64,000 bases of DNA from a virus. Positions 1 through 64,000 of this stretch are shown piece by piece. The notes beneath the pieces were generated by a model, which ran no database searches, was not told the origin of the DNA, and saw nothing but the letters and a program-made list of their open reading frames with translations. The stretch lies in IMG/VR virus record IMGVR_UViG_3300037095_000059; one strand, written 5' to 3'. Made by a program: the position numbers and the translations under genes. The first letter of the stretch is position 1; each line of letters opens with the position of its first letter.

Positions 1-3000
1 GGTTCCGGTGACAGCCTGTCCGATAGCCTGTCCAGGGATAGGCATCATGTTGTGGAACACGTCAGCCCACAGGTCTTCCGGACCTAGCTTACGCCCGAAG
101 GAGTCGCGCTGCGTCAGTAGTTCTTGTCCGGCATGAATTGTGGGCGACAACCGGCCCTTGATGAAGCCCACAGGGTCTGTAGCAGCGTGAAGAAGGTCAG
201 TCGGCAACGTCCTCATCCCGAAGATGATTTCCTTGCCTTCCTTGTTCTTGACAGCCAAGCCGAAGGGGGCTTCCAAGTGCGGACTTCCCGTGGACAAGGT
301 GTTGAGGACTCTTGCGATTCCCCACATTCCCAGGGTCATCATCACGACCTGTTTGCGGCCTATGTTACCTTCTTCTCGGTTGAAGAGTCGGGCCCCACTT
401 CTCATTTCCGATTCTAACCAGTCCGGGGCCAGAAGCATTAAGCGGCCCCAGTCCTGCGTAGTTGTGGAGCGCCCCATCGCTCTCCAATTGATACCGCCAA
501 AACTTTCGTTTGCGTGCAGAGCCGCAGCTTTGGCCACGCGGTCATTGGACCACTCTGGGTGAGACGCTCGGTACTGGTCAAACAAGTGCTCGCCCGCCGT
601 CGCTTTCATGGCAGGAATGTAACGTTTGAACAAGAAGTCCTGATACCAGTTCATGGAGTTGGCAATTGTGTTTCCAATTCCTGGAATCCTGCGCAAGGCA
701 TCACCCCCCGTGGACAAGCCTTCGGACATCTGTTGTTGGCCCCGGAAGTCCGTTCCAGTGGTGTAGCCCTGGCGAACCATTGCCAGGAGCTTCGTTTCTG
801 AATGTGGATTAGATGGGTCGATCTTAGCCCCATCCAAAAGGTCAGGTCCGTGGAGAGTAAACGGGTTGATCCCAGTCATCACACCACGGAGCCCAATCTG
901 GACCATGTGGAATGGAGACAGAGACAGCAGGACATGCTTAGCCGCAGACCCCGCGCCCAACAACGCTTTGCCTATGGGGTTTTTGGCGATTCCAGACTCT
1001 TCCAAGCCCAGCCTGTTCTTCAGGTACTGAGCAAATTCGGGGTGGGCCTTGATGTCGGCATCAACTAGGATACCGTGCCCGGCGGAGTCGTTGGTCACAA
1101 AGTTCCAGCCGCGCATAGCGTTGTGATCCAGCGTGACGTAGTCCTGCGGGTCCCAGGCATAGACGGGCTTCTGTGCGCCGTTGAACTCGCGCAGGCCCGA
1201 GTAGTCTTTGTTCGCCAGCATGGACTTCAGGTACATGAGGTCGGTCCGAAGTTTATTGTTTCCCATTTCGTCGTACTGTGCGTTCTTACTCAGAGCCTGC
1301 TTTTCCAGACGATCAATTGCCATCCCGATGTTGTCCGGATGAACGTGGGGCGTTATGTCCTTGATGGTGCCGTCGGCCAGGAAGCGGTCGAAGTACCCCG
1401 TCTTCTTCATTTCGTCAATGTTGCTCTGCGCGATGTTGATTTTCTGCACGCGGTCCGGGGAGATGAATGTCTTGGGGTCTTCCCCGTCTTGACCAGTTAC
1501 AACTCTGCCCGATCCCGCGAGAACCACCGCCGGTCGGCCATCGCTTCCCCGGGAGAAATCGTCTCTCAGGCTACGAATGAACTGCCGGTTGGCTGCGGCC
1601 TTGATGATTTCGGCTCTGCCCCTGGCCATGTTGTTCACTATGTCGAACTTCAACTGCTTGGGGGATTTCAACAGCCCGGTCAAGGTTGAGTCATATACGC
1701 GGCGGCGTGCCATCGTTACGTTGGTGGCAAACTTTCCGTTCTTGGCATCAGAGGATATAACTCGACCTTCCGGGTTGGAGTTATCCCATGTCCGCTGGAA
1801 GTAGTCGTCGATGTAGTGTTGCAATATGTCGTTTGTCGAGCCTATTTCGAAGCTGCGGTCGTGCTCGTTCCTGATGAAGTCCATTGCGGATTTCATCTGG
1901 GGGTCAGGCGCGGTGGTTGCCGCTTTCCTATGCACACTCATCACCAAGTCCCGGTATTCCTTGGGCTTGTCTTTGAAGACGTTATTCTGGATCATGTCGT
2001 CGATGTTCGGCGGGAGATGTCCATTATCCGGACTTTCTCTTGAGAACAGCGGCTGACCTTGATGCAGGACAGACTCACGCATGGAATCTGTGATGGGGAA
2101 GTAGGGAACAGCAGAAGTTTTGACTTCCTTTTGGATATTTAACTTTCCGCCGATTTTTTCTGCGTAGGCTTCCGATCCAAAATCCCGTACAGCTTCTGCA
2201 AAAGGAATCCGGCTATAACGCACTTCATAAGCAACAGCCCGGGCTTGCCCCTCAAGTTGAGTTCCTTCTGCTTCCGAAGCTATTTTGTCTAGGTCCGCTG
2301 TCGATAGGGTCGGTCCCTCATATATTCTTGTTTTAGACCCGTCAGATACCTTGATCTTCGTCTCCCCAACCTTAGCCCCAAACTGTTTTCCAAGTTTGTT
2401 GGCAACCTGCGGGGTGATCTGATCGTAGTAGCTTTCGAATCCTTCCTTCCGGGGCATGCTCGCTCCGGTTGGCTCTGTCTGCATCCGATCCCAGAGTTTC
2501 TTGGTGACAGCGTCTACCTTCTCACGACCAGCAATATGCAGGACCCGGTGTACAATTGCTCTCAGGTCGGCTTGGGACTTTACTTGTCCTCCACTTTTGT
2601 TGAGCAATCCCCGGCGCGTAGCTTCGCCTTCTAGATCAACCCCTCCGGCATTTCCGCCGTGCTGATATGTTCCAGCAACCGTCCATTTTCCGTCTTCGGT
2701 CTTTTCCCAATCGAAGCGTTCCGACCCCCACCGGTTGAAGTGTTCAACTCCCGGGGTCCACGAGATTCCATCATATCCGTTTTCGGCGGCGTATCGGATC
2801 ATTCTCTTGAAGAATAATCCGGTCCATTCGTCTGTCTTCTTGAAGGGGGCGTCGGGGACTCCAGAATGGACAGTCTCTTTGCTGATTTCGTTCAGACGAG
2901 CCTGTAGCTCCGGATGAACGTCTCCGGCGTCCGGTCTTGTTGAGTGGGTCCGGTCGTATTCTCGGGGGTCTAGTTCTCCCGTTTCCGGGTCTATCGCATG

Positions 3001-6000
3001 AACCTTGACACTCCAAACACGATCCCATCCCTTTCCGTTGGGGTCTGCGGGATGGAAAGAGATTACCTTGTCTTTTCCTCCGTAGCTGTTTACAATATTT
3101 CCTGGCTTGAAGTAGTTCGCAAGTTCTTCGTCGGTTACCGGGTCCTTCAGTCTTTCGCGGAGATCGGACGCTTCCTTACGGAGACTCTCAATTCTTGCTG
3201 GGTCGAGATTGTACCCCTGTGTCCTTCCTTTCTGGTGCCAATCAGATTGCAGTTCTTCCAGGTGCAGCAGCTTCTCGCCGTTGGGGCCTGTGCGGTCGTT
3301 GAAGCGGACATGGCCTACTACGTTGGGTTCGTCCCAGTGAGCGGAGCGGAAGTCCTCGTTATAATCGAATACATTCTTCGATTGCCCGTAGTTTGGAAGC
3401 GTCATCAACAACTCTCGGTACGAACCTGGTTCTGCTCCGGGGAGGGTGTATGTGCCGAATTTGGCGGGGTCAAATTTTTCTCCGGCATCCCACCTGTTTA
3501 CCGCACTATCAACGACCTCTCTTTGGTCTTCAGAAAGACCACCATAATCTCTTCCATAAAGCTGTCTGGAAATCCTATCCGGCGGGGGAGTGTTTTCCTG
3601 TTTCGTAACCTCTTGTACCTGCAAGTTATTCGCCGCCAGGTAGTCCTTGACTTCTTCCGGACGCACGGGGGCGCTTCCCTTCTCGCGGAGGAAGTCAGAG
3701 AGACCTGTGTATTTTAGCTCGTCCGGTTTTACGCCGTTGTTCTCCAGCATTTTGAGAACGGTGTCGGCGGGCATGGGTCCTTGCATCCGGCTATCAACTA
3801 GCTGGTTGGACTTCAAGTACCAGACGGGAGCGCGGTTATCCTTCTCTTTGGAAAACAGTCCATTATCCGGACCGAATTCTGTGTCAAATAATGAAGCTCC
3901 TGATTTCCGAGCAAGGTGTGAGGCTATCCGCGAGTCTCTGCGGGCGGCTTCGAGTCTACCAGCCGCGTTAAGAAGTTCAGGACTAGAGCCCGCAGCTTCT
4001 CCGGTGGAAGGTTTTCTTGGGACGTAGGTTTCGAGTTTTGTGTCGAGGGCATTGAGGTCTCCTCCAAGTTTCTTGATTACGCCCCTGATTTCGGGGTTGG
4101 TTTTGAGCATGTCCGCAAAGTCAGCAGAGTGTTGGGCCACAAGTTCGGGTGTTAGCAGTCCTTGCTTGATAATTTCTTGCGGGGGTATCCAGCGGTCGTT
4201 CCCCCAACCAGACAGTTCGGCCAGAGATTTGATGAAGCACCAGATTGCGGCCTGCGCCTGGCGAGGCTCGACGCCCTCCGCCTTGGCCGCTTCGCGGACC
4301 TTGGCAGACATGGCGTCATAAACTGCTGGTTTGTTAATCCGATTCGGGTCGTGATCTCCGAAGACCGCCATCCAGGTGTCGTTTGTGACCCGGCTTGAAT
4401 CCTTGCCCAGGTTCTTTGTGAAAGAAGATACCTTGGGGCCGGATAGAGGCTCTCCCTGTAAGGCGTGAATAGCGTTGCCCATTCTTGCAGGCAGGTCTAC
4501 GCCTTGTGTTTCTCCACGACCGGCGAGAACTCTGTAGAGAGAAGCGTTCTTGCTGGCGACCTTCCCGTCTTTCCAGGTTACGTCCTGGGGGCGGCCCGCC
4601 TTGTCCCACTTGGCCCAGAGGTTGAGGGCCATGCGCAGGTTGGCTTGAACCGGCTGAACCGGGGATAGAGCGGCGGTAAAGTTCAGGAACTTGTCTTTGT
4701 CCGCTTTCCCCAGCCACGGAATTCCAGAGTCGATCAGAGCGTCGAAGGCCCGGGTCGATCTTTCATACCACAACTGTCCGGCTTTGCCCGCACGAATAGC
4801 AGCCGTCCACTCTTCGTGGTCGGGCATGGAGTTGAAGGCGGCGGTGAGCAGGTTCTGCTTTTCGGGTGTGTCGTGCTTCTGAACTTCCTCTGGGGTAAGG
4901 TGGGACTTGATGTCTTCCCACTCTGCGGGTTTTTCTCGGGAAGCCAGTCCGGATAATGGACTGATTGGTTCTCCGCGAAGAGCAGCTTTTTGAACGGCTT
5001 CCCCGCCTTGGTATGAGTCTACCCGTACCCCTTGTCCGGGTTCGTAAGGTCCTTTGTACGTTGGGTCATACGCCATGAACACAACGTCGGGATGGCCACC
5101 GTTGTACTGCTTCATTTTGTCGTAGTTCCAACCTTCGGGGGCATATGCGTCATTCCACGGAAGACGAGCCACGACCTTCATTCCCTCCCGAGCGTTTATT
5201 GCCGGAAGGTAGGTATCGAATCCGTCGGACCGACGCCCTCCATTTTCAATAGCAACGCGCATCAAATTGGCATTAGCTCTTGGGGTATCAGTAGGATGAG
5301 AGAACTTCGACACAATAAGGTCTCCATCCAGAGCGATTCCGGTCTTTCCGTCCGGGCTCATAAAGGTTTTCATTCCTTTATACTCTTCTGGAGAGTAGAC
5401 AGAAAGCTGCTGATCCGCTCCGGAGGACTCGTGCGCTTTCTTGACTTGGGAAATAGCAGAGTGGAACTTCTCCGCCGACGTTGGCACTATGCCATAGTCA
5501 CGGAAAACTTTGACAGGTTCGAAGGATTTGACTACGTTTTGGGCTCTGTACCCGGAGAAGCCTTTTTGCTGAAGCAGCTTTTCGAGGTTATATTCAATCG
5601 GATCGCCATTTTTGCGAGTTAATTTGCGGGCCTGGTCTACAAGACTGAGCGGGTCTTTCGCCCTGTCGTAGATTTTGTTGTAGTCAAGGTTCGCAAAATA
5701 CTTCTTGGAGTTTCCCTGGACAGCGGGTTCTCTGTAGGATTCTTCTCCGAAGTACGTTCCTGGAACCTGTAAACGATCCCGTTCGGCCCCGCGCACACCT
5801 GTTCCTGCCAACTCCGGGTTGGTTTCCGTGAAGTCTGGTTTTCTGCTCCAATGGTAGACGCGGCGAAGGTCCTTGTTTTCGTCCAGTTCCCGGACGCGGG
5901 AAGCTAGACCTTGCTGTTTTCCTTTAGTAGGCTCAAATCGAACTTCAGCCTGAGTGCCCTCAGATTCTGCTGCTTTGGTAGCTTCTTCGTGGGTTGGGAA

Positions 6001-8424
6001 AGAATCTAGGAGATGGCCTTCCCCGTCGTAGACGTACCATTCTCCTTCAGCACCTTGGCCAGCCCCGCCTTCCCCTCCTTCTTCCAGGCGTCGTACACTT
6101 CCAGCGCCCGTTCCTTGCTCGGCCAACCCACTTGCTCTTGCTTCTGCTGCTTGTCTTTCGGCATAAATGTCCTCCACGTGTTGTCTTGCAATTTCGTTGA
6201 TGCGGGCAAATTTCTCCCGCGCTTGGGGTCCGTGCTTGGCTTCAAGTTCCTTGAAATACTCATCTAGGAAATTGATTCTCTCTGTTTTTGATGCGCCCGT
6301 GTCCACGCCCGCCTGATATTTAGCAGCGGTCTCGGCCACACGAACAACCGGGTTTTGGTCATAATCCAGCGAATCAAAATATGAATGAGTCACTGTTGGT
6401 ATTATACCATGTAAACGGTCCCAGGGGGAACCCGGTTCCACTTTAATTTCTCCGCTTGGAAGCCTTGTGGCCCCGTCTAGGAGGTTGTATACCTCCCCGT
6501 TTTGGGAGAGCCATCTTTGCTCGGCGTGTTGAGCTTCTTCTTGTGCAACTAGAATTGAAAACTCAGGATTCTCCCCCGGGGTTTTGAGGACAGATGTAGG
6601 TCCGGCGAGTTGACGGGCCTTGGAAATCAACTGTCCGATTGAACTCTCTGGATTGAAACGACTTAGGAGGATGTCCGCTTCCCTCGGAGAGTAGTTTACG
6701 CCCGTGCCCGGAGCTTGAGCAATCGTTTGAAAGTCGCCGTAATCTTCTGGACTGAGCCAAACAACAGGCCGACCATCTGAGCCTACACGCACTTCTCCCG
6801 AAGAGGTAGTAGCAACGGACTTGGTTCCTGCTCTCGGCGGGGCTTCGTTGTCGGCTAGAGGGGTTCCCAGCGGGGCCGGTATGGGCTGGTACTCTCCACC
6901 ACCTTGGGCTTCAACCAAAACGTTATGTAGTACCCGCGCCTTTTCCGGGTCGGTTTCTGTCGCTATACGGGTTTGGCATTCGGCGAGGCGCTCGGTATTG
7001 AAGGCTTTATCCTCTTTGGACAAACCGAGAACTGGGTGTGCTTTTCGGAGACCTAGCAGGTCGAAGGCTGTGTTGTACTTGTTGACAGCGTCCTGCTCAG
7101 CGACCGCGTGGGCGGCCTCCCTGTCCTTGTTGACTCTCTCTATTGCCAACCAGCGGTCGGACAGCCTGGGAACGTCTGTGGAGCCTAGCAGGGGGTTAAA
7201 CAACTCGCCCGCCGAGCGCAAAGCGTGCGGGGCCCCCAAAGCTCCCATAGCCCCGGAGGCGAACATTTCTGTTCCATATTCCCAAGCGTGATCGGCGTCC
7301 CCTTCTTTCAGGGCGTCGAAGAACCGGGGCGACATCTGAGCCGCTGTTTCCAACTGTTGGTAGGTGAATCCCCAGTTCATCACAGTGTTCGCCGTGTCGG
7401 CGGCCTTGGTCAGGGCCCCAAAAGACACATCGGGCGCTGCTTTGTGCAGAATCTGGAAGGCTCCTCTTTGGAGAAGGTTTCCTCCCAGAAGGTCCTTGGT
7501 CACGTCCAGTTTTTTATCGGACAGTATGGCAGTTGCTTTTTTCCAATTGTCTACGTTGTACCCGGCGTCACGAACCGCGTCAGCCAGGGGGAGGAAACCG
7601 GACTTGGCTTTGGCTACCGTATCGCCCGTATCCGACAGAGCCTTCAGTTCGTCGGTGGAAAACCCGGGCATCTTTGTGTTCGCCGTGGCGATAGCAGACC
7701 TTTCCGCTTCGGAAAGTGTTCCTTCCTTTAGGGCAGTCCTCTGTGCTTCGCTCAAGCCTACTTCAGACAGGTTCTTCTGAAGTTCTTCCGAGGCTAGTTC
7801 TGCGTCCCTGTTGATGGGGAAGGTTAGAGCCCGGGCTCGTTCCAACAAACCCAGGTCGTGTCCGCCCGCTTTCAGGGCACCAGAGATGACCGGCTCAATA
7901 TCGGGCATACTCTTGGCGGTCTTCAGCGCGATTTTTGACGCACTTATGGCGTCGGCGATCTGAGCGGCGGTAAATTCCCCAGACTCTTTGAGCGCAGTTT
8001 CGCCCGCTCCGGCGATAAATCCTCCGGAGCCGAAAGTTGCGGCAGCTAGAGCCAGCGAAAGTGGACTCGTGAGACCCGCCGCGATGTGCTCCACACCGCG
8101 CCCAAACCCGCCCATTCCCAAATCTTCGGGAAGACCAAAGACAGAGGAGTCGAGCAGGGGGGTGTTCGCCCAATCCCAAGCGCGAGAGTACCAGCTTTGA
8201 CTTGGGTCTTGGTACAAGTGCTGAGGAGGAGTGGCGGGGCCAACAGATTGTTGTCCATTACCCGGACTAGAAGCGGAAGAACCCCCAAATAATAGGCCAA
8301 ACGCAGAAGACCCAGAACCCCCAACAGCCGGGGCCGCTGCGCCAACGGCGGCCTCTCCTGTCGAAGGAGTCTGGGTTTCTTTGTTTTCCGAAGAGAAAAG
8401 CAGGGAGTAAGCTGAATCGGGCAT
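1..8424 (-). CDS. giant (>2808 aa) multidomain virion/ejection-type protein; C-terminus lies beyond the window edge
   Basis: Manual translation from ATG 8424-8422 (MPDSAYSLLFSSENK...) to position 1 met no stop. No other minus-strand ORF in the track uses this frame, and it is absent from the track only because its stop is outside the window. It has Gly/Ala-rich hydrophobic stretches at both ends. It follows three low-complexity proteins, as in podovirus internal-core gene blocks. Confidence 0.8.
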   Translation of the reverse strand, partial: MPDSAYSLLFSSENKETQTPSTGEAAVGAAAPAVGGSGSSAFGLLFGGSSASSPGNGQQSVGPATPPQHLYQDPSQSWYSRAWDWANTPLLDSSVFGLPEDLGMGGFGRGVEHIAAGLTSPLSLALAAATFGSGGFIAGAGETALKESGEFTAAQIADAISASKIALKTAKSMPDIEPVISGALKAGGHDLGLLERARALTFPINRDAELASEELQKNLSEVGLSEAQRTALKEGTLSEAERSAIATANTKMPGFSTDELKALSDTGDTVAKAKSGFLPLADAVRDAGYNVDNWKKATAILSDKKLDVTKDLLGGNLLQRGAFQILHKAAPDVSFGALTKAADTANTVMNWGFTYQQLETAAQMSPRFFDALKEGDADHAWEYGTEMFASGAMGALGAPHALRSAGELFNPLLGSTDVPRLSDRWLAIERVNKDREAAHAVAEQDAVNKYNTAFDLLGLRKAHPVLGLSKEDKAFNTERLAECQTRIATETDPEKARVLHNVLVEAQGGGEYQPIPAPLGTPLADNEAPPRAGTKSVATTSSGEVRVGSDGRPVVWLSPEDYGDFQTIAQAPGTGVNYSPREADILLSRFNPESSIGQLISKARQLAGPTSVLKTPGENPEFSILVAQEEAQHAEQRWLSQNGEVYNLLDGATRLPSGEIKVEPGSPWDRLHGIIPTVTHSYFDSLDYDQNPVVRVAETAAKYQAGVDTGASKTERINFLDEYFKELEAKHGPQAREKFARINEIARQHVEDIYAERQAAEARASGLAEQGTGAGSVRRLEEGGEGGAGQGAEGEWYVYDGEGHLLDSFPTHEEATKAAESEGTQAEVRFEPTKGKQQGLASRVRELDENKDLRRVYHWSRKPDFTETNPELAGTGVRGAERDRLQVPGTYFGEESYREPAVQGNSKKYFANLDYNKIYDRAKDPLSLVDQARKLTRKNGDPIEYNLEKLLQQKGFSGYRAQNVVKSFEPVKVFRDYGIVPTSAEKFHSAISQVKKAHESSGADQQLSVYSPEEYKGMKTFMSPDGKTGIALDGDLIVSKFSHPTDTPRANANLMRVAIENGGRRSDGFDTYLPAINAREGMKVVARLPWNDAYAPEGWNYDKMKQYNGGHPDVVFMAYDPTYKGPYEPGQGVRVDSYQGGEAVQKAALRGEPISPLSGLASREKPAEWEDIKSHLTPEEVQKHDTPEKQNLLTAAFNSMPDHEEWTAAIRAGKAGQLWYERSTRAFDALIDSGIPWLGKADKDKFLNFTAALSPVQPVQANLRMALNLWAKWDKAGRPQDVTWKDGKVASKNASLYRVLAGRGETQGVDLPARMGNAIHALQGEPLSGPKVSSFTKNLGKDSSRVTNDTWMAVFGDHDPNRINKPAVYDAMSAKVREAAKAEGVEPRQAQAAIWCFIKSLAELSGWGNDRWIPPQEIIKQGLLTPELVAQHSADFADMLKTNPEIRGVIKKLGGDLNALDTKLETYVPRKPSTGEAAGSSPELLNAAGRLEAARRDSRIASHLARKSGASLFDTEFGPDNGLFSKEKDNRAPVWYLKSNQLVDSRMQGPMPADTVLKMLENNGVKPDELKYTGLSDFLREKGSAPVRPEEVKDYLAANNLQVQEVTKQENTPPPDRISRQLYGRDYGGLSEDQREVVDSAVNRWDAGEKFDPAKFGTYTLPGAEPGSYRELLMTLPNYGQSKNVFDYNEDFRSAHWDEPNVVGHVRFNDRTGPNGEKLLHLEELQSDWHQKGRTQGYNLDPARIESLRKEASDLRERLKDPVTDEELANYFKPGNIVNSYGGKDKVISFHPADPNGKGWDRVWSVKVHAIDPETGELDPREYDRTHSTRPDAGDVHPELQARLNEISKETVHSGVPDAPFKKTDEWTGLFFKRMIRYAAENGYDGISWTPGVEHFNRWGSERFDWEKTEDGKWTVAGTYQHGGNAGGVDLEGEATRRGLLNKSGGQVKSQADLRAIVHRVLHIAGREKVDAVTKKLWDRMQTEPTGASMPRKEGFESYYDQITPQVANKLGKQFGAKVGETKIKVSDGSKTRIYEGPTLSTADLDKIASEAEGTQLEGQARAVAYEVRYSRIPFAEAVRDFGSEAYAEKIGGKLNIQKEVKTSAVPYFPITDSMRESVLHQGQPLFSRESPDNGHLPPNIDDMIQNNVFKDKPKEYRDLVMSVHRKAATTAPDPQMKSAMDFIRNEHDRSFEIGSTNDILQHYIDDYFQRTWDNSNPEGRVISSDAKNGKFATNVTMARRRVYDSTLTGLLKSPKQLKFDIVNNMARGRAEIIKAAANRQFIRSLRDDFSRGSDGRPAVVLAGSGRVVTGQDGEDPKTFISPDRVQKINIAQSNIDEMKKTGYFDRFLADGTIKDITPHVHPDNIGMAIDRLEKQALSKNAQYDEMGNNKLRTDLMYLKSMLANKDYSGLREFNGAQKPVYAWDPQDYVTLDHNAMRGWNFVTNDSAGHGILVDADIKAHPEFAQYLKNRLGLEESGIAKNPIGKALLGAGSAAKHVLLSLSPFHMVQIGLRGVMTGINPFTLHGPDLLDGAKIDPSNPHSETKLLAMVRQGYTTGTDFRGQQQMSEGLSTGGDALRRIPGIGNTIANSMNWYQDFLFKRYIPAMKATAGEHLFDQYRASHPEWSNDRVAKAAALHANESFGGINWRAMGRSTTTQDWGRLMLLAPDWLESEMRSGARLFNREEGNIGRKQVVMMTLGMWGIARVLNTLSTGSPHLEAPFGLAVKNKEGKEIIFGMRTLPTDLLHAATDPVGFIKGRLSPTIHAGQELLTQRDSFGRKLGPEDLWADVFHNMMPIPGQAIGQAVTGT
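2029..2043. repeat. 15-bp GTCC-N7-GGAC motif copy
   Basis: GTCCATTATCCGGAC; inside the giant ORF, encodes SPDNG. Confidence 0.9.
3858..3872. repeat. 15-bp GTCC-N7-GGAC motif copy
   Basis: GTCCATTATCCGGAC; inside the giant ORF, encodes GPDNG. Confidence 0.9.
4947..4961. repeat. 15-bp GTCC-N7-GGAC motif copy
   Basis: GTCCGGATAATGGAC; inside the giant ORF. Confidence 0.9.
8253..8267. repeat. 15-bp GTCC-N7-GGAC motif copy
   Basis: GTCCATTACCCGGAC; inside the giant ORF, encodes SPGNG. Confidence 0.9.
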
Positions 8425-8436
8425 GTTGTCCTATAT

Positions 8437-10257
8437 TTACCGAGAGGCGCTGGTTGTTACGTTCGAAGAATTCAAATTGGGATAGGGAGACATTACGCGG
8501 CCATCGGTTGGGCGGGGGGCAACAGTGATCCCCTTCTCCTGCGCCTGTTGAATTACTTTCCGAAGAGCAGCTTCTCGGGACATGGGGGTCTTAGCTATCA
8601 ATTGATCGGCGGCTTCCGTGGCTCTTATCCAAGGCATCGGAGTTTTGGAATCCCGCAGCGCGGCTTGTTGGTCCTCTGGTTTGAGATTAGAAGACGTGAT
8701 ATACCTGTAAGCGTCCGGGGTTCCTGGCTGAATTTTATCATCCTGTTGCATCTTACCCAAGAGCAGGGATGAAGGCGCATCGGGCGGAGGTGGCGGGTTA
8801 ACTATGTCTTCTTTCTTCTTCTTGGTTCCGGGATGTAGCTCGTGGTACTTGTCCACGACAGCTTTCCAACCGTCGTCCATTTGCGTCTGAAGAGCTTTGT
8901 AATTTGGGTCTGTTGGTTGCAATTCTTTCTGTTGCTTCAAAAGCTCGTCGTTCTGTGCCTTAGTTAGGTCGAACAAGTCCTTGTATTCCCTCTCCCCCTG
9001 CTCTCTGCTTGCGTTAGTATTCGCACGGTTCATATTTTGTTGCGCTCTAAATTGATTTCCCAACCCAATAACTCGGTCAAGAGACATGTTGACAGTGCCT
9101 TCGGGATTCGGGAACACCGTTTCTCCCGCGAGTTTGTTTACCTGCGCCTTGTCCATAGGGAACAACTTAGTCATAGAATCTACCGGAACGTCGTAAATTC
9201 GAACGTTGGTATTCGCGGTCTTGTCCATTGGCTTGCCCGTGGTTTGATCCGTCCAAGCGTTTTGGTCTGGGTCCCATTTCTCTTGGTCCCCAGTAATCGT
9301 GTCCACGAAAATGCGATGTGAGTTTTGTTCTGTCGGATCATTATCCGGGTGTAGCGCAGCCCCTTTAGTCTCCACGACTTTGTCTCGAAGAGCATAGAAA
9401 TTCATAATCGGGGGCAAGTCTTTAGGGTCTTGGGCCCCCCGCGCCTCTAGCGTGTCCATTATGACTCTTGTCGAATCATTGATCTTGTCAATACGACCCT
9501 GATCCTCAAAGTCCATTGTGTGCTGGGACTCTATGATGTTGTGCTGATACATTTTTATTTGGGCTTGTGACACCAGCTTTTGTTGGTAAGCAGTATCAGC
9601 CTTCTGTGCATCTTCAGTCGCCTGCCGCTGGTTCTGCCATTGTTCTTGTGCTTGGTCGTGGGCCCGCGCTCTTGCTTTGTCTTGCATTTCGGTTGCGGCG
9701 TTCCAGCCCATACCAGCACCAGCAACACCGTGCCCCGCTCCGGAGGCGGCCCCGGCCAAAACCCCGGCCAGGAGATTGCGGAAGAAGAAGCCAGGAGAGT
9801 TTTGTTTTGGCTGATTGACCGGAGCCCCTGTAGGATTTCCATCCGCGTCTACCGGCTGAACATATTGGTCGCTCTTGCCTTCGATGGCTTGCATGATCTT
9901 TGAATGAAGAAAACCGTGCTGCACGACGGGGTCCGATAGAGTGGTATGAAACGGCTTTCCAACATCGGACATCGGCACAAACCCGACGGTCTTCCGAACA
10001 GCAGGAGCCGCCCCCTCAGCAGGGGTTCCGCCTGCCCTCGAAGCGGGGGCCGTCGTGGTTTGAGCCGGAGCTTGAGTAGGCGCAGGAGTTCCCGGGGTCG
10101 TGTTCGCCGCCGCAGCGGGGGGAACAGAAGACACGGTAGGCGGCACCTGGGCTGCTGCGGCGTCCCCGTTAGGCGACGGGGAAAAGCCCGACATATTGGA
10201 AGTTGCTGCGGGGGAGGGGGTTGCCATTGCGTTTGGGGAGTCGGTTGGTCCTGGCAT
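8437..10257 (-). CDS. Pro/Ala/Gln-rich structural (internal-virion-like) protein, 606 aa
   Basis: Track ORF. Low-complexity P/A/T N-terminus and Q-rich coiled segments. Stop lies 13 nt upstream of the giant ORF start. Confidence 0.6.
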   Translation of the reverse strand: MPGPTDSPNAMATPSPAATSNMSGFSPSPNGDAAAAQVPPTVSSVPPAAAANTTPGTPAPTQAPAQTTTAPASRAGGTPAEGAAPAVRKTVGFVPMSDVGKPFHTTLSDPVVQHGFLHSKIMQAIEGKSDQYVQPVDADGNPTGAPVNQPKQNSPGFFFRNLLAGVLAGAASGAGHGVAGAGMGWNAATEMQDKARARAHDQAQEQWQNQRQATEDAQKADTAYQQKLVSQAQIKMYQHNIIESQHTMDFEDQGRIDKINDSTRVIMDTLEARGAQDPKDLPPIMNFYALRDKVVETKGAALHPDNDPTEQNSHRIFVDTITGDQEKWDPDQNAWTDQTTGKPMDKTANTNVRIYDVPVDSMTKLFPMDKAQVNKLAGETVFPNPEGTVNMSLDRVIGLGNQFRAQQNMNRANTNASREQGEREYKDLFDLTKAQNDELLKQQKELQPTDPNYKALQTQMDDGWKAVVDKYHELHPGTKKKKEDIVNPPPPPDAPSSLLLGKMQQDDKIQPGTPDAYRYITSSNLKPEDQQAALRDSKTPMPWIRATEAADQLIAKTPMSREAALRKVIQQAQEKGITVAPRPTDGRVMSPYPNLNSSNVTTSASR

Positions 10258-10652
10258 TATTTGTTCTCCAAGAAGTAGCTAAGTGGTGTGGTCCGGGAAA
10301 TGGACGTGTCTTTCAGGGCCCTCTTCAGGAACTTCAAAATCTGATCTTGTCCAAGTTTTTCATTGAATCCCAAGACCCTCATAAGGTTTTCGAGTTTGTC
10401 GTCCTTTTTAATACCGGCGCGAGACTCCCCTTTGATCTTGATCTCCAGGTCAAAGCAAGAAGCACGATACCCGGCGAGCCACGACGTAAACAACCTCATG
10501 CCTTTTTCATCTATCGAGTTTTTGCCCGGGCGACTGAAGTTCAAGACTCCAATTGGATTACGAGCCTGGTAGAGGTCTCCATCGGGGTTTGTGGTTGCCC
10601 CTTTGAGGTGCGCCAAAGCATCAACTAGGGCTTCTACGCGATTAACGGACAT
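10257..10652 (-). CDS. hypothetical protein, 131 aa
   Basis: Track ORF. Its stop overlaps the start of the 606-aa gene by 1 nt. Confidence 0.6.
   Translation of the reverse strand: MSVNRVEALVDALAHLKGATTNPDGDLYQARNPIGVLNFSRPGKNSIDEKGMRLFTSWLAGYRASCFDLEIKIKGESRAGIKKDDKLENLMRVLGFNEKLGQDQILKFLKRALKDTSISRTTPLSYFLENK
10291..10305. repeat. 15-bp motif copy (variant)
   Basis: GTCCGGGAAATGGAC; in the 3-prime end of the 131-aa CDS. Confidence 0.8.
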
Positions 10653-10706
10653 GGCGTACCTTCTCTCTGTGCTTTTGCTTTTGCGAGTAAGTATTCAAAC
10701 ATCAGG

Positions 10707-11420
10707 CTATCCTCCCGACATCACTTTAGCGGCCCCGCCCATAGCTCCGGTAGCCAGACCCATGATGTTGTTCATCTCTTCTTGGTTGGCAGCCTGAACG
10801 GCGTTGGCCTCGGAGTTGGCGGAGTTGCTCATGCCCGTGGCGGCGTTGGCCATACCCGTAGCGTTTTGCTGACCGGCCACACTTAGTTCTCCGGATAAGG
10901 CGTTGTTGTAGTTCTGATAGCCTTGGTTGTAGCTGGCTTGCAGGTTTTGGGTCAGGCCGGATTGGGTTTCGTTTGCGGCGGCGGTTGCGAGGGTGGCCGC
11001 TTGCTGCGAAGCTACGCCGGAGGGCAGCATGGAGTTTCCTCCACCTTGGGCGGCTTGGTTTTCTTGCAGAGTCTTTTTCGCCGAGGCGTACTGCTGTCCA
11101 GTATTCTGAATCACCGAGGAGTTCAGGGTGTTCATTTCCTGCGTGTTGTAGCCCTGCTGGTTCGAACCCGCAGCGATTACAGAAGCGAACGTCGTGTTCA
11201 AAGACCCCAGGATGCTTTGGTTCGCCGCAAACTGTGTGTTTACGTCGTCAAGATAAGTCTTTTGCGCGGCAAGCTCGGCGTCCTGAGCTTGTGTTTGGGC
11301 TGCCGAAGCACCTTTCAGGAGAGCAAAGGGGCCCGTCCGGGTAATGGACTTTTCATAGAGCAGGATATAGCGGGATTGGCGCTCGCTCCAAACATAGACT
11401 GCTTTTGTAGTGACCTTCAT
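10707..11420 (-). CDS. Gln/Asn/Ala-rich structural protein, 237 aa
   Basis: Track ORF. Strongly Q/N/A/G biased, as in internal virion or ejection proteins. Confidence 0.6.
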   Translation of the reverse strand: MKVTTKAVYVWSERQSRYILLYEKSITRTGPFALLKGASAAQTQAQDAELAAQKTYLDDVNTQFAANQSILGSLNTTFASVIAAGSNQQGYNTQEMNTLNSSVIQNTGQQYASAKKTLQENQAAQGGGNSMLPSGVASQQAATLATAAANETQSGLTQNLQASYNQGYQNYNNALSGELSVAGQQNATGMANAATGMSNSANSEANAVQAANQEEMNNIMGLATGAMGGAAKVMSGG

Positions 11421-11831
11421 TTAGCCCTCTAATTCTCTGATCTTAACGCGGTAAACGGACCAAGGCAGCTTCTCAAAGACTTCCTGGTTCGTTGTCATGT
11501 GGTTCGTTCCGTCCTGTGTCCCCAGGAAATAAATCTCACCCACGCCCTTGAGGTGGGCTTGCGTAACCGTCTCCTGAAATAATTCTTTCATCGCGGTTGC
11601 AATTTGAAGCTTGGTGGCTCCCGGGCGGGCGGCGAAGCTGTCCATTATGAACGCTTGCTGAATCGGTTGGTAGGCCAAGGCCCCGTCTTTGTCGTAGGCG
11701 CAGAGCACGAACGTAGACGGGTATTTGACAACCTCCGGGTCGAACTCGTTGTCCGGGGTCTCCAGGGACCAGTCTACAAATTTCTTCGTATCGTCAGGTT
11801 TTGCAGGCCGCACGAAAACAAGATTGTGCAT
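11421..11831 (-). CDS. hypothetical protein, 136 aa
   Basis: Track ORF 11421..11900 trimmed to ATG 11831, which is preceded by GGAGAAACA. Longer starts would overlap the upstream gene. Confidence 0.5.
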   Translation of the reverse strand: MHNLVFVRPAKPDDTKKFVDWSLETPDNEFDPEVVKYPSTFVLCAYDKDGALAYQPIQQAFIMDSFAARPGATKLQIATAMKELFQETVTQAHLKGVGEIYFLGTQDGTNHMTTNQEVFEKLPWSVYRVKIRELEG

Positions 11832-11845
11832 TGTTTCTCCTTTAA

Positions 11846-12232
11846 CTATTTCCAAAAATGCCCTACGGCGTACATTATGGCGGCTAAGAACAAGGGCCAA
11901 AACTTTTCCAGCAAGCTCTTCTCACCGGACGAAGAGTCACGACTTGCCCGCAGGTCGTCTATCTCCTCGCAAAGCCGCTGATGCTCCCGGTCGTACACCT
12001 CTCGCTTGACAAAGTCCGCCCGGTCTTCGGCGAGTTGTTCCTTTGTCCTGTTTAGGTGTACCAAGTGAATATCAGTTGCTGCCTTCGCCAAATCAAGAGC
12101 TTTGGCTTCCAGCCGATGGGTCTCCGGGTGCTGATCCTGCCACTTCTCAACCACCGCCAGGCGAACAAAGATCGACGGAAGAGCGGCGTGAACCTTCTCG
12201 AATTCTTTTGAAAGGTGATCTATGTCGGTCAT
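11846..12232 (-). CDS. coiled-coil protein with C-terminal transmembrane anchor, 128 aa
   Basis: Track ORF. C-terminus is FWPLFLAAIMYAVGHFWK. Confidence 0.55.
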   Translation of the reverse strand: MTDIDHLSKEFEKVHAALPSIFVRLAVVEKWQDQHPETHRLEAKALDLAKAATDIHLVHLNRTKEQLAEDRADFVKREVYDREHQRLCEEIDDLRASRDSSSGEKSLLEKFWPLFLAAIMYAVGHFWK

Positions 12233-12601
12233 CTACGGCATCCTTGAGAGTAAGATGTTGATGCTGTCGCTTAAACGAGAAAACCCGTCTCGTAGGTCTT
12301 CTCGCAAGCCGTATAAAGCGTCGTTGGTCTTGTCCAGCTTATCGTTGGTCTTTTCCTGCTCGGCTTGAATGTGCGCTAAATGGTTGTCTTTGATTTGGAC
12401 AAGGTCGCCGCTGGCGGTATCAAGCTTATCCCCGTATTTTTCAAACTTACGGGCGACAGAATACAGCCGCTGAAGAAATAGCAGGAGCGCAGCCCAGCCC
12501 GCAACATACTGCCAGTTTTGAGAGAGCCACACACCGGGGTTCCAAGGAGAATTAAACATTTGTCGGCCTAAAGCAAGGGATGAGTCTCTAACGTAGTCCA
12601 T
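12233..12601 (-). CDS. membrane plus coiled-coil protein, 122 aa
   Basis: Track ORF. The ATG GAC start is embedded in a motif copy. Hydrophobic segment WQYVAGWAALLLFL. Confidence 0.55.
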   Translation of the reverse strand: MDYVRDSSLALGRQMFNSPWNPGVWLSQNWQYVAGWAALLLFLQRLYSVARKFEKYGDKLDTASGDLVQIKDNHLAHIQAEQEKTNDKLDKTNDALYGLREDLRDGFSRLSDSINILLSRMP

Positions 12602-12610
12602 TATCCGGAC
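12596..12610. repeat. 15-bp motif copy
   Basis: GTCCATTATCCGGAC; the minus strand reads GTCCGGATAATGGAC and supplies the ATG GAC start of 12233..12601. Confidence 0.9.
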
Positions 12611-13113
12611 TAATTTACTGCAATAATGCTGAAAGTCCCCCCGGCGGTTGCGGGGTGTGTCACGGTAATCTGCCCGTTGTTGGACTTCCCCGAAATATAT
12701 ACACCCGTCATGGCAGCGGCTGTCGCGTTGGTCGGGGTGAGCGTTACCGAACTGTTGGAAGTCACCCCCACGATTGTGACTATGTCCGAAGTTGAAGCTG
12801 TAGTAGTTAGCGTGCCAGTTAAAGACTTAGCCGGAGCGAGTGCCGGGGCTAACGTCGGAACAACAGCAGCGGGACTAGCAGTTAAAGCAGCGGCGGGGGT
12901 AAGCCTGTACTGCGGAATTTGCCCTCCGGTCTGATATTGACGAAGGCCATCAGGCGTTGAAGCCGTGGGCATGATCGGCAAGGGGCAGCGCAGAATCGGG
13001 CTCACTCCCGAGGTGGGCAAAGGAGGATGTGGTAGACTCCGGGGGGGAATTGGTCCTGCCCCCACAGCACCGGAGCGTGGTTCGGAATCGAGTCTGGAGG
13101 CTATGCTTGGCAT
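12610..13113 (-). CDS. fibre-associated protein with shared C-terminal THPATA module, 167 aa
   Basis: Track ORF. TAATG stop-start overlap with the 1018-aa gene. The last ~65 aa resemble the C-terminus of 20454..20969. Confidence 0.55.
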   Translation of the reverse strand: MPSIASRLDSEPRSGAVGAGPIPPRSLPHPPLPTSGVSPILRCPLPIMPTASTPDGLRQYQTGGQIPQYRLTPAAALTASPAAVVPTLAPALAPAKSLTGTLTTTASTSDIVTIVGVTSNSSVTLTPTNATAAAMTGVYISGKSNNGQITVTHPATAGGTFSIIAVN

Positions 13114-16100
13114 TACAATTCCTGTTCCCAGTCCCCGAACAAGGACAAGCTAAGTAGCTCATTCTTAACCACATCAGACCCAAAATTGACTTGTACCTGA
13201 AGGTGACGGCAGAGCGCGGGTTCTTCAGTTTGAGACAGCCAGAATCTTTGTGCTTCTACCGAGAGACTGGGAGACAACTGCGGGGGGTCTGTTGTGTAGA
13301 CCGTCAGGGGTTCGAAATACCCGGAGGACACAGGAGCTATCTCGTCCAACTGTACAGCCAGAGTAAGGGGGGTTCCGACCTTGACCGAGTCCGTGGTGAA
13401 AAATGCGGTGTGTGCAGTTTGGCCGGGCTGTGCCAAAACCAAACTGCCCAATATGGCCCAGGCCGGGTAAGGAGCCCCGTCGTCCTCGTAAACAGCGGAA
13501 TCCCGCTTCAGAATGGGTCCGCCTGCGGCTGGGGGGCCTATCAGAAGGGCATGAACCCCAGAAGAAGTCTCGACGGACTGCACCGCCGAAAAACCGGAAA
13601 CGATTTGAGCTTTAGGGCTCCACACAGTTCCGGTCTCGGGCGAGGGGGTGGGACACATCCTCCACCACGTATCGGCATAATCGGAGACGTACAGACCTTT
13701 GTCCGCCGACCCCGAAACGTGCCAAGTCAACTGAGTTTGCAGAGCGGTAAAGGTTGAGGTCGGGAACTGATCTCCAATTGGAAAGCCGATTTCGGACAGA
13801 CCCGAACTGGGGTCCAGGGTTAAAATCTGATTGTCCGAGGAATACAGGAACACGATGCTTCCGTTGACGGCAAAAGCGTCGTAGGAAGACAGCCCGATCC
13901 CGGTCATAAATGGAGTAGAGAAAAAGGAGCTAGACGAAGTCCCAAGCCCCTGAATGAGGTAGATGTCTGCTGTTGTGAAGACATACAAACCACTCGTGGT
14001 GGGGAACATCCGAATTACTGTGTCGGGGAAGACAAAGACATTGGCCGGAGGCCAAGCTTCATTTCCGCTCCCAACCAAAGCATCAGGACCGGCGGAGAAA
14101 TAAACAGAGGTATTGACCGCGCCCCAGATTCTTCCCAAGTGATAAACCAAGGCGGATATTCCAACAGGCGGAGGGTCGTTCGAGTTGTCTACCGGAGCTT
14201 CAATAAGTTCGTCTAGGTTCGTGTCCGCTGTTGTGTCCGTGTAAATCCAGGTTTTTCCCCCGCCGGGGTTTGGAATTTCATCCAAGTAAAAGAGAGTGGA
14301 ACCCCCTTGAACTGTGCGCCAAATGTAGATTTCATTAACCTGCGGGTCGGCTGATCCTAAACCCTGCACCACGGCGAGGTTTCCAGCAGATACAACTATC
14401 GGAGCACTTTGAGGATCAGAAGTGCTGACTGTGTCCGTCAAAGTGTTGACGTAGCTGAAGGCATATATCCACGCGCCCGTGTTGGCGGCTGTATACGGTC
14501 CGGTGTTTAGCCAAGTTTGCGTGTTATCATAAGTATAAGCTCCTGTGGTTGTGCTCCATCCTCCGGTAGGAACTGCCCCCGCTCCAGTTTCTCCGAACGC
14601 TTGTACTTGCTGTAAATTTCCGTTGGAGTCAAGAATCTGTGTAGCCAAACTTAGATTTTGACTAGCTCCCGGCCAGGTGGAAGAGGAAGCTCCCCGGTTA
14701 GTCCAGGACACCCCCGTGGTCTCGGTTACGGTTGTGCCGAGCCCATTAGTCCACTGCGGAGCCGAAGTCCCAGTTGTTCCCGCAACAGTGCATTGGAAAA
14801 CACCCTCGGCGCTAACAAGCTGTTGGACATTGACTGTGGTGTAGGAGTAGTGGCCCGGGATCGACCCATTAGCCGGAATCCATGTTGTTACAGTTTGCGG
14901 GACAGTGATGTAATAAAAGATGAGAGCTTCTATTACGTCCCCAACTGTGTAGGGAGTTGCGGCGACCCAAGCGGGGGTGCCAAGGCAAGTCCATTGTGCT
15001 GGGGTGGCTGGGGACCCGTGGTTGTCAATAGTAACGTGTCCTGTGTGTGTGTCCCAAGTAGGAGCCGAAGTCCCAGTTGTTCCGGCAGAAGTTAGCTGAA
15101 ACAGATAGAGATTGCTCCCGACCGTGACTTCAATAACGAACGACGGAGCGTACCATGTGTTCTGTGCCCAGGATGAAGACAACGGAGCGGGAGCCTGTGT
15201 TACGAGAGGCGCGGAAACCGGAGTTGCTATTCCCCAATTCTCGGTCTGAAGCCCCGCGTTTTCCCACTGAGCCCCGCCATCTTGTGTTATTGCTCCAAAC
15301 GTAGTGGCCCAGGTGGGTTGAGATGGTCCGGCTCCGCTCACTCCTGTTCCTGTGGTGGCGGTTCCGGTTTCTGCACGAGTACTTTGCGTCAGGGCGGAAG
15401 CGAATTGGACCTGTTGTCCGTTCACAACAGAAGTAACAGTTTGAGTAGTGCCGTTGAGAGCGGGAACCGAGGTTAGCCCGGTCAAATATAGCTTTGTACC
15501 AACAGGAATGGACAACTGAGTCGAAGGATCGAAAAACAGCGTGGCCGTGCCCGACCCAATCGAAATGTTGGTGATGGTCGCTGTCTGGCTGCCAATAACA
15601 ACTTGTAGGTATCCGTTCGAGTCTACAATGAAGTTGCCTTGGTCATAGGAAGTCGAAGCCGTCCAGGACAGCAGGCTTCCGACAATCTTTTGCACATCCA
15701 CGCCGTCCGAAAAATACAGCGTGTTGCCCACACTCAGGAACGAGGATTTTCCAGCCCCCGCAGATTTAGTAAAGACCGGAGTTGGGCTCGCGTTTCCCGA
15801 GCCTGCGGGCGGAACATCGTAGACAGCATTCGCCGTATCCGCCAGAACTTTTATCTTCTCGGTATTGGAATTGAATAAGTGCCAGGAGTACCAGCGGTCA
15901 ACGGCGGGGAAGGTGTCGGGAGTTCCTGTCTGATAGGGAGACGATCCTGGGCGACGGACAAGAGTTAGCTTGGTGCTGATCTCGGTGTTTAGGCCGTCGA
16001 TCAGACATTCGGTTCTCTCGCCATAGAACTCAGCCTCAATATGCGCGGCGTTAGAACGAAGTGGGTTTCTTTGAGTTACGATACCGTCATAGAAGGAGTT

Positions 16101-16169
16101 GTTCCAGAGAACTCCGAACTTCGGCGGGCGGCTAGGCTGTGATCCCTTTTTCGCTAACTCGTTTGGCAC
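13113..16169 (-). CDS. large tail/baseplate-like structural protein, 1018 aa
   Basis: Track ORF with a GTG start. Repeated G-T-S-A-P-x-W...G...W motifs; the C-terminal half looks beta-propeller-like. Confidence 0.65.
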   Translation of the reverse strand: MPNELAKKGSQPSRPPKFGVLWNNSFYDGIVTQRNPLRSNAAHIEAEFYGERTECLIDGLNTEISTKLTLVRRPGSSPYQTGTPDTFPAVDRWYSWHLFNSNTEKIKVLADTANAVYDVPPAGSGNASPTPVFTKSAGAGKSSFLSVGNTLYFSDGVDVQKIVGSLLSWTASTSYDQGNFIVDSNGYLQVVIGSQTATITNISIGSGTATLFFDPSTQLSIPVGTKLYLTGLTSVPALNGTTQTVTSVVNGQQVQFASALTQSTRAETGTATTGTGVSGAGPSQPTWATTFGAITQDGGAQWENAGLQTENWGIATPVSAPLVTQAPAPLSSSWAQNTWYAPSFVIEVTVGSNLYLFQLTSAGTTGTSAPTWDTHTGHVTIDNHGSPATPAQWTCLGTPAWVAATPYTVGDVIEALIFYYITVPQTVTTWIPANGSIPGHYSYTTVNVQQLVSAEGVFQCTVAGTTGTSAPQWTNGLGTTVTETTGVSWTNRGASSSTWPGASQNLSLATQILDSNGNLQQVQAFGETGAGAVPTGGWSTTTGAYTYDNTQTWLNTGPYTAANTGAWIYAFSYVNTLTDTVSTSDPQSAPIVVSAGNLAVVQGLGSADPQVNEIYIWRTVQGGSTLFYLDEIPNPGGGKTWIYTDTTADTNLDELIEAPVDNSNDPPPVGISALVYHLGRIWGAVNTSVYFSAGPDALVGSGNEAWPPANVFVFPDTVIRMFPTTSGLYVFTTADIYLIQGLGTSSSSFFSTPFMTGIGLSSYDAFAVNGSIVFLYSSDNQILTLDPSSGLSEIGFPIGDQFPTSTFTALQTQLTWHVSGSADKGLYVSDYADTWWRMCPTPSPETGTVWSPKAQIVSGFSAVQSVETSSGVHALLIGPPAAGGPILKRDSAVYEDDGAPYPAWAILGSLVLAQPGQTAHTAFFTTDSVKVGTPLTLAVQLDEIAPVSSGYFEPLTVYTTDPPQLSPSLSVEAQRFWLSQTEEPALCRHLQVQVNFGSDVVKNELLSLSLFGDWEQEL

Positions 16170-16185
16170 TAGAAGTCTCCGAAAA

Positions 16186-16200
16186 GTCCATTATCTGGAC
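16186..16200. repeat. 15-bp motif copy
   Basis: GTCCATTATCTGGAC; 17 nt upstream of the 1018-aa gene start. Confidence 0.9.
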
Positions 16201-16267
16201 AGAAAAGTGTTGACAAAACTTGGGCGGGTGTGGTACAGTAATCTTGGAGGACTTATCTTGAGAAGTA

Positions 16268-17362
16268 TCAGAAACCTACGCCCGGACAAGGTCCATAAGG
16301 CCAAGCCGCCCCAATGTTTTGAGGAGCGTTCATCGCCCCATAGCCGCCGCCCATCAGGCTCTGCTCCGGTGTGAATCTGAAATCTTCTTGTTGACGATCT
16401 GCGGCGCGGAGGGCTTTTTGAAGAGTTTCGAGCCATTCGCCGTACATCTGCATTCCTTGTTGTAGATTGTTTTCTCTATAGAGGGCCGCCCGAACTCCAG
16501 CACGAAACAAATAAGACAGCTCAGCGGGAAGCGGCCAGATTGTCTGCTGCAAGGTATATAGTACGGGAGGCCGTACCTGGTATTGTACAACTGCCCACCA
16601 CTCCAGCCCATTCAACGCGGGAACGGGGCTCATTCTCAAGCACATCCCCAACGGATCGGCGACGGTCCACACAACCGTCCCATCCTGAATCATGGTCCCG
16701 GGCGTTGCGTTTGGGGGAGCGAAGGGTTGTGTGCTTCCCGAAATTCCATAGGGATAAAATCCGGGTGGGGTTAGGGTAGTTCCTGTGTAGCCGGGGGACT
16801 CGATGTTCAGCCCCAGATTGGTGGAGTCGATGTACAGGATGTTCCCGTTTATGTCCATGAATTGCTGAATGGGCGACCGGGGAAGTTGAGCCTGGCCATA
16901 CCCGCAGCTATACGCAGTATTAGCCTGCCACAAGCCGAGAGAAGCAAGAGAATTGGGAATGAAGGAGATATTGAAGGGAACCGTCTGCGCGGCTGTCCAA
17001 GTCAAATCCCGGACAGTCTCCATCTCACGAATTGGCTTCGGCGCTCCGTTGTTGTTGGATGTGGAGTTGTTGATGTCCACGACCCAAGCGTTTTCCAGCC
17101 AGCCTATGTCGGTAACTTGCGTGCAATAGTCCTGCTGTAAGCTCACGGTCAGAAATGGGGGAATGATTTTCCGGTTCCACTTCCAAGGCATGTTTTCTGC
17201 CAGAATCCGCGAAAGCACTTCATTGCAAATGGAAAGGAAAGGTTCTGTGGTGTAACCAGGAGCGCCGCCCAAGACGCTATAGAAATCCGGATTCGCCTTC
17301 ATCTGCATAACGATGGTTTGCAACGTCGGGCTTGTGCTCTGGCTTCCTGACAATACTGTCAT
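16268..17362 (-). CDS. structural protein, 364 aa
   Basis: Track ORF. The C-terminal half has the same layout as 21721..22659 (...P.P......YQ..P..L.......P.PD/AELSYL...). Confidence 0.6.
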   Translation of the reverse strand: MTVLSGSQSTSPTLQTIVMQMKANPDFYSVLGGAPGYTTEPFLSICNEVLSRILAENMPWKWNRKIIPPFLTVSLQQDYCTQVTDIGWLENAWVVDINNSTSNNNGAPKPIREMETVRDLTWTAAQTVPFNISFIPNSLASLGLWQANTAYSCGYGQAQLPRSPIQQFMDINGNILYIDSTNLGLNIESPGYTGTTLTPPGFYPYGISGSTQPFAPPNATPGTMIQDGTVVWTVADPLGMCLRMSPVPALNGLEWWAVVQYQVRPPVLYTLQQTIWPLPAELSYLFRAGVRAALYRENNLQQGMQMYGEWLETLQKALRAADRQQEDFRFTPEQSLMGGGYGAMNAPQNIGAAWPYGPCPGVGF

Positions 17363-17371
17363 ACTATCTCC

Positions 17372-17386
17372 GTCCGGTTAATGGAC
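17372..17386. repeat. 15-bp motif copy
   Basis: GTCCGGTTAATGGAC; 10 nt upstream of the start at 17362. Confidence 0.9.
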
Positions 17387-17412
17387 TTTTTGTGTCTGTG
17401 TTCGGATCGTTT

Positions 17413-17480
17413 CCGATTACTGGATATGCAGCGCGTCCGTGTTCTGATTTCATGCCCTAGTTTCCGTCGCAGTGATAGAA
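17413..17480. repeat. 68-bp segment identical to 40872..40939
   Basis: CCGATTACTGGATATGCAGCGCGTCCGTGTTCTGATTTCATGCCCTAGTTTCCGTCGCAGTGATAGAA. It covers the last 7 codons, the stop and 44 nt downstream of the 994-aa gene. Confidence 0.9.
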
Positions 17481-20441
17481 CAGGTTGCCGGTCAGTGCCG
17501 GAAAAGTGAATGTCACCGCTGTCTTGCTTTGGGTGCTGTTATAGACGTTGGTTGCCAGCGTTGTACTGGAATTGGCCGTGCAGAACGCTGCGTTCGTCCA
17601 GCCTGAGTTGGCAAAGGTGATGGTGACACTCGTTGCCGCGCTCAGGCCGGTGATCTTGCCACCTGCATTGGTGGAGTAGGCTGCGATAGTTCCCGCTGAG
17701 GTTATGGGCGCTGTTGCTGTGATGTGCTGAGTGCCATTCAGCCATGTTCCCAGCGTTGTTGTGTTGCCCAGCGTTGTTGTGTTGCTGCCCTCCCCAACTG
17801 CTCCGTTGCCAATCACATTTTCATTCGTGTCGCCGCTGGCATTTGCCTCCGTGTTAACGCCCAAATAGACGCTGTTTGAAGAGGTTGTGTTGGCTGTCGA
17901 ACCGTCGCTGATAAATTGACCAGCGCTGTACCCCTGCGCGGTGTTGTTGTTGCCGGTGGTGTTGGAGATGAGGGCCAGATACCCATTCGCGGTGTTGTCG
18001 GCGCCGGTGCCAGTCAGGTTTCCCGCTCCCCCAGAGTAGTAGTTATTGAGTGATGTCTGCGCCTGTAGGGCCGGAACCCCATTTAACAAAACACCGTTTG
18101 ATCCTATGGTCGTAGGTGTTATAGTGCCAGCCGCGACGGTGCCTGGAAATGTGCTGACCTGCGAACTTGTGCCAAGCGTGCCAGTCTGTGTTACGCCGGT
18201 GATGTTCAGGTTTGCCCCCGCTGCTGTGGTTGCGCCTGTGCCGCCCGACGCCGGAAGCAATGGCGATCCAAGCGTCTCACTGCCAGCGGCCAAATTTCTG
18301 GAGACTAGCACGTCGCCTGTGGTATTAAGGGCTGGAGGTGTAAAAGACACCACAGATTGTCCAATATCGCTGGATGATGGTAGTGCGTTAGAGTTTGGAC
18401 ATACACTCGCTCCACTAGCCGAATTCTGCGGAAGCTGGTGTGCCGTATCAGTTTTAAGGACATCCCAACAAACAACACCATCAATCGAAGGGGGTACGAT
18501 AGTTATATAGTGCGTAGAATCCAATGTGGCAGGCCCGCTCACAGTCGCAAAAGCAGATGGCATTGTAATTCCGCCGTTAGCGTCATAGCCTATCACTGCA
18601 TAAGTGTAAGTTGTTCCGGTACCTCCAGTGGCTGTGAGTGTCGGCGTCGCCGGATTTGCAATGGCGCTTACTGTCACCTTTCCTGTACTAGCGATCCCCG
18701 ATGTTGGAATGAGTTCGCCTGCATAAAATGGAGCACCCCCATAACGACCGTAAATCGAAGTTTGTAGCCCTTGATAGGATAAGCTCAAACCGCCATTGTT
18801 CAATTGCAGTAGATTGCTAACATCGTACCCATTGCTGTACATGAACTTTGAACCAAAATAGATGCCTGTCCTTAAGCCGATGGTCGGTGTGGTAGCATCA
18901 GGCCCCCAAACGAAGTTAGTGCCGTATCCTCCGCAAGGTGCCCACGCACCACCGCCGTAGGACATCGGGCCTAGTATAAGATTGTCGGTCCCGCCAAGAA
19001 CGTCACACCCGTTAGCCTCTTCATAAGGACTGATGATTGAGTCGCCATAATCGTTAAGGTTAATTCCGTGCAGACTAGCACCTTCGATATCTGGATGAAT
19101 GAAGGTATTTTTCGCTCCACCAGAGAGATACAGTCCCGTAGCTCCCCACCACGTACCACCGTAAAAGCTGTTTGAGTTGACTCCTGAAGGGTAACCACTG
19201 CTGTTTTTTGTGTACAGTCCGTAGGTAGCTCCATTGGAATCAACATCATGAAAACTGTTGTAGCAGGTGCACCCTCCGGGGCCGTCCATATAAGTTCCAG
19301 TATCAAACGCATTGATGGTCAACCTCTCAATGCGAGTGCCTAGTACATTGCTTCCATTACCACCTACCATAAGCCCGATAGAACCACTCGCAGGAGTGAC
19401 CCCAAATACAGACTGAATACTAAAATCGGCAAGCTGTGCCCCCTGTAAACCAGCGAAGGTACTTCCACTCTCGTTATAGTTTTGCACACACACGCTAGTT
19501 GTTGATGTAGCGCAATAGATGATCGAACCACTACCAGCAGGCTGTCCGTAGTAGTTATAAGTTCCGAACATGCCCACGCCTAAGATTTGAGCGTGAGAGC
19601 GGTAAACCATATTCGTCCCTGCGGCAAACGATACTGACGCGGCAGGAAGCAGGAGCGTTACGGAGAGTGCTCCATTACCTACTGTTACCGTGCTAGACGA
19701 GGACTGGAGGCCAACGAAGTTCCGTGCATCACAAGTGCCTCCCCCTGCCACCACTACGGCTGCGAGACAAGCGTTTACTTTCGCGCCCCAGTCCGCCCCC
19801 GGAAACTGATCCGCCTGAAAGGGTGCACCGATCTGCTTTCCAGTTACCGAAGTGGCCGCCGCAACGGTGCCTGGGAAAGTGGCCGTACCACTAGCCCCGA
19901 TGGCCCCTGTCTGCGTTGCGCCAAGGTTGACTTGAGCGCCGATACTCGCTGGCACTTCCACGCTGATGTTGCTGCCGCTGTGCTTCCACGTTCCGAGCGT
20001 GTAGCCCGCGTCTGCCGTTGGCGTTGTGCTGTCCAGGTTGGGGCTGGATACTACCGTGCCGTCCACGCTGAGAGTGCCGCCTCCGCCCGAGCCTCCAGAA
20101 CAAATATTGGGCATATTTTGAATCCCTTGGCCCGGGAACGAAACGGACTCCGTGACGCAGTAGCTTAGCGGTATGTAGTAGCTATAGTTGCCCGAGGCGT
20201 CTGCATGTACAACGGGGGGAGAAATCAGAGCAGTCAAAAGAGGATCAGAATAGATAGTTGCCGCTAGGCCGGTGGTGGTGCTAGTTACCGAAACCGTTGC
20301 ATAGGGAACCACGTTCGCCGCAACCCCTTGGGGGGCGCGGGCGATAACCTGAGACAAACGATGGTAGCCCGTAGTGGACTGTCCGGATAATGGACAAATC
20401 GACAGGGCGGCGAGCACGACGGCGAGCAGAAACTTTTTCAT
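17457..20441 (-). CDS. tailspike/depolymerase-like beta-helix protein with Sec-type signal peptide, 994 aa
   Basis: Track ORF. N-terminus is MKKFLLAVVLAALSICPLSGQ. A segment like ADQFPGADWGAKVNACLAAVVVAGGGTCDARNF is typical of pectate-lyase-type tailspikes. Modules are shared with 40916..42526 and 20454..20969. Confidence 0.7.
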   Translation of the reverse strand: MKKFLLAVVLAALSICPLSGQSTTGYHRLSQVIARAPQGVAANVVPYATVSVTSTTTGLAATIYSDPLLTALISPPVVHADASGNYSYYIPLSYCVTESVSFPGQGIQNMPNICSGGSGGGGTLSVDGTVVSSPNLDSTTPTADAGYTLGTWKHSGSNISVEVPASIGAQVNLGATQTGAIGASGTATFPGTVAAATSVTGKQIGAPFQADQFPGADWGAKVNACLAAVVVAGGGTCDARNFVGLQSSSSTVTVGNGALSVTLLLPAASVSFAAGTNMVYRSHAQILGVGMFGTYNYYGQPAGSGSIIYCATSTTSVCVQNYNESGSTFAGLQGAQLADFSIQSVFGVTPASGSIGLMVGGNGSNVLGTRIERLTINAFDTGTYMDGPGGCTCYNSFHDVDSNGATYGLYTKNSSGYPSGVNSNSFYGGTWWGATGLYLSGGAKNTFIHPDIEGASLHGINLNDYGDSIISPYEEANGCDVLGGTDNLILGPMSYGGGAWAPCGGYGTNFVWGPDATTPTIGLRTGIYFGSKFMYSNGYDVSNLLQLNNGGLSLSYQGLQTSIYGRYGGAPFYAGELIPTSGIASTGKVTVSAIANPATPTLTATGGTGTTYTYAVIGYDANGGITMPSAFATVSGPATLDSTHYITIVPPSIDGVVCWDVLKTDTAHQLPQNSASGASVCPNSNALPSSSDIGQSVVSFTPPALNTTGDVLVSRNLAAGSETLGSPLLPASGGTGATTAAGANLNITGVTQTGTLGTSSQVSTFPGTVAAGTITPTTIGSNGVLLNGVPALQAQTSLNNYYSGGAGNLTGTGADNTANGYLALISNTTGNNNTAQGYSAGQFISDGSTANTTSSNSVYLGVNTEANASGDTNENVIGNGAVGEGSNTTTLGNTTTLGTWLNGTQHITATAPITSAGTIAAYSTNAGGKITGLSAATSVTITFANSGWTNAAFCTANSSTTLATNVYNSTQSKTAVTFTFPALTGNLFYHCDGN
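20381..20395. repeat. 15-bp motif copy
   Basis: GTCCGGATAATGGAC; inside the signal-peptide codons of the 994-aa gene. Confidence 0.9.
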
Positions 20442-20453
20442 CTTTCCTCTTGA

Positions 20454-20969
20454 TTAGTAGGGGGTAACGATTATGTCGAAGGTTGCTGCCGCTGTTGCGG
20501 GGTGCGTTACCACAAAACTTCCAGCAGACTTGGACGAAATATAGGTGGAGGTGAGCATTGTTGCAGCCGCCGCGTTGGTGGGTTGTACAGAAAAATGGCT
20601 AGTGCTTAAAGCTCCTGCGAGGATGACCGTGTCCGTTGTGTTTGCGGTTGTAGTCAGAGAAGCAACTAGAGGGCCATTCTGCACAACATTCACAAGCGTC
20701 AGCAAAGCTCCGCTCGGGGAGGAAATGGTTTCGGTAACTGAGTAGTTCAGGGGGATATAGTAGTCATAAGCTCCTGTTACATCGGCTACCACCAAGGACC
20801 CAATGATAGAAATGGACAGCCCTGGGTCGGAATAAATGATTGCCGCATCCCCGGTAGAAGTCAAGGTAACATAGATCGAAGCACCAGGGACAACCTGTTG
20901 CTCTATTCCTGCCTGTGCCCGGGCCGTAACAGAGCCAAAGCGGTGGTATCCGGTTGTGACAACTCCCAT
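20454..20969 (-). CDS. fibre-module protein, 171 aa
   Basis: Track ORF. The N-terminus (TTGYHRFGSVTARAQAG...YDYYIPLNYSVTE) parallels the mature N-terminus of the 994-aa protein. The C-terminus parallels 12610..13113. Confidence 0.6.
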   Translation of the reverse strand: MGVVTTGYHRFGSVTARAQAGIEQQVVPGASIYVTLTSTGDAAIIYSDPGLSISIIGSLVVADVTGAYDYYIPLNYSVTETISSPSGALLTLVNVVQNGPLVASLTTTANTTDTVILAGALSTSHFSVQPTNAAAATMLTSTYISSKSAGSFVVTHPATAAATFDIIVTPY

Positions 20970-21724
20970 TATGAATCTCCTGTGATTAAAATCTTAGCGC
21001 CTTTTGAGAAGTTTTCTTTCTGCCAGAGAGGCTGGAGGTTTGTATAGTGGCAGACGTGAAGAACGTCTTCTCTCTTAGTGAGGTCATGCACCGCGAAAGG
21101 AATAATGTGGTCTATGTTCCATTTGTCATCGCCCGCACCATAGTTGTCCCAGGACATCCCCGATTGAAATTTAGATTCTAGGTATACTTTTAGTTCCGCA
21201 GCGGTACACCCCAAATCTCGTACAGCGTGGCCCGTTTTATACCCTTGTTTAAGGAGCTTTTTTAGGCGAACGCGAAGGTTAGTGGCAATTCTTACCTGAG
21301 GGTTGTTAGTCCTTCTTTGCCTCACATAAAGGTTTCGCTCTTCTTGATATTCCGGACCCTGTGCTTTTACCCACGCCCTTTGACTAATTCTTTTTCGCTC
21401 TCGCTGCTCTTCGGTGGGTTCCTCAAATTTTCTTATCGTTGCCCAATAGATAGCGTTTCTTACGGACTGCTCTTTCGCATGAGTTTTTCTGTACTCAGCC
21501 AATTCTTCCGCATGTTCTTTGCGATAAATCGTATGATAGGATTTTATTTCTTCTTCGTGTTGTTTGGCGTGTTTGGCGGAGTATGCTGCTCTTTCTGGTT
21601 TATGTTCTTCATAATACTTTTTGCTGTCTTCGGACCTACAGGGCTTACATCGAACCTTTCCGGGAGAAAAGCACGAAATATCTTTTTCAACCCCACACTT
21701 AGCGCAAACCTTAGTCATCGTCAA
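20969..21724 (-). CDS. HNH homing endonuclease
   Basis: Track ORF. N-terminal Cys-rich finger and C-terminal WNIDHIIP...HYTNLQPLWQKEN HNH-N motif. Sits between fibre genes with 1-4 nt overlaps. Confidence 0.8.
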   Translation of the reverse strand: MTMTKVCAKCGVEKDISCFSPGKVRCKPCRSEDSKKYYEEHKPERAAYSAKHAKQHEEEIKSYHTIYRKEHAEELAEYRKTHAKEQSVRNAIYWATIRKFEEPTEEQRERKRISQRAWVKAQGPEYQEERNLYVRQRRTNNPQVRIATNLRVRLKKLLKQGYKTGHAVRDLGCTAAELKVYLESKFQSGMSWDNYGAGDDKWNIDHIIPFAVHDLTKREDVLHVCHYTNLQPLWQKENFSKGAKILITGDS

Positions 21725-22659
21725 CCGCGCCCTTGCTGAACTTGCATCGTTTGGCGCATAGAGGCTAACTTACTGTCCAGCCACAGGTTACGTTGTGTAA
21801 TGTTTAATCCTTCGGACACTCCTACTAAATCTGTGAGGAAAAGCTGCAAGGCTCCCTGAGAGCGGGGGTCACCGCAATACTCGGCGCACTTCGCCAACAT
21901 TCCCTCGTTGTAGATATACGATAGGTAGTCTGGTACGGGGGACCACGTTTGCGTGAGCGCGGAGAATTGAGGAGCAGATTTCTGGTACTCGACAACAATG
22001 TTGTAAATCTTGTCCGGGGCCGGGGTAAGGCGGAAGGTTATGTTGTCGGATGTGTCTCTGTATTGCGCCGCAATCCTGGTCATTTGGTTGGGCAGCGTCT
22101 CCGCCCCCATAACCAATTCGTTCTGCAACTCGAAAGCGTAGTATCCGCTGCTCGGGTCGTAGGCCACAGCTTTTTCGATCCATCCGAAAGAGGGTAGATT
22201 GACTTTGTAGTCTGTATTCCCGATTATAGTGGGAAAAGTTGGAACAGAAGGCGAGGCCCCCGCTCGGTTCCAAGACCAGGCGAAGGGGGGAGCAAGAATA
22301 GTCTGCATCACCCAGTCTGCGTTCGAGAAGGCGGGGTCAGAAGACGTGGAGGTGTTGACCTTCAAGCCGGACCCGGTCCCCCCTGTAGTGACAACTCCGG
22401 TGGCTCCGTTGATGTACCCAGCCCCGCCGGTAAGAACGTTTAGTCCGGTTACTGGACCTGTTGCTCCACCCCCACTGATATTGGTTACTTGCGCGGTTCC
22501 GCCCGAGCCCCCAGCCACCGTAACAACATCCCCAACGGTGTACGCAGTTCCACCCGCGCTGACCGTCAGGCTAAATAGCGCGGAGAAAGTCAGCGGGCGG
22601 TTGTACAGGTATTGCTGGGCCAATCCAATGGTCCTAGACAGTTGTATGGTGCTTGCCAT
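21721..22659 (-). CDS. structural protein with Gly-rich N-terminal domain, 312 aa
   Basis: Track ORF. Related in layout to 16268..17362. Confidence 0.6.
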   Translation of the reverse strand: MASTIQLSRTIGLAQQYLYNRPLTFSALFSLTVSAGGTAYTVGDVVTVAGGSGGTAQVTNISGGGATGPVTGLNVLTGGAGYINGATGVVTTGGTGSGLKVNTSTSSDPAFSNADWVMQTILAPPFAWSWNRAGASPSVPTFPTIIGNTDYKVNLPSFGWIEKAVAYDPSSGYYAFELQNELVMGAETLPNQMTRIAAQYRDTSDNITFRLTPAPDKIYNIVVEYQKSAPQFSALTQTWSPVPDYLSYIYNEGMLAKCAEYCGDPRSQGALQLFLTDLVGVSEGLNITQRNLWLDSKLASMRQTMQVQQGRG

Positions 22660-23065
22660 TCTTTGGCCTCGGGGGAATGAGTTTCTTGGGGAGGGTTTTG
22701 CGGATGACCATCGTTATCTTTTGCGTTTGGTTTTCGAGGGTTCCCATGAACAACGGGGTCGTTGTCAGGGACAGATGCGGGTGCATCCAATCCTGAAACG
22801 GGTCAACAAAGATATGGACCATCTCATGCACGACTGCCGTGATTAAATGGTCCATTTCTCCCGCTTCAAAATCTAACCGGGACTGCCTATAAAACGTCAG
22901 GGTGGAGTACATATACAAGGAGTTGATGTCGTTCTCCGCATACGTGCCTATTTTGTCTTCCGCCTCGGAAAACTCGACAAGGATCGTCCACCCGGACAGA
23001 TTAAAGTAGTCCGAGAGATTCTCTACGAAACCAACAACCCAGCTTTCGTAAGCTGATCTCTTCAT
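22634..23065 (-). CDS. HExxH (HEMVH) metallopeptidase-like protein, 143 aa
   Basis: Track ORF. The only support is the single AVVHEMVH motif. Confidence 0.45.
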   Translation of the reverse strand: MKRSAYESWVVGFVENLSDYFNLSGWTILVEFSEAEDKIGTYAENDINSLYMYSTLTFYRQSRLDFEAGEMDHLITAVVHEMVHIFVDPFQDWMHPHLSLTTTPLFMGTLENQTQKITMVIRKTLPKKLIPPRPKNGKHHTTV

Positions 23066-23080
23066 GTTTACCCTTCGGAA

Positions 23081-23731
23081 CTAGCTATCGCGCAGAACTG
23101 ATTTATCCAGAGCGTCCGCGTAGTTCAACACAGTGCGCTGGCCCGCAGAAGACATCTTGCCAAACTGCGGCTTTCTCCGCCACTCCATGTACCTCGGATT
23201 GTCGGGCAGAAGGATGTCCTGGCAGATGCTGCAAACGCCGACTTCTACGCCGACATCGTTGCGGTGCCACTGGTAGGACGTTCGTCCTTGAAGGTCCTTG
23301 AAACCCTCGCCGATCTTGTTACTGCCCGCGATGTGCTCGCAGATACCGTGGAGATACTCGTCGTTGCGTTTCTTCGTGCGCTCCAAAGCAATCTGACGGT
23401 CCTGGAACAGCTTCTCGTTTTCTTCGTCAGCGACCTGCTTGCGGGACTTGAGCGGAGCTTTGGGTGTCGCCAGGTCCTTGATGGCTCCGGCCAGTTCGGC
23501 GGTGGCAGATTGGGACGCCAGCAACTGCTTCTGCATCGAAGCAATAATGGTGAGCAAATCAGTTTGCGTCAAGGCAGGTAAAGTTTCGGGTTCGGCCTGG
23601 GTTTCCACAACTTCGTTTTCAACGGCTGTTGAATCAACGGATTCGGGTGAAACTGGGTTCTTGCGGGGTCTTCCTGCGGGCATAGCGGTCTCCTCGGGCA
23701 AATCCGGCCCGGCGGGTTGGGTTGTGTCCAT
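23081..23731 (-). CDS. hypothetical protein, 216 aa
   Basis: Track ORF. The start ATG GAC lies in a motif copy. Confidence 0.6.
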   Translation of the reverse strand: MDTTQPAGPDLPEETAMPAGRPRKNPVSPESVDSTAVENEVVETQAEPETLPALTQTDLLTIIASMQKQLLASQSATAELAGAIKDLATPKAPLKSRKQVADEENEKLFQDRQIALERTKKRNDEYLHGICEHIAGSNKIGEGFKDLQGRTSYQWHRNDVGVEVGVCSICQDILLPDNPRYMEWRRKPQFGKMSSAGQRTVLNYADALDKSVLRDS

Positions 23732-23740
23732 TAGCTGGAC
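23726..23740. repeat. 15-bp motif copy
   Basis: GTCCATTAGCTGGAC; supplies the ATG GAC start of 23081..23731. Confidence 0.9.
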
Positions 23741-23743
23741 TGA

Positions 23744-24415
23744 TTAGTTTTGATTGCGGTACTGACGGAGTTTCTTGTACCAAATGGAGTTCTCTCCGCC
23801 GGACGGGGGTCCGAATTCGGCGAGAACCTGGGCTTCGGTCAAAATCTTCTTCTCGATGAAACGCAGAAGAATAGACCGCCAGCCTATATGAGAAGCTCTA
23901 AGCATAATATCGCGGGCCCGGTCGAACTCGTACTTCGAGAATTCGGGCATGACACCGAGAGTAGCATACCCGGCGTAAGCGAAAGTGTTGCCGCCCCATT
24001 CGGGTTTGGCTGTGCCGGACGTGGCGTAGAGGGCTATGTCCCCAAGGATTCCGCCTTGCGTAATATAGAGGGCTGTGTACAGGTGATGGAGCTTCTGGAG
24101 GAATAACGAGCAGTCCATCGGGCGGCCTGTGCGGTCTTGGTGGAAGAACTCTTGATCTTCGTGTCTTTGGCGACGAGTTCCGGCAGAGTTATAGTTCATC
24201 TCCTGGAGACGGGCCGTGTGTTCTTTGAGGCTGAGCCGGGGTTGGGCGAGGCACCAAGAGCACTGGTACTTGCGTCCGCCCTCGCAAGAGGAGTCTCGGT
24301 CGAAGAAATTCCAGGTCAGGAGACGGAAGCAAGAACTACACTCGCGGCCCCGGACCTCGTTATCTACCCCGGCTTCGTAGTTTATAACGTCGTAGTCGGA
24401 TTGAATTAGTCCCAT
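23744..24415 (-). CDS. hypothetical Cys-rich protein, 223 aa
   Basis: Track ORF 23744..24538 trimmed to ATG 24415, which forms a TAATG overlap with the groES stop. Confidence 0.55.
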   Translation of the reverse strand: MGLIQSDYDVINYEAGVDNEVRGRECSSCFRLLTWNFFDRDSSCEGGRKYQCSWCLAQPRLSLKEHTARLQEMNYNSAGTRRQRHEDQEFFHQDRTGRPMDCSLFLQKLHHLYTALYITQGGILGDIALYATSGTAKPEWGGNTFAYAGYATLGVMPEFSKYEFDRARDIMLRASHIGWRSILLRFIEKKILTEAQVLAEFGPPSGGENSIWYKKLRQYRNQN

Positions 24416-24696
24416 TAGAGAACCCCGAGTATTTCTTCCTCGCGGAGAATAAGCAAGTCCTCTCCGTCGATCTTGACCTCGGTTCCAGAATACTTTCCAA
24501 ACAGAACCCGGTCCTTGACAGAAACATCGACGGGCCACAACTTTCCATCACTTCTCCAAACGCCTTTTCCTATTGCAAGAACTTCCCCTTCTAAAGGCTT
24601 TTCTTTGGCTACGTCTGGTATATAAAGTCCGCTCTGAGTCTTCTCTTCGACTTCGACGACTTTAACTACTACTCGGTCGCGCAAGGGCTTAAACAT
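24415..24696 (-). CDS. groES: co-chaperonin GroES (Cpn10)
   Basis: [27 protein letters not shown]...GEVLAIGKG...VKDRVLF aligns along its length with bacterial GroES as I recall it. Start taken at the second Met of track ORF 24415..24714. Confidence 0.85.
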
Positions 24697-24725
24697 ACAA
24701 ACTCCTCTGTCCATTTCTCGGGCGG

Positions 24726-24986
24726 TTAGTTGGGGAGCCAGAGCTTTGGCTCAGGTTCTTTGTTCGGGTCGGGGAAAGCCTCGTTCAGCTTGGCCTCAAT
24801 TTCCTTGACCGTTGCTTCTGCGAGTTGGTTGTCCTCCGCAGAGTCGGCGTTGACAGCAATGTCTCGCTCAAGAGTAATCGAGCCGTCTTCACCTTTTACA
24901 ACAAGGGCAAGGACGTGGCCTATGACCCCATCATAGTATTTGGTGTGGTCTATATCCGACGTTTCTACACCTATCGTGATTGCCAT
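24726..24986 (-). CDS. hypothetical acidic protein, 86 aa
   Basis: Track ORF. GAGGTAAA RBS upstream. Confidence 0.55.
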
Positions 24987-24999
24987 TTTACCTCACTTA

Positions 25000-25014
25000 G
25001 TCCATTAACCGGAC
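25000..25014. repeat. 15-bp motif copy
   Basis: GTCCATTAACCGGAC; 14 nt upstream of the start at 24986. Confidence 0.9.
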
Positions 25015-25102
25015 AAACTTCTTGTCTTGGAAATACTAATGATTCCCAGATACGGAGGCCCAGCCGTTTGCCAGCGGGCTTCCGTATCGTGGGCGTGTGC
25101 CA

Positions 25103-25840
25103 TTAGATAGTCGAAAGCGTGAACTCCAGAGGAGTCACCTTGACCACAGCACCTGCAACGGTTGTGTACGTCAGCGTTGCGAAGAAGTTCAACGCTGTGT
25201 AGGCAACTACCGAGGCTCCCGCTGTGTAAGCACGGGTGGCGTAGGTGGGTGTGGAGCCGTAAGCTGGGCCGTAGTGTACCCCGAAGTATTCACCACCCAG
25301 AATCTGCGTGGTAGAATCCCAGAAGAACGAAGCGCCTGCCAAGAAGTTGTAGGTTCCAGTCGCCGCTGTTGTGGTTCCGGCTACCGAGAAGAGAGCAGCC
25401 GAAGCGGAAACGAGGGCGGCGTTTCCACCTGTACCAGCAGCCAGCGCGGTTGCCATAGTAGCCGCAGAACACTGATATACGTTGATAGTTGGGGCCACAG
25501 AGCAAGCACCAACCGACACCACATACCGGCCTTGAATCTCTAACGCGAGGGGGTGACCGTCGAAGCTGGACGAACTAAAGAATGGAGACGCCCCGCGATC
25601 CTCGCCGGTACGACCAAAGTTGTTCTTCAGCGCCGCCGCGTTCCGGTTAATGTCAAGCGGAGTTTTGGTTCCGATTACCGAAGTCTGAAGAGGGACGCTG
25701 GCAAAGTACGGAAGGTTAGTTCCGGAGTCGGTCTGAACCTGGAACAGACCAGTAGAGGCCGAACCTGAAGTTGCTGTCACGGTTGCGAAAGTGTTGCGTG
25801 TTGTGCCGAATCCGGCAGAAGAGAAGGAATCAGAGTTCAT
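25103..25840 (-). CDS. structural protein, 245 aa (paralog of 43428..44060)
   Basis: Track ORF. Shares FDGH..., F(F/L)WDS(T/L)T(Q/K)IL and LNF... blocks with the 210-aa protein. Confidence 0.6.
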   Translation of the reverse strand: MNSDSFSSAGFGTTRNTFATVTATSGSASTGLFQVQTDSGTNLPYFASVPLQTSVIGTKTPLDINRNAAALKNNFGRTGEDRGASPFFSSSSFDGHPLALEIQGRYVVSVGACSVAPTINVYQCSAATMATALAAGTGGNAALVSASAALFSVAGTTTAATGTYNFLAGASFFWDSTTQILGGEYFGVHYGPAYGSTPTYATRAYTAGASVVAYTALNFFATLTYTTVAGAVVKVTPLEFTLSTI

Positions 25841-25906
25841 TTTGTGTCCTTTGTTGGTTGGTTGCCTTGTTCGGCTGTTGAGGTCATTTCGGCCATAAGC
25901 CCGAAA

Positions 25907-26542
25907 TTATGTTATTGTCTCCGCGTGGGAACCCGGAGCCTTCAGGGGTTTGAAGATAGCCTCGGCGTCGAGCTTGGACCCGTTGAAGAAAATTGCAACC
26001 GCTCCGCCAGGCTCCACTAGAAGGGCGGTATGCTTCCCTTTTAGTAGCGTTCCTATTTCATGGATGATTGACGAGTGCGCAACAATTAACGGGGGAACCC
26101 CGCACTTAGAAAACAACTCTACTGCTTCTTGCAGGCACGGGCCAATTCTTTGCTTGAAATCGTTCAGAGATTCTCCGCCCGGAATAGGGGTATCGGGGTC
26201 ATCCAAGTATGTTTGAAGGTTGGCTTCGGACTCGGGAGTGCGCTTCTGACCCGAAAATTCTCCTACGTCGAGGGCCTGCAAAGCCGCAGATGTGTGTACT
26301 TGGGCGTGCTCGACTTCGGCTATGATGTCGGCTGTCTGAGTTGCTCTTTGTTTATCGGAGCAAAAGATGTGGGAGATTTCTATTGGCGCAAAAAGCTCGG
26401 CCAGTTCCCGCGCCTCTTTTACGCCCACCGAATCGAGGGGAGGGTTTGCTTGCCCTCGGAACGAATTTGAGGCGTTCAAGGCTGTTCTGCCATGTCTGGC
26501 AACGAAGCAGACCGCAGTTCCTTTAGGGATTTTCAGTGGCAT
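25907..26542 (-). CDS. histidine phosphatase (phosphoglycerate-mutase-like) family protein
   Basis: Has the VARHGRT (RHG) motif and a later VAHSSIIH. Start moved to ATG 26542, preceded by GGAGAA. Confidence 0.7.
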   Translation of the reverse strand: MPLKIPKGTAVCFVARHGRTALNASNSFRGQANPPLDSVGVKEARELAELFAPIEISHIFCSDKQRATQTADIIAEVEHAQVHTSAALQALDVGEFSGQKRTPESEANLQTYLDDPDTPIPGGESLNDFKQRIGPCLQEAVELFSKCGVPPLIVAHSSIIHEIGTLLKGKHTALLVEPGGAVAIFFNGSKLDAEAIFKPLKAPGSHAETIT

Positions 26543-26834
26543 TCGGTTCTCCGAATAAGTTTTTGGTGGTAAACCCGGCCACCATCGGCCCGGGGCCCGG
26601 CTCGGGCGCAGGATAATCAAACTGAAGTTCTCCCATTTCGGCTTCTAGTTCCCGGACAAACTCTCTCAGGTCTTCGTGTTCGGCGTAGGGGGATTTTCTT
26701 GCGAGAAGCAGTTCGACCGCGAACTTCCGGTAGTCGTGGGGGGCACTGTCGTTACGGGCCACATCCCGGAGGATCGAATCAGTAAGATGTTGCAGGTGGG
26801 AGTAGTGGTCGTCGAGCGGGTCTGCTAGGATCAT
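26523..26834 (-). CDS. hypothetical protein, 103 aa
   Basis: Track ORF trimmed to ATG 26834, preceded by AAGGAAA. Confidence 0.45.
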   Translation of the reverse strand: MILADPLDDHYSHLQHLTDSILRDVARNDSAPHDYRKFAVELLLARKSPYAEHEDLREFVRELEAEMGELQFDYPAPEPGPGPMVAGFTTKNLFGEPNATENP

Positions 26835-27061
26835 AGGTTTCCTTGGTCTTGGGTAACGGACGAGAAATAATGTAAAAAGTGCGGGCCGATGAACTCTCGG
26901 TTTTGGACCGACGTTGCCCGGTTCGGCTTCTGAGCGGACAAGCAGGGAGATCGTCCGTTGCTTAACCAACTCGTCGTCCTTACCTGCCGGAACAATCTTG
27001 CCTCCGCTCTAGGGCTAGTAGAGAAGCGGTTTGACCCCTGCTGAACAAAGGCCCGCTGGAA

Positions 27062-27076
27062 GTCCATTAACTGGAC
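27062..27076. repeat. 15-bp motif copy
   Basis: GTCCATTAACTGGAC; intergenic. Confidence 0.9.
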
Positions 27077-27169
27077 TAAACTTGAAGGAGCGGGGGTCGG
27101 AGAAAGGAGAGAAGCCGACCCCCGGGACCGCCGCGAAAAGGAGGAGTATGCGCGACGGTCGATCTTGAT

Positions 27170-27391
27170 TTAACTTACTCTAGTAATTTCGTGCCCACCC
27201 TTTACAAAGACCTGGTGGAAGAATTTTCCGTGGCTGTCCGCTTCTCCAAACGCTATGGCCTTGTCTTGATCGACATTCTGGACAGCGAAGGTTCCGTCGT
27301 TGAGCTTGACGGTCAAGCGTTGGGCTCTCGGGTCGTACCGGGCCTCATGTACGTTCGTGCTCGGCTTCAAGCGCATGGGGATGTCGGCCAT
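27170..27391 (-). CDS. KTSC-domain-like small protein, 73 aa
   Basis: Pattern ...ARYDPRAQRLTVKLNDGTFAVQNV...AIAFGEADSHGKFFHQ resembles the KTSC family as I recall it. Confidence 0.5.
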   Translation of the reverse strand: MADIPMRLKPSTNVHEARYDPRAQRLTVKLNDGTFAVQNVDQDKAIAFGEADSHGKFFHQVFVKGGHEITRVS

Positions 27392-27516
27392 TACTTCTCT
27401 GCCTTCTTGTCCACTTTTCGGGCAACGAGTCGTCCATCAGGAAGTCGTAAAGCAATACCCACGTGTTTGGGAAGGGGCCGGAAATCGGGAAGAAATAGAA
27501 CGTAGTGCTCGTCCAT
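27391..27516 (-). CDS. micro-ORF, 41 aa
   Basis: TAATG overlaps at both ends. Called on coupling only. Confidence 0.3.
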   Translation of the reverse strand: MDEHYVLFLPDFRPLPKHVGIALRLPDGRLVARKVDKKAEK

Positions 27517-27608
27517 TAGTTGGGCTCCTTTATGTTGGCCCCAAAGGCCAGGTAGGTCAGAAACCCGAAGCAAGCCGCCAACCCGAGTATGGTTAGGAAG
27601 AGGAGCAT
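27516..27608 (-). CDS. micro-ORF, 30 aa, hydrophobic
   Basis: MLLFLTILGLAACFGFLTYLAFGANIKEPN; TAATG overlaps at both ends. Confidence 0.3.
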   Translation of the reverse strand: MLLFLTILGLAACFGFLTYLAFGANIKEPN

Positions 27609-27721
27609 TACTTTTTCTTCGGCTTCTTCTTGGTCTTCGGTCTGGGTTTGGTTCCGTAGTAGACAGCGGTCGTGCTGGGAAGTGCGGCGGACGTTACTGC
27701 TGAGGCGGGGCTGGCGGGCAT
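27608..27721 (-). CDS. micro-ORF, 37 aa, Lys-rich tail
   Basis: MPASPASAV...KPRPKTKKKPKKK. Overlaps its neighbours. Confidence 0.3.
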   Translation of the reverse strand: MPASPASAVTSAALPSTTAVYYGTKPRPKTKKKPKKK

Positions 27722-27861
27722 GTGGGCTCCAAAAGTTTTTCTGCTTCTTCGAGATATTCTTCGCACTGAGAACAAGTACAACCGCAATCTTCGTCGAGCC
27801 AAAGGTGGACAAGGAACCGAAATCTCTCGCAGGCTGACTTGTATTTTTCTAGGTCGGTCAT
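27694..27861 (-). CDS. Cys-rich small protein, 55 aa
   Basis: MTDLEKYKSACERFRF...CGCTCSQCEE. ATGA overlap with the GIY-YIG stop. Confidence 0.4.
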   Translation of the reverse strand: MTDLEKYKSACERFRFLVHLWLDEDCGCTCSQCEEYLEEAEKLLEPTCPPAPPQQ

Positions 27862-28664
27862 GGGGTCTCCACGTTCTTGACTCGAATTTCTTGTTCGGGG
27901 CCGAAGCCTACGCGGTTTGATAGCTGGTAGCCCAAAGCGACCGGGGGTTGCTGGAAGGAATCGAGAGGGAAAGTTGCTCTTCGGCGATCCCAAGCTCTCT
28001 CCATACTGGCTTTAATCTTAGCCTTGGTCTCTTCCGTCTGTTTTGTTCCCAGTTTGTGGTTTCCGGTGTGGTTCTTGGCGATGTTCGCTCGTCCTTCGGG
28101 AGTATGATGCTTTCCCGTATTAGCGGCGGACATGCGGGCCGCGTACTCGGGGTCTTTCCATCTTTCTTTGCATTTGTCCCCGATTAACTTCTTAATTTCA
28201 TCCGTGTGGGGTTGACCCAGGTCGTGGCGACCAAACATCGGGTTGCGCTCCCCGACTAAAAGACCTTTACGGGATTCTGAAGCTCGCTTCTTGTTCTCGG
28301 GGTTCTGCCACCACTCTTTGCTCTTCTTTGAAATCTTAACTTTGTTCTCTGGGAGGTGTCTACCAGCCCGACCACCCAACATTCTGTTATATCCAACAGA
28401 GGGGTCGGTGGCATTAAAATGAGCGATGTAGAAGGTTTCGAGTTCGTTGCCCTCTTCTCGACTGGGCGCCTCGTCTATTTTCTCAATAACGAAGGAGTCT
28501 TTTCCGTGGTCTCGAATTGCTTGGTGAAAATCTTGTGGGGCCTTCTTAACGAGGGCGTCGTACAAATGACGACTCCAACGCCTCCGCAGAATCTGTACCG
28601 TCTGCCCGACGTAGATAATACCGTTAGTCGAGTCTGTGACTTTGTAAATGCTTACTGTTTCCAT
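27858..28664 (-). CDS. GIY-YIG homing endonuclease (I-TevI-like, NUMOD3-type repeats)
   Basis: SIYKVTDSTNGIIYVGQT...RRWSRH...N is the GIY-YIG core. Repeated G..H(T/S)(P/E)E.(K/R).K(I/L) DNA-binding repeats follow. Confidence 0.85.
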   Translation of the reverse strand: METVSIYKVTDSTNGIIYVGQTVQILRRRWSRHLYDALVKKAPQDFHQAIRDHGKDSFVIEKIDEAPSREEGNELETFYIAHFNATDPSVGYNRMLGGRAGRHLPENKVKISKKSKEWWQNPENKKRASESRKGLLVGERNPMFGRHDLGQPHTDEIKKLIGDKCKERWKDPEYAARMSAANTGKHHTPEGRANIAKNHTGNHKLGTKQTEETKAKIKASMERAWDRRRATFPLDSFQQPPVALGYQLSNRVGFGPEQEIRVKNVETP

Positions 28665-28741
28665 TTTGTCCTCATCTTGCCATGAGGGTTTGGGGCCGAG
28701 GGCAAGCTCGACCCCTTACCGTCTGATTCGAATCTACTTGT

Positions 28742-28769
28742 ATTATACCACACTTTCATGCTTCTGCAA
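28742..28769 (-). promoter_or_regulatory. sigma70-like promoter upstream of the GIY-YIG gene
   Basis: Minus strand reads TTGCAG-16 nt-(TGg)TATAAT. The GTGTGGTA-TATAATA core is shared with the promoter at 31209..31237. Downstream hairpin CCTCAT-GGCAAG-ATGAGG covers the GAGGA RBS. Confidence 0.5.
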
Positions 28770-28824
28770 CAAGTATTTTCGAACTATTTTCGTCCTAGCT
28801 GGACGATGTCTGCGCCTGAATACG

Positions 28825-29039
28825 CTGTCTGTTACCCGTTTAGAATCAACGGACTGACTCATTTCTGGTCAGTTCATACGGTTTTCTTTCCCGTATGGTC
28901 GGACTATTGCATGTCCTTTCGGACCCACTTCGCTTAGTCTCTCAGCCTGCTTTCGCTTGGCCCTCCTTGGCATTTCAGCGTCGGAGTCAATCAGAAGGGG
29001 TTTATCCTGCGCCGTTGTGTTAACGCAGTGTCATTGTAG
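28825..29039 (-). mobile_element. group I intron-like core, copy A (approximate ends)
   Basis: Minus strand reads CACTGCGTTAACACAACGGCGCAGG...TTCTGATTGACTC...GCTGAAATGCCAA...GAGAGACTAAGCG...GCAATAGTCCGACC...GGTAACAGACAG. Clearly similar to copy B (not quantified) and carries the AGACTAA / ATAGTC core elements. Confidence 0.5.
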
Positions 29040-29049
29040 AACCCGGCGG

Positions 29050-29300
29050 CTCTGTTACCTCGTCCAGGTAATGGACGCGGGCAAGTCGTTTCTGTTCCGC
29101 TTGCCTCATACGGTTCGTTTCCCGTATGCCCAGACTGTTGCATACCCTTTCGGGTCTTCTTCGCTCAGTCGTTCACGGTCTCTTTCGAGTTCCGCCTCGT
29201 TGGCATTTCAGCGTTCGAGTCAATCAGAAGAAGTTTTACCTGCGCCGATGTTTTAACGCAGTGTGTTGGTGTAGCGAACGTTGTAGCTCACCCACGGAGA
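29050..29300 (-). mobile_element. group I intron-like core, copy B (approximate ends)
   Basis: Same architecture as copy A (..GACGCTGAAATGCCAA.., ..GCAACAGTCTGGGC.., ..GGTAACAGAG). Lies directly after the first in-frame stop of capsid exon 3. Confidence 0.5.
29062..29076. repeat. 15-bp motif copy
   Basis: GTCCAGGTAATGGAC; near the 3-prime end of intron-like copy B. Confidence 0.9.
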
Positions 29301-29304
29301 CTAC

Positions 29305-29489
29305 TTACATCAACTTTGTTGTCGGAGGCTGGGTTTGGTCACCACCGATTTGCCGAGCGGGGTCAGAACTGGAACCCTGCTCAGGTGCGCTCTGGATAAA
29401 CAGCTTGTAGTTCTTGCTGTTATCATTCGGGTTTTTGCCCAGGAAAACGCTGAAGATCGCGTCTTCACCGAAAATATAAGTGTTATAAA
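29305..29489 (-). CDS. major capsid protein, exon 3 (read to the first in-frame stop)
   Basis: (F)YNTYIFGEDAIFSVFLGKNPNDNSKNYKLFIQSAPEQGSSSDPARQIGG... is typical of HK97-fold capsid C-terminal regions. Whether further exons follow is unresolved. Confidence 0.5.
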
Positions 29490-29714
29490 CTCTCTGTTAA
29501 CTGCTGTGTTATCAGCAAGATACGTCATTTCTGCGTATCTCTCATACTTCATTTCGTATGAGAACGGACTATCGCATCGTCCATTACCTGGACGCCCCAT
29601 CGTTTAGTCTCTCACGGTCCCTTTCGGGTTCCGCCTTGTTGGCTTCTCAGCTTCCAAGTCGATTAGACGGGGTTCTCATTCGAGGGTTTCACCTCGATGA
29701 CGCCTACATTATTG
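29490..29714 (-). mobile_element. ORF-less group I intron C in the capsid gene
   Basis: Minus strand has P1 ACGT|...GCGT with U:G at the 5-prime splice site. Core elements GTCTAATCGAC, AAGGCGGAACC, GAGAGACTAAACG and GCGATAGTCCG, three terminal hairpins, and an end at ...CAGAGAG. Splicing joins ACG T + TT TAT in frame (..SGNT-F-YNTYIFG..). Confidence 0.65.
29579..29593. repeat. 15-bp motif copy
   Basis: GTCCATTACCTGGAC; inside intron C between the AGACTAAACG and GATAGTCC elements. Confidence 0.9.
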
Positions 29715-30293
29715 ACGTGTTGCCACTTATAGTCACGGTCGGAGCAGTTGTGGTTTGTTTGAACGTTACGCCAGCGAACGAGATAACATCCTCGTTCTTC
29801 GGCAGTTCAAACAGCATGGAACGCATGGAGTCGTCGCGCTTGATGATGTCGGACAATCCGTTGAAGGACGTGTCGTTCAGGATGTCGCGGACCACTGACG
29901 GGTGAATGATTCCGCCAAATTTGTTGTCCACGAGCGGACGTGCGTTCACGGCTACCAGGGACTGAGCGGCGGAACGAACGTTGTTGGCCGTCAGGTAGGA
30001 ACCGTTTGCGAGTTGAATGTTGACCAGGTTGTCAATCGCAACAGCCGAGTCAGCGGTAAGCTGGACAAGGGTGTTGAGGGTGAGGGCCAAGCGGTAGTTC
30101 AACTCATTTGCGAGATTCTGGAGTAGACCGGGGTCGTCGATTGCGACATCAAGTGCGAGGTCGCTAGAATTTATAAAATCGGCGTATTGCCCAATTGTGG
30201 CCAAAATCTTGTTGCTGGATTCAGAGATCGGACTTCCGACAGTGCCTTCTGCGGACTGGTTCAGGTTAGCGGAAAGCAGTGCGTAGGTGTAGA
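29715..30293 (-). CDS. major capsid protein, exon 2
   Basis: Frame is open from 30303. (F)YTYALLSANLNQSAEGTVGSPISESSNKILATIGQYADFINSSDLALDVAIDD... matches the usual capsid pattern (G.t..f..Y..l....l.EG..p......v.a....yG..). Track ORF 29704..30204 is the part after an internal TTG. Confidence 0.6.
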
Positions 30294-30303
30294 CTTTATG
30301 TGT

Positions 30304-31191
30304 TTAGGCCGTCAGCATCTCTGCTGGGGCGCTCTCGTCGTCGCCGACGAGAACAGGCTGTGTCTTCGGATTATTGAGAAAACGAATTGCATCGCACAAC
30401 TTCTTACGAAGCTCCCTATTTGGAGTTCTTGGAAGACGGACAAGCTCTAGAGCTATCTTGGCTTGCGGCCTCTTTGTTCTCAGGTAGGGTAGCACTTGGA
30501 GTAGAAAACTTTTGCGGTTCTCTTTTCCGGTGAGTTCCCAAGTGTAGAACTCTCTGGTGTTTCCTTTGGCTTCTTGCGTGTGAAACCACCCGCCGTACAA
30601 CCGCAGAAACAACTGGATAAGAGGGGCATAATTGTTGCCCATTCTAATTCGTAGCATCGGTTTACCGTCAGGAGTAAAAGCTGCTGATATGCAACCTTCG
30701 CCGTCCATGATTCCGGCCACGTATGCGTGCGTTAGTTTGTCTTCAACAAACCCGTCTAGCGTGTCAGTCGTTACGCATTCCCTGTTTTTCATCCCCCGGA
30801 TTTTGTCCATCAACTCTTTGCGTTTCGATGGGTTCTGCTGATCGCCGAGGTCGTAGAACTCCTGAAGTACCAGAGCCTCTTCCTTTTTGATTCGCAGATA
30901 CGGAAGGATATAAGAGAGAAATTGTGGGGCGGCATTCCTGCCGTTGATGTTCCACTGATACCAAACTTGGCCGCGTGCTGGCGTGTGCTTGGTGTAGAAG
31001 CCCCCAAAAGTTTCGACTAGCCCCTTTACCAGGGACAGTTCAACGCTGCTCATAACGATTCTAGGTTGGTAAGGAGTTGCTTTTCCGCCTTCTTTTACAG
31101 TCGGCTTGTATATCGAAAAGCACCCTTCCGCGTCCATCAAACCAGCGGCGTAGGCTTTTGTTCTTTCTCTCATAGGGTCTTTGCTCGGCAT
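30304..31191 (-). CDS. LAGLIDADG homing endonuclease (double motif)
   Basis: AAGLMDAEGCF and VAGIMDGEGCI motifs. Start taken at ATG 31191 after TTGGAGCAGACA. Has its own promoter upstream. Confidence 0.85.
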   Translation of the reverse strand: MPSKDPMRERTKAYAAGLMDAEGCFSIYKPTVKEGGKATPYQPRIVMSSVELSLVKGLVETFGGFYTKHTPARGQVWYQWNINGRNAAPQFLSYILPYLRIKKEEALVLQEFYDLGDQQNPSKRKELMDKIRGMKNRECVTTDTLDGFVEDKLTHAYVAGIMDGEGCISAAFTPDGKPMLRIRMGNNYAPLIQLFLRLYGGWFHTQEAKGNTREFYTWELTGKENRKSFLLQVLPYLRTKRPQAKIALELVRLPRTPNRELRKKLCDAIRFLNNPKTQPVLVGDDESAPAEMLTA

Positions 31192-31208
31192 TGTCTGCTC
31201 CAATTATT

Positions 31209-31237
31209 ATACTACCACACCGATAGTATTTTGTCAA
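31209..31237 (-). promoter_or_regulatory. sigma70-like promoter upstream of the LAGLIDADG gene
   Basis: Minus strand reads TTGACA-17 nt-(TGg)TAGTAT. Confidence 0.5.
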
Positions 31238-31283
31238 GCAGATTTTCACCGATTTAGCTAGATTTTAATTCAGCACCATAGAT

Positions 31284-31446
31284 ACTGAATCTGGTTGCCT
31301 TGGCGCAACGGCAGCGGACGCTGCTTGGTCATGCTAAGGAATGGAGTGTTTGCCTTCAGGTTAGGAATTGCTTCCCGCTCGTAGTGAATTGCTACCAAGT
31401 TGGGGAGAGCGCCCGAGGTGACTATACTGGCTGGTGAATAACTCAT
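31284..31446 (-). CDS. major capsid protein, exon 1
   Basis: ATG 31446 after AAAGGAGTAACTCAA. MSYSPASIVTSGALPNLVAIHYEREAIPNLKANTPFLSMTKQRPLPLRQGNQIQ. Unspliced, it stops after 58 codons, so it is absent from the track. Confidence 0.6.
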
Positions 31447-31464
31447 TTGAGTTACTCCTTTGTG

Positions 31465-32604
31465 TTAGATAGAGCGCCGACTTTTTGCAATGTGCATCTG
31501 AGTTGCCCGCCACAATGCTTGGTGGGCTTCGTCTGACATATTGTTTAAGTCCTCGGCTGAGGGCGCTGTGAGGGTCTCGGGCGGCGCGACGGGTGTTACG
31601 TCGTTTCTCCCAATTCCCAAAGCCGCTCTCGGGCGCGTCACCACTTGAACAATCCGTTCGTTGGGGCGCGGCGCAGGCAGTGCCGGTCCGTTTGACGGAA
31701 CCGCTACCGGCGGAGTGGGTTCGGCCTGTGGTTCAGGCGGAATTTGTCTTGACCTCGGGGCCGTGAGTAGCAATCCATCGCTGCTCAGGTCCGCAAAAGC
31801 CTCTTCAATGTTTGAAACTGTCCATTGTCCGGCGGAGTGAAGATCGAACATATTCGCGTCGGGTTTGCCGAGCTTGAACTTGCTCAGCCAGCGGACAATG
31901 AGGTTGAAATTCTTTCCCTCTCTGTCCGGGTAATAGTCGGGGTTCCTTCGAACAAACTCCTCGCCCACGGCCCCGGTTTCGAGGTTGGCGTCCGCGTTCG
32001 CTCCCTTTTGCGCCAAGGAGAACACTTCGTCCATTGTTACTCCCCGTGTCTTTTGCATCAGAGCATCGAAGGCAGCAGAGGGATCGGATTCCCACATGGT
32101 CTTGATCTCGAAGACTTCGTCCGCCGTCAGCTTCCGGGTAGTGGTCGCCATCTTTGGCGTGGCGGGCTGCGCGGGGGCGGGCGTTCCGAACTTCAGCTTC
32201 CCACTCAACTCCCGGATTTTCTTCGTGGCGTTCAGCTTGCCGGTCAGAACGTTAATCAGAAGCTCGTCTTTGTTCTTGCCCCAGAAGACCTCCGGTTTAG
32301 CGCCAGTGCCTGGGTCGAGCACAGCCTTCCACTGCCCTTTTTCCTTCGTGCGGGTAACGTAGGCCCCGTCTTCCAACTGAAAGACTTCCGGGCCTTCGGG
32401 CTCGGGCTCCACTACGGGAACAACGATCTCTGGTTCCGGCTGAGGATAGTTTGTAACTATCTCCGGAGTGATTAAGGGGTGCTCGTCCAAAAGGTCGGGG
32501 TTGATCTCGTCCAAGTGGGTTGCGCTAAAATCAACGTTGTTGAAAGGGTCGGGGGTGCCGTCTGAATTGAGGGCCCAGGGATCAATTACTGGTTGGTTTG
32601 CCAT
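31465..32604 (-). CDS. scaffolding-protein candidate, 379 aa
   Basis: Track ORF. Acidic and Pro-rich, immediately upstream of the capsid gene. Assigned by position only. Confidence 0.5.
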   Translation of the reverse strand: MANQPVIDPWALNSDGTPDPFNNVDFSATHLDEINPDLLDEHPLITPEIVTNYPQPEPEIVVPVVEPEPEGPEVFQLEDGAYVTRTKEKGQWKAVLDPGTGAKPEVFWGKNKDELLINVLTGKLNATKKIRELSGKLKFGTPAPAQPATPKMATTTRKLTADEVFEIKTMWESDPSAAFDALMQKTRGVTMDEVFSLAQKGANADANLETGAVGEEFVRRNPDYYPDREGKNFNLIVRWLSKFKLGKPDANMFDLHSAGQWTVSNIEEAFADLSSDGLLLTAPRSRQIPPEPQAEPTPPVAVPSNGPALPAPRPNERIVQVVTRPRAALGIGRNDVTPVAPPETLTAPSAEDLNNMSDEAHQALWRATQMHIAKSRRSI

Positions 32605-32645
32605 GTCTTTCCTTCTTCCTGGAATCCCCAGGAACGCTTAGGTTT

Positions 32646-32660
32646 GTCCATTATCCGGAC
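32646..32660. repeat. 15-bp motif copy
   Basis: GTCCATTATCCGGAC; intergenic, 42 nt upstream of the start at 32604. Confidence 0.9.
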
Positions 32661-32663
32661 GGG

Positions 32664-32897
32664 TTAGTTGTAAGATTGAACTTGAGGGCCTTCGAACGTA
32701 TTACAGCCGCCCGTCGTGTAAACAGGATTATAAGGCACCCAAAAAGGAATAGGATCATACGGCGAAGGACAACCCGGCCACGGAGGGTAAGAAGGAACCG
32801 GCACCGCGTTTTTGCGTCCACAACAGGGGCAATAGCCGCAAGCAGGACATACGTGCTGTTGGCCGCTCTGATAGTTTCCCAAAGGTTCTAAAGTCAT
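32664..32897 (-). CDS. Cys/Pro-rich small protein, 77 aa
   Basis: Track ORF trimmed to ATG 32897 (TAATG overlap). Confidence 0.45.
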   Translation of the reverse strand: MTLEPLGNYQSGQQHVCPACGYCPCCGRKNAVPVPSYPPWPGCPSPYDPIPFWVPYNPVYTTGGCNTFEGPQVQSYN

Positions 32898-33256
32898 TAT
32901 GCCCCCCTCTCTTTCATTAACTGAGCTACATCCGCTGCTTTGTACGCGCCGGACAACCAAGCGGCCACTTCTTCTGACGGGTGGTTGGCCGCCTCAATAG
33001 CCGAGTTGATGTCTTGTTGAAACTTCACAAACTGATCGTCCAAGGCAGAGGCCGCAGCGTGTACGGTCGGGACTGTGGGGTCGCCTGGGGGGAGATCGAC
33101 TAAAGCTTGTACTGCCTTGTCCCTATAGTCCCGCAAAACCTGAATGACGGTTTCCCACCCGGGGTGTGTGGTGACTATGCGAAGGGCCCGGCCTTTCTCG
33201 TACAAGCCGAGTTGGGCTTCTATCTCGGAAGGTTCGTATCTCTCATCTTCCAACAT
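32897..33256 (-). CDS. hypothetical protein, 119 aa
   Basis: Track ORF. Confidence 0.55.
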   Translation of the reverse strand: MLEDERYEPSEIEAQLGLYEKGRALRIVTTHPGWETVIQVLRDYRDKAVQALVDLPPGDPTVPTVHAAASALDDQFVKFQQDINSAIEAANHPSEEVAAWLSGAYKAADVAQLMKERGA

Positions 33257-33474
33257 TACAGTCCCCCGAGGATGTGTTCCAGGTTAACTACTCGTTTAGC
33301 GACCGGGGGCGGGGCGGAAGACAAGTTTCCTGGTCTTCCTGTCTTGACTTGGTGGGCCGCGTTGATGAGTCGCTGCAAATCGGCTTCCGACATGTTATCG
33401 AATTCGGTGCCCAGAATTCTGGCATCGGTGCTAGTATTTACTTGAAAATTGGGTTGGTACGTTGTACTAGACAT
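33256..33474 (-). CDS. hypothetical protein, 72 aa
   Basis: Track ORF trimmed to Met 18 to limit overlap with the upstream gene. Confidence 0.4.
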   Translation of the reverse strand: MSSTTYQPNFQVNTSTDARILGTEFDNMSEADLQRLINAAHQVKTGRPGNLSSAPPPVAKRVVNLEHILGGL

Positions 33475-33832
33475 TCTCGGCCCCCCGTTTCCAGGGCTTA
33501 TAGGCGTCCTGACCGGAGCATCCATCCCAACTAAACCCGCAAGGCGCTCCGCTGCCGTCTCTGTCGGAGACCACTAGATCATACAGCCAGCTATCTTTTG
33601 ACTTGCTTGGTCGTATCTTAGCCGCGAAGTATTTATCCACGAAAGCCGCTGGGTTCTTCTTGGCTTCCCCGTAGGCTGTTCCCGCAAGCAGCAAGGCTGT
33701 GATCTGAGAGTCCGAGTATTCTTCTAAAGAACTCGGCCTAATCTTTACACCCCGAAATTCAAGCCAGCGGTATTTGAGGCGTAACTTGGCAAGTCTAAGG
33801 CGCTTCCAAAGGTCTTCAAACCAATTCTTCAT
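33467..33832 (-). CDS. hypothetical protein, 121 aa
   Basis: Track ORF. Confidence 0.55.
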   Translation of the reverse strand: MKNWFEDLWKRLRLAKLRLKYRWLEFRGVKIRPSSLEEYSDSQITALLLAGTAYGEAKKNPAAFVDKYFAAKIRPSKSKDSWLYDLVVSDRDGSGAPCGFSWDGCSGQDAYKPWKRGAENV

Positions 33833-33873
33833 TCAATTTCCTCTCGGCAATCCGCCGAAACGGGTAGGTTGTT

Positions 33874-33888
33874 GTCCGGGAAATGGAC
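33874..33888. repeat. 15-bp motif copy (variant)
   Basis: GTCCGGGAAATGGAC; between the portal stop and the next start. Confidence 0.8.
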
Positions 33889-33891
33889 GGC

Positions 33892-35976
33892 TTACGCCTG
33901 ACTCCCAAACCCGGTCGTCTGAGTGTCCGGAGAGCCGGAAAGTTCTTCCGGTTCCACTGCTTTCTTGAAGGTCTCGCGGAGTACGTCACGCGCGGCGCGA
34001 GCCGTGTTGTCGGCATCCGCTTGCTGTTGCTGAGCCGCTGATTTCTGAGCGAGCAGAGCTTGCTGCGCCTGGAACTTTTGTTGCAGAACCCCGCCCTGGC
34101 TTTGCTGTTGCTGTCTCTGCAAGTCCTTGGGCGTCATCGGAACAACAACATCGTTCTGATTTTTCCAGTCGCTGGCTTCAAACCACATGCGAACTATCTC
34201 GTTTACGTCAATCTTCTTGCCTTCGACCGCAAGCTGTTCTACGATGGCGGGGTTGGACAGGAACTGTGATAGCATGGGCAAGCCCTGGGCCATGTTTCGG
34301 CGGGTCTGCATTTTGCTTCCAGCCAGTATCGCAAACTTGACTTTGGCATTCAGGATGTCGATCAAGTCGCCGCCCTGCGTCACATAGTCGTGCTTCAACT
34401 CCTCGCTCATAATCCAATCAAGCTGAGAAAGCGGAAGCATCATCTGGTTCATTTCCTGCATATCATATAGAAACGGAACGATAACCTGGTTGGCAATTTT
34501 GTCCACGAATTCGGAGACGGGGGTGCTTGCGCCTTGCAGCAAGCCTTGGGCTCCGGCAGAGGATCGAGCGAGATTTGAGTGTCCGCTTGCTCCCGATACC
34601 CCTTGCCCGCTCATTGAGCTATTTCCCGATACCGAGTCTACTCGGCTTTGGGACATGCCCAAGATTTGTCCAGCCTCGGGGACTGGGTCTCCAAATTTGA
34701 GGACCTCTAAATCTCCCTTGGTATCCACTTCTATCATCTTGGCGGGTCCGATGCGCACGCTCTGCGTCGGGATGCTCTTGCCTCGCACGCGGACAAACGG
34801 GGCTTGCAACTTCAAACTTACTGTATCAAGCAGCAGGTTTGTGGTTCCGGTTTGCAGGCGTTGTTCCGTGCCCACGGTCCGGCCCAAACCCATGCCCCAG
34901 AAACTTCCGGGGCTGTCCCACCAGCCAATGCTGAGGAACGGAATCTTGCCGTAGACGTTCTTGTCGTTGTAGATGACAAGTTTCTTTTGCAGGACGATGA
35001 TGTAGGTTTTATTGTCCCACCGCTCCAAAACCTCTAGGGGTTTTTGGAAAGGATCGGCAGTCGTCTCTTCCCACCGGGATTCAGCCCTTGCGTCATACAA
35101 GGGATTTCTTCCTTCTTCCTCTTGGATGTTGGACTCAACAGGCTCCTGTGGGGGGAAGAACAATTCGAGGAGTTTTTCCCTTGAAGGAATATCATAGCCT
35201 TCCCGGTCGCGCAGCTTGTCCAGGTCATCCCACGTCATGTAGCGGCGGCGGATAACATACTTCGCTTTGCGAATGTCCGGCACGTTTAGTCCGGGGTCCA
35301 CCAAGACTTCTTTCAGGTTGACGATGTGCTCGAAGGTGGGTCGGTCTATGACCTCTTCTATGATGTCTTCTTCTAACTCATCGTCCCCAATCGTAGTATC
35401 GGGGGCTCCGGGGATCGCGCTCTTGATTGTTACCGAAGGTGTTTTGCGCTTGACTATTTTGCGCTCACGTGTGAACTTTTCCCATCCTTCCTGGAATATG
35501 GCCGTGCCAAACAACAGGCAGTTTGCCATTCCCAAGCGCAGTTCTTCCCTGAAGTTGATGTCTTCCAGTTGGAAACCGAGCAACGCTTTTACTGCTCGGG
35601 CACATTGCGAACTTGTTCCCGGTCTTTCCTGAGCGAGGAATGGTGGGTTCTCGTAGAACAACCCGGCCAGGGCTTGGGGATTTATGCCGTTGACAGCGAG
35701 CGCGACCGTGAAGAAATTGACGGAGGCGGCTTCGAGTTGAGTGCCAGGCCAGTATCGAGCAACGAACTGCGAGTTATACAGATCGCGGGCCGTCGCAAAT
35801 TGAAGAATCCATTGGCGACGATTTTCTTCCTGCTCCGCTCTTTCAGTATCCTGAATAACCAGTTTCAAACTGGCATTCTCTTCGGAGGCCCAGGACCCGA
35901 CAGAAAGGAAGGACTTCGCTTCTTTGAGCGTTATGTCTTGGTGCGGATTAGGTACGGGCTCTGGAAGAATGCTCAT
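33892..35976 (-). CDS. portal protein candidate, 694 aa
   Basis: Size, position just downstream of the large terminase, and an acidic Q-rich C-terminal tail. No motif-level proof. Confidence 0.65.
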   Translation of the reverse strand: MSILPEPVPNPHQDITLKEAKSFLSVGSWASEENASLKLVIQDTERAEQEENRRQWILQFATARDLYNSQFVARYWPGTQLEAASVNFFTVALAVNGINPQALAGLFYENPPFLAQERPGTSSQCARAVKALLGFQLEDINFREELRLGMANCLLFGTAIFQEGWEKFTRERKIVKRKTPSVTIKSAIPGAPDTTIGDDELEEDIIEEVIDRPTFEHIVNLKEVLVDPGLNVPDIRKAKYVIRRRYMTWDDLDKLRDREGYDIPSREKLLELFFPPQEPVESNIQEEEGRNPLYDARAESRWEETTADPFQKPLEVLERWDNKTYIIVLQKKLVIYNDKNVYGKIPFLSIGWWDSPGSFWGMGLGRTVGTEQRLQTGTTNLLLDTVSLKLQAPFVRVRGKSIPTQSVRIGPAKMIEVDTKGDLEVLKFGDPVPEAGQILGMSQSRVDSVSGNSSMSGQGVSGASGHSNLARSSAGAQGLLQGASTPVSEFVDKIANQVIVPFLYDMQEMNQMMLPLSQLDWIMSEELKHDYVTQGGDLIDILNAKVKFAILAGSKMQTRRNMAQGLPMLSQFLSNPAIVEQLAVEGKKIDVNEIVRMWFEASDWKNQNDVVVPMTPKDLQRQQQQSQGGVLQQKFQAQQALLAQKSAAQQQQADADNTARAARDVLRETFKKAVEPEELSGSPDTQTTGFGSQA

Positions 35977-36014
35977 CTTTCCCCTTGTCGTTCAATATTC
36001 AAGAATATAGAATA

Positions 36015-36029
36015 GTCCATTAACCGGAC
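36015..36029. repeat. 15-bp motif copy
   Basis: GTCCATTAACCGGAC; 39 nt upstream of the portal start. Confidence 0.9.
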
Positions 36030-36298
36030 TACTCGCAGTCGTGGCTTCCGGAAGTTAGGTTCACGGAACAAGCGACTTTCACCGCTGTTCCGGCATCCGC
36101 CGAACTTGAGCCAACCTTGAAGTCGGAAGCGGTCACGTCGTTATTGACGTTCTGTGTCGGGGATTGTTTGACCAACTGGCCTTCGCCAGATGAAGAACCT
36201 TCGGCTCCGGTAGGGCCTACGGCAGGATAGTCAGACGGCTTGGAATCACGAGGATTTTCGAGATTGCCGCCACTTTTTACTAGAGTTCCAACAGCCAT
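36029..36298 (-). CDS. hypothetical protein, 89 aa
   Basis: Track ORF trimmed to ATG 36298 after AGAGGTTAAAA. Confidence 0.45.
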   Translation of the reverse strand: MAVGTLVKSGGNLENPRDSKPSDYPAVGPTGAEGSSSGEGQLVKQSPTQNVNNDVTASDFKVGSSSADAGTAVKVACSVNLTSGSHDCE

Positions 36299-36300
36299 TT

Positions 36301-36693
36301 TTAACCTCTTGATGTAGGCGCGAAGCCCAGGGTTGAGTTGTTCGTTAATTGTGGTGTCGGGGCAGACGCGCCCCACATGCTTATGGGCTTAGCCCCTTGT
36401 TGTTTAGGGAGAAGCCCGGGAGGAAAGTTCGGAGGAAGCGCCGGTCCATTATTCGGACCAGGGGGCGGGGTCGTCCACCCGTTGGGGCGGTCTACTTTGA
36501 GATGCGGCTGAAACGTAATTCCGAAGATTTCATACGTTCCGTTGTTTTCCACGTCCGAGGCGTTGCGCGGCATTTTGCTTATGAGCCGCTGTCCGATAGG
36601 TATGTTCCACCGGCTAGGAGTAGACAGGTGGTCCGCGTCGTGTGTGTAGAGGACCGTTCCGTCATCATCTTGGATTTCTACGTGGAGTTTCAT
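36301..36693 (-). CDS. hypothetical protein, 130 aa
   Basis: Track ORF. 1-nt overlap with the terminase stop. Confidence 0.55.
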   Translation of the reverse strand: MKLHVEIQDDDGTVLYTHDADHLSTPSRWNIPIGQRLISKMPRNASDVENNGTYEIFGITFQPHLKVDRPNGWTTPPPGPNNGPALPPNFPPGLLPKQQGAKPISMWGASAPTPQLTNNSTLGFAPTSRG

Positions 36694-38729
36694 TAACCAA
36701 ATATACCAGCGCCCAAAATGTTAGGCATTCCGTGGGGGGTTCCCGACCAAACTTCTGGTTCGGGGGAGAACATATCAGAAACAACAGGTTCCGGCTGAGC
36801 ACTCACGATGTTCCCGTTTTCGTCCAGGTACGAGCCTTTCCTTGCCATGTACTCTTCGTCAAACAATTGACCCCAGCCCTGTCGGTCGATATTGAAGAAC
36901 ATCTCCGTGCTGTTTTCGACTATGGCTTGAGTCGCCCTCGGCGCGTAGCGAGGTTGGTATCCGAGGTTGTCTGGAATATCATCGTGGTGGTGACTGGACA
37001 TGCAGGCTTGGAATTCTTTGTAAAGAGCGTCCAGGGTTGGATACTTCGGCTGCATCGCAAAATTAGCGAACTTCAGTCTGCCTTCTTGAATCCAGGGGAG
37101 CAAACTGCCCATGCGAATTTTCTTGGCGTCCTTCTCGTTGCTGGGGGTTACCCAATCTATGTGCGTGCAAACCGCAATAACATAAGGATCGCCTGTCTTT
37201 TGCGCCTCGGCGTGGATGGCGGGCTCTAAGTTCTTGGAGCCGCCCGCGTCTTCTATCCCAAGGATGAAAGGTCGTTCTTCCACGACAAGTTGGACAATGG
37301 CTTGGGCCGCCGAGAAAGGGTTGAATCGGTCCCGAATGACTTTTCGAACATAGCCTACGGTTTTGCGTGCTCCGGTTCTCTTCTCAACAGAGTCAAGTAC
37401 GTCTTCTTCCCCCCACATTACAGAGCTTCCAACGCAGTAGTCGGTGCCTTTCTTTTCGCTGAAGGACAAGTCCCAAAACTGGGATACTGGGCCCTGGCGC
37501 GGCAGCATGTGATAAGGAACCGTAGCGCGTAGAAGGGAAGGCAGGTCGAAGACCACCGAGCTTGCGGTCCTGGGGTTCTGATTTAGCTGCCCCTCGAAGA
37601 CCCTCTCGTTGTTCGCGTACTCGCCCATCAACCAGGGATAGGGTTGCTTTTTGGGAAGCAGGAGTATGCAGCCGTCTTCTCCGGCCTCGATGTAATTTAC
37701 CGGCTTACCTTCGCGTCGGAGCCGTTCTTCAACTTCTGGATTGATCTGACAGGCTTTGCCAATCAGTATTTTAATGGCGTAGGTTTTGTTGTAAGTGAGC
37801 GTCCAACCAACTCCGGTCGTGGTTTCGATCTCGCCGTTGGTTAGGTACTTGTCGAGCAAAATCCCATAATGATCTTCTTCCGCATAGCGGGTTCCCACGT
37901 AGTCTTTGTAAAAACCGCCAGGCATCAGCAGCTTTTCGGAAAGAAACAGCTTCTCCGACACGGTGGAACACTGTTCCGAGGTTTCAGTATTCTTGTCCGA
38001 AACGGCGTCGTCTGACTTGATGACTTCGTAGTGCCACCCGGATTTAGTCTTTCCCACAGAGGAAGCAACAACCGTCGGCTCTTTGCGGCCCGTCTTTTTG
38101 GCCTTGTATACCGGGGTTGTAAAAAGGGTTCCAGCCCCCATATCTTTGGGCAAGCAGCAATGTTCGGGAAAGAATAGATTGAAGAGAGTCGGAGCGTCTT
38201 CTCTCAGAGTAAAATACCCTTTCAATTCTCCGGTAAAGCCCTTGGACAGCGTGGCTTCGGCAGTTTGGTACAGGATTCTAAGTACGGGAAAAGCTATAAT
38301 CCATTGAAGGGCGTCGATATGGTCATACGACGATTTTGCGCCGCCACGCGGCCAGAGCAAAACTCGGGTCTTAACCGGGTCCTGATCCTGAATGGATTTG
38401 GTTGGGTCCTTCTTAACGAACAACTCAGCGAAAATGTCGTACTGCGGGTCGAGGAAGATGTTCTCTGAAATCGGGACTTCGCCCCCGTTGCTCACGGACA
38501 TGGAGTCCCACAAGAAATACTTTGCCAGCCACTTCAGGTCTGCGATGCTGCGCCTGCGAACTTCCTTGCCCAGGTTGGAATTGGGGATGTGGTCCGAGCC
38601 CAGCTTGGACATGTTGACCAGGTCCTGCTTGCCGCCCTGAAGGAGGTCATAGAGCGCGTCATCGGGGATTAGCTCGTACCCACCGTATTGGTCATAGAGC
38701 GCGTCTATTTGGTCAGAGAAACTAAGCAT
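36693..38729 (-). CDS. terminase large subunit
   Basis: 678 aa. Walker-A-like LLWPRGGAKSS, later acidic motifs, and a position next to the portal. Confidence 0.75.
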   Translation of the reverse strand: MLSFSDQIDALYDQYGGYELIPDDALYDLLQGGKQDLVNMSKLGSDHIPNSNLGKEVRRRSIADLKWLAKYFLWDSMSVSNGGEVPISENIFLDPQYDIFAELFVKKDPTKSIQDQDPVKTRVLLWPRGGAKSSYDHIDALQWIIAFPVLRILYQTAEATLSKGFTGELKGYFTLREDAPTLFNLFFPEHCCLPKDMGAGTLFTTPVYKAKKTGRKEPTVVASSVGKTKSGWHYEVIKSDDAVSDKNTETSEQCSTVSEKLFLSEKLLMPGGFYKDYVGTRYAEEDHYGILLDKYLTNGEIETTTGVGWTLTYNKTYAIKILIGKACQINPEVEERLRREGKPVNYIEAGEDGCILLLPKKQPYPWLMGEYANNERVFEGQLNQNPRTASSVVFDLPSLLRATVPYHMLPRQGPVSQFWDLSFSEKKGTDYCVGSSVMWGEEDVLDSVEKRTGARKTVGYVRKVIRDRFNPFSAAQAIVQLVVEERPFILGIEDAGGSKNLEPAIHAEAQKTGDPYVIAVCTHIDWVTPSNEKDAKKIRMGSLLPWIQEGRLKFANFAMQPKYPTLDALYKEFQACMSSHHHDDIPDNLGYQPRYAPRATQAIVENSTEMFFNIDRQGWGQLFDEEYMARKGSYLDENGNIVSAQPEPVVSDMFSPEPEVWSGTPHGMPNILGAGIFG

Positions 38730-38733
38730 AGTT

Positions 38734-38748
38734 GTCCGGGTAATGGAC
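38734..38748. repeat. 15-bp motif copy
   Basis: GTCCGGGTAATGGAC; 5 nt upstream of the terminase ATG. Confidence 0.9.
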
Positions 38749-38894
38749 TATTTCTTCTTGGCTTTCTTGGGGAGCGGGATTTTAGCCCCCTCTTTCCGGG
38801 CGTATGAAATTTCAATTGCCCGGGCTTGGGCCGCGTTTTTGACGATGGGGCCGCCTTTTCCCGAGTGCAGTTTTCCGGCTCTAAAATCCGTCAT
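38748..38894 (-). CDS. small basic protein, 48 aa
   Basis: Not in the track (<60 aa). MTDFRAGKLHSGKGGPIVKNAAQARAIEISYARKEGAKIPLPKKAKKK. TAATG overlap with the upstream gene. Confidence 0.45.
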   Translation of the reverse strand: MTDFRAGKLHSGKGGPIVKNAAQARAIEISYARKEGAKIPLPKKAKKK

Positions 38895-39079
38895 TATTTC
38901 TTTGGCTGGCATTCGTTCTCCAAGTCTTTGAGAATAAGATCGGCAAAAGCCGCCTCGTTCTCGTGCTCCAGGGCGACAGCTTTGTATCCGTTTTCTCGGG
39001 CGTACACGGCGGCTACTAAAGATTTGTGCCGATGTCCAAGAACAAATAGTCTGATTCTTTCCAAAGACTCAGATGTCAT
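38894..39079 (-). CDS. hypothetical protein, 61 aa
   Basis: Track ORF. Confidence 0.45.
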   Translation of the reverse strand: MTSESLERIRLFVLGHRHKSLVAAVYARENGYKAVALEHENEAAFADLILKDLENECQPKK

Positions 39080-39099
39080 ACGCCTCTTGTTAGAGCTTG

Positions 39100-39255
39100 T
39101 TAGAGCTTCTTTGCAACCGCAGTTTCGATGCCCTTCAAGCGGGCTTCAATGGTGGTTTCCAAACTTGCGACAGCGGCGGCCAACTGCTTCGAAAAGTAGT
39201 GACCCCCGACGAATCCGACGATAGCCGACAATACTGCTGTGTAAACGTAGTCCAT
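39100..39255 (-). CDS. small membrane protein, 51 aa
   Basis: Not in the track. MDYVYTAVLSAIVGFVGGHYF...; GGAGAACAA RBS. Confidence 0.45.
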   Translation of the reverse strand: MDYVYTAVLSAIVGFVGGHYFSKQLAAAVASLETTIEARLKGIETAVAKKL

Positions 39256-39274
39256 TTGTTCTCCTATGGTGCTG

Positions 39275-39601
39275 TTATGGTGCTGGTGTGGTGGGTGGTT
39301 GAACTTGCTGGGTTGCGTTCGGTGCCCGGTTGTTCACGGCGTCCGCGCTGTATTTCAAACCGGCAAGCACTCCGCAAAGCATAGTGGCGAACGTTCCGAC
39401 CGACCCGACAAAAGTAACGATGTCAGTGACCGAGATGGCCCCGTGGAGTTTGTAAATCAGGCAGCTAATCCAGGACAGGGCCGCTGTCACCACCATCAAG
39501 ATACAAACCTTAGTGTTGCTAACCGTCCCGTCTTTGTCAGACAACTGCGACCGCAGGAACCCCGCCGCCCAGTTGCCGCCTAATGTTGAAGTTCCGTTCA
39601 T
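39275..39601 (-). CDS. multi-pass membrane protein, 108 aa (holin-like by shape only)
   Basis: Track ORF trimmed to ATG 39601 (TAATG overlap). Two to three hydrophobic segments. Confidence 0.45.
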   Translation of the reverse strand: MNGTSTLGGNWAAGFLRSQLSDKDGTVSNTKVCILMVVTAALSWISCLIYKLHGAISVTDIVTFVGSVGTFATMLCGVLAGLKYSADAVNNRAPNATQQVQPPTTPAP

Positions 39602-40233
39602 TACTTTTTCCCAAGGGCATAGGCCGTGCCACCCGCGACAACAGCCGTAATCCCGATGATTTTTGCGTCGTGCCGGAACCTCTGCCAAAACGTACCGCCT
39701 TTAAGCGCGGTCTTATAGGCATCCCGTTGGGTAGTAGTTTCTTTCAGTTCGTCCACAGTCGTTGCTTGAGTAAGAGTACACGCTGAGAGTTTCGCGCTGT
39801 TTTCTTCGCAGTTAATGGCGTAGTCCTGAAGGGTCTTCAAATCCACGGCAGGAATCTGAACTACAGGAGCAGACGGAACTTCCGTTGGTTTTCCGTTCAC
39901 GACTTGTTGCGTCGGAGGAGGAGTAACCACTTGCAAGGGCTGAGCCAGATTGGGAAACAACTTGGAGGCCGAAATGACAATCTGCTGCGGAGTCGCTGGG
40001 AGGCTTCTTGCTGATTCCAAATCGGACAGTCTTGCCGCCAAGTCTGTTTGAACTTTGGCTGCGTTAGCTTTGTCCGCCTGAATCTGCGTCTGGGCAGTAG
40101 CCACCGTTGCCTCGGCCTTGATGCGGGCGTCGTGCTCTTGTAACCATTCGTAGGCACCAAAGATCAGAACCGCAGCGACGACAGCGGTAACGATCCAGCC
40201 CAGCTTCGAACTTGGAACGACGGTGGTTGTCAT
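39601..40233 (-). CDS. membrane-anchored coiled-coil protein, 210 aa
   Basis: Track ORF. N- and C-terminal hydrophobic segments. Confidence 0.55.
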   Translation of the reverse strand: MTTTVVPSSKLGWIVTAVVAAVLIFGAYEWLQEHDARIKAEATVATAQTQIQADKANAAKVQTDLAARLSDLESARSLPATPQQIVISASKLFPNLAQPLQVVTPPPTQQVVNGKPTEVPSAPVVQIPAVDLKTLQDYAINCEENSAKLSACTLTQATTVDELKETTTQRDAYKTALKGGTFWQRFRHDAKIIGITAVVAGGTAYALGKK

Positions 40234-40608
40234 TTACATTCCTTGCTGCGGCGCGGGAGCCGGGGGTCCGCCCGGTCCGGGGGCTGCCGCTCCTGCGGCT
40301 GCGGGTCCTGCTTGAGACATATCCGGAGAAGGAGCGGCCTGCGGAACGGGGGCCTGATCTCCCATGTTGGCATCCATGTGCGAATGCAAGGCTTCGAGGT
40401 CTGGGAGGACATGCTCTTCATCCGGCTCGGGAGCCGTGTCGGGAGAGTTGGGGTCTGCGTCGTGAATATGCTTGGCGATAAAGCCGCCAGACTTACCGCG
40501 CCGGATATGAATTTCCTTTGGGTGCTTCTTGGTCTTCGACTTCTTGGAGGACTTCTTGCTGCCCCCGCTCATTGCGGAATGAGCCCGGGATGTTTTTTCT
40601 TCTGCCAT
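40234..40608 (-). CDS. hypothetical basic/Pro-rich protein, 124 aa
   Basis: Track ORF. Confidence 0.5.
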   Translation of the reverse strand: MAEEKTSRAHSAMSGGSKKSSKKSKTKKHPKEIHIRRGKSGGFIAKHIHDADPNSPDTAPEPDEEHVLPDLEALHSHMDANMGDQAPVPQAAPSPDMSQAGPAAAGAAAPGPGGPPAPAPQQGM

Positions 40609-40626
40609 ATTGGTTTCCTTTGTGCT

Positions 40627-40641
40627 GTCCGGGTAATGGAC
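40627..40641. repeat. 15-bp motif copy
   Basis: GTCCGGGTAATGGAC; 19 nt upstream of the start at 40608. Confidence 0.9.
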
Positions 40642-40659
40642 GGGGTTAGAAAAAGTCGG

Positions 40660-40773
40660 TTACTTTTTCTTTGCGATAGCTTTCAAACCTGTGGCTACCT
40701 GTTGGGGCGAGCCCTTCAGCTTGATTTTGATCTTGGCCTCTGGGGCCTTGACTGACGGTTTCTTCGTGGTCAT
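40660..40773 (-). CDS. small Lys-rich protein, 37 aa
   Basis: Not in the track. ATG 40773 after CAGGAGAAACAC. Confidence 0.35.
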   Translation of the reverse strand: MTTKKPSVKAPEAKIKIKLKGSPQQVATGLKAIAKKK

Positions 40774-40871
40774 GTGTTTCTCCTGTTGTACCTCTGGTCT
40801 ATTGTCGCGTGAAATCTCCTCGGCCAGCATCATCTCTCCTGGCCGCTTCCCTGGCCCGTTGTTGCGCCGCC

Positions 40872-40939
40872 CCGATTACTGGATATGCAGCGCGTCCGTG
40901 TTCTGATTTCATGCCCTAGTTTCCGTCGCAGTGATAGAA
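40872..40939. repeat. 68-bp segment identical to 17413..17480
   Basis: Same 68 nt across the last codons and 3-prime flank of the 536-aa gene. Confidence 0.9.
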
Positions 40940-42526
40940 AACTACGCCTGTTTCCGCTGCCGTGAATGTGATCGTGAACCCCGTCTTGCTGATGGCGCTG
41001 ATGTAGGGAATGGCCGTCGCATTATCCGGTGTCACCACACAGAATGCCGCGTTCGTCCAGCCGGAGTTGGCAAAGGTGATATTCACACTTGTAGCTGCGC
41101 TCAGGCCAGTGATCTCTCCGCCCATGTTGCTGCTGTAAGCGGCTACGCTTCCTGCTGAGGCTGTTGGGGCTGTGGCTGTGAGCGATATTGTGCCCCCACC
41201 TTTGATCCTAAAAGCCTCTCCCAGTGTGCCATTCAATACAGTTCGGAAAACTAAATCCGCACTCAGAGTTGCTTGACGGTAATCAGTAGTTGTGGCAGAG
41301 ACTTCTCCTTGTACGGTAGAATTCTGTGTGGAAGTTGGAAGCATGAAACTAAACCCAGCCTTACTTCCGTTTGCGTTTGCGTCCGCTCCTGCATATGCTT
41401 CAACTGGAATCATCAACGAGCTGTTGAAGCCGCCCGTGGTAGACTGAAAGGTTATGCCATTACCATTACTCTGTATAAGAATGCCAGAGCTACCATTTAT
41501 CTCAAAACGATTATCGCCGCCCCCAGCTATACTTATACTTCCACTATGGGTACTATTATCGGTAACTGAGAATGCTGGTATACCCATATTCAGTGGTACA
41601 GTGGAGGCAAAAGTTGTTGCGTTGACATACCCCGTTGTATTCGCGGTAGGATACGCCCCACCTGCCGGGTAGCTTGCCGCTGCTGTGTAGGTAGTAGCCG
41701 CCGCGTTCTGCTGGAAGCTCGTTCCGGTCGCTACTGAGTAGTAAGCGAACGATCCGGTATTCTTCATCCAAATGTAGCCCGTCGTGCAGCCACTCGGCAG
41801 CGTATAGCTCCAGACGATGTAGCTTGAGCCGCCGGTTGTAGTGACGTTGGCGGATGCAACGCCGAGCGTTGTGTTTGCTCCGCTAGAATCAATGCACGTT
41901 ACCGCAGCTTCGTTCGTGGTGCTTGCGCCTACAGACTGGCCGGAGTTTGTCGCTACGCCTGTTGGCGCTGCTGCGTTGGCAACTGTGCTCAGCGTCAGGC
42001 CGGTCATGGACTGATTCTCTGTAAACGTGTTGGCAATCCCCGTTCCTGCCGCGCCTAGACTTGTCAATGCCGCCGCAGCCGTAGTTGCACCTGTGCCGCC
42101 CGACGCCGGAAGCAATGGCGATCCAAGCGTCTCACTGCCAGCCGCGATGGTACCTGGGAAAGTGGCCGTACCACTAGCCCCGATGGCCCCTGTCTGCGTT
42201 GCGCCAAGGTTGACTTGAGCGCCGATACTCGCTGGCGTCGCCGAGATCACGCCTGCTGTATTGAGTATCGTAGTCCCATCCGGCATCACGCCGCCCAGTA
42301 CACTGCTGGTTGCCGTGGGCAGTGAGTAACTTGTTGCTGCCCAGGTGCCGTTATTGCAAGTATACACAACCCCTGTAGAGATCACAACTTCAATAGGGGG
42401 AGAAGCGGGGCACGCTCCCGAGGGGGCGACTGGGACATAGATAACTTGGTTGTTCACCGGCAGTTGTGCCGAGGCTGTCCAGGTAATGGACAACATGAGC
42501 GCGGCGAGAAAAAGGAGTTTCTTCAT
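40916..42526 (-). CDS. fibre / receptor-binding-like protein with Sec-type signal peptide, 536 aa
   Basis: Track ORF. Signal peptide is MKKLLFLAALMLSITWTASA|Q. Shares SIGAQVNLGATQTGAIGASGTATFPGT, GSETLGSPLLPASGGTGATTAA and the ~85-aa C-terminal domain (...FYHCDGN) with the 994-aa protein. Confidence 0.7.
   Translation of the reverse strand: MKKLLFLAALMLSITWTASAQLPVNNQVIYVPVAPSGACPASPPIEVVISTGVVYTCNNGTWAATSYSLPTATSSVLGGVMPDGTTILNTAGVISATPASIGAQVNLGATQTGAIGASGTATFPGTIAAGSETLGSPLLPASGGTGATTAAAALTSLGAAGTGIANTFTENQSMTGLTLSTVANAAAPTGVATNSGQSVGASTTNEAAVTCIDSSGANTTLGVASANVTTTGGSSYIVWSYTLPSGCTTGYIWMKNTGSFAYYSVATGTSFQQNAAATTYTAAASYPAGGAYPTANTTGYVNATTFASTVPLNMGIPAFSVTDNSTHSGSISIAGGGDNRFEINGSSGILIQSNGNGITFQSTTGGFNSSLMIPVEAYAGADANANGSKAGFSFMLPTSTQNSTVQGEVSATTTDYRQATLSADLVFRTVLNGTLGEAFRIKGGGTISLTATAPTASAGSVAAYSSNMGGEITGLSAATSVNITFANSGWTNAAFCVVTPDNATAIPYISAISKTGFTITFTAAETGVVFYHCDGN
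42477..42491. repeat. 15-bp motif copy
   Basis: GTCCAGGTAATGGAC; inside the signal-peptide codons of the 536-aa gene. Confidence 0.9.
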
Positions 42527-42530
42527 TTAA

Positions 42531-42851
42531 TTAGACCGTCCACCAAATCCAGAGTTTTGTTCCCGTTGCCGTCAGTCCCGTTACAGCAAAGTCGCGCCAA
42601 GTCAAAGCACCTGTTGTATCAGTCGGGCTGTCGAGAAACAATTCCGTATTGGCGGCTGTTGAAGCTGCAACTGACATTACGGGATATAGCGGAGCACTAT
42701 CAGAGGGTGCGGTAATCGCTACCGTTCCTACACTGGCCGCGCTCGCCCCGACAATGAGTAGAAGTTTTTGGACCCGGATTCCCGTGGTGTAGCCAGCACC
42801 GGAAACAACTGCGCTGTTTCGCCAGGTTGTAATGTCAGAATCCAAAATCAT
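42531..42851 (-). CDS. hypothetical protein, 106 aa
   Basis: Track ORF trimmed to ATG 42851. Confidence 0.45.
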   Translation of the reverse strand: MILDSDITTWRNSAVVSGAGYTTGIRVQKLLLIVGASAASVGTVAITAPSDSAPLYPVMSVAASTAANTELFLDSPTDTTGALTWRDFAVTGLTATGTKLWIWWTV

Positions 42852-42871
42852 TGGTTGTGTTGTAAGTGAGT

Positions 42872-43153
42872 TCAAAGAATTACTCCTTGTACGGAAGAAG
42901 CAAGTTTCGCGCCCCGCCCGTTGCTTCCATATTTCTCGCGCCGTTTTACCCAAGACGCAGTAACAGCTTCGCTGACGTTGGCTCTATGATTTTCAGACAA
43001 AGGCTTGCCCAATTTAGCGATCCGTTGCTTTTCTTTGGTTTCGGAAGATCGAAACTTGCCTTTGCCTACGTAATACGGAGAACCCTCTTCGCCGTACTCC
43101 GAAGATTTAGAACGTAAATAAGCATAGACATAGTAGCCGGTCTTCTTGCTCAT
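42872..43153 (-). CDS. short GIY-YIG-like nuclease-domain protein, 93 aa
   Basis: GYYVYAYL...PYYVGKG plus one NUMOD3-like GKPLSENHRANVSEA. Much shorter than 27858..28664, so possibly a remnant. Confidence 0.55.
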   Translation of the reverse strand: MSKKTGYYVYAYLRSKSSEYGEEGSPYYVGKGKFRSSETKEKQRIAKLGKPLSENHRANVSEAVTASWVKRREKYGSNGRGAKLASSVQGVIL

Positions 43154-43162
43154 TAGGTTCCT

Positions 43163-43381
43163 TTACAACTTGAAGTGTTTTCTGATTAGAACTTTGATAG
43201 CAGCAACCTGCGCCTGGTAGTAAACCTTTATTGATTTTTCTGCGGCGTCTCGGGCAACCAATGAATCGCCCAAGAATTCTTTCAGGTCCTTTTCGATTTC
43301 CTTGATCCACAACTGCCGATCAGCAGCGAAAATCACCGTCAAGACGAAAACCACAACGAGTACCCAAAGCATGGCTTCCAT
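43163..43381 (-). CDS. small membrane protein, 72 aa
   Basis: Track ORF. N-terminal segment is MEAMLWVLVVVFVLTVIFAA. Confidence 0.5.
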   Translation of the reverse strand: MEAMLWVLVVVFVLTVIFAADRQLWIKEIEKDLKEFLGDSLVARDAAEKSIKVYYQAQVAAIKVLIRKHFKL

Positions 43382-43427
43382 ATTGATCTCCTTGTAGGGG
43401 CCCGAAGGCCCCCATAAGTTGTTGATT

Positions 43428-44060
43428 TTATATCCGGTTAATGCAAAACTCCTTGAAGTTGATTGTCGTCGTAGCTGCGGACGCCAACGTGAAGGACGGA
43501 ATGAAGTTCAGGTCGGTAACGGCAACGGAAGTGGCGTTGGCATTTGCCGCGTTGGAAATCAACACACCGTTCTGATACTGAGAAGTTCCAGCCCAAGACA
43601 GAATCTTGGTAAGACTGTCCCACAGGAACTGGGTCTTCATCACGTAGTTGACAGTAACGCTCGAAGTCAGGTTCGCGGTCGCCGTGCCCGTAACAACCTT
43701 GGTACAGCCCGTGCTGAGAGTACCCAGGGTGTATCCCGTGGCTGCTGGGCCGCCCGCGAATGTCGATGCCTTGGCATTGTACAGGTTAACCAACAGGTTG
43801 GTTGTCGCCGTGCTTGACGCGGTGAAAGCCAGAACAACCTCGAACAGATGACCGTCGAAAGCGCCGCCCGCGATGTCAGACGAAACACCAACATATACGC
43901 CGGACGGGTAGGTCGAAGTCGAAAGCGGAAATTCGGGGGAAGGGAAGTAGGGAGATACTCCAGCGGCGGTGGGGGCGAGAAGCGGAGTTTCGGAGGTTAC
44001 CGCGATCACCTGCGAGTAGTTAAAATTGGGGAAGCCTGCAACTGTGTCTTGACGAGCCAT
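43428..44060 (-). CDS. structural protein, 210 aa (paralog of 25103..25840)
   Basis: Track ORF trimmed to ATG 44060 (MARQDTVAGFPNF...). Confidence 0.55.
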   Translation of the reverse strand: MARQDTVAGFPNFNYSQVIAVTSETPLLAPTAAGVSPYFPSPEFPLSTSTYPSGVYVGVSSDIAGGAFDGHLFEVVLAFTASSTATTNLLVNLYNAKASTFAGGPAATGYTLGTLSTGCTKVVTGTATANLTSSVTVNYVMKTQFLWDSLTKILSWAGTSQYQNGVLISNAANANATSVAVTDLNFIPSFTLASAATTTINFKEFCINRI

Positions 44061-44079
44061 GATGTTTGTCCTTTGGAGG

Positions 44080-44328
44080 CTAAAGAGCCTCGATTGTGAT
44101 CTTGAGTTTTCCGATGGAAGGAAGAACGGGATGTCCGGGAGGAGTGGTAAAGTGGAGGGAAATAGGATACGGAATTTCTGATTTCCAAATCCCTTCGGCT
44201 TTGATCTCCCAAACCTCTTCAGTTTTCTCGTTCCAATAAGGCAATGCCTTTTTGGGGGGCTTGGGGAATCGGCCAACCACACAACTCTTCACGCGCAGTT
44301 CCGCGACGATTTTGGATTCATCTGTCAT
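44080..44328 (-). CDS. hypothetical protein, 82 aa
   Basis: Track ORF. Confidence 0.45.
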   Translation of the reverse strand: MTDESKIVAELRVKSCVVGRFPKPPKKALPYWNEKTEEVWEIKAEGIWKSEIPYPISLHFTTPPGHPVLPSIGKLKITIEAL

Positions 44329-44371
44329 TTTTGGCTCTCTGGGATTCCGGCGCTCTGGCTCGGATCGGCGA

Positions 44372-45022
44372 TTAGTCCATTACCCGGACTAAAACTTTTT
44401 GTTTCTTCTTTGGTCTCCTCGAAGGAGCTTTCTTTCTGCAATCAATACATTGACCTTGCAGCCCGTTCCAACGAGAAGCATTTCTTTCGAAACTAGAAAG
44501 GGAGATAAAACTTTTGTGTGTGCTACACCAGGAGGTTCCTTCTGGACCCACTTTTCTAATGTTTCTGGGGGCTCTTTTTGGCTTCTCCGGAAGAGGAGGA
44601 AGCTCGGCACCTACCATTTGGAAAAGCTCTTGCCAGACTTCTCTGTCGTACCATTTCTTTCGGGCGGAGAAAATATCCCAGAGTTCGGATAGGGTCAGCG
44701 TCGGCTCGTCTTTTTCCAAACGAGAAATGGTTCTTATTCTGTGGCAATTGGCACAAACTAATTCGCACTTTTTAAGCTCAGAAACCAGAGCCGCAGGAGT
44801 GCAGCGCCTGACTATTGAGGCTATATTCATAACTTTGTCCCCGTCGATGTGGTCAAAATCCATAGCACAAGAGGGGAATTTTCCCCCACAATCCAGGCAG
44901 GGTCTGTTTTTCAAAAGGACCAAAAGGGCTTCAAAAACCCTTTTATACTGTTTATTCTTTTGTAAATAGTCCTCTTTGTTTTCCTCGTAGTGGGCGCGAT
45001 GATAGGCGGGGTCAGAGGGCAT
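44372..45022 (-). CDS. HNH homing endonuclease
   Basis: DFDHIDGDK...CANCHRIR. The track ORF start (45184) overlaps a tRNA, so the start was moved to ATG 45022. The last codons VRVMD are a motif copy. Confidence 0.8.
   Translation of the reverse strand: MPSDPAYHRAHYEENKEDYLQKNKQYKRVFEALLVLLKNRPCLDCGGKFPSCAMDFDHIDGDKVMNIASIVRRCTPAALVSELKKCELVCANCHRIRTISRLEKDEPTLTLSELWDIFSARKKWYDREVWQELFQMVGAELPPLPEKPKRAPRNIRKVGPEGTSWCSTHKSFISLSSFERNASRWNGLQGQCIDCRKKAPSRRPKKKQKVLVRVMD
44375..44389. repeat. 15-bp motif copy
   Basis: GTCCATTACCCGGAC; encodes the C-terminal VRVMD of the HNH protein. Confidence 0.9.
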
Positions 45023-45034
45023 ACTTCTCCAGAA

Positions 45035-45116
45035 TGGAGCGGAAGACGGGATTCGAACCCGCATGTCAAAGACAGTTGCTTGGAAGGCAACGGCTCTACC
45101 ACTGAGCGACTTCCGC
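45035..45116 (-). tRNA. tRNA, anticodon UCC (Gly) with an unusual 12-nt extra arm
   Basis: Acceptor GCGGAAG/CTTCCGC, T-arm GCGGG-TTCGAAT-CCCGT, anticodon arm GTTGC-CTTCCAA-GCAAC, CCA encoded. Confidence 0.7.
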
Positions 45117-45203
45117 ATGAAACTTGGTAGGCGACTGTGGAATCTAACCACAATGACACCCCTATCGAGGGTGCGTCCTAACATTGGACGAGTCGCCCGT
45201 AAA

Positions 45204-45279
45204 TGGTGTGGTCGGCAGGACTCGAACCTGCGGTGAACTGGGTGTAGGCCAGCCGATTTAGCCGCTAATCTACGACCAC
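45204..45279 (-). tRNA. tRNA-Val (UAC)
   Basis: Acceptor GTGGTCG/CGACCAC, T-arm GCAGG-TTCGAGT-CCTGC, loop CCTACAC, CCA encoded. Confidence 0.8.
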
Positions 45280-45284
45280 AGAAA

Positions 45285-45359
45285 TGGGGCGCGTAGCCGG
45301 AATCGAGCCGACATTCTGACCTTCGGAGGGTCGAGTTCTGTCCGTTGAACTATACGCGC
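45285..45359 (-). tRNA. tRNA-Arg (CCG)
   Basis: Acceptor GCGCGTA/TACGCGC, T-loop CTCGATT, anticodon loop CTCCGAA. Confidence 0.75.
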
Positions 45360-45363
45360 AAAC

Positions 45364-45439
45364 TGGAACCGACCACGGGACTTCAACCCGCATCAACTTC
45401 GTTAGGACCGAAGGGCTCTGTGCATTGAGCTAAGTCGGC
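45364..45439 (-). tRNA. tRNA-Arg (CCU)
   Basis: Acceptor GCCGACT/GGTCGGT, T-arm GCGGG-TTGAAGT-CCCGT, loop GTCCTAA. Confidence 0.75.
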
Positions 45440-45443
45440 GAAA

Positions 45444-45518
45444 TGGAAACCCCATCCGGAGTCAAACCGGAATCTAACGAATAGAAGCCGTTGCTCTCTT
45501 CCCTTGAGCTATGGGGTC
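45444..45518 (-). tRNA. tRNA-Arg (UCU)
   Basis: Acceptor GACCCCA/TGGGGTT, T-arm TCCGG-TTTGACT-CCGGA, loop CTTCTAT. Confidence 0.7.
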
Positions 45519-45524
45519 AAAATT

Positions 45525-45600
45525 TGGTGCCTCGCCAGGGAATTGAACCCTGTCCAATCGGCTTAAAAGGCCGTTATGCCAGCCATCACACTCACGAGGC
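45525..45600 (-). tRNA. tRNA-Lys (UUU)
   Basis: Acceptor GCCTCGT/GCGAGGC, T-arm CAGGG-TTCAATT-CCCTG, loop CTTTTAA. Confidence 0.75.
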
Positions 45601-45648
45601 AACGTTTGTCGTCCTCGGATTTTCGACTTGTCATAACGTCCTCCAAAA

Positions 45649-45725
45649 TGGTGGGTCGCCAGGAACTCGAATCCTGCTCTGTCGGGTAAGAACCGACTGC
45701 TTCAAACCATCAAAGCTTGCAACCC
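45649..45725 (-). tRNA. tRNA-Lys (CUU)
   Basis: Acceptor GGGTTGC/GCGACCC, T-arm CAGGA-TTCGAGT-TCCTG, arm GTCGG-TTCTTAC-CCGAC. Confidence 0.8.
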
Positions 45726-45726
45726 G

Positions 45727-45820
45727 TGGTAGGCGACCAGGGGGTCGAACCCTGCCGTTGCGCTATTCGAGGCGCTCTCCCGGGGATATAAAGCCCAGCC
45801 GCACACCGATGCTATCGCCC
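45727..45820 (-). tRNA. class II (long-arm) tRNA, anticodon not assignable by eye
   Basis: 94 nt. Acceptor GGGCGAT/GTCGCCT, T-arm CAGGG-TTCGACC-CCCTG, long extra arm GCGC-CTCGAATA-GCGC. The anticodon region GGGC-TTTATAT-CCCC can be registered as UAU or UUA. Confidence 0.6.
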
Positions 45821-46186
45821 AAAACTTTTGTCCATTAACCGGACAATATCCTTCTTCAACTGTGCAACCTTCGCGGGCGGCATGTACAACTCGCCCTTCT
45901 TGACCAAGGCTATTCCTCCCTTTTTCACCGTGCCGCCTTTGTGAAAAGTAGCGGGAGACGCTTTGCTAAAATTGGGAGTCGGCAGGCTCGGGGTGTAGCT
46001 GGGGCCCGGGGCTTGCCTTGTATTCGCTTGTAGATCGTCTGTTGTTGCTGCGCGAGCAGCGGCGTTCTTGGCTTCAGCGGCCTGCATAGCAGAGCCCACG
46101 GCCCCGACGGCGGACCCTACTTTCTGCTTAGTGGTCTGCGGTGTTTTGGAGTCCGGTTTGTCGGTGCCTACCATTGCGTTTGCCAC
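45812..46186 (-). CDS. hypothetical protein, 124 aa
   Basis: Track ORF. The 3-prime end overlaps the tRNA by 9 nt and contains a motif copy (..VRLMD..). Confidence 0.5.
   Translation of the reverse strand: MANAMVGTDKPDSKTPQTTKQKVGSAVGAVGSAMQAAEAKNAAARAATTDDLQANTRQAPGPSYTPSLPTPNFSKASPATFHKGGTVKKGGIALVKKGELYMPPAKVAQLKKDIVRLMDKSFGR
45830..45844. repeat. 15-bp motif copy
   Basis: GTCCATTAACCGGAC; near the C-terminus of the 124-aa CDS. Confidence 0.9.
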
Positions 46187-46326
46187 GTATTCTCCTTGTG
46201 TTGTCTTGGTGCCGCACGAGCTAATCGAAAGCTAACTCCGAAGTCCTTATGAGAGACTCGTCCAACCTTTGGTGCGCGGCTTACGCAAACTGCGTACATT
46301 TGTACTCAAAACGAGTACATTCAAAA

Positions 46327-46401
46327 TGGCAGGAGATGTAGGATTTTAACCTACAAGTTCCGTTTTGGAGACGGACAGTTTGACATTGAGCTTAATCTCC
46401 C
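46327..46401 (-). tRNA. tRNA-Trp (CCA)
   Basis: Acceptor GGGAGAT/ATCTCCT, T-arm GTAGG-TTAAAAT-CCTAC, arm TCCGT-CTCCAAA-ACGGA. Confidence 0.8.
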
Positions 46402-46408
46402 GTAAAAC

Positions 46409-46483
46409 TGGTGCCCGGTAGAGGAGTCTAACCTCTGTCTCGAAGTTCGTAGCTTCGTGTCTTATACGTTATACGAACCGGAC
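46409..46483 (-). tRNA. tRNA-Arg (ACG)
   Basis: Acceptor GTCCGGT/ACCGGGC, T-arm AGAGG-TTAGACT-CCTCT, arm CGAAG-CTACGAA-CTTCG. Confidence 0.8.
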
Positions 46484-46554
46484 TCAGCGCGAATCGAATC
46501 GAACGATTTCCACGAGCATCCGAGGCTCGGAGGCGACCACTACCCCACGCACTG
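46484..46554 (-). tRNA. tRNA-Pro (CGG)
   Basis: Acceptor CAGTGCG/CGCGCTG (C1:G72, A73), T-arm AATCG-TTCGATT-CGATT, arm CGAGC-CTCGGAT-GCTCG. CCA not encoded. Confidence 0.75.
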
Positions 46555-46561
46555 CTTAATA

Positions 46562-46637
46562 TGGTCAGCGGGCCGGGCTCCGCTTCCGGGACACGTGCTT
46601 CCGGAGCACGGAGGTTACTAGGCTACACTACCCACTG
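46562..46637 (-). tRNA. tRNA-Pro-like (CGG), atypical T-loop
   Basis: Acceptor CAGTGGG/CCCGCTG, arm CGTGC-TCCGGAA-GCACG, T-loop AGCGGAG, C at position 33. Confidence 0.55.
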
Positions 46638-46643
46638 ATAAAT

Positions 46644-46717
46644 TGGTCTGGGAGGGGAATTATGCTATCCCGACACAAGCTTCCAGAGCTTGGATGTTTC
46701 TTCTACACTACTCCCAG
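46644..46717 (-). tRNA. tRNA-Pro (UGG), atypical T-loop
   Basis: Acceptor CTGGGAG/CTCCCAG, arm CAAGC-TCTGGAA-GCTTG. The T-arm is irregular. Confidence 0.6.
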
Positions 46718-46718
46718 G

Positions 46719-46795
46719 TGGTCAGGGCGGTGGGAAATCGAACCCACTCCACAAGTCTCCCAGACTTGGATGCACAACCTCTACACTACACCCTG
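46719..46795 (-). tRNA. tRNA-Pro (GGG)
   Basis: Acceptor CAGGGTG/CGCCCTG, arm CAAGT-CTGGGAG-ACTTG, T-arm GTGGG-TTCGATTT-CCCAC. Confidence 0.7.
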
Positions 46796-46803
46796 ATAAA
46801 ACA

Positions 46804-46881
46804 TGGTGCGGATTCAGCGAATCGAACGCTGTTCTTTCGCTCTTCAGGCGAACGCTAAATCACCAGACTAGCTCAATCCGC
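46804..46881 (-). tRNA. tRNA-Phe (GAA)
   Basis: Acceptor GCGGATT/AATCCGC, T-arm CAGCG-TTCGATT-CGCTG, arm TTCGC-CTGAAGA-GCGAA. Confidence 0.85.
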
Positions 46882-47049
46882 AAAACTGTGCGTGGTCTCT
46901 CCCCGCCGTCACTCCACTCAGCCCCAGGCGATCAACGGGAGACTGCTGCCGCAGGTGTCGCGGTTCTCAGCTTTGGTGGACCAGGAGGGGCTTGATTCCT
47001 CGCGCAGACGCTTGCATCCATCTGAAAGTACTGGCCCATTGTTAAACCA

Positions 47050-47274
47050 CTACCAAATATCCCATGCCACAGTCTTTTTCACAGCAGGCATTTCTTTCTC
47101 CTGCGCGACTGCTGCCGTTGCAGCACGTCGATACTTGCGATTCCTGATCTTTGCCCAGGATTTACGCCCCGGCCATGCTCCACCATAAGCGCCAGGATAA
47201 CCACAGAGTTTGCGCCACGCCTCACGAGTCGCTTCCTGTATCTTCCAAGGCATCGTGTTAATCGTTCGGGACAC
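47050..47274 (-). CDS. small basic protein, 74 aa, inside the tRNA array
   Basis: Track ORF. GTG start 6 nt after GAGGAG. Confidence 0.45.
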   Translation of the reverse strand: MSRTINTMPWKIQEATREAWRKLCGYPGAYGGAWPGRKSWAKIRNRKYRRAATAAVAQEKEMPAVKKTVAWDIW

Positions 47275-47347
47275 AACTTACTCCTCAAACTTGGTGGAGC
47301 CTGTTGTCAGCCACCGGATCGCGCCCGGCCCCATGATGGTTTACATT

Positions 47348-47422
47348 TGGTGGAAAAGAGGAGAATCGAACTCCTACCTACTGGGTGCAGACCAGTCGTG
47401 CTCCCATTACCACTACTTCCCC
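47348..47422 (-). tRNA. tRNA-Ala (UGC)
   Basis: Acceptor GGGGAAG/CTTTTCC with G3:U70, T-arm AGGAG-TTCGATT-CTCCT, arm ACTGG-TCTGCAC-CCAGT. Confidence 0.75.
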
Positions 47423-47597
47423 ACATTTCAAACTTACGCCGAGGTCCTACCTTAGATGATGGTGCGGAACTCACCGCATATTCCAGGGAGAGTCGAACTC
47501 CCGTTTCTCGGCGCTTCTCGCCAGACGCTTTACCCAAAGCTACTAGGTGGTTTTACCCGGGCCTAGTCCGGACTCGAACCGGATTCTTCTGGCTGCT

Positions 47598-47673
47598 TGG
47601 AGGGAAGGGGACGAGTTGAACGTCCTAGAGAGTGGATTCACAGACCACCGCCGCACCGTTTGGCTTCCGACCC
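47598..47673 (-). tRNA. tRNA-His-like (GUG)
   Basis: T-arm GGACG-TTCAACT-CGTCC, arm GTGGT-CTGTGAA-TCCAC, CCA encoded. The acceptor GGGTCGG/CCTTCCC has two internal mismatches. Confidence 0.55.
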
Positions 47674-47781
47674 AAAATTTTCCGAGCTTTAGGCTGATCT
47701 GCTGGCCAGCTAAAGGGCTAGGCCCACGATCAACTTTTCACTGCACCCTATTTCTAGGGGGTACCCGGTGTAGGACTTGTT

Positions 47782-47796
47782 GTCCATTACCTGGAC
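47782..47796. repeat. 15-bp motif copy
   Basis: GTCCATTACCTGGAC; tRNA-array spacer. Confidence 0.9.
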
Positions 47797-47880
47797 GAAT
47801 CTTGAAGCAAGGTTTACTCTGAAACCCGGCAGAAAAGTCAGACCACTTCGTTTGGTAGAACCAGGCAGGTGTCGCCTGTG

Positions 47881-47955
47881 TGGAGCGCCCGGACAGATTC
47901 AAACTGCCTTCTCCCGGGTACAGGCCGGGCGAATCTTCTGGTATTCTTCAGGCGC
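47881..47955 (-). tRNA. tRNA-Thr (UGU)
   Basis: Acceptor GCGCCTG/CGGGCGC, arm CCCGG-CCTGTAC-CCGGG, T-loop TTTGAAT. Confidence 0.75.
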
Positions 47956-48024
47956 AAATCTCAACTAAAGACATTGTACCACAGCAGTCTTCAGCTTGTC
48001 AACAACTATTTCAGAAAAACTTTG

Positions 48025-48098
48025 TGGAGCCGACGAGGGGAGTTCAACCCCTATTTCTGACGTACCAGGTCAGCGTTGTAGCGTTGAACCACATCGGC
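48025..48098 (-). tRNA. tRNA-Thr (GGU)
   Basis: Acceptor GCCGATG/CGTCGGC, T-arm AGGGG-TTGAACT-CCCCT, arm CTGAC-CTGGTAC-GTCAG. Confidence 0.8.
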
Positions 48099-48099
48099 T

Positions 48100-48173
48100 T
48101 GGAGCCCGGTCGGGGAATTCAACCCCGGTCTTCGCGGTACGAAGGCGAAAGTCTAGCACTGACCTAACCAGGC
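48100..48173 (-). tRNA. tRNA-Thr (CGU)
   Basis: Acceptor GCCTGGT/ACCGGGC, T-arm CGGGG-TTGAATT-CCCCG, loop TTCGTAC. Confidence 0.75.
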
Positions 48174-48176
48174 GTT

Positions 48177-48191
48177 GTCCATTATCTGGAC
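48177..48191. repeat. 15-bp motif copy
   Basis: GTCCATTATCTGGAC; 3 nt from the tRNA-Thr 5-prime end. Confidence 0.9.
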
Positions 48192-48375
48192 GAAACATTG
48201 CCGCTTGAGGGCCGGATGCTTCCCCGGCTTTTACGAACCGCGTGGTAGGGCGGCCAACCTCGGAGTGCGCATCTCCTGCGGCAAACTAATCGCGCCGTTC
48301 CGACCTGCTTAGACCTTCCATAGAAGGCGAGGTTTGCAACCCTCGACAGGCACCTTTCTGGATACTGCGCGAACT

Positions 48376-48450
48376 TGGAGCGAAGGACCAGACTCGAACT
48401 GGCGTCTACGGACTGGCAATCCGAGGTACTAGCCGCTGTACGACCTTCGC
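48376..48450 (-). tRNA. tRNA-Gly (GCC)
   Basis: Acceptor GCGAAGG/CCTTCGC, T-arm GCCAG-TTCGAGT-CTGGT, loop TTGCCAG. Confidence 0.8.
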
Positions 48451-48455
48451 AAAAA

Positions 48456-48530
48456 TGGCAGGGGGTACTGGAATTGAACCAGTCTTCAGGGCTTCAAAGA
48501 CCCTTACCTAAACCAATCGGTCAACCCCCT
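48456..48530 (-). tRNA. tRNA-Gln (UUG)
   Basis: Acceptor AGGGGGT/ACCCCCT, T-arm ACTGG-TTCAATT-CCAGT, arm AGGGT-CTTTGAA-GCCCT. Confidence 0.8.
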
Positions 48531-48535
48531 AAACT

Positions 48536-48609
48536 TGGCTCGGGCAGATGGAATCCAACCACCGCCATTCGGGTCAGAGCCGAATGTCCTAGCACTAAAC
48601 GATGCCCGA
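48536..48609 (-). tRNA. tRNA-Gln (CUG)
   Basis: Acceptor TCGGGCA/TGCCCGA, arm TTCGG-CTCTGAC-CCGAA, T-loop TTGGATT. Confidence 0.75.
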
Positions 48610-48617
48610 TTAAATTT

Positions 48618-48693
48618 TGGCTCACCCGGAGGGCCACGATCCCCCAACCTCTCGGTTAACAGCCGAGCGTTCTGCCAATTGAACTACAGGTGA
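48618..48693 (-). tRNA. tRNA-Asn (GUU)
   Basis: Acceptor TCACCTG/CGGGTGA, arm CTCGG-CTGTTAA-CCGAG. T-loop ATCGTGG is atypical. Confidence 0.7.
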
Positions 48694-48703
48694 ACATTAA
48701 ACT

Positions 48704-48780
48704 TGGTAGGGTTGATGGAGCTTGCATCCATTAGGGCCTGCGTGAAGGGCAGGGTGCTCGACTACTTTGCATTCAACCCC
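48704..48780 (-). tRNA. tRNA-Glu (UUC)
   Basis: Acceptor GGGGTTG/CAACCCT, arm CCTGC-CCTTCAC-GCAGG, T-arm ATGGA-TGCAAGC-TCCAT (atypical loop). Confidence 0.7.
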
Positions 48781-48788
48781 AAAACTAA

Positions 48789-48866
48789 AACGGATGGTGG
48801 CCCTACACTTCTTACGCCACTGTCGATGAGGCTTAACTTCCCCTCGTTGCCGAGTGTTGCATCCGT
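48789..48866 (-). ncRNA. tRNA-sized element with a perfect acceptor-like stem but a non-canonical interior
   Basis: ACGGATG...CATCCGT (7 bp) encloses 64 nt. I could not draw standard D, anticodon or T arms. Confidence 0.35.
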
Positions 48867-48872
48867 TTAACT

Positions 48873-48946
48873 TGGCGGCCTACCAGGGAGTCAAACCCTG
48901 ATCGTGAGGATGAGGACCTCACATCCTGTCGTTAGAAGAGTAGGCC
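48873..48946 (-). tRNA. tRNA-Glu (CUC)
   Basis: Acceptor GGCCTAC/GTAGGCC, T-arm CAGGG-TTTGACT-CCCTG, arm TGAGG-TCCTCAT-CCTCA. Confidence 0.8.
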
Positions 48947-49220
48947 AAAACATGGCCGACTTACATCCCGAAGGAAAGCGGCAAAACTTTGCCGGTCTTT
49001 CCCGGCGGTCAGGAGTAGCACTAATCGAGCCTTCTTAACCACGCTCGGGTGGAACCATCAAGGTGAGGGGTTGCCCACGGTTTCCAAACCGTCTCGTTAC
49101 TGGACTTCGCTGTGCTCACCACAGCCGCCCTATCCGAGTAGCGCGGAAGAAGGGTGCTCAATTAGCTCCTTGAGACGGAGGGGAGCCTGTACAAGCCTAC
49201 CGGCGGGTACAACATCAAAA

Positions 49221-49299
49221 TGGCGCGAGCGAGGGGACTCGAACCCCCGAATAAATCCTCATGGACAGTGAGGTGCAGTTGCCGCTGTGCTACGCCCGC
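49221..49299 (-). tRNA. tRNA-Asp (GUC)
   Basis: Acceptor GCGGGCG/CGCTCGC, T-arm GGGGG-TTCGAGT-CCCCT, arm CCTCA-CTGTCCA-TGAGG. Confidence 0.8.
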
Positions 49300-49460
49300 G
49301 TAAGATTGTACTCCAGATTATAAGAGATGAATTTTATCACATCTCCCGCTGCCGGGGTATTAAGTCCATTGTCTGGATGAAGTTCGCAGTATTTGTCCCA
49401 CGCAGTCTTGTGCGGACATGGTCTGCTGTAATAATTAGAAATACATTCTTCCAGATTCAT
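49290..49460 (-). CDS. small protein, 56 aa, inside the tRNA array
   Basis: Not in the track. ATG 49460 after GAGGAAGC. MNLEECISNYYSRPCPHKTAWDKYCELHPDNGL...; the stop overlaps the tRNA-Asp 5-prime end. Confidence 0.4.
   Translation of the reverse strand: MNLEECISNYYSRPCPHKTAWDKYCELHPDNGLNTPAAGDVIKFISYNLEYNLTRA
49364..49378. repeat. 15-bp motif, degenerate copy
   Basis: GTCCATTGTCTGGAT; encodes HPDNG in the 56-aa ORF. Confidence 0.5.
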
Positions 49461-49472
49461 GCTTCCTCAAAT

Positions 49473-49549
49473 TGGTTCAGGGAGGGCGATTCGAACGCCG
49501 CTATTCATTCGAGCTTATGAGGCTGAATGCCACACCAACGGGCCCCTGT
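49473..49549 (-). tRNA. tRNA with CAU anticodon (Met/fMet/Ile2 type)
   Basis: T-arm GGCG-TTCGAAT-CGCC, anticodon loop CTCATAA, acceptor ACAGGGG/TCCCTGA with a 1:72 mismatch. The D arm is irregular. Confidence 0.55.
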
Positions 49550-49570
49550 ATAAACATTATACCACAAAAC

Positions 49571-49661
49571 TGGTGCAAGCAGAGGGATTCGAACCCCCAA
49601 TGTCATCAAAGATAATCCAGATTTACAGTCTGGCGCACCCAACCGTATGTGCCTTACTTGC
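49571..49661 (-). tRNA. tRNA-Tyr (GUA), class II
   Basis: 91 nt. Acceptor GCAAGTA/TGCTTGC, arm CCAGA-CTGTAAA-TCTGG, T-arm GGGGG-TTCGAAT-CCCTC. Confidence 0.85.
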
Positions 49662-49662
49662 G

Positions 49663-49747
49663 TGGAGGAGAGCAGCCGAATCGAACGGCCATCCTTGCGG
49701 AGCCCCGGTTTTCAAGACCGGCTGTATCACCATCAACAGTGCTCTCC
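49663..49747 (-). tRNA. tRNA-Ser (UGA), class II
   Basis: 85 nt. Acceptor GGAGAGC/GCTCTCC, arm CCGGT-CTTGAAA-ACCGG, T-arm GGCCG-TTCGATT-CGGCT. Confidence 0.85.
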
Positions 49748-49993
49748 AAAACTTACCGCAATCCCTGCGGCCTCACTTTCTGAGCGGTTCAGAGGAAGTG
49801 TGTTCAGTAACCCCGAATCCAGGGTGAGCCTTACAGACCGCTAGCGGTACAACGTCAAAACTTAACTCCCCGACTTCTACGCGACACCTTGCTGAGCTTG
49901 TCAGGGCCAGCCGGGCTCGGGGAACCGGGTCATATTCCAACCCTTTGACAAGGGAATAAGGAACAGGGGACGACCGGCGGCACACGTCAAACA

Positions 49994-50080
49994 TGGCGGA
50001 AGATGAAGTATCGAAACCTTGTCCATTATCTGGACAGCACCGGGTTCGAGCCGGTTTGGGCACCTTGCCCGCCATCTTCC
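49994..50080 (-). tRNA. tRNA-Ser (CGA), class II, extra arm formed by the 15-bp motif
   Basis: 87 nt. Acceptor GGAAGAT/ATCTTCC, arm ACCGG-CTCGAAC-CCGGT, extra arm GTCC-AGATAAT-GGAC. The T-stem is weak. Confidence 0.65.
50021..50035. repeat. 15-bp motif copy
   Basis: GTCCATTATCTGGAC; forms the variable arm of tRNA-Ser(CGA). Confidence 0.9.
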
Positions 50081-50085
50081 TAAAA

Positions 50086-50171
50086 TGGCGGAAAGTACAG
50101 AACTCGAATCTGAATCCTTGCGGATCGCACCGCTTTCCAAGCGGGCCCAGGCCCTGCCCGGTCTACTTTCC
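50086..50171 (-). tRNA. tRNA-Ser (GGA), class II
   Basis: 86 nt. Acceptor GGAAAGT/ACTTTCC, loop TTGGAAA, T-arm TCAGA-TTCGAGT-TCTGT. Confidence 0.8.
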
Positions 50172-50217
50172 ATTAAGGAAAAACTACCTACTTTTTCTTG
50201 CACAAAACTTGACAAAA

Positions 50218-50305
50218 TGGCGGAAGAGGGGAGACTCGAACTCCCAATACCCGAAGGTATCGCTGCCTTAGCAGAGCAGTGCAGTACCAATTGTGCCACT
50301 CTTCC
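50218..50305 (-). tRNA. tRNA-Ser (GCU), class II
   Basis: 88 nt. Acceptor GGAAGAG/CTCTTCC, arm CTGCT-CTGCTAA-GGCAG, T-arm GGGAG-TTCGAGT-CTCCC. Confidence 0.85.
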
Positions 50306-50310
50306 AAACT

Positions 50311-50393
50311 TGGTGCCGATGAGGGGGATCGAACCCCTACCCCGAAGGACTAGGTTTTGAATCTAGCGTGGCTCCCAATTACACCACATCGGC
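50311..50393 (-). tRNA. tRNA-Leu (CAA), class II
   Basis: 83 nt. Acceptor GCCGATG/CATCGGC, loop TTCAAAA, T-arm AGGGG-TTCGATC-CCCCT. Confidence 0.8.
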
Positions 50394-50397
50394 AAAG

Positions 50398-50568
50398 CTA
50401 CTCTTCGTCACACCCGACGTACTCAGACAAAGCGTCGGCAGCCTCGACGTAAGCCCGGCGAAGTTTGTGAAACTCTTCGTCCTTGACTTCGGAAAAATCA
50501 CTGTAATTCCGGAAGGCATAATCGAAGCCTTCGTTCTCGACGCAAGCTGCAACTTCCCAGAGCTTCAT
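50398..50568 (-). CDS. small acidic protein, 56 aa, inside the tRNA array
   Basis: Track ORF 50398..50700 overlaps two tRNAs, so it was trimmed to ATG 50568 after AGGAGGAAAG. Confidence 0.5.
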   Translation of the reverse strand: MKLWEVAACVENEGFDYAFRNYSDFSEVKDEEFHKLRRAYVEAADALSEYVGCDEE

Positions 50569-50583
50569 CTTTCCTCCTAATCT

Positions 50584-50669
50584 TGGTGCGGTTGAAGAGA
50601 GTCGAACTCTTACGCTTGTTACGGCGTCTGGTTCTGAGCCAGGTGCGTCTGCCATTCCGCCACAACCGC
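50584..50669 (-). tRNA. tRNA-Leu (CAG), class II
   Basis: 86 nt. Acceptor GCGGTTG/CAACCGC, loop CTCAGAA, T-arm AAGAG-TTCGACT-CTCTT. Confidence 0.8.
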
Positions 50670-50670
50670 G

Positions 50671-50747
50671 TGGTGCCGTCGAGCGGATTCGAACCGCCAC
50701 TCAATATCTTCTCAGAATATCCCCTCTGCCAATTGGGGTACGACGGC
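50671..50747 (-). tRNA. tRNA with GAG (Leu) anticodon but class I shape
   Basis: 77 nt. Acceptor GCCGTCG/CGACGGC, T-arm GGCGG-TTCGAAT-CCGCT, arm ATATT-CTGAGAA-GATAT. The variable region is only 5 nt. Confidence 0.65.
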
Positions 50748-51137
50748 GATTCCGTTCCATCTTGGAACTAAAACTTTGCCGGATTCTGTTCCCAAGTTCC
50801 GGCAGACTCGGGCGGTTCTTAAGCCGCCATTGGCAATTCGAAAGGAACTGCGTTTAGTTTTCCGTGTCCCGTTACGGTGGGCCACAGCATCCCGGCACGA
50901 AGCTACGGTTCACTGGTTCCGTCGAAACCTGGACGCCCCCTCAATGGTGGAGGCGGCGGGAGTCGAACCCGCGTCCGAAATCATTTCCCCGCAGGGTTGA
51001 CGTGCGTACTTGGGGCCCCTCTTTTAGGCGGGGGTTGAGAACTGAACCGCGCTCGACTGAGAGAGTCTCTGCGGAGCGGGCGGAACAACAACAGCGTTCG
51101 TGGTGATAGTGAACGACATAATCATCACTCGAAACTT
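50748..51137 (-). ncRNA. ssrA: tmRNA (SsrA), circularly permuted two-piece gene; outer ends approximate
   Basis: Acceptor piece ends ...GGGGAAATGATTTCGGAC-GCGGG-TTCGACT-CCCGC-CGCCTCC-A-CCA (CCA at 50945-50947). The coding piece starts 4 nt later at 50940 with GGGGGCG-TCCAGGTTTCGACGG (G3:U70 with the acceptor piece). Tag frame at 50851..50822 is GCA GTT CCT TTC GAA TTG CCA ATG GCG GCT (AVPFELPMAA). The TAA stop (50821-50819) lies in the loop of GGCGG-CTTAAGAA-CCGCC. Confidence 0.75.
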
Positions 51138-51213
51138 TGGAGGACCGTGTCGGAGTCTCGCCGACTAAAGTGGGTTTGCAATCCACTGGTTCCAAAACTT
51201 TACCTTCCGGTCC
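51138..51213 (-). tRNA. tRNA-Cys (GCA)
   Basis: Acceptor GGACCGG/ACGGTCC, T-arm GTCGG-CGAGACT-CCGAC, loop TTGCAAA. Confidence 0.75.
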
Positions 51214-51214
51214 T

Positions 51215-51293
51215 TGGTGCGGGCGGCTGGATTCGAACCAGCAGGAACCGGGTTTTTAGGACCCAGATGTCTTCCTAGTTGCATCACGCCCGC
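51215..51293 (-). tRNA. tRNA with UAA (Leu) anticodon, short variable region
   Basis: 79 nt. Acceptor GCGGGCG/CGCCCGC, T-arm GCTGG-TTCGAAT-CCAGC, arm TGGGT-CCTAAAA-ACCCG. Confidence 0.65.
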
Positions 51294-51480
51294 ACCGGCT
51301 CAAAACTTGCGTTCAAAACTAAATGGCTGCCGAATGTCGCAAGGCCCCCGAATTCCCCGGCAAGGGCGGTTGTTTTGTACCACGCAGGATTGCCGTCCGG
51401 CGCGTTTTGTCAACCCTTATAACAGCCAAACTGTGTCCACCAAAATTATTGTACTACAGGAGGGTTCGGTTTGTCAAGCC

Positions 51481-52047
51481 CTAAGAAGAGTACAGGTAAG
51501 GAGCCCACCGGGCGTCTTCAGCCAACCCCACAAGCCTCAGCAACATACGGGACGTATGGATCGTCAACCGACCAGGGGTGTGCAGCAGCTTCATGCCCGC
51601 TTCGTCCGGAGTCCGGTCGCCCTTCTTCCGATTGCATTCCCGGCAGCACGCACAAAGGTTATCCCACCAAAAGCCACCCCCGCGAGATTCGGGCAGGATG
51701 TGGTCCAGTGTCAAGACAACTTTACACGGCTTCCCATTTACAATCCGGGTTGAGCCTTCTTTGGCCCCGCAGTATTGACACAAATACCTGTCCCGGGCGT
51801 AGATGTTTGACCGAGTCAGAATCGAAATCCGGATCGGAATTTTTTTGTAGTTCCGCAGCCGGATCACACACGGCAGCAGGATCGGAGGATTCTGTCCATT
51901 TCCCGGATAAACCGCAACCCCGTAGTCTTCTTCCGTGACCGCCGCACCTTTGACCAGGAGCTTGATCGCGTTCTTGGCCCGGCAAATGCTAACTGGTTCG
52001 AACGAGGCATTAAGCACGAGTACGGCTTTGTTAATTAAATTTCCCAC
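51481..52047 (-). CDS. HNH endonuclease (McrA-like small HNH family)
   Basis: AVLVLNASFEPV... and LDHILPESRGG...NLCACCRECNRKKGDRTP. Start placed at GTG 52047 after GAGG; ATG 52143 (the track start) is an alternative. Confidence 0.75.
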   Translation of the reverse strand: MGNLINKAVLVLNASFEPVSICRAKNAIKLLVKGAAVTEEDYGVAVYPGNGQNPPILLPCVIRLRNYKKIPIRISILTRSNIYARDRYLCQYCGAKEGSTRIVNGKPCKVVLTLDHILPESRGGGFWWDNLCACCRECNRKKGDRTPDEAGMKLLHTPGRLTIHTSRMLLRLVGLAEDARWAPYLYSS

Positions 52048-52078
52048 GTTCAAACCTCTCGGTTCTGATCGGCTTCCT

Positions 52079-52342
52079 TCAGGCGCAAGTGTTTGCTTCT
52101 CTGTCCCCGTTTTGGGCGGATTTGCGTGTTGCACATTTTCCATCCTGTGCTTTTAACAGAGCCTCGTAGTCTTCAACAGAAATCCCGAAGTTGTGCATCA
52201 AACTATTACTGCGACTATTTCTTCTTCCCTTTTCAGATTGGTTGTATTCGTGGAAAACAACGCTTCTTTTGGCCCGCATAATTTCGTCGGGAGTCAAATC
52301 AGAAAAATCTGCCGTAAGATACAAAGGTTTGGCTAGAGGCAT
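52079..52342 (-). pseudogene. Endo VII-like N-terminal fragment (truncated)
   Basis: ...FGISVEDYEALLKAQDGKCA parallels FNLTLDQYDAILRKQKGACALCG of 53551..54216. It then leaves that pattern and stops, with the HNH gene beginning in another frame at the break. Confidence 0.45.
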
Positions 52343-52557
52343 TTAGAACCTCTCGCTTTAACTTTGATGGGTTCTCCAAGCACGGCTCCATTGTCTGCTC
52401 GGTCCACATAAAGAAACCCATCTCCTTTAGAATCAAACCAAAGTATCCAACGCGGATTCTTGCAAGCCGGTTCAATCCACCCGAGAATGCCCGAGCCTTC
52501 CTGCTCGTTTGCATACTCCCCTATTTTGACGCCTGATTTTCCTACACCTATTTGCAT
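52333..52557 (-). CDS. hypothetical protein, 74 aa (paralog of the N-terminal half of 52644..53126)
   Basis: Trimmed to ATG 52557 after GAAGGAAAA. MQIGVGKSGVKIGEY...WILWFDSKGDGFLY compares with MQIGKGKQGVNVVEY...WILWFDLKGDAVLY. Confidence 0.5.
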   Translation of the reverse strand: MQIGVGKSGVKIGEYANEQEGSGILGWIEPACKNPRWILWFDSKGDGFLYVDRADNGAVLGEPIKVKARGSKCL

Positions 52558-52643
52558 ATTTTCCTTCTCTGCCTGGTGGTTAATGCTACTCCAGATCAGT
52601 TTCAATAAAGCCATTATACCACAGGTTGTTCCACGTGCAACAA

Positions 52644-53126
52644 TTATTTTTCTGATCTGTCTACCCGATTGACCAGAATGATTGTTTGTGTTCTGCCCAC
52701 AAGGTTCACACACTGTTCGGGGTCTCGACCACCATAATCGTGGCCGTCTCCCTCTTTGCCAAACACAATGTCGCTCGCGTCTCCATCCGGCCACAGGTGT
52801 TTCAGAGTGCCGCCTTTTTTATCGACCTTCAGGGTGAGGTACTCTTCGCCTCTGATCGTCGCCCGGCCTATTTCCATGTTTCCAGTAATGGAGGATTGTG
52901 GCGCTCCGGATACTCTTCGGGTCCGACCTTTTGCTTTGAGCCGGATTGGTTCCCCAACAACAGCCCCGCCAGGTTCGCGCTCTGTGTAAAGAACCGCGTC
53001 CCCTTTTAGGTCAAACCAAAGAATCCATTGAGGGTTATCACACGTGGGTTCGATGTATCCGAGGGGGTCCTCGTGCGGCCCGTATTCAACTACGTTTACG
53101 CCTTGCTTGCCTTTTCCTATTTGCAT
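52644..53126 (-). CDS. hypothetical protein, 160 aa
   Basis: Track ORF. GGAAGGAAAACA RBS. Confidence 0.55.
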   Translation of the reverse strand: MQIGKGKQGVNVVEYGPHEDPLGYIEPTCDNPQWILWFDLKGDAVLYTEREPGGAVVGEPIRLKAKGRTRRVSGAPQSSITGNMEIGRATIRGEEYLTLKVDKKGGTLKHLWPDGDASDIVFGKEGDGHDYGGRDPEQCVNLVGRTQTIILVNRVDRSEK

Positions 53127-53184
53127 TGTTTTCCTTCCGTCTCGTAGTGGTCGTTGTTACTCTACGAAGACTGTACAACACTTT

Positions 53185-53198
53185 GTCCATTTCCGGAC
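53185..53198. repeat. motif variant (14 nt)
   Basis: GTCCATTTCCGGAC; intergenic. Confidence 0.6.
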
Positions 53199-53200
53199 GA

Positions 53201-53554
53201 CTACCACAACCCGTTGAAAGCCCCGAGGGCCGCCAACTGCTTCATACGTTTTTGGAACTTGCGCCCGTGCGCTTGTTCCTCGGGAACCTTCCACTGTTGT
53301 ACGTGGACCATCTCGTGGATTAAAGTCCCAATCCAAATCCGGGATTGCTTTCGGTACAGGGGGTTGAGACTAATCCGGATAGGTCGTCCCGTTTCGTGGT
53401 CGGACCAAGTACTCCCCAAGATCATTCTGGCTCTTCCTCCCGCAAATGATCTTTTGTCGAAGCCGACGCGAAGGTCTTTGGGAAGTCTTCCCCCGAAGTA
53501 CCGGGAGTTTAGAAGGTGGTACAGTTCTTTGGGGGTCGGCGGTTTTTCCTTCAC
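53201..53554 (-). CDS. SprT-like zinc metallopeptidase-domain protein, 117 aa
   Basis: LNSRYFGGRLP...LIHEMVHV...HGRKF is the SprT pattern. Confidence 0.65.
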   Translation of the reverse strand: MKEKPPTPKELYHLLNSRYFGGRLPKDLRVGFDKRSFAGGRARMILGSTWSDHETGRPIRISLNPLYRKQSRIWIGTLIHEMVHVQQWKVPEEQAHGRKFQKRMKQLAALGAFNGLW

Positions 53555-54216
53555 AGGCTTCTTTTGCCCCCACGAGGATTCATTCGGACCCCGGCTTGCT
53601 TAAGCCGTCTTGAAATGGTCTCTCGGGTGGTTCCAAAGAGTTTCCCTATCTCTTTCGCCGACAAACCGCGACCGGAATCGTACAATTCAATGATCTTTGG
53701 AAGGGGGAGTTCTAATCGTCCGTAGCCGCCCATTGGCAAGGGCTTCGGTCTGTTTTGGTTCTCGACAACCTCTTCCGTTCCCCAAGGCACAAAAAAGGGA
53801 ACAGAAGCCTCTTCGACATAGTTCGCTGCTTTTCTGAGAAGAGTCGAGTCGTCGTGAAGCTGCCCGATTCCACGGTTACATAAATCGCAAAGCAACCCGC
53901 GTACCTGCCCCGTGATATGATCGTGGTCCACGGCTAAGCTTTTACCAGACCGATGGGTGTCCGATCCAGAAGGAACAAACCCACACAAGGCGCAAGCTCC
54001 CTTCTGTTTTCTCAGTATTGCGTCGTATTGATCCAGGGTAAGATTAAAATTATCCCGGAGTTTAATCTTTCTTGAACTATGCCGAGCCCTTGCTTTCACT
54101 TCTTCGGGGTGGGTTGCCCTGTATATTTCTCCTCGAATCTTGCTCCGGAGTTTTTTCTGTTCTTCTTTTGGCAGAAGTTCGATACCCTCGATACGGTGTT
54201 TTATTGGGACACCCAC
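53551..54216 (-). CDS. recombination endonuclease VII-family nuclease with C-terminal HTH
   Basis: GACALCG...LAVDHDHITGQVRGLLCDLCN, plus IIELYDSGRGLSAKEIGKLFGTTRETISRRLK. GTG start after GAGGAG. Confidence 0.8.
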   Translation of the reverse strand: MGVPIKHRIEGIELLPKEEQKKLRSKIRGEIYRATHPEEVKARARHSSRKIKLRDNFNLTLDQYDAILRKQKGACALCGFVPSGSDTHRSGKSLAVDHDHITGQVRGLLCDLCNRGIGQLHDDSTLLRKAANYVEEASVPFFVPWGTEEVVENQNRPKPLPMGGYGRLELPLPKIIELYDSGRGLSAKEIGKLFGTTRETISRRLKQAGVRMNPRGGKRSL

Positions 54217-54228
54217 GCAACACTCTCC

Positions 54229-54549
54229 TCAGCGGTCAACAAGATAGTCAATAAGACTTGGATTTTCTTGCAATACTTGGAGGAGAACAGGAGACACGGC
54301 TAACACAAACTCCTCATCATCCAACTTTCCTCCCATCACTACAGTAGGATGCGTACAAGCATGGAGGCACTCGTGCAACAAAATTTCACGGGCTTTGGAC
54401 TTCCGTAGTCTCGCTCTTACACAAATCTGAAGATCATTTGTCGAGCAATGACCGAGGTCATTAGGCATGAAAGAGGCGGGTTTTCGGAGAATAGTATAAA
54501 CGTGGGGCCCCACCCTAACACTGCTCGGCATTGGAACGGGCTTGGGCAT
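54229..54549 (-). CDS. small HExxH (HECLH) protein, 106 aa
   Basis: Track ORF. ILLHECLHA motif only. Confidence 0.45.
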   Translation of the reverse strand: MPKPVPMPSSVRVGPHVYTILRKPASFMPNDLGHCSTNDLQICVRARLRKSKAREILLHECLHACTHPTVVMGGKLDDEEFVLAVSPVLLQVLQENPSLIDYLVDR

Positions 54550-54604
54550 CAGTCTCCTACTCGCTAAAACAACGTCCCAAGAAAAAGGCCACCCAGAACA
54601 CCGG

Positions 54605-54721
54605 CTACATCAAAGCCCAGAGAGCGGAGGAAAACCATAAACACCTAACGCCGTCCGTCATCACAGAGAAGGACACGGCACAACCGGCGGCATAAACAAT
54701 CAACAGGGAGATTAAGAGCAT
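54605..54721 (-). CDS. small hydrophobic peptide, 38 aa, downstream of the lysin
   Basis: MLLISLLIVYAAGCAVSFSVMTDGVRCLWFSSALWALM. ATG lies 2 nt after the lysin stop. Confidence 0.35.
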   Translation of the reverse strand: MLLISLLIVYAAGCAVSFSVMTDGVRCLWFSSALWALM

Positions 54722-54723
54722 AA

Positions 54724-55218
54724 CTACTCCGGCATCGGAACTTGGTAGTTGGCCGTCAGCTTTTGGACGTAGGAAGCGACACCGGGGGAAAGATTCACCA
54801 TCGGATGTCCGGCGTTCCAGCACTCCCCAATTCCGGCCAGGCTTGAAGGCTTCCACCGAGCCAAAAGGTGGTTCAGGAACCCGACCGTGGCCGAAGCGCA
54901 TTTCCCGAGATCGGACATATCCTTGGGCGAGAACCCGGGAGGGCAATTAGGAAACATTATCTGCCAGGGACCGTAAGAGCACGCTGCGGCAGAGCCGTAC
55001 TTCTTCAGGAGGGGGGCCATTACCGGACCGGAGCCATAAACACCCCCCGAGTCGAAGGCCGGTTCGTGCCGGGGAACGCAATTAACACCAAAGCTCGACT
55101 CGTTCCCGCTCATAGCCCATAGTAGTTGGGTTCCGTCAACACCGGGAGGCAGTCCGAGTAGTTTGGGACCCGATACCCGGCATTGGTCTGCGATCTGTTG
55201 GGGGGTAAAATTAGTCAC
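54724..55218 (-). CDS. lytic transglycosylase-like endolysin candidate, 164 aa
   Basis: MSGNESSFG (catalytic E-S) and SYGPWQIM resemble SLT-domain motifs. Confidence 0.55.
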   Translation of the reverse strand: MTNFTPQQIADQCRVSGPKLLGLPPGVDGTQLLWAMSGNESSFGVNCVPRHEPAFDSGGVYGSGPVMAPLLKKYGSAAACSYGPWQIMFPNCPPGFSPKDMSDLGKCASATVGFLNHLLARWKPSSLAGIGECWNAGHPMVNLSPGVASYVQKLTANYQVPMPE

Positions 55219-55275
55219 GCAGGTTTCCTCGGGGTTGGGTGTTGGTTATTTAATCAACATTTGCTTTTGGTTTGG

Positions 55276-55297
55276 AAAAAGCCCCCCAAGGGGCCCC
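55276..55297 (-). terminator. possible intrinsic terminator (minus strand)
   Basis: Minus strand reads GCCCC-TTGG-GGGGC followed by TTTTT. Confidence 0.35.
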
Positions 55298-55512
55298 AAA
55301 GTACCAAGCCGGTTTTTGGGAGACCCCTTTTCAATTCTAAAGGGGTTATGAACCGAGAGGATTTGAAACTGTTTACTACTTAATCAACTTTTCTCCTCAA
55401 AACAGAATCTGAGAAGAAGGAAGGGGGTTTACTAGGTCACGTAGCCTCCCCACGGCACCCCTAAGGGGGCAAGGCCACCCCCACCTAAAAACCACTCAGG
55501 GTCCCCTCTATC

Positions 55513-55525
55513 CTATTGATTCTAA
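55513..55525 (+). repeat. 13-bp direct repeat CTATTGATTCTAA, copy 1
   Basis: Identical to 55610..55622. Lies in the divergent non-coding region. Confidence 0.8.
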
Positions 55526-55609
55526 ACACTCTAGTCTCAGTCGCGCTGTACTGTGCTGCGCCGTTCTTCGCTCTGTCTTGTCTCGTCTACGGCACAGTCT
55601 GGCTGTAAG

Positions 55610-55622
55610 CTATTGATTCTAA
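55610..55622 (+). repeat. 13-bp direct repeat CTATTGATTCTAA, copy 2
   Basis: Identical to 55513..55525. Confidence 0.8.
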
Positions 55623-55745
55623 TACTTGATTAGCTAACGATCATTAGTAATGGGCAGGTTTCACTACGATCTGCTCGCTGGTCAGGCGCTTCCAATGTAA
55701 AGCTGGCTTGCCATGTAACCACCATACATCGACTCAGGCAGCAAT

Positions 55746-55943
55746 CTACCTAGTACCTAGAGCCGCTTCAACCGTACCAGACAGCTTAGGCGCAACCCTG
55801 CGCGGCTTGGGCTTAACTCGTTTGATTCCAACCAGTTGCCGTGTGGCGTCTAATCTCTCTTGCACAGTTGCGTTCTTATCCTCAGCTATAGCGACTAGCA
55901 CCCGTTCAATACGTTTGGTGAATGACAGAGAATGTGCGGGCAT
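55746..55943 (-). CDS. possible small protein, 65 aa
   Basis: Track ORF in an otherwise non-coding region. No convincing RBS. Confidence 0.3.
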   Translation of the reverse strand: MPAHSLSFTKRIERVLVAIAEDKNATVQERLDATRQLVGIKRVKPKPRRVAPKLSGTVEAALGTR

Positions 55944-56086
55944 GACCTATGTGCTTTGCTATGAGATTACGAGGCCAGTGTGACTATTGCAGTCAGGCGT
56001 AGAAAACTGGCAGCGCGGTGTGCGCTTTGCGCGTATGCTGGCCTCTACTCGCTATAGATAACGATTGACGATACAATGGGCGATCC

Positions 56087-56101
56087 GTCCATTACCCGGA
56101 C
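56087..56101. repeat. 15-bp motif copy
   Basis: GTCCATTACCCGGAC; at the start of the rightward gene block. Confidence 0.9.
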
Positions 56102-56236
56102 AAATGAAAATAAATTACGACCGCATATTCATTGGCTGGATTGAGTTTTGCACAGCCTGACCGCTTGACACGTCTCGGTAATAAGCGCAGTCTCGAATAT
56201 GTAAGCAGTTGAGCAGCACAACAGGGAGACAAGACA

Positions 56237-56449
56237 ATGGGTGACAATGCAGCGGTATTACAAGGATTCACGCGGGAAGTGGTTGCTTCCAATGCAGCGA
56301 TGGACCTGTTCTTGCTCGTCAAGCCGGGTACCGACTTTGATGATGCGTTCCGGGCTTGGGATGCAGACGGGCAGGAATTTATCCGCGTCAATGGCTGGCT
56401 GTTCTCAGTTGAGGATACAGCAGCATCTTCACGGCATTTTAATTCATAG
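56237..56449 (+). CDS. hypothetical protein, 70 aa
   Basis: Track ORF. GGGAGACAAGACA RBS. Confidence 0.55.
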   Translation: MGDNAAVLQGFTREVVASNAAMDLFLLVKPGTDFDDAFRAWDADGQEFIRVNGWLFSVEDTAASSRHFNS

Positions 56450-56464
56450 GAAAGGGGTTACACC

Positions 56465-56719
56465 ATGTATCGCATCTACACTGAGGACGTGAACAGACAG
56501 GACGTTTACGCTACCCTCGATTCTCACGTCTCAGGTTACACTGTTCTGGAAACCATCGGCTCGTGGAAAGGGCAGCGGGAAGATTCTCTAATCATTGAAC
56601 TGTTGGACGTTCCGGCCTCTACAGTCACGGCAATAGCTCGAACGATCAGAGCGCACAACAAGCAAGAATCTGTGCTGGTCGTGGTCGTGCCGGAATCCCA
56701 TGTTTTTATCACTGACTGA
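56465..56719 (+). CDS. hypothetical protein, 84 aa
   Basis: Track ORF. AGGAAAGGGG RBS. Confidence 0.6.
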   Translation: MYRIYTEDVNRQDVYATLDSHVSGYTVLETIGSWKGQREDSLIIELLDVPASTVTAIARTIRAHNKQESVLVVVVPESHVFITD

Positions 56720-56851
56720 TCTTCGCGGGCTGGCCGGTCCCGGTAAACTGGCCATTCATACGGACTTATGAAGAGGGCATGGCCGTTGGAATGAAGATCG
56801 CGGCAGCGGGCGGCAACGGCACTTTGGGCGCTATCTTCCGCTAGTAAACCT

Positions 56852-56866
56852 GTCCAGATAATGGAC
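56852..56866. repeat. 15-bp motif copy
   Basis: GTCCAGATAATGGAC; intergenic. Confidence 0.9.
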
Positions 56867-56945
56867 AATCGCAGAGTGAGGCACGGCGCAGCGTGCCTTT
56901 AATGCGGCGGTATCGTTTCAAGCCGATACGCATAGAAAGGGAGCT

Positions 56946-57587
56946 ATGAATCAACCCATCACCACGGCGGAGTATATCACACTGCAAACGGCTTACGACT
57001 TCTTCAATCAGGAGCTATTTGCCGGGAAGTTGCCGCAATGCCTGATTACCTTGCAGCGCAAGAAAGGCGCAAGGGGTTATTTTAGCCCGGACAGATTCTC
57101 AGGTCGCGGCTTCGAGGGCAAGGCGCACGAATTGGCCCTGAATCCAGATTGTTTCGTGGACCGCACGGATGAAGAGATTCTTTCCACTCTGGTACACGAG
57201 CAAGCGCACGTTTGGCAGCAGGAGTCAGGCAAGCCCGCCCGCAAGGGCTATCATAACAAGGAGTGGGCCTCGAAGATGAAGGATGTGGGCCTCTATCCCT
57301 CGGATACGGCGCAACCTGACGGCAAGGAAACCGGCCAGAAAGTGTCGCACTACATCATCGAGGGAGGCGTTTTCTCTCTGGCCTGGGCCAAACTTGCCAA
57401 GACGGGAATCAAGCTGTCCTGGGAATCCAAAGGCAAGGCAATAGTCCGCACGGCGAAAGCCGAGAGTAAGGTCAAGTACACTTGCCCCAATTGCGAAGCG
57501 AACGCCTGGGCCAAACCGGAAGCTAACCTGCTTTGCGGCGCTTGCTCCTCCGAAGACGGCGGGCTAGTCGATATGATCGCGGCCTGA
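56946..57587 (+). CDS. SprT-like zinc metallopeptidase with C-terminal zinc ribbon, 213 aa
   Basis: FFNQELFAGKLP...LVHEQAHVWQ...HNKEW, then CPNC...CGAC. Confidence 0.75.
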   Translation: MNQPITTAEYITLQTAYDFFNQELFAGKLPQCLITLQRKKGARGYFSPDRFSGRGFEGKAHELALNPDCFVDRTDEEILSTLVHEQAHVWQQESGKPARKGYHNKEWASKMKDVGLYPSDTAQPDGKETGQKVSHYIIEGGVFSLAWAKLAKTGIKLSWESKGKAIVRTAKAESKVKYTCPNCEANAWAKPEANLLCGACSSEDGGLVDMIAA

Positions 57588-57593
57588 TTGCAA

Positions 57594-57613
57594 GTTGTTT
57601 CGTACCATACAAA
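57594..57613 (+). repeat. 20-bp repeat GTTGTTTCGTACCATACAAA, copy 1
   Basis: Identical to 60889..60908. Both copies follow a stop codon. Confidence 0.8.
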
Positions 57614-57694
57614 CCGCGCCTATCCGATGGTAGGCAAACGGGAAAGGCTCTCAGGTCACAGATAGTGACTGGCAAGAGAGCAGAAAGGGAGAAA

Positions 57695-57868
57695 ATGAGC
57701 AAGACAAGGCTAGTGGTAATCATCCGGCAGCACGGTTTCAGAGCGTGGATTTCAAACGGTCACATCTTCGCCGAGGATGTAGTTTACGACCGGGCGGGCG
57801 GCAAGCACCTGGCCGCCGTGGAACTCTGGCCGTCCATCAAGGCAGTCAAGGCTTTTCTCGGATACTAA
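57695..57868 (+). CDS. hypothetical protein, 57 aa
   Basis: Track ORF trimmed to the ATG after AAAGGGAGAAA. Confidence 0.5.
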   Translation: MSKTRLVVIIRQHGFRAWISNGHIFAEDVVYDRAGGKHLAAVELWPSIKAVKAFLGY

Positions 57869-57895
57869 CTTCAACCAGAATCGAGGCGCAAGACA

Positions 57896-58072
57896 ATGAC
57901 AGTGCAGGAGTTGATTGACAAGCTAAACACAATGCCCGCAGAATTACGGAGTGCTGAGGTTGTAGTTCAAACCGAAAATGACTACGGCGGCGCGGAGTCG
58001 ATAACGGCAAAGTGCGGAGAAAATCAGTTCTGGTGGGCGCCCGCACAAGTTATTATCTCCGCACGATACTAG
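57896..58072 (+). CDS. hypothetical protein, 58 aa
   Basis: Not in the track. The ATG follows GAGGCGCAAGACA. MTVQELIDKLNTMPAELRS... Confidence 0.5.
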   Translation: MTVQELIDKLNTMPAELRSAEVVVQTENDYGGAESITAKCGENQFWWAPAQVIISARY

Positions 58073-58086
58073 TCCAGGTAATGGAC
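58072..58086. repeat. 15-bp motif copy
   Basis: GTCCAGGTAATGGAC; abuts the preceding stop codon. Confidence 0.9.
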
Positions 58087-58168
58087 TTCCACAACCAGCA
58101 CTTGACACGTTTGATCGTTAGGTGTAACGTCAATCAAGATGTATCACGGCGCAAGGGGGCGCAAGAAA

Positions 58169-58327
58169 ATGTCAGACACTCGGATTGTAAACGCAATAGC
58201 GGCGAGAATTGCCGGAGTTTTCGATGATCGTGACTTGCGAGAACTAGGGCCACTTTTCCCTGACCGCATGGAGGATATTGCAAGGCTGCTCTCCATGCGA
58301 ACCTCACGACGCAAGATCAAGACGTAA
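58169..58327 (+). CDS. hypothetical protein, 52 aa
   Basis: Track ORF trimmed to the ATG after AAGGGGGCGCAAGAAA. Confidence 0.45.
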   Translation: MSDTRIVNAIAARIAGVFDDRDLRELGPLFPDRMEDIARLLSMRTSRRKIKT

Positions 58328-58402
58328 CCGGCCTCAAGGCCGTAACGCACCTTTGCCCTATCTCAAGCTAGGGATGAGAAAGCCGGAGAGCGGAGGAACA
58401 AA

Positions 58403-58672
58403 GTGAACGATTCAACTGTAAAACTCGCGGGGCTTGCTGGTCTGGTAGTCTTCGCTATACTCGTTCGACTGGCTTATGCGTGGGCCTCGCGGCGCGATGC
58501 TAGAGCCAGGGCCAGGAGCCGAGACGCTGAACACAACCGGATGGTGGAAGAACTAGCCGCCAGATGGTGGTTTGAAGAGGTCTTGCTCATTCCCGATTCA
58601 CACGAACCACGGCATTACACGGACGCAAACCAGTTTGACATAATGATTATCAACCCGCGTCTACGGTGGTAA
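58403..58672 (+). CDS. membrane protein, 89 aa
   Basis: Track ORF. GTG start after GGAGGAACAAA. Hydrophobic segment LAGLAGLVVFAILVRLAYAWA. Confidence 0.55.
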   Translation: MNDSTVKLAGLAGLVVFAILVRLAYAWASRRDARARARSRDAEHNRMVEELAARWWFEEVLLIPDSHEPRHYTDANQFDIMIINPRLRW

Positions 58673-58675
58673 ACA

Positions 58676-58690
58676 GTCCAGATAACGGAC
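58676..58690. repeat. 15-bp motif copy
   Basis: GTCCAGATAACGGAC; intergenic. Confidence 0.9.
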
Positions 58691-58718
58691 TACCGCGATT
58701 GACCAGAAAAGAGGGGCT

Positions 58719-58907
58719 ATGATTGACGTTGGCCTAAAACTCGCAAGGCGATACGCTCGTGGTGAATGTATTGCTTGCGGCCACAAAGTTTGCTCGTGCA
58801 AGACGAAAGGCAAGCTCCGCAACCATCCAAAGGGCATTGGACGCGCCGAAACAAGAGAGCCGTCTATGACCATAATCCGGCACGAAGCCGGGCAACTGTC
58901 CGGGTAA
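58719..58907 (+). CDS. Cys-rich basic protein, 62 aa
   Basis: Track ORF. AAGAGGGG RBS. Confidence 0.5.
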   Translation: MIDVGLKLARRYARGECIACGHKVCSCKTKGKLRNHPKGIGRAETREPSMTIIRHEAGQLSG

Positions 58908-58912
58908 TGGAC
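58898..58912. repeat. 15-bp motif copy
   Basis: GTCCGGGTAATGGAC; its TAATG is the stop of 58719..58907 and the start of 58907..59275. Confidence 0.9.
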
Positions 58913-59275
58913 TTCTCACTCAGTCTCACGGCGCTCAGGAGGGCGCGAAACATGGACAAGATCAGGGCGCAGCGGGCAATCGAGGGTGTGCTGGCGCAGT
59001 TCGACTTTGAGCCGGTACACGATCACATGTTACGGGTCAACTGGCAGTATTCGTCAGATTCTATGCGGGAACCCTCGGCGGTTCCGGGCATCGACCGGCT
59101 CAAGGATATGGCGCGGGAAGTCCTTCAATCGGCGGTTTACGGGAAGTATTGCACCGAGGGCCACGCTTCCGTTAGGTGCGGCGGGTTTGAGGCCCGGATT
59201 GACAGATGGCCGAACTCTGACACTTTCACGATGGCCCTTTCTTTCGTTCCGTTCCGCACCGAGGAGAGATTCTAG
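58907..59275 (+). CDS. hypothetical protein, 122 aa
   Basis: Track ORF trimmed to the motif-embedded ATG (MDFSLSLTALRR...). Confidence 0.5.
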   Translation: MDFSLSLTALRRARNMDKIRAQRAIEGVLAQFDFEPVHDHMLRVNWQYSSDSMREPSAVPGIDRLKDMAREVLQSAVYGKYCTEGHASVRCGGFEARIDRWPNSDTFTMALSFVPFRTEERF

Positions 59276-59349
59276 CCGGGCGTAAGCCCGTAATGCGCCG
59301 ATGGTCCGTCTCAAGTCGGACAGGTGGAAAGCAGAGAGCGGAGGAAACA

Positions 59350-59979
59350 ATGGAAACCACGATTCCCTTTACCGGATTTTACGAATCGGACCACGAGTCA
59401 CTGATCGAGAACGAATTGGAGCAGATGTTCTCGGACAATAACGGCGACCCTTTGCCCAGTGCGGGCGACTCCTGGGAACACATCGACTGGGCCAAAGTCC
59501 ATCTGGCCTATGCTCAAGAGTACGCGGGGCAGTTCTTCGCGCTGCTCTCGGACGCGGCGAAGATCAAGATTCCATACAAGTTTGTGGAGTTGACTTCGCC
59601 CGGCTCCTACAACTTCACAACTGATCGAATTTTCTGCACGGTTTCGCAACGCACGGCGCGGGCCTTGTACAAGCTGGCGGACAAAACCGCGCTGGACAAG
59701 CTGATCAGAGACAAATTCACGTCCTATGACGGGTTCACGTCCTACTATGACAATTCCCTCACGGCATGGCCGAAAGACGTTTTGAAGTGGGACGCAAACC
59801 AGATCGGCACCCTGGTGGAGTCTGTTTTCTTCCAGTTCTTCGCCCGGAAGGACTTCCACGCATACGAAATGATGGTAGATGAAAACGGCGAGATCGACTC
59901 CCTGCTGTATGACGCCTTGGACGCGGAAGGGCGCAAGATTCTCAAAACCGAGAGAGCAACGGCAGACGGCGAAGAGTAG
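59350..59979 (+). CDS. hypothetical acidic protein, 209 aa
   Basis: Track ORF trimmed to the ATG after GGAGGAAACA. Confidence 0.6.
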   Translation: METTIPFTGFYESDHESLIENELEQMFSDNNGDPLPSAGDSWEHIDWAKVHLAYAQEYAGQFFALLSDAAKIKIPYKFVELTSPGSYNFTTDRIFCTVSQRTARALYKLADKTALDKLIRDKFTSYDGFTSYYDNSLTAWPKDVLKWDANQIGTLVESVFFQFFARKDFHAYEMMVDENGEIDSLLYDALDAEGRKILKTERATADGEE

Positions 59980-59993
59980 TTCATTACCCGGAC
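59979..59993. repeat. 15-bp motif, variant
   Basis: GTTCATTACCCGGAC; abuts the stop codon. Confidence 0.7.
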
Positions 59994-60044
59994 GGCGGGC
60001 CGGTAGATTCCCGCCACTTTTTACCGGCATCATTGGAGGACAAC

Positions 60045-60293
60045 ATGGACCACCAAAAACTAGCACGGATTAACAACCTGGGGCGCGAAATTATGGCCCT
60101 GGAATCACGGCTGGCTTCTGTCCAGTTTCACATTCAGGCCGCACGCGAGCGTTTGAATGAAGACAACCTGACTTTCCGGGATTGGAGCGAAGCCGCGCAC
60201 GAGTACGGCGTATCCTCCGCTTCTGCCTTTGCCCTTGACCACCGCTTGACTATCGTCCGGGGCCGGTTTCACTTCGAGGCGGACACGATTTAG
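60045..60293 (+). CDS. coiled-coil protein, 82 aa
   Basis: ATG after GGAGGACAAC. Confidence 0.5.
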   Translation: MDHQKLARINNLGREIMALESRLASVQFHIQAARERLNEDNLTFRDWSEAAHEYGVSSASAFALDHRLTIVRGRFHFEADTI

Positions 60294-60307
60294 TCCATTA
60301 CCCGGAC
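60293..60307. repeat. 15-bp motif copy
   Basis: GTCCATTACCCGGAC; overlaps the stop codon. Confidence 0.9.
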
Positions 60308-60385
60308 AGAGTTTTCCACGGCCTGGGCTTGACAACGATTTTTAACCGTGCTATGCTAAGCACATCCTCAAGAAAGGGGCGCACA

Positions 60386-60886
60386 ATGAAGGCAGGAGAC
60401 ATAATTCACATCAACGCCGACACGAAAGATTGGGGGCGGGTTGCCTCAGACGGCCTCGTGGTCGCGGTCTACTCCAACCAGTTCATCCAGGTCTACGCAA
60501 ATAGCATCCTGGCAACGGTCACAGTCCGCAAGGCGGAAGTTTCCCCGATTCAAAACCCGGTCGAGGACTTCGCCGAGCGCATCAACCCCACCAACCTCGG
60601 ATTCTCGCCGAAAATGACCGCTCTGATCAGGGCCATTATCGGCCATGACTACGGAGTGCGGGACGGGCGCGGCGGAACGCTCACCAGCTTGTCCATTACC
60701 TCCGATGGATTCGTGATCTGCGGCAGCACGGCATCAGACGGGGGCGGCGCTTTCATCGGCTCGGCCTCGGACCTAGACAGGAACCTTGCGGATTACCGTT
60801 TCCAACTGGCCGCTGAGAATGACGAAGACGCGGAAGAATTCGACCGGCTGTATGTCGCCAACGTCAAGGACTGGCGGAACTACTAG
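60386..60886 (+). CDS. hypothetical protein, 166 aa
   Basis: Track ORF trimmed to the ATG after AAAGGGGCGCACA. Confidence 0.55.
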   Translation: MKAGDIIHINADTKDWGRVASDGLVVAVYSNQFIQVYANSILATVTVRKAEVSPIQNPVEDFAERINPTNLGFSPKMTALIRAIIGHDYGVRDGRGGTLTSLSITSDGFVICGSTASDGGGAFIGSASDLDRNLADYRFQLAAENDEDAEEFDRLYVANVKDWRNY

Positions 60887-60888
60887 CC

Positions 60889-60908
60889 GTTGTTTCGTAC
60901 CATACAAA
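60889..60908 (+). repeat. 20-bp repeat GTTGTTTCGTACCATACAAA, copy 2
   Basis: Identical to 57594..57613. Confidence 0.8.
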
Positions 60909-60911
60909 ACC

Positions 60912-60926
60912 GTCCAGATAATGGAC
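60912..60926. repeat. 15-bp motif copy
   Basis: GTCCAGATAATGGAC; 15 nt upstream of ATG 60942. Confidence 0.9.
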
Positions 60927-60941
60927 AGAAAAGGGGAGCCG

Positions 60942-61121
60942 ATGGCGCACGAGTATAACGAATGGTATGTGGACGTTCCCAAGCAGCCCAACCTCGATCC
61001 GGGAATGGACAACGAGTGGGAGAACGTCCAGACCTTTGCAACTAGGGAAGAGGCTATTGCCTTTGCCAAAGAGCAGTTTGGTGCGGACGATGAAGGGCGC
61101 GTCTCGCTCGTAACCAGCTAA
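60942..61121 (+). CDS. hypothetical acidic protein, 59 aa
   Basis: ATG after AAAAGGGGAGCC. The in-frame motif ATG at 60920 is an alternative start. Confidence 0.5.
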   Translation: MAHEYNEWYVDVPKQPNLDPGMDNEWENVQTFATREEAIAFAKEQFGADDEGRVSLVTS

Positions 61122-61207
61122 TCCAACCCGCGCCCGCCCGGTATGGCGGGAAAACGGGAAAGTGACCCAGGCGGCCCAACCGCTGGCGAGGGTCGAGAAA
61201 GGGTAAA

Positions 61208-61534
61208 ATGCTAAGCGGAGAGCAGTTGATAATCGTTGCCTACACGCGGGAAGATGAAGTGATCTGTCGCGCTTGCGGCGAAGCCGGACACGAGAGTATG
61301 GGTCACGCTCTGTCCGCATACGAAGCCGGGGAGTACGCGGGAGCCGATGGTCTGACCTGCGAAGACTGCGGGAAAGAAATCATCGAAGCCTACCAGTGGG
61401 CCTGCCCGCATTGTGGCCGCTTGTACGAGGGCTTTGAAGCGGAAGACTCGGAGAACGAGGAAAACAAGACGGGGAAGTGCTTCGAGGACTGCCCCGGCGA
61501 AGACACCGAAGACGAAGACGAGGAAACGGACTGA
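61208..61534 (+). CDS. zinc-ribbon protein with acidic tail, 108 aa
   Basis: Track ORF. CRAC...CEDC...CPHC motifs and an acidic C-terminus. Confidence 0.6.
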   Translation: MLSGEQLIIVAYTREDEVICRACGEAGHESMGHALSAYEAGEYAGADGLTCEDCGKEIIEAYQWACPHCGRLYEGFEAEDSENEENKTGKCFEDCPGEDTEDEDEETD

Positions 61535-61545
61535 CTCCTCGCGGC

Positions 61546-61560
61546 GTCCAGGTAATGGAC
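61546..61560. repeat. 15-bp motif copy
   Basis: GTCCAGGTAATGGAC; intergenic. Confidence 0.9.
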
Positions 61561-61597
61561 TTTTAACCCGGCCCGGATGGGCGAGAATTGAGGCGGC

Positions 61598-61831
61598 ATG
61601 AAAGTCGAATTTGTAAGAGAGTTGCCCAGGTCTGGAACGGGGGCCAGCCAGTGCCTTGTGAAGAAGGGCGAGGAGTTCTTCGTCGTGTCTTCGGTAGTCG
61701 TCATGTTTAGCGGGTTTGAAACCCTAGTCTTTCCCGCTGATAGCGCCGGGAAGATCACGGACTGGATGGAAGTTGCGGGCGGGCGCGGTGTGTCCCGCGA
61801 AACGGCCATTGAAGACCTGGAACACGTCTAG
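61598..61831 (+). CDS. hypothetical protein, 77 aa
   Basis: Track ORF. Confidence 0.55.
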   Translation: MKVEFVRELPRSGTGASQCLVKKGEEFFVVSSVVVMFSGFETLVFPADSAGKITDWMEVAGGRGVSRETAIEDLEHV

Positions 61832-61930
61832 CCTAACCGTTCGCCGGGAGCGTAACCCGGTATGACCTCAAGAGCAAGCCTTCACGCGGCGGGGTTGAGC
61901 GACTACTAATTGCTCGGAAAGCAGGACACA

Positions 61931-62182
61931 ATGGCAATGCCCAAGAAAGATTTTATCGCCCTGGCTGACAAGGTGCGCGGCCTTCAACCCCTCAACGGTC
62001 AGGGAACAATCCTGGCTCAGCGGGCCGAAGATTGGACCCGCTTGGTTTACGCTCTGGCCGACTTCTGCGCGGAGCAAAACCCGGCCTTCAACCGCGCCCG
62101 GTGGATTGGCTACATCAAGGGCGAGTGTGGGCCAAACGGCGGCGCTGTCAAGCCGGTAAAGGCCAAGCAGTGGCTCGGATAA
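61931..62182 (+). CDS. hypothetical protein, 83 aa
   Basis: Track ORF trimmed to the first ATG. Confidence 0.5.
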   Translation: MAMPKKDFIALADKVRGLQPLNGQGTILAQRAEDWTRLVYALADFCAEQNPAFNRARWIGYIKGECGPNGGAVKPVKAKQWLG

Positions 62183-62192
62183 CCATCAACCA

Positions 62193-62207
62193 GTCCATTA
62201 CCTGGAC
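62193..62207. repeat. 15-bp motif copy
   Basis: GTCCATTACCTGGAC; intergenic. Confidence 0.9.
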
Positions 62208-62223
62208 TAGAAAGGCGGCGCGT

Positions 62224-62967
62224 ATGGCCGTTCCTCAAAACGTACTCGATGCCGTCTACGGCTCAAAACCGGCAGACTGGCGTCAACACAAAAATGGTGG
62301 GGGTTGGGTGTACAAAACCGCCACAGTTGAAGACTCGGCCTATCTTCATCCAACCTCAATCGTGTTCGGCGATGCGCAGGTGTCCGGCGATGCGGGGGTG
62401 TTCGGCGATGCGCGGGTGTTCGGCGATGCGCAGGTGTCCGGCAAGGCGTGGGTGTTCGACGATGCGCGGGTGTCCGGCAAGGCGCAGGTGTCCGGCAAGG
62501 CGCAGGTGTCCGGCGATGCGTGGGTGTTCGGCGATGCGCAGGTGTTCGGCGATGCGCAGGTGTCCGGCAAGGCGTGGGTGTTCGGCGATGCGCAGGTGTC
62601 CGGCAAGGCGTGGGTGTTCGACGATGCGCGGGTGTTCGACGATGCGCGGGTGTTCGGCGATGCGCAGGTGTCCGGCGATGCGGGGGTGTTCGGCGATGCG
62701 CGGGTGTTCGGCGATGCGTGGGAAACAACCCCCCCTCTCCTGTATGGAACCAAGCACCCCCTTTCGCTTTGCTCCCTTACGCAGATCGCCATCGGCTGTC
62801 GCGTTCACGACTTCGCCTATTGGCTCGAACACGGACCGGCCATAGGCCGCTCCGAAGGCTACACAATCGAGCAGATCGCGGAGTACAGGCGACACTTCAT
62901 GTACCTCAAGGCAATTGCCAAGAGGCTCCAGGCCGCGCAGAAGAAGGCGGCGAAAGCCAAGAAGTAA
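62224..62967 (+). CDS. hexapeptide-repeat (beta-helix-like) protein, 247 aa
   Basis: Track ORF trimmed to the ATG after GAAAGGCGGCGCGT. About 20 tandem units of V-(F/S)-G-(D/K)-A-(Q/R/W/G), followed by a unique C-terminal domain. Confidence 0.65.
   Translation: MAVPQNVLDAVYGSKPADWRQHKNGGGWVYKTATVEDSAYLHPTSIVFGDAQVSGDAGVFGDARVFGDAQVSGKAWVFDDARVSGKAQVSGKAQVSGDAWVFGDAQVFGDAQVSGKAWVFGDAQVSGKAWVFDDARVFDDARVFGDAQVSGDAGVFGDARVFGDAWETTPPLLYGTKHPLSLCSLTQIAIGCRVHDFAYWLEHGPAIGRSEGYTIEQIAEYRRHFMYLKAIAKRLQAAQKKAAKAKK
62363..62720 (+). repeat. 18-bp tandem repeat array (about 20 units)
   Basis: GTGTTCGGCGATGCGCAG and close variants, in frame within 62224..62967. Confidence 0.9.
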
Positions 62968-63035
62968 AACCCGGCCCAGCGGAACCTGGGATGCTCCCTA
63001 ATCAACCAGCGTCCAAGTCGCGGGGAGCGGGCAAC

Positions 63036-63050
63036 GTCCAGATAACGGAC
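63036..63050. repeat. 15-bp motif copy
   Basis: GTCCAGATAACGGAC; intergenic. Confidence 0.9.
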
Positions 63051-63074
63051 GGCTAATGGTGAAAGAGGTTTGAA

Positions 63075-63302
63075 ATGAGTCTATCAGAGCAAGCGAGGAA
63101 CTTGCATAATTGCTACGAACTAACCGAAGGGCAGGTCCGCGAGGCGACTGATGAGGCTTTCAACGCCGCACAGGCTGTGCTAAGCGACTACGGGTATTCG
63201 GTCAGCAACACCGACCCCGCCGAGGAACTTGTAGCGGCAATCTACAAGTATTTCGTGGACTCCGCCGAACCAGACGCTCCGGGGGATACGGAATCGTGCT
63301 AG
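63075..63302 (+). CDS. hypothetical acidic protein, 75 aa
   Basis: Track ORF. Confidence 0.55.
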   Translation: MSLSEQARNLHNCYELTEGQVREATDEAFNAAQAVLSDYGYSVSNTDPAEELVAAIYKYFVDSAEPDAPGDTESC

Positions 63303-63514
63303 TTCGCTCCTTCATCCAACCCCCGGCAAGGCTAAGCCGCCGATCTGTTCACTCCCTGGCGGACGCCGCACACTCCTTGTCCAGCTTTCTCCGGGCCAAG
63401 GCCAAACCCCGCACGGCAAAACCGGAGTGGACGTGTACGGCTTGCTTGGCGGGAAAATGTAGTCTCTGCGTCAGCGCCCGGTGTGTTTGCGGGCAGAAAG
63501 AGGGGCACAAGTGA
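63296..63514 (+). CDS. Cys-rich protein, 72 aa
   Basis: Track ORF. Overlaps the previous stop. Confidence 0.45.
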   Translation: MLVRSFIQPPARLSRRSVHSLADAAHSLSSFLRAKAKPRTAKPEWTCTACLAGKCSLCVSARCVCGQKEGHK

Positions 63515-63702
63515 CCGTCCAGCAAGCCGCATGGCTCGGCGAAGACGACGTGGTAGCCTCCGCTTTTCAGCACGACCGGCTGACCCCGGTCCTGACACCG
63601 CGCCATAGTTTTCCACAGGCGGACTTGACAAGCAGAGCCAGGTGCGCTATTATGATTTTAGCGGTCGCAGTGCTGATCTGGCTGTAGGCCCCAAACCGAA
63701 AA

Positions 63703-63717
63703 GTCCATTAACCGGAC
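63703..63717. repeat. 15-bp motif copy
   Basis: GTCCATTAACCGGAC; intergenic. Confidence 0.9.
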
Positions 63718-63731
63718 AGAAATGAGACCAA

Positions 63732-63923
63732 ATGACCGGCCAGCCCAACAGCACGAGATTCTACCAGGAGGAGATCGAGAACGTCACCCTCCAACTCACG
63801 CAGGACGTGACCCCGAAGCAACGGCACGACCTCGAAACCAGGCTCCGGGTCGCTAAGCAGTATTTGGCTGAACCCACCCCTGTCCCGCACACACATCAGC
63901 AGCGTCTAGACGATCACCGGTAA
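63732..63923 (+). CDS. hypothetical protein, 63 aa
   Basis: Track ORF. Confidence 0.5.
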   Translation: MTGQPNSTRFYQEEIENVTLQLTQDVTPKQRHDLETRLRVAKQYLAEPTPVPHTHQQRLDDHR

Positions 63924-64000
63924 AGATTTTCACCCGCGTAAACACTGGAGATAAATGAGATTTGCACAGATTATCCACAGTTTAGTGCGATATTGCACTT

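Follow-up and report, generated by a model that had tools for sequence, protein, structure and literature searches.

A circularly permuted tmRNA gene in the tRNA array of an uncultured phage

The window analysed here is a stretch of 64,000 nucleotides from the virus record IMGVR_UViG_3300037095_000059, covering 64 kb of a genome of roughly 110 kb. Its minus strand carries an array of about 30 tRNA genes (27 called by ARAGORN and two more by Rfam), and within this array lies a permuted tmRNA gene (~51014-50778), in which the 3′ tRNA-like half comes first and the 5′ half follows four bases on. The features of the locus are given below in minus-strand order.

51448-51477, minus strand: sigma-70-like promoter candidate TTGACA-18-TACAAT, 11 of 12 matches (consensus match only)
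51215-51293, minus strand: tRNA-Leu(UAA), first gene of the array (ARAGORN; Rfam tRNA 37.9 bits)
51138-51213, minus strand: degenerate tRNA-Cys(GCA)-like element (ARAGORN at -ps60 only; synteny)
51015-51137, minus strand: linker from the Cys-like element to the conserved tmRNA portion
50945-51014, minus strand: acceptor piece, the 3′ tRNA-like half (sequence, Rfam model, covariation; 5′ end uncertain)
51005-51001, 50992-50989, 50982-50980 and 50978-50976, minus strand: P2 strands of the acceptor piece, GCACG, GCGG, GAU and UCG, respectively
50972-50956, minus strand: T-arm, GCGGG-UUCGACU-CCCGC
50955-50949, minus strand: 3′ strand of the acceptor stem, CGCCUCC
50948 and 50947-50945, minus strand: discriminator A73 and CCA, respectively
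50941-50944, minus strand: intervening segment UUGA, 4 nt from CCA to G1
50778-50940, minus strand: coding piece (3′ end uncertain, may reach towards 50748)
50940-50934, minus strand: 5′ strand of the acceptor stem, GGGGGCG
50921-50919, 50918-50916, 50908-50905 and 50899-50895, minus strand: P2 partner strands in the coding piece, CGG, AAC, CCGU and CGUGC, respectively
50864-50894, minus strand: pseudoknot 1, upstream of the resume codon
50894-50892 with 50877-50875, minus strand: P3 of pseudoknot 1, CGG/CCG
50885-50879 with 50870-50864, minus strand: P4 of pseudoknot 1, GUGGCCC/GGGACAC, with a conserved central G.A
50819-50851, minus strand: tag frame, GCA GUU CCU UUC GAA UUG CCA AUG GCG GCU UAA
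50811-50828, minus strand: hairpin P5, GGCGG-CUUAAGAA-CCGCC, with the UAA stop (50821-50819) inside the loop
50778-50803, minus strand: post-tag hairpin P6, GCCGGA/UCCGGC, with the conserved loop ACUUGGGAACAGAA
50748-50777, minus strand: U-rich trailer AAAGUUUUAGUUCCAAGAUGGAACGGAAUC, reaching to the 5′ end of tRNA-Leu(GAG)
50671-50747, minus strand: tRNA-Leu(GAG), directly downstream of the tmRNA (ARAGORN, Rfam)

A preliminary description of this DNA had proposed that the tRNA-like 3′ half precedes the 5′ half and the tag frame, and this order was borne out when every sequence statement was re-checked on the minus strand. The two strands of the acceptor stem (50940-50934 with 50955-50949) pair over 7 bp as described, and the four nucleotides said to separate CCA from GGGGGCG are UUGA at 50944-50941. 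All alanine identity elements are present: the 7-bp stem with G3:U70, A73 and then CCA. The resume context AAAACUAAAC directly precedes the GCA at 50851, 89 nt downstream of G1. From there the frame runs for 11 codons, ten sense codons that encode the anticipated tag AVPFELPMAA and the UAA stop, which is placed in the GGCGG/CCGCC loop as expected. The agreement of these tmRNA elements is far beyond chance.

Both searches that had been suggested as checks recovered the gene. ARAGORN returned a permuted call (‘tmRNA*’) with the same tag, AVPFELPMAA; its range (50728-51037) runs 20 nt into tRNA-Leu(GAG), and therefore its 3′ limit is not real. The Rfam model tmRNA_permuted (RF04321) matched positions 50819-51005 with 94.4 bits (gathering score 47, E = 5e-17), the match spanning the whole model (positions 1-213 of 213). 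The two subtype models gave a less uniform picture. The match to alpha_tmRNA (RF01849) was a marginal pass at 53.2 bits against a gathering score of 50, while beta_tmRNA (RF01850), with the best raw score among the clan models, outscored the alpha model and displaced it in clan competition, yet in a search of the region by itself its 62.0 bits stay below the gathering score of 84. No match to the standard one-piece tmRNA model (RF00023) was reported in the Rfam searches. A single-sequence fold of the whole intergenic region was no better than shuffles (z = -0.86), a measure that is uninformative for a pseudoknotted two-piece RNA. That this phage carries a tmRNA gene of the permuted, two-piece type is fully supported; the general family is secure, while the assignment to the alpha or beta subtype is ambiguous.

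No standard 5′ partner had been expected upstream, and none was found: the only gene called upstream of the tmRNA by ARAGORN at default settings is tRNA-Leu(UAA). The tRNA-Cys that had been placed there does not hold up as a normal tRNA, since the element at 51213-51138 was missed by default ARAGORN and by the Rfam tRNA model at E ≤ 1, and appeared only at ARAGORN -ps60. Its position does stand, being syntenic with a normal tRNA-Cys(GCA) of a related phage contig (L027). The anticodon of the element is GCA, it has U73 and its CCA is encoded, but the T-loop (CGAGACU) is non-canonical. The linker that follows it (51015-51137) has no homology to the clade relatives of the tmRNA described below, similarity beginning at about GCCCCAAGUAC; an ORF of 33 codons (51125-51024) without supporting evidence also lies in this linker. 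At the other end of the gene, the trailer opens with (A)AGUUU, a motif also present behind the CCA of many array tRNAs. In most array tRNAs the CCA is encoded and a U-rich trailer comes next, often AGUUU; the last tmRNA hairpin is succeeded by AAAGUUUU.

The proposed structure was written on an alignment of seven distinct sequences from a viral clade of tmRNAs. Because the set is small and its seven sequences are related, shuffle statistics overstate significance, and a control in which the 3′ partners are slid along the alignment is fairer. Standard pairs occupied 91.9% of cells, compared to 34-43% when the 3′ partners were slid by 1-3 columns, and 13 pairs had changed on both sides, compared to 1-2 in the slid controls. 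Compensatory changes were observed in the two P2 helices between the acceptor and coding pieces (two of five pairs changed on both sides in the outer helix, three of four in the next), in the T-arm and the acceptor stem, in P3 (one pair) and P4 (three pairs) of pseudoknot 1, and in P6. P5 was paired in 100% of cells, and G3:U70 (pair 97/186) was invariant in all seven sequences. The tag frame is open in relatives with tags of 10, 27 and 28 codons, every one of which ends in AA and has its stop in the P5 loop. Seven codons differ between the window tmRNA and its relative on contig L053 (tag ADSFELPVAA), four of them by synonymous and three by non-synonymous changes. Taken together, the compensatory changes and the maintained tag frame argue for selection on the gene as a structured RNA and a short coding frame, rather than for a decaying fragment.

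Two candidate partners for the conserved P6 loop were also considered. The first found no support: a leader-loop pseudoknot between ACUUGGG in the loop and CCCAAGU just 5′ of P2 (51014-51008) was paired in 73.5% of cells with no changes on both sides, and the duplex energies of 66 leader/loop pairs were at the level of chance relative to shuffled leaders (mean z -0.1, with 6% below -1.64). In beta-type genes a CATAAT-like hexamer, probably a -10 box, lies very near P2, so that these genes probably have no leader at all. The alternative partner GUUCCAAG (50768-50761) was discarded as a conserved feature because it falls in a tail that is absent in relatives, which have a terminator-like hairpin there instead.

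The window encodes a large terminase (phrog_38), a portal/connector, and an SU10-type portal and adaptor, together with nucleases of the HNH, GIY-YIG, LAGLIDADG and endonuclease VII types. The phage context is confirmed by the presence of the large terminase, the SU10-type portal and adaptor, and the homing endonucleases. No SmpB family match was detected among the 56 ORFs of at least 120 aa in the window, so that tmRNA function would depend on the SmpB of the host; the same 56 ORFs gave no match to an integrase family. The tmRNA and its flanking tRNAs recur with 99.9% identity on a JGI contig from an independent metagenome assembly (L142), and the terminase protein of the window recurs on contigs in 28 blocks of the assembly collection. 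Near and distant nucleotide searches detected no close relatives of the window among 50,697 GenBank phage records, and the distant blastn search of these records gave matches of only 36-39 nt, located in the tRNA-like domain.

True relatives of the window phage were nevertheless recognised among viral contigs (L027, L025 and L019), with terminases 58-73% identical to that of the window and structural genes in common. Related viral contigs of 78-110 kb share structural genes with the window; for the related phages IMGVR_UViG_3300043788_000060, 3300037258_000147 and 3300047471_000189, the comparison covered 17-22 kb each. The tRNA genes of L027 follow the same order as those of the window (Leu-UAA, Cys-GCA, Leu-GAG, another Leu, Leu-CAA, Ser), but the tmRNA is absent at its Cys/Leu(GAG) junction, where only 4 nt separate tRNA-Cys from tRNA-Leu(GAG). 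This indicates that the tmRNA segment of ~390 bp was gained or lost within the phage group, and suggests that the gene is dispensable for this type of phage.

The closest relatives of the tmRNA itself lie elsewhere. A junction pattern consisting of CTCCACCA, a spacer of 1-10 nt and the 5′ end GGGG...GGTTTCGAC matched 33 viral contigs of IMG/VR. Most of the contigs then scanned with ARAGORN gave a permuted tmRNA call, and simple junction patterns turned up dozens of permuted tmRNAs in IMG/VR contigs. The conserved loop motif matched 13 viral contigs, 10 of them new. By blastn the nearest relatives are all viral contigs, and the clade as assembled from IMG/VR and JGI comprises L044/L055/L145, L053/L144, L050/L057, L148/L150/L156 and L151-L154. 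L044/L055 align with the window tmRNA in two segments (83% and 86% identity) that cover the tRNA-like domain and pseudoknot 1, L053 aligns with 77% identity over 241 nt, and L050/L057 are more distant. The exact P6 loop is common to the window tmRNA, L044, L053 and the contigs found with the loop motif, while L050/L057 carry the variant GCUUGGCAACAGAA; the motif also occurs in beta-type tmRNAs and in many viral permuted tmRNAs.

Tags of the clade end in (A/E)LP(M/V)AA or ALQMAA, and some reach 27-28 aa; permuted tmRNA tags sampled from bacteria end in ALAA, AIAA or AVAA, and no text matching ‘PMAA’ was found in the tmRNA database supplement. Among ~80 bacterial loci with the junction pattern in GTDB representative genomes, likeness to the window tmRNA was confined to the conserved tRNA-like core, in a scan that required a spacer of 1-10 nt and exact motifs and may therefore miss bacterial relatives. 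The window tmRNA and its relatives form a divergent clade of permuted tmRNAs, seen so far only in viral contigs.

The genomic setting of the clade relatives differs from that of the window. Their gene is a stand-alone unit with a terminator-like hairpin, found in unrelated phages of ~60 kb beside the genes for the small terminase, the large terminase and the portal, whereas the gene of the window sits in a tRNA array. Several relatives have hairpin inserts of 60-115 nt in the spacer and tags of 27-28 aa, compared to 4 nt and 10 aa in the window. The tmRNA is the only thing that these phages share with the window. The gene has evidently passed from one phage lineage to another.

It had been hoped that the tmRNA would hint at the lineage of the host. 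This hope fails, since the RNA fits neither the alpha nor the beta type cleanly and has its nearest relatives on viral contigs; with the subtype ambiguous, the clue is lost. The tRNA-like domain is equally uninformative, with 52-57 of 64 positions identical for Acidobacteriaceae, Rhodocyclaceae and several other lineages. Matches to the junction pattern in Acidobacteriaceae, at first sight permuted genes with a short spacer, proved to be standard tmRNAs, the conserved leader of which happens to hold GCUGCUCCACCA plus 3 nt before G1.

We consider it probable, at roughly 80%, that the locus is a functional ssrA gene of the circularly permuted kind, borne by a phage rich in tRNA genes. The agreement of two detectors, the identity elements, the covariation and the open tag frame count in favour of this reading, as do the tRNAs on the same strand, the 11/12 promoter match, the trailer motif, the recurrence on L142 and the precedent of Alcaligenes phage vB_Af_QDWS595 (below). 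Counting against it are the marginal pass of the alpha model, the failure of the beta model, the unusual PMAA end of the tag, the small size and relatedness of the covariation set, the lack of an SmpB match in the window and the absence of the gene at the same site in L027.

Precursors of permuted tmRNAs are cut by tRNA-processing enzymes into two RNAs that are held together by base pairing (PMC11915505). The gene described here would be transcribed with the tRNA array, probably from the promoter candidate at 51477-51448, which lies upstream of the first array tRNA and is the likely start of the tRNA/tmRNA transcript. Host tRNA-processing enzymes would then cut the precursor, with RNase P acting 5′ of G1 (50940) and 5′ of tRNA-Leu(GAG), the latter cut freeing the tail of the tmRNA, and exonucleases would trim UUGA back to CCA. 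The predicted products would be an acceptor piece of ~70 nt ending in CCA and a coding piece of ~165-190 nt containing pseudoknot 1, the tag frame and two hairpins, and pairing in the acceptor stem and the P2 helices would join the two. By analogy with the trans-translation pathway, host AlaRS would recognise G3:U70 and A73 and charge the complex with alanine, and the charged complex, bound to SmpB and EF-Tu of the host, would enter stalled ribosomes. A-VPFELPMAA would be added to the nascent chain and translation would end at the UAA, such that ribosomes are freed and the peptide is marked for proteolysis. For the phage, a speculative benefit would be that ribosomes are kept available during infection, beside its own near-complete set of tRNAs.

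It is also conceivable, although we consider it unlikely, that the RNA is active but re-purposed. For SmpB and stalled ribosomes it would then be a competitor of the host tmRNA, and the phage-specific ...LPMAA tag that it attaches would cause tagged proteins to be spared or sent to a different protease or adaptor, so that host quality control is taken over rather than supplemented. A phage RNA consisting of the tRNA-like domain only (DS6A) inhibits host tmRNA (PMC4131195). The tag endings of the clade, set against the ALAA, AIAA and AVAA of sampled bacteria, together with the unusual length of some clade tags (27-28 aa), would suit such a role. So would the lack of a clade relative among the loci recovered from GTDB representative genomes, but the scan behind it (1-10 nt spacer, exact motifs) may have missed bacterial relatives. 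The tag moreover keeps its terminal Ala-Ala. As ClpX recognition depends chiefly on Ala-Ala and the C-terminal carboxylate, a tag ending in PMAA may still serve as an ordinary degron.

A broader proposal would make the window tmRNA and its relatives a phage-only permuted lineage that is mobile between unrelated phages and carries a tag re-tuned for a different protein fate. This is rather doubtful; if true, the scattered occurrence of two-piece tmRNAs in bacteria could be partly due to phage traffic. A distinctive clade of permuted tmRNAs with unusual tags does circulate among unrelated phages, and its different tag makes it suited to asking whether phages boost ribosome rescue or redirect protein tagging.

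Less probable still is that the gene is a neutral or decaying passenger, recently acquired by recombination or homing-endonuclease traffic in the tRNA array. Its absence from the syntenic junction of L027, the abundance of homing endonucleases in the array region, the degenerate appearance of the neighbouring Cys-like tRNA and the occurrence of the clade in unrelated phages would all fit recent arrival. Several observations speak against this: helices and identity elements are all intact, substitutions relative to clade members are compensatory, the tag frame is open with its stop correctly placed, and the same gene was recovered with 99.9% identity from an independent metagenome assembly. Finally, ssrA is a frequent integration site of phages and genomic islands, which carry its 3′ end (PMC4383910, PMC4131195), but the idea that the locus is no tmRNA gene of the phage's own, being either a host ssrA fragment serving as an attachment site or a one-piece tmRNA with its halves mis-assigned, is refuted by the permuted ARAGORN call and the Rfam matches. 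Neither half is missing, pseudoknot 1, the tag and the hairpins are there as well, and their order is the permuted one; RF04321 matches over 1-213 of 213, default ARAGORN calls only tRNA-Leu(UAA) upstream, and the scan of 56 ORFs gave no integrase family.

The identification gives an uncultured, tRNA-rich phage a correctly resolved tmRNA annotation and leaves the known architecture and distribution of tmRNAs unchanged. The preliminary description was not aware of a permuted tmRNA in any phage, and its premise of novelty is wrong. Permuted tmRNA was first described by Keiler, Shapiro and Williams in 2000 (as cited in PMC9004378). Buchholz et al. (2022) reported that 402 of 18,146 phage genomes encode 133 unique tmRNAs, of which ARAGORN classed 53 as two-piece (PMC9004378), and an Alcaligenes phage and the IMG/VR contigs add to these. 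Table S1 of that study lists the permuted form in Caulobacter phiCbK-like phages, cyanophages, Synechococcus myophages, pelagiphages, Pelagibacter HTVC008M and Mosig, and the OM43 phage Melnitz, as well as in Stenotrophomonas, Bordetella, Citrobacter and Sphingobium phages (PMC9004378). The 2025 tmRNA database holds 79 phage sequences. Cultured phages with a permuted tmRNA in Table S1 often have large, tRNA-rich genomes, and none is close in sequence to the window. The gene described here is therefore a new example of a kind already documented in dozens of phages.

Compared to the permuted tmRNAs of RF04321, the window tmRNA has the same succession of acceptor piece, short intervening segment and coding piece, with G3:U70, A73 and CCA in its tRNA-like domain, P2 helices joining the pieces, pseudoknot 1 ahead of an Ala resume codon, and a tag that ends in AA with its stop in a hairpin loop. 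It differs in being carried by a phage rather than a chromosome, and its tag is without the usual ANDxxxALAA pattern. The intervening segment is 4 nt, compared to ~27 nt in the merged RF04321 consensus. A spacer of 4 nt is ordinary, as many viral permuted tmRNAs have one equally short, and match lengths imply a 4-nt spacer at Rhodocyclaceae loci, those scanned by ARAGORN being permuted tmRNAs.

The beta two-piece tmRNAs of RF01850 (Dechloromonas, Azonexus, Accumulibacter) share with the window tmRNA the 4-nt spacer between CCA and G1 and the AACAGAA loop of the post-tag hairpin. True members of this family score 222-231 bits, whereas clade relatives score 50-84 and the window tmRNA 62. Their tags, ANDE(R/Q)FA(L/I)AA, differ from AVPFELPMAA, and the window tmRNA, unlike these systems, lies inside a tRNA array without a promoter or terminator of its own. 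With respect to the alpha type (RF01849), a viral alpha-type tmRNA (L155) has the same exact 18-nt P6 loop motif as the window tmRNA, while alpha tags start with ANDN and the window tag does not.

Among cultured phages, the comparison extends to Alcaligenes phage vB_Af_QDWS595 (Schitoviridae, OK149171.2), which was found through the only GenBank phage matches of the distant search and the tmRNA of which is unannotated in the GenBank record. Its permuted tmRNA scores 111 bits with RF04321 and 93.8 bits with RF01850. The coding part of this tmRNA starts at 254, compared to 187, which suggests an intervening segment longer than that of the window. The tag of vB_Af_QDWS595 is ANDNVYAAAA, its tmRNA is a clear member of the beta type, and the phage belongs to a family unrelated to that of the window. 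As in the window, its permuted tmRNA lies inside a phage tRNA array with a tRNA directly after it.

The tmRNA gene of the window lies within an array (45000-51500, minus strand) in which most tRNAs encode CCA and most are followed by U-rich trailers, often containing AGUUU. On this strand AAGTTT occurs 16 times within the 6.5-kb array versus 23 times in the remaining 57.5 kb, and the AGUUU/AAGTTT trailer motif may act as a shared 3′-processing signal. The following features were found in the array and elsewhere in the window.

46331-46400, minus strand: tRNA match (Rfam, 34.9 bits), not among the ARAGORN calls
46412-46483, minus strand: tRNA match (Rfam, 43.4 bits), not among the ARAGORN calls
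51024-51125, minus strand: ORF of 33 codons (MIMSFTITTNAVVVPPAPQRLSQSSAVQFSTPA), occupying the linker that separates the tmRNA from the Cys-like element
51138-51213, minus strand: degenerate element resembling tRNA-Cys(GCA); U73 and CCA are present, but the T-loop reads CGAGACU
30304-31203, 51481-52143 and 53551-54216, minus strand, and others: many homing-endonuclease-type genes
56870-56927, plus strand: match to the type-P5 twister ribozyme (RF02684; 42 bits in Rfam, gathering score 37.6, E = 2e-5)

The Cys-like element, which was called neither by ARAGORN at default settings nor by Rfam, is in synteny with a normal tRNA-Cys (320-396) of the related phage L027. The adjacent linker ORF is probably spurious, because it is without homology or other support. 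Among the homing-endonuclease-type genes are two of the HNH type and a fusion of endonuclease VII with a sigma-70 region 4 HTH, together with GIY-YIG and LAGLIDADG matches. The twister match is directly followed by a SprT-like ORF (56946-57587).

In three viral contigs of the same tmRNA clade, all close relatives, the spacer between CCA and G1 carries hairpin inserts of ~60-115 nt.

L148, 5127-5546: CCA-to-G1 spacer with hairpin inserts
L153, 4474-4950: the same, with what appears to be an extra inverted copy
L154, 632-1066: CCA-to-G1 spacer with hairpin inserts

This intervening segment looks like a hot spot for insertions.

Permuted tmRNAs were also detected in other sequences. Alcaligenes phage vB_Af_QDWS595 (OK149171.2) contains a clear example within a tRNA array (~54972-55348; tag ANDNVYAAAA), which is covered by no annotated feature in that stretch of the GenBank record and is followed by a tRNA with the anticodon UUA (ochre suppressor type). 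Three IMG/VR contigs matching the junction pattern (L028, L039 and L051) harbour ARAGORN-called tRNAs with the anticodon CUA (amber suppressor, labelled Pyl), and in the latter two ARAGORN called a permuted tmRNA as well. These CUA tRNAs may reflect stop-codon reassignment or suppression in the phages concerned. The bacterium Dyella sp. AtDHG13 encodes a permuted tmRNA (L090, 2017-2329) whose tag, GAKPIDANDNVYDQAIAA, is identical to that of viral contig L040; this gene is probably a second, prophage-borne tmRNA.

The permuted CCA/G1 junction is mimicked by standard one-piece tmRNAs (tag AEPQFALAA) of the Acidobacteriaceae genera Granulicella, Terriglobus and Edaphobacter (L110 250-330, L136, L060, L088 and L111). 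Here the conserved 5′ leader ends in GCUGCUCCACCA, followed by 3 nt and then G1. The resemblance could be coincidental, could reflect a signal for processing, or could have been left over from an ancestral gene in tandem or permuted form.
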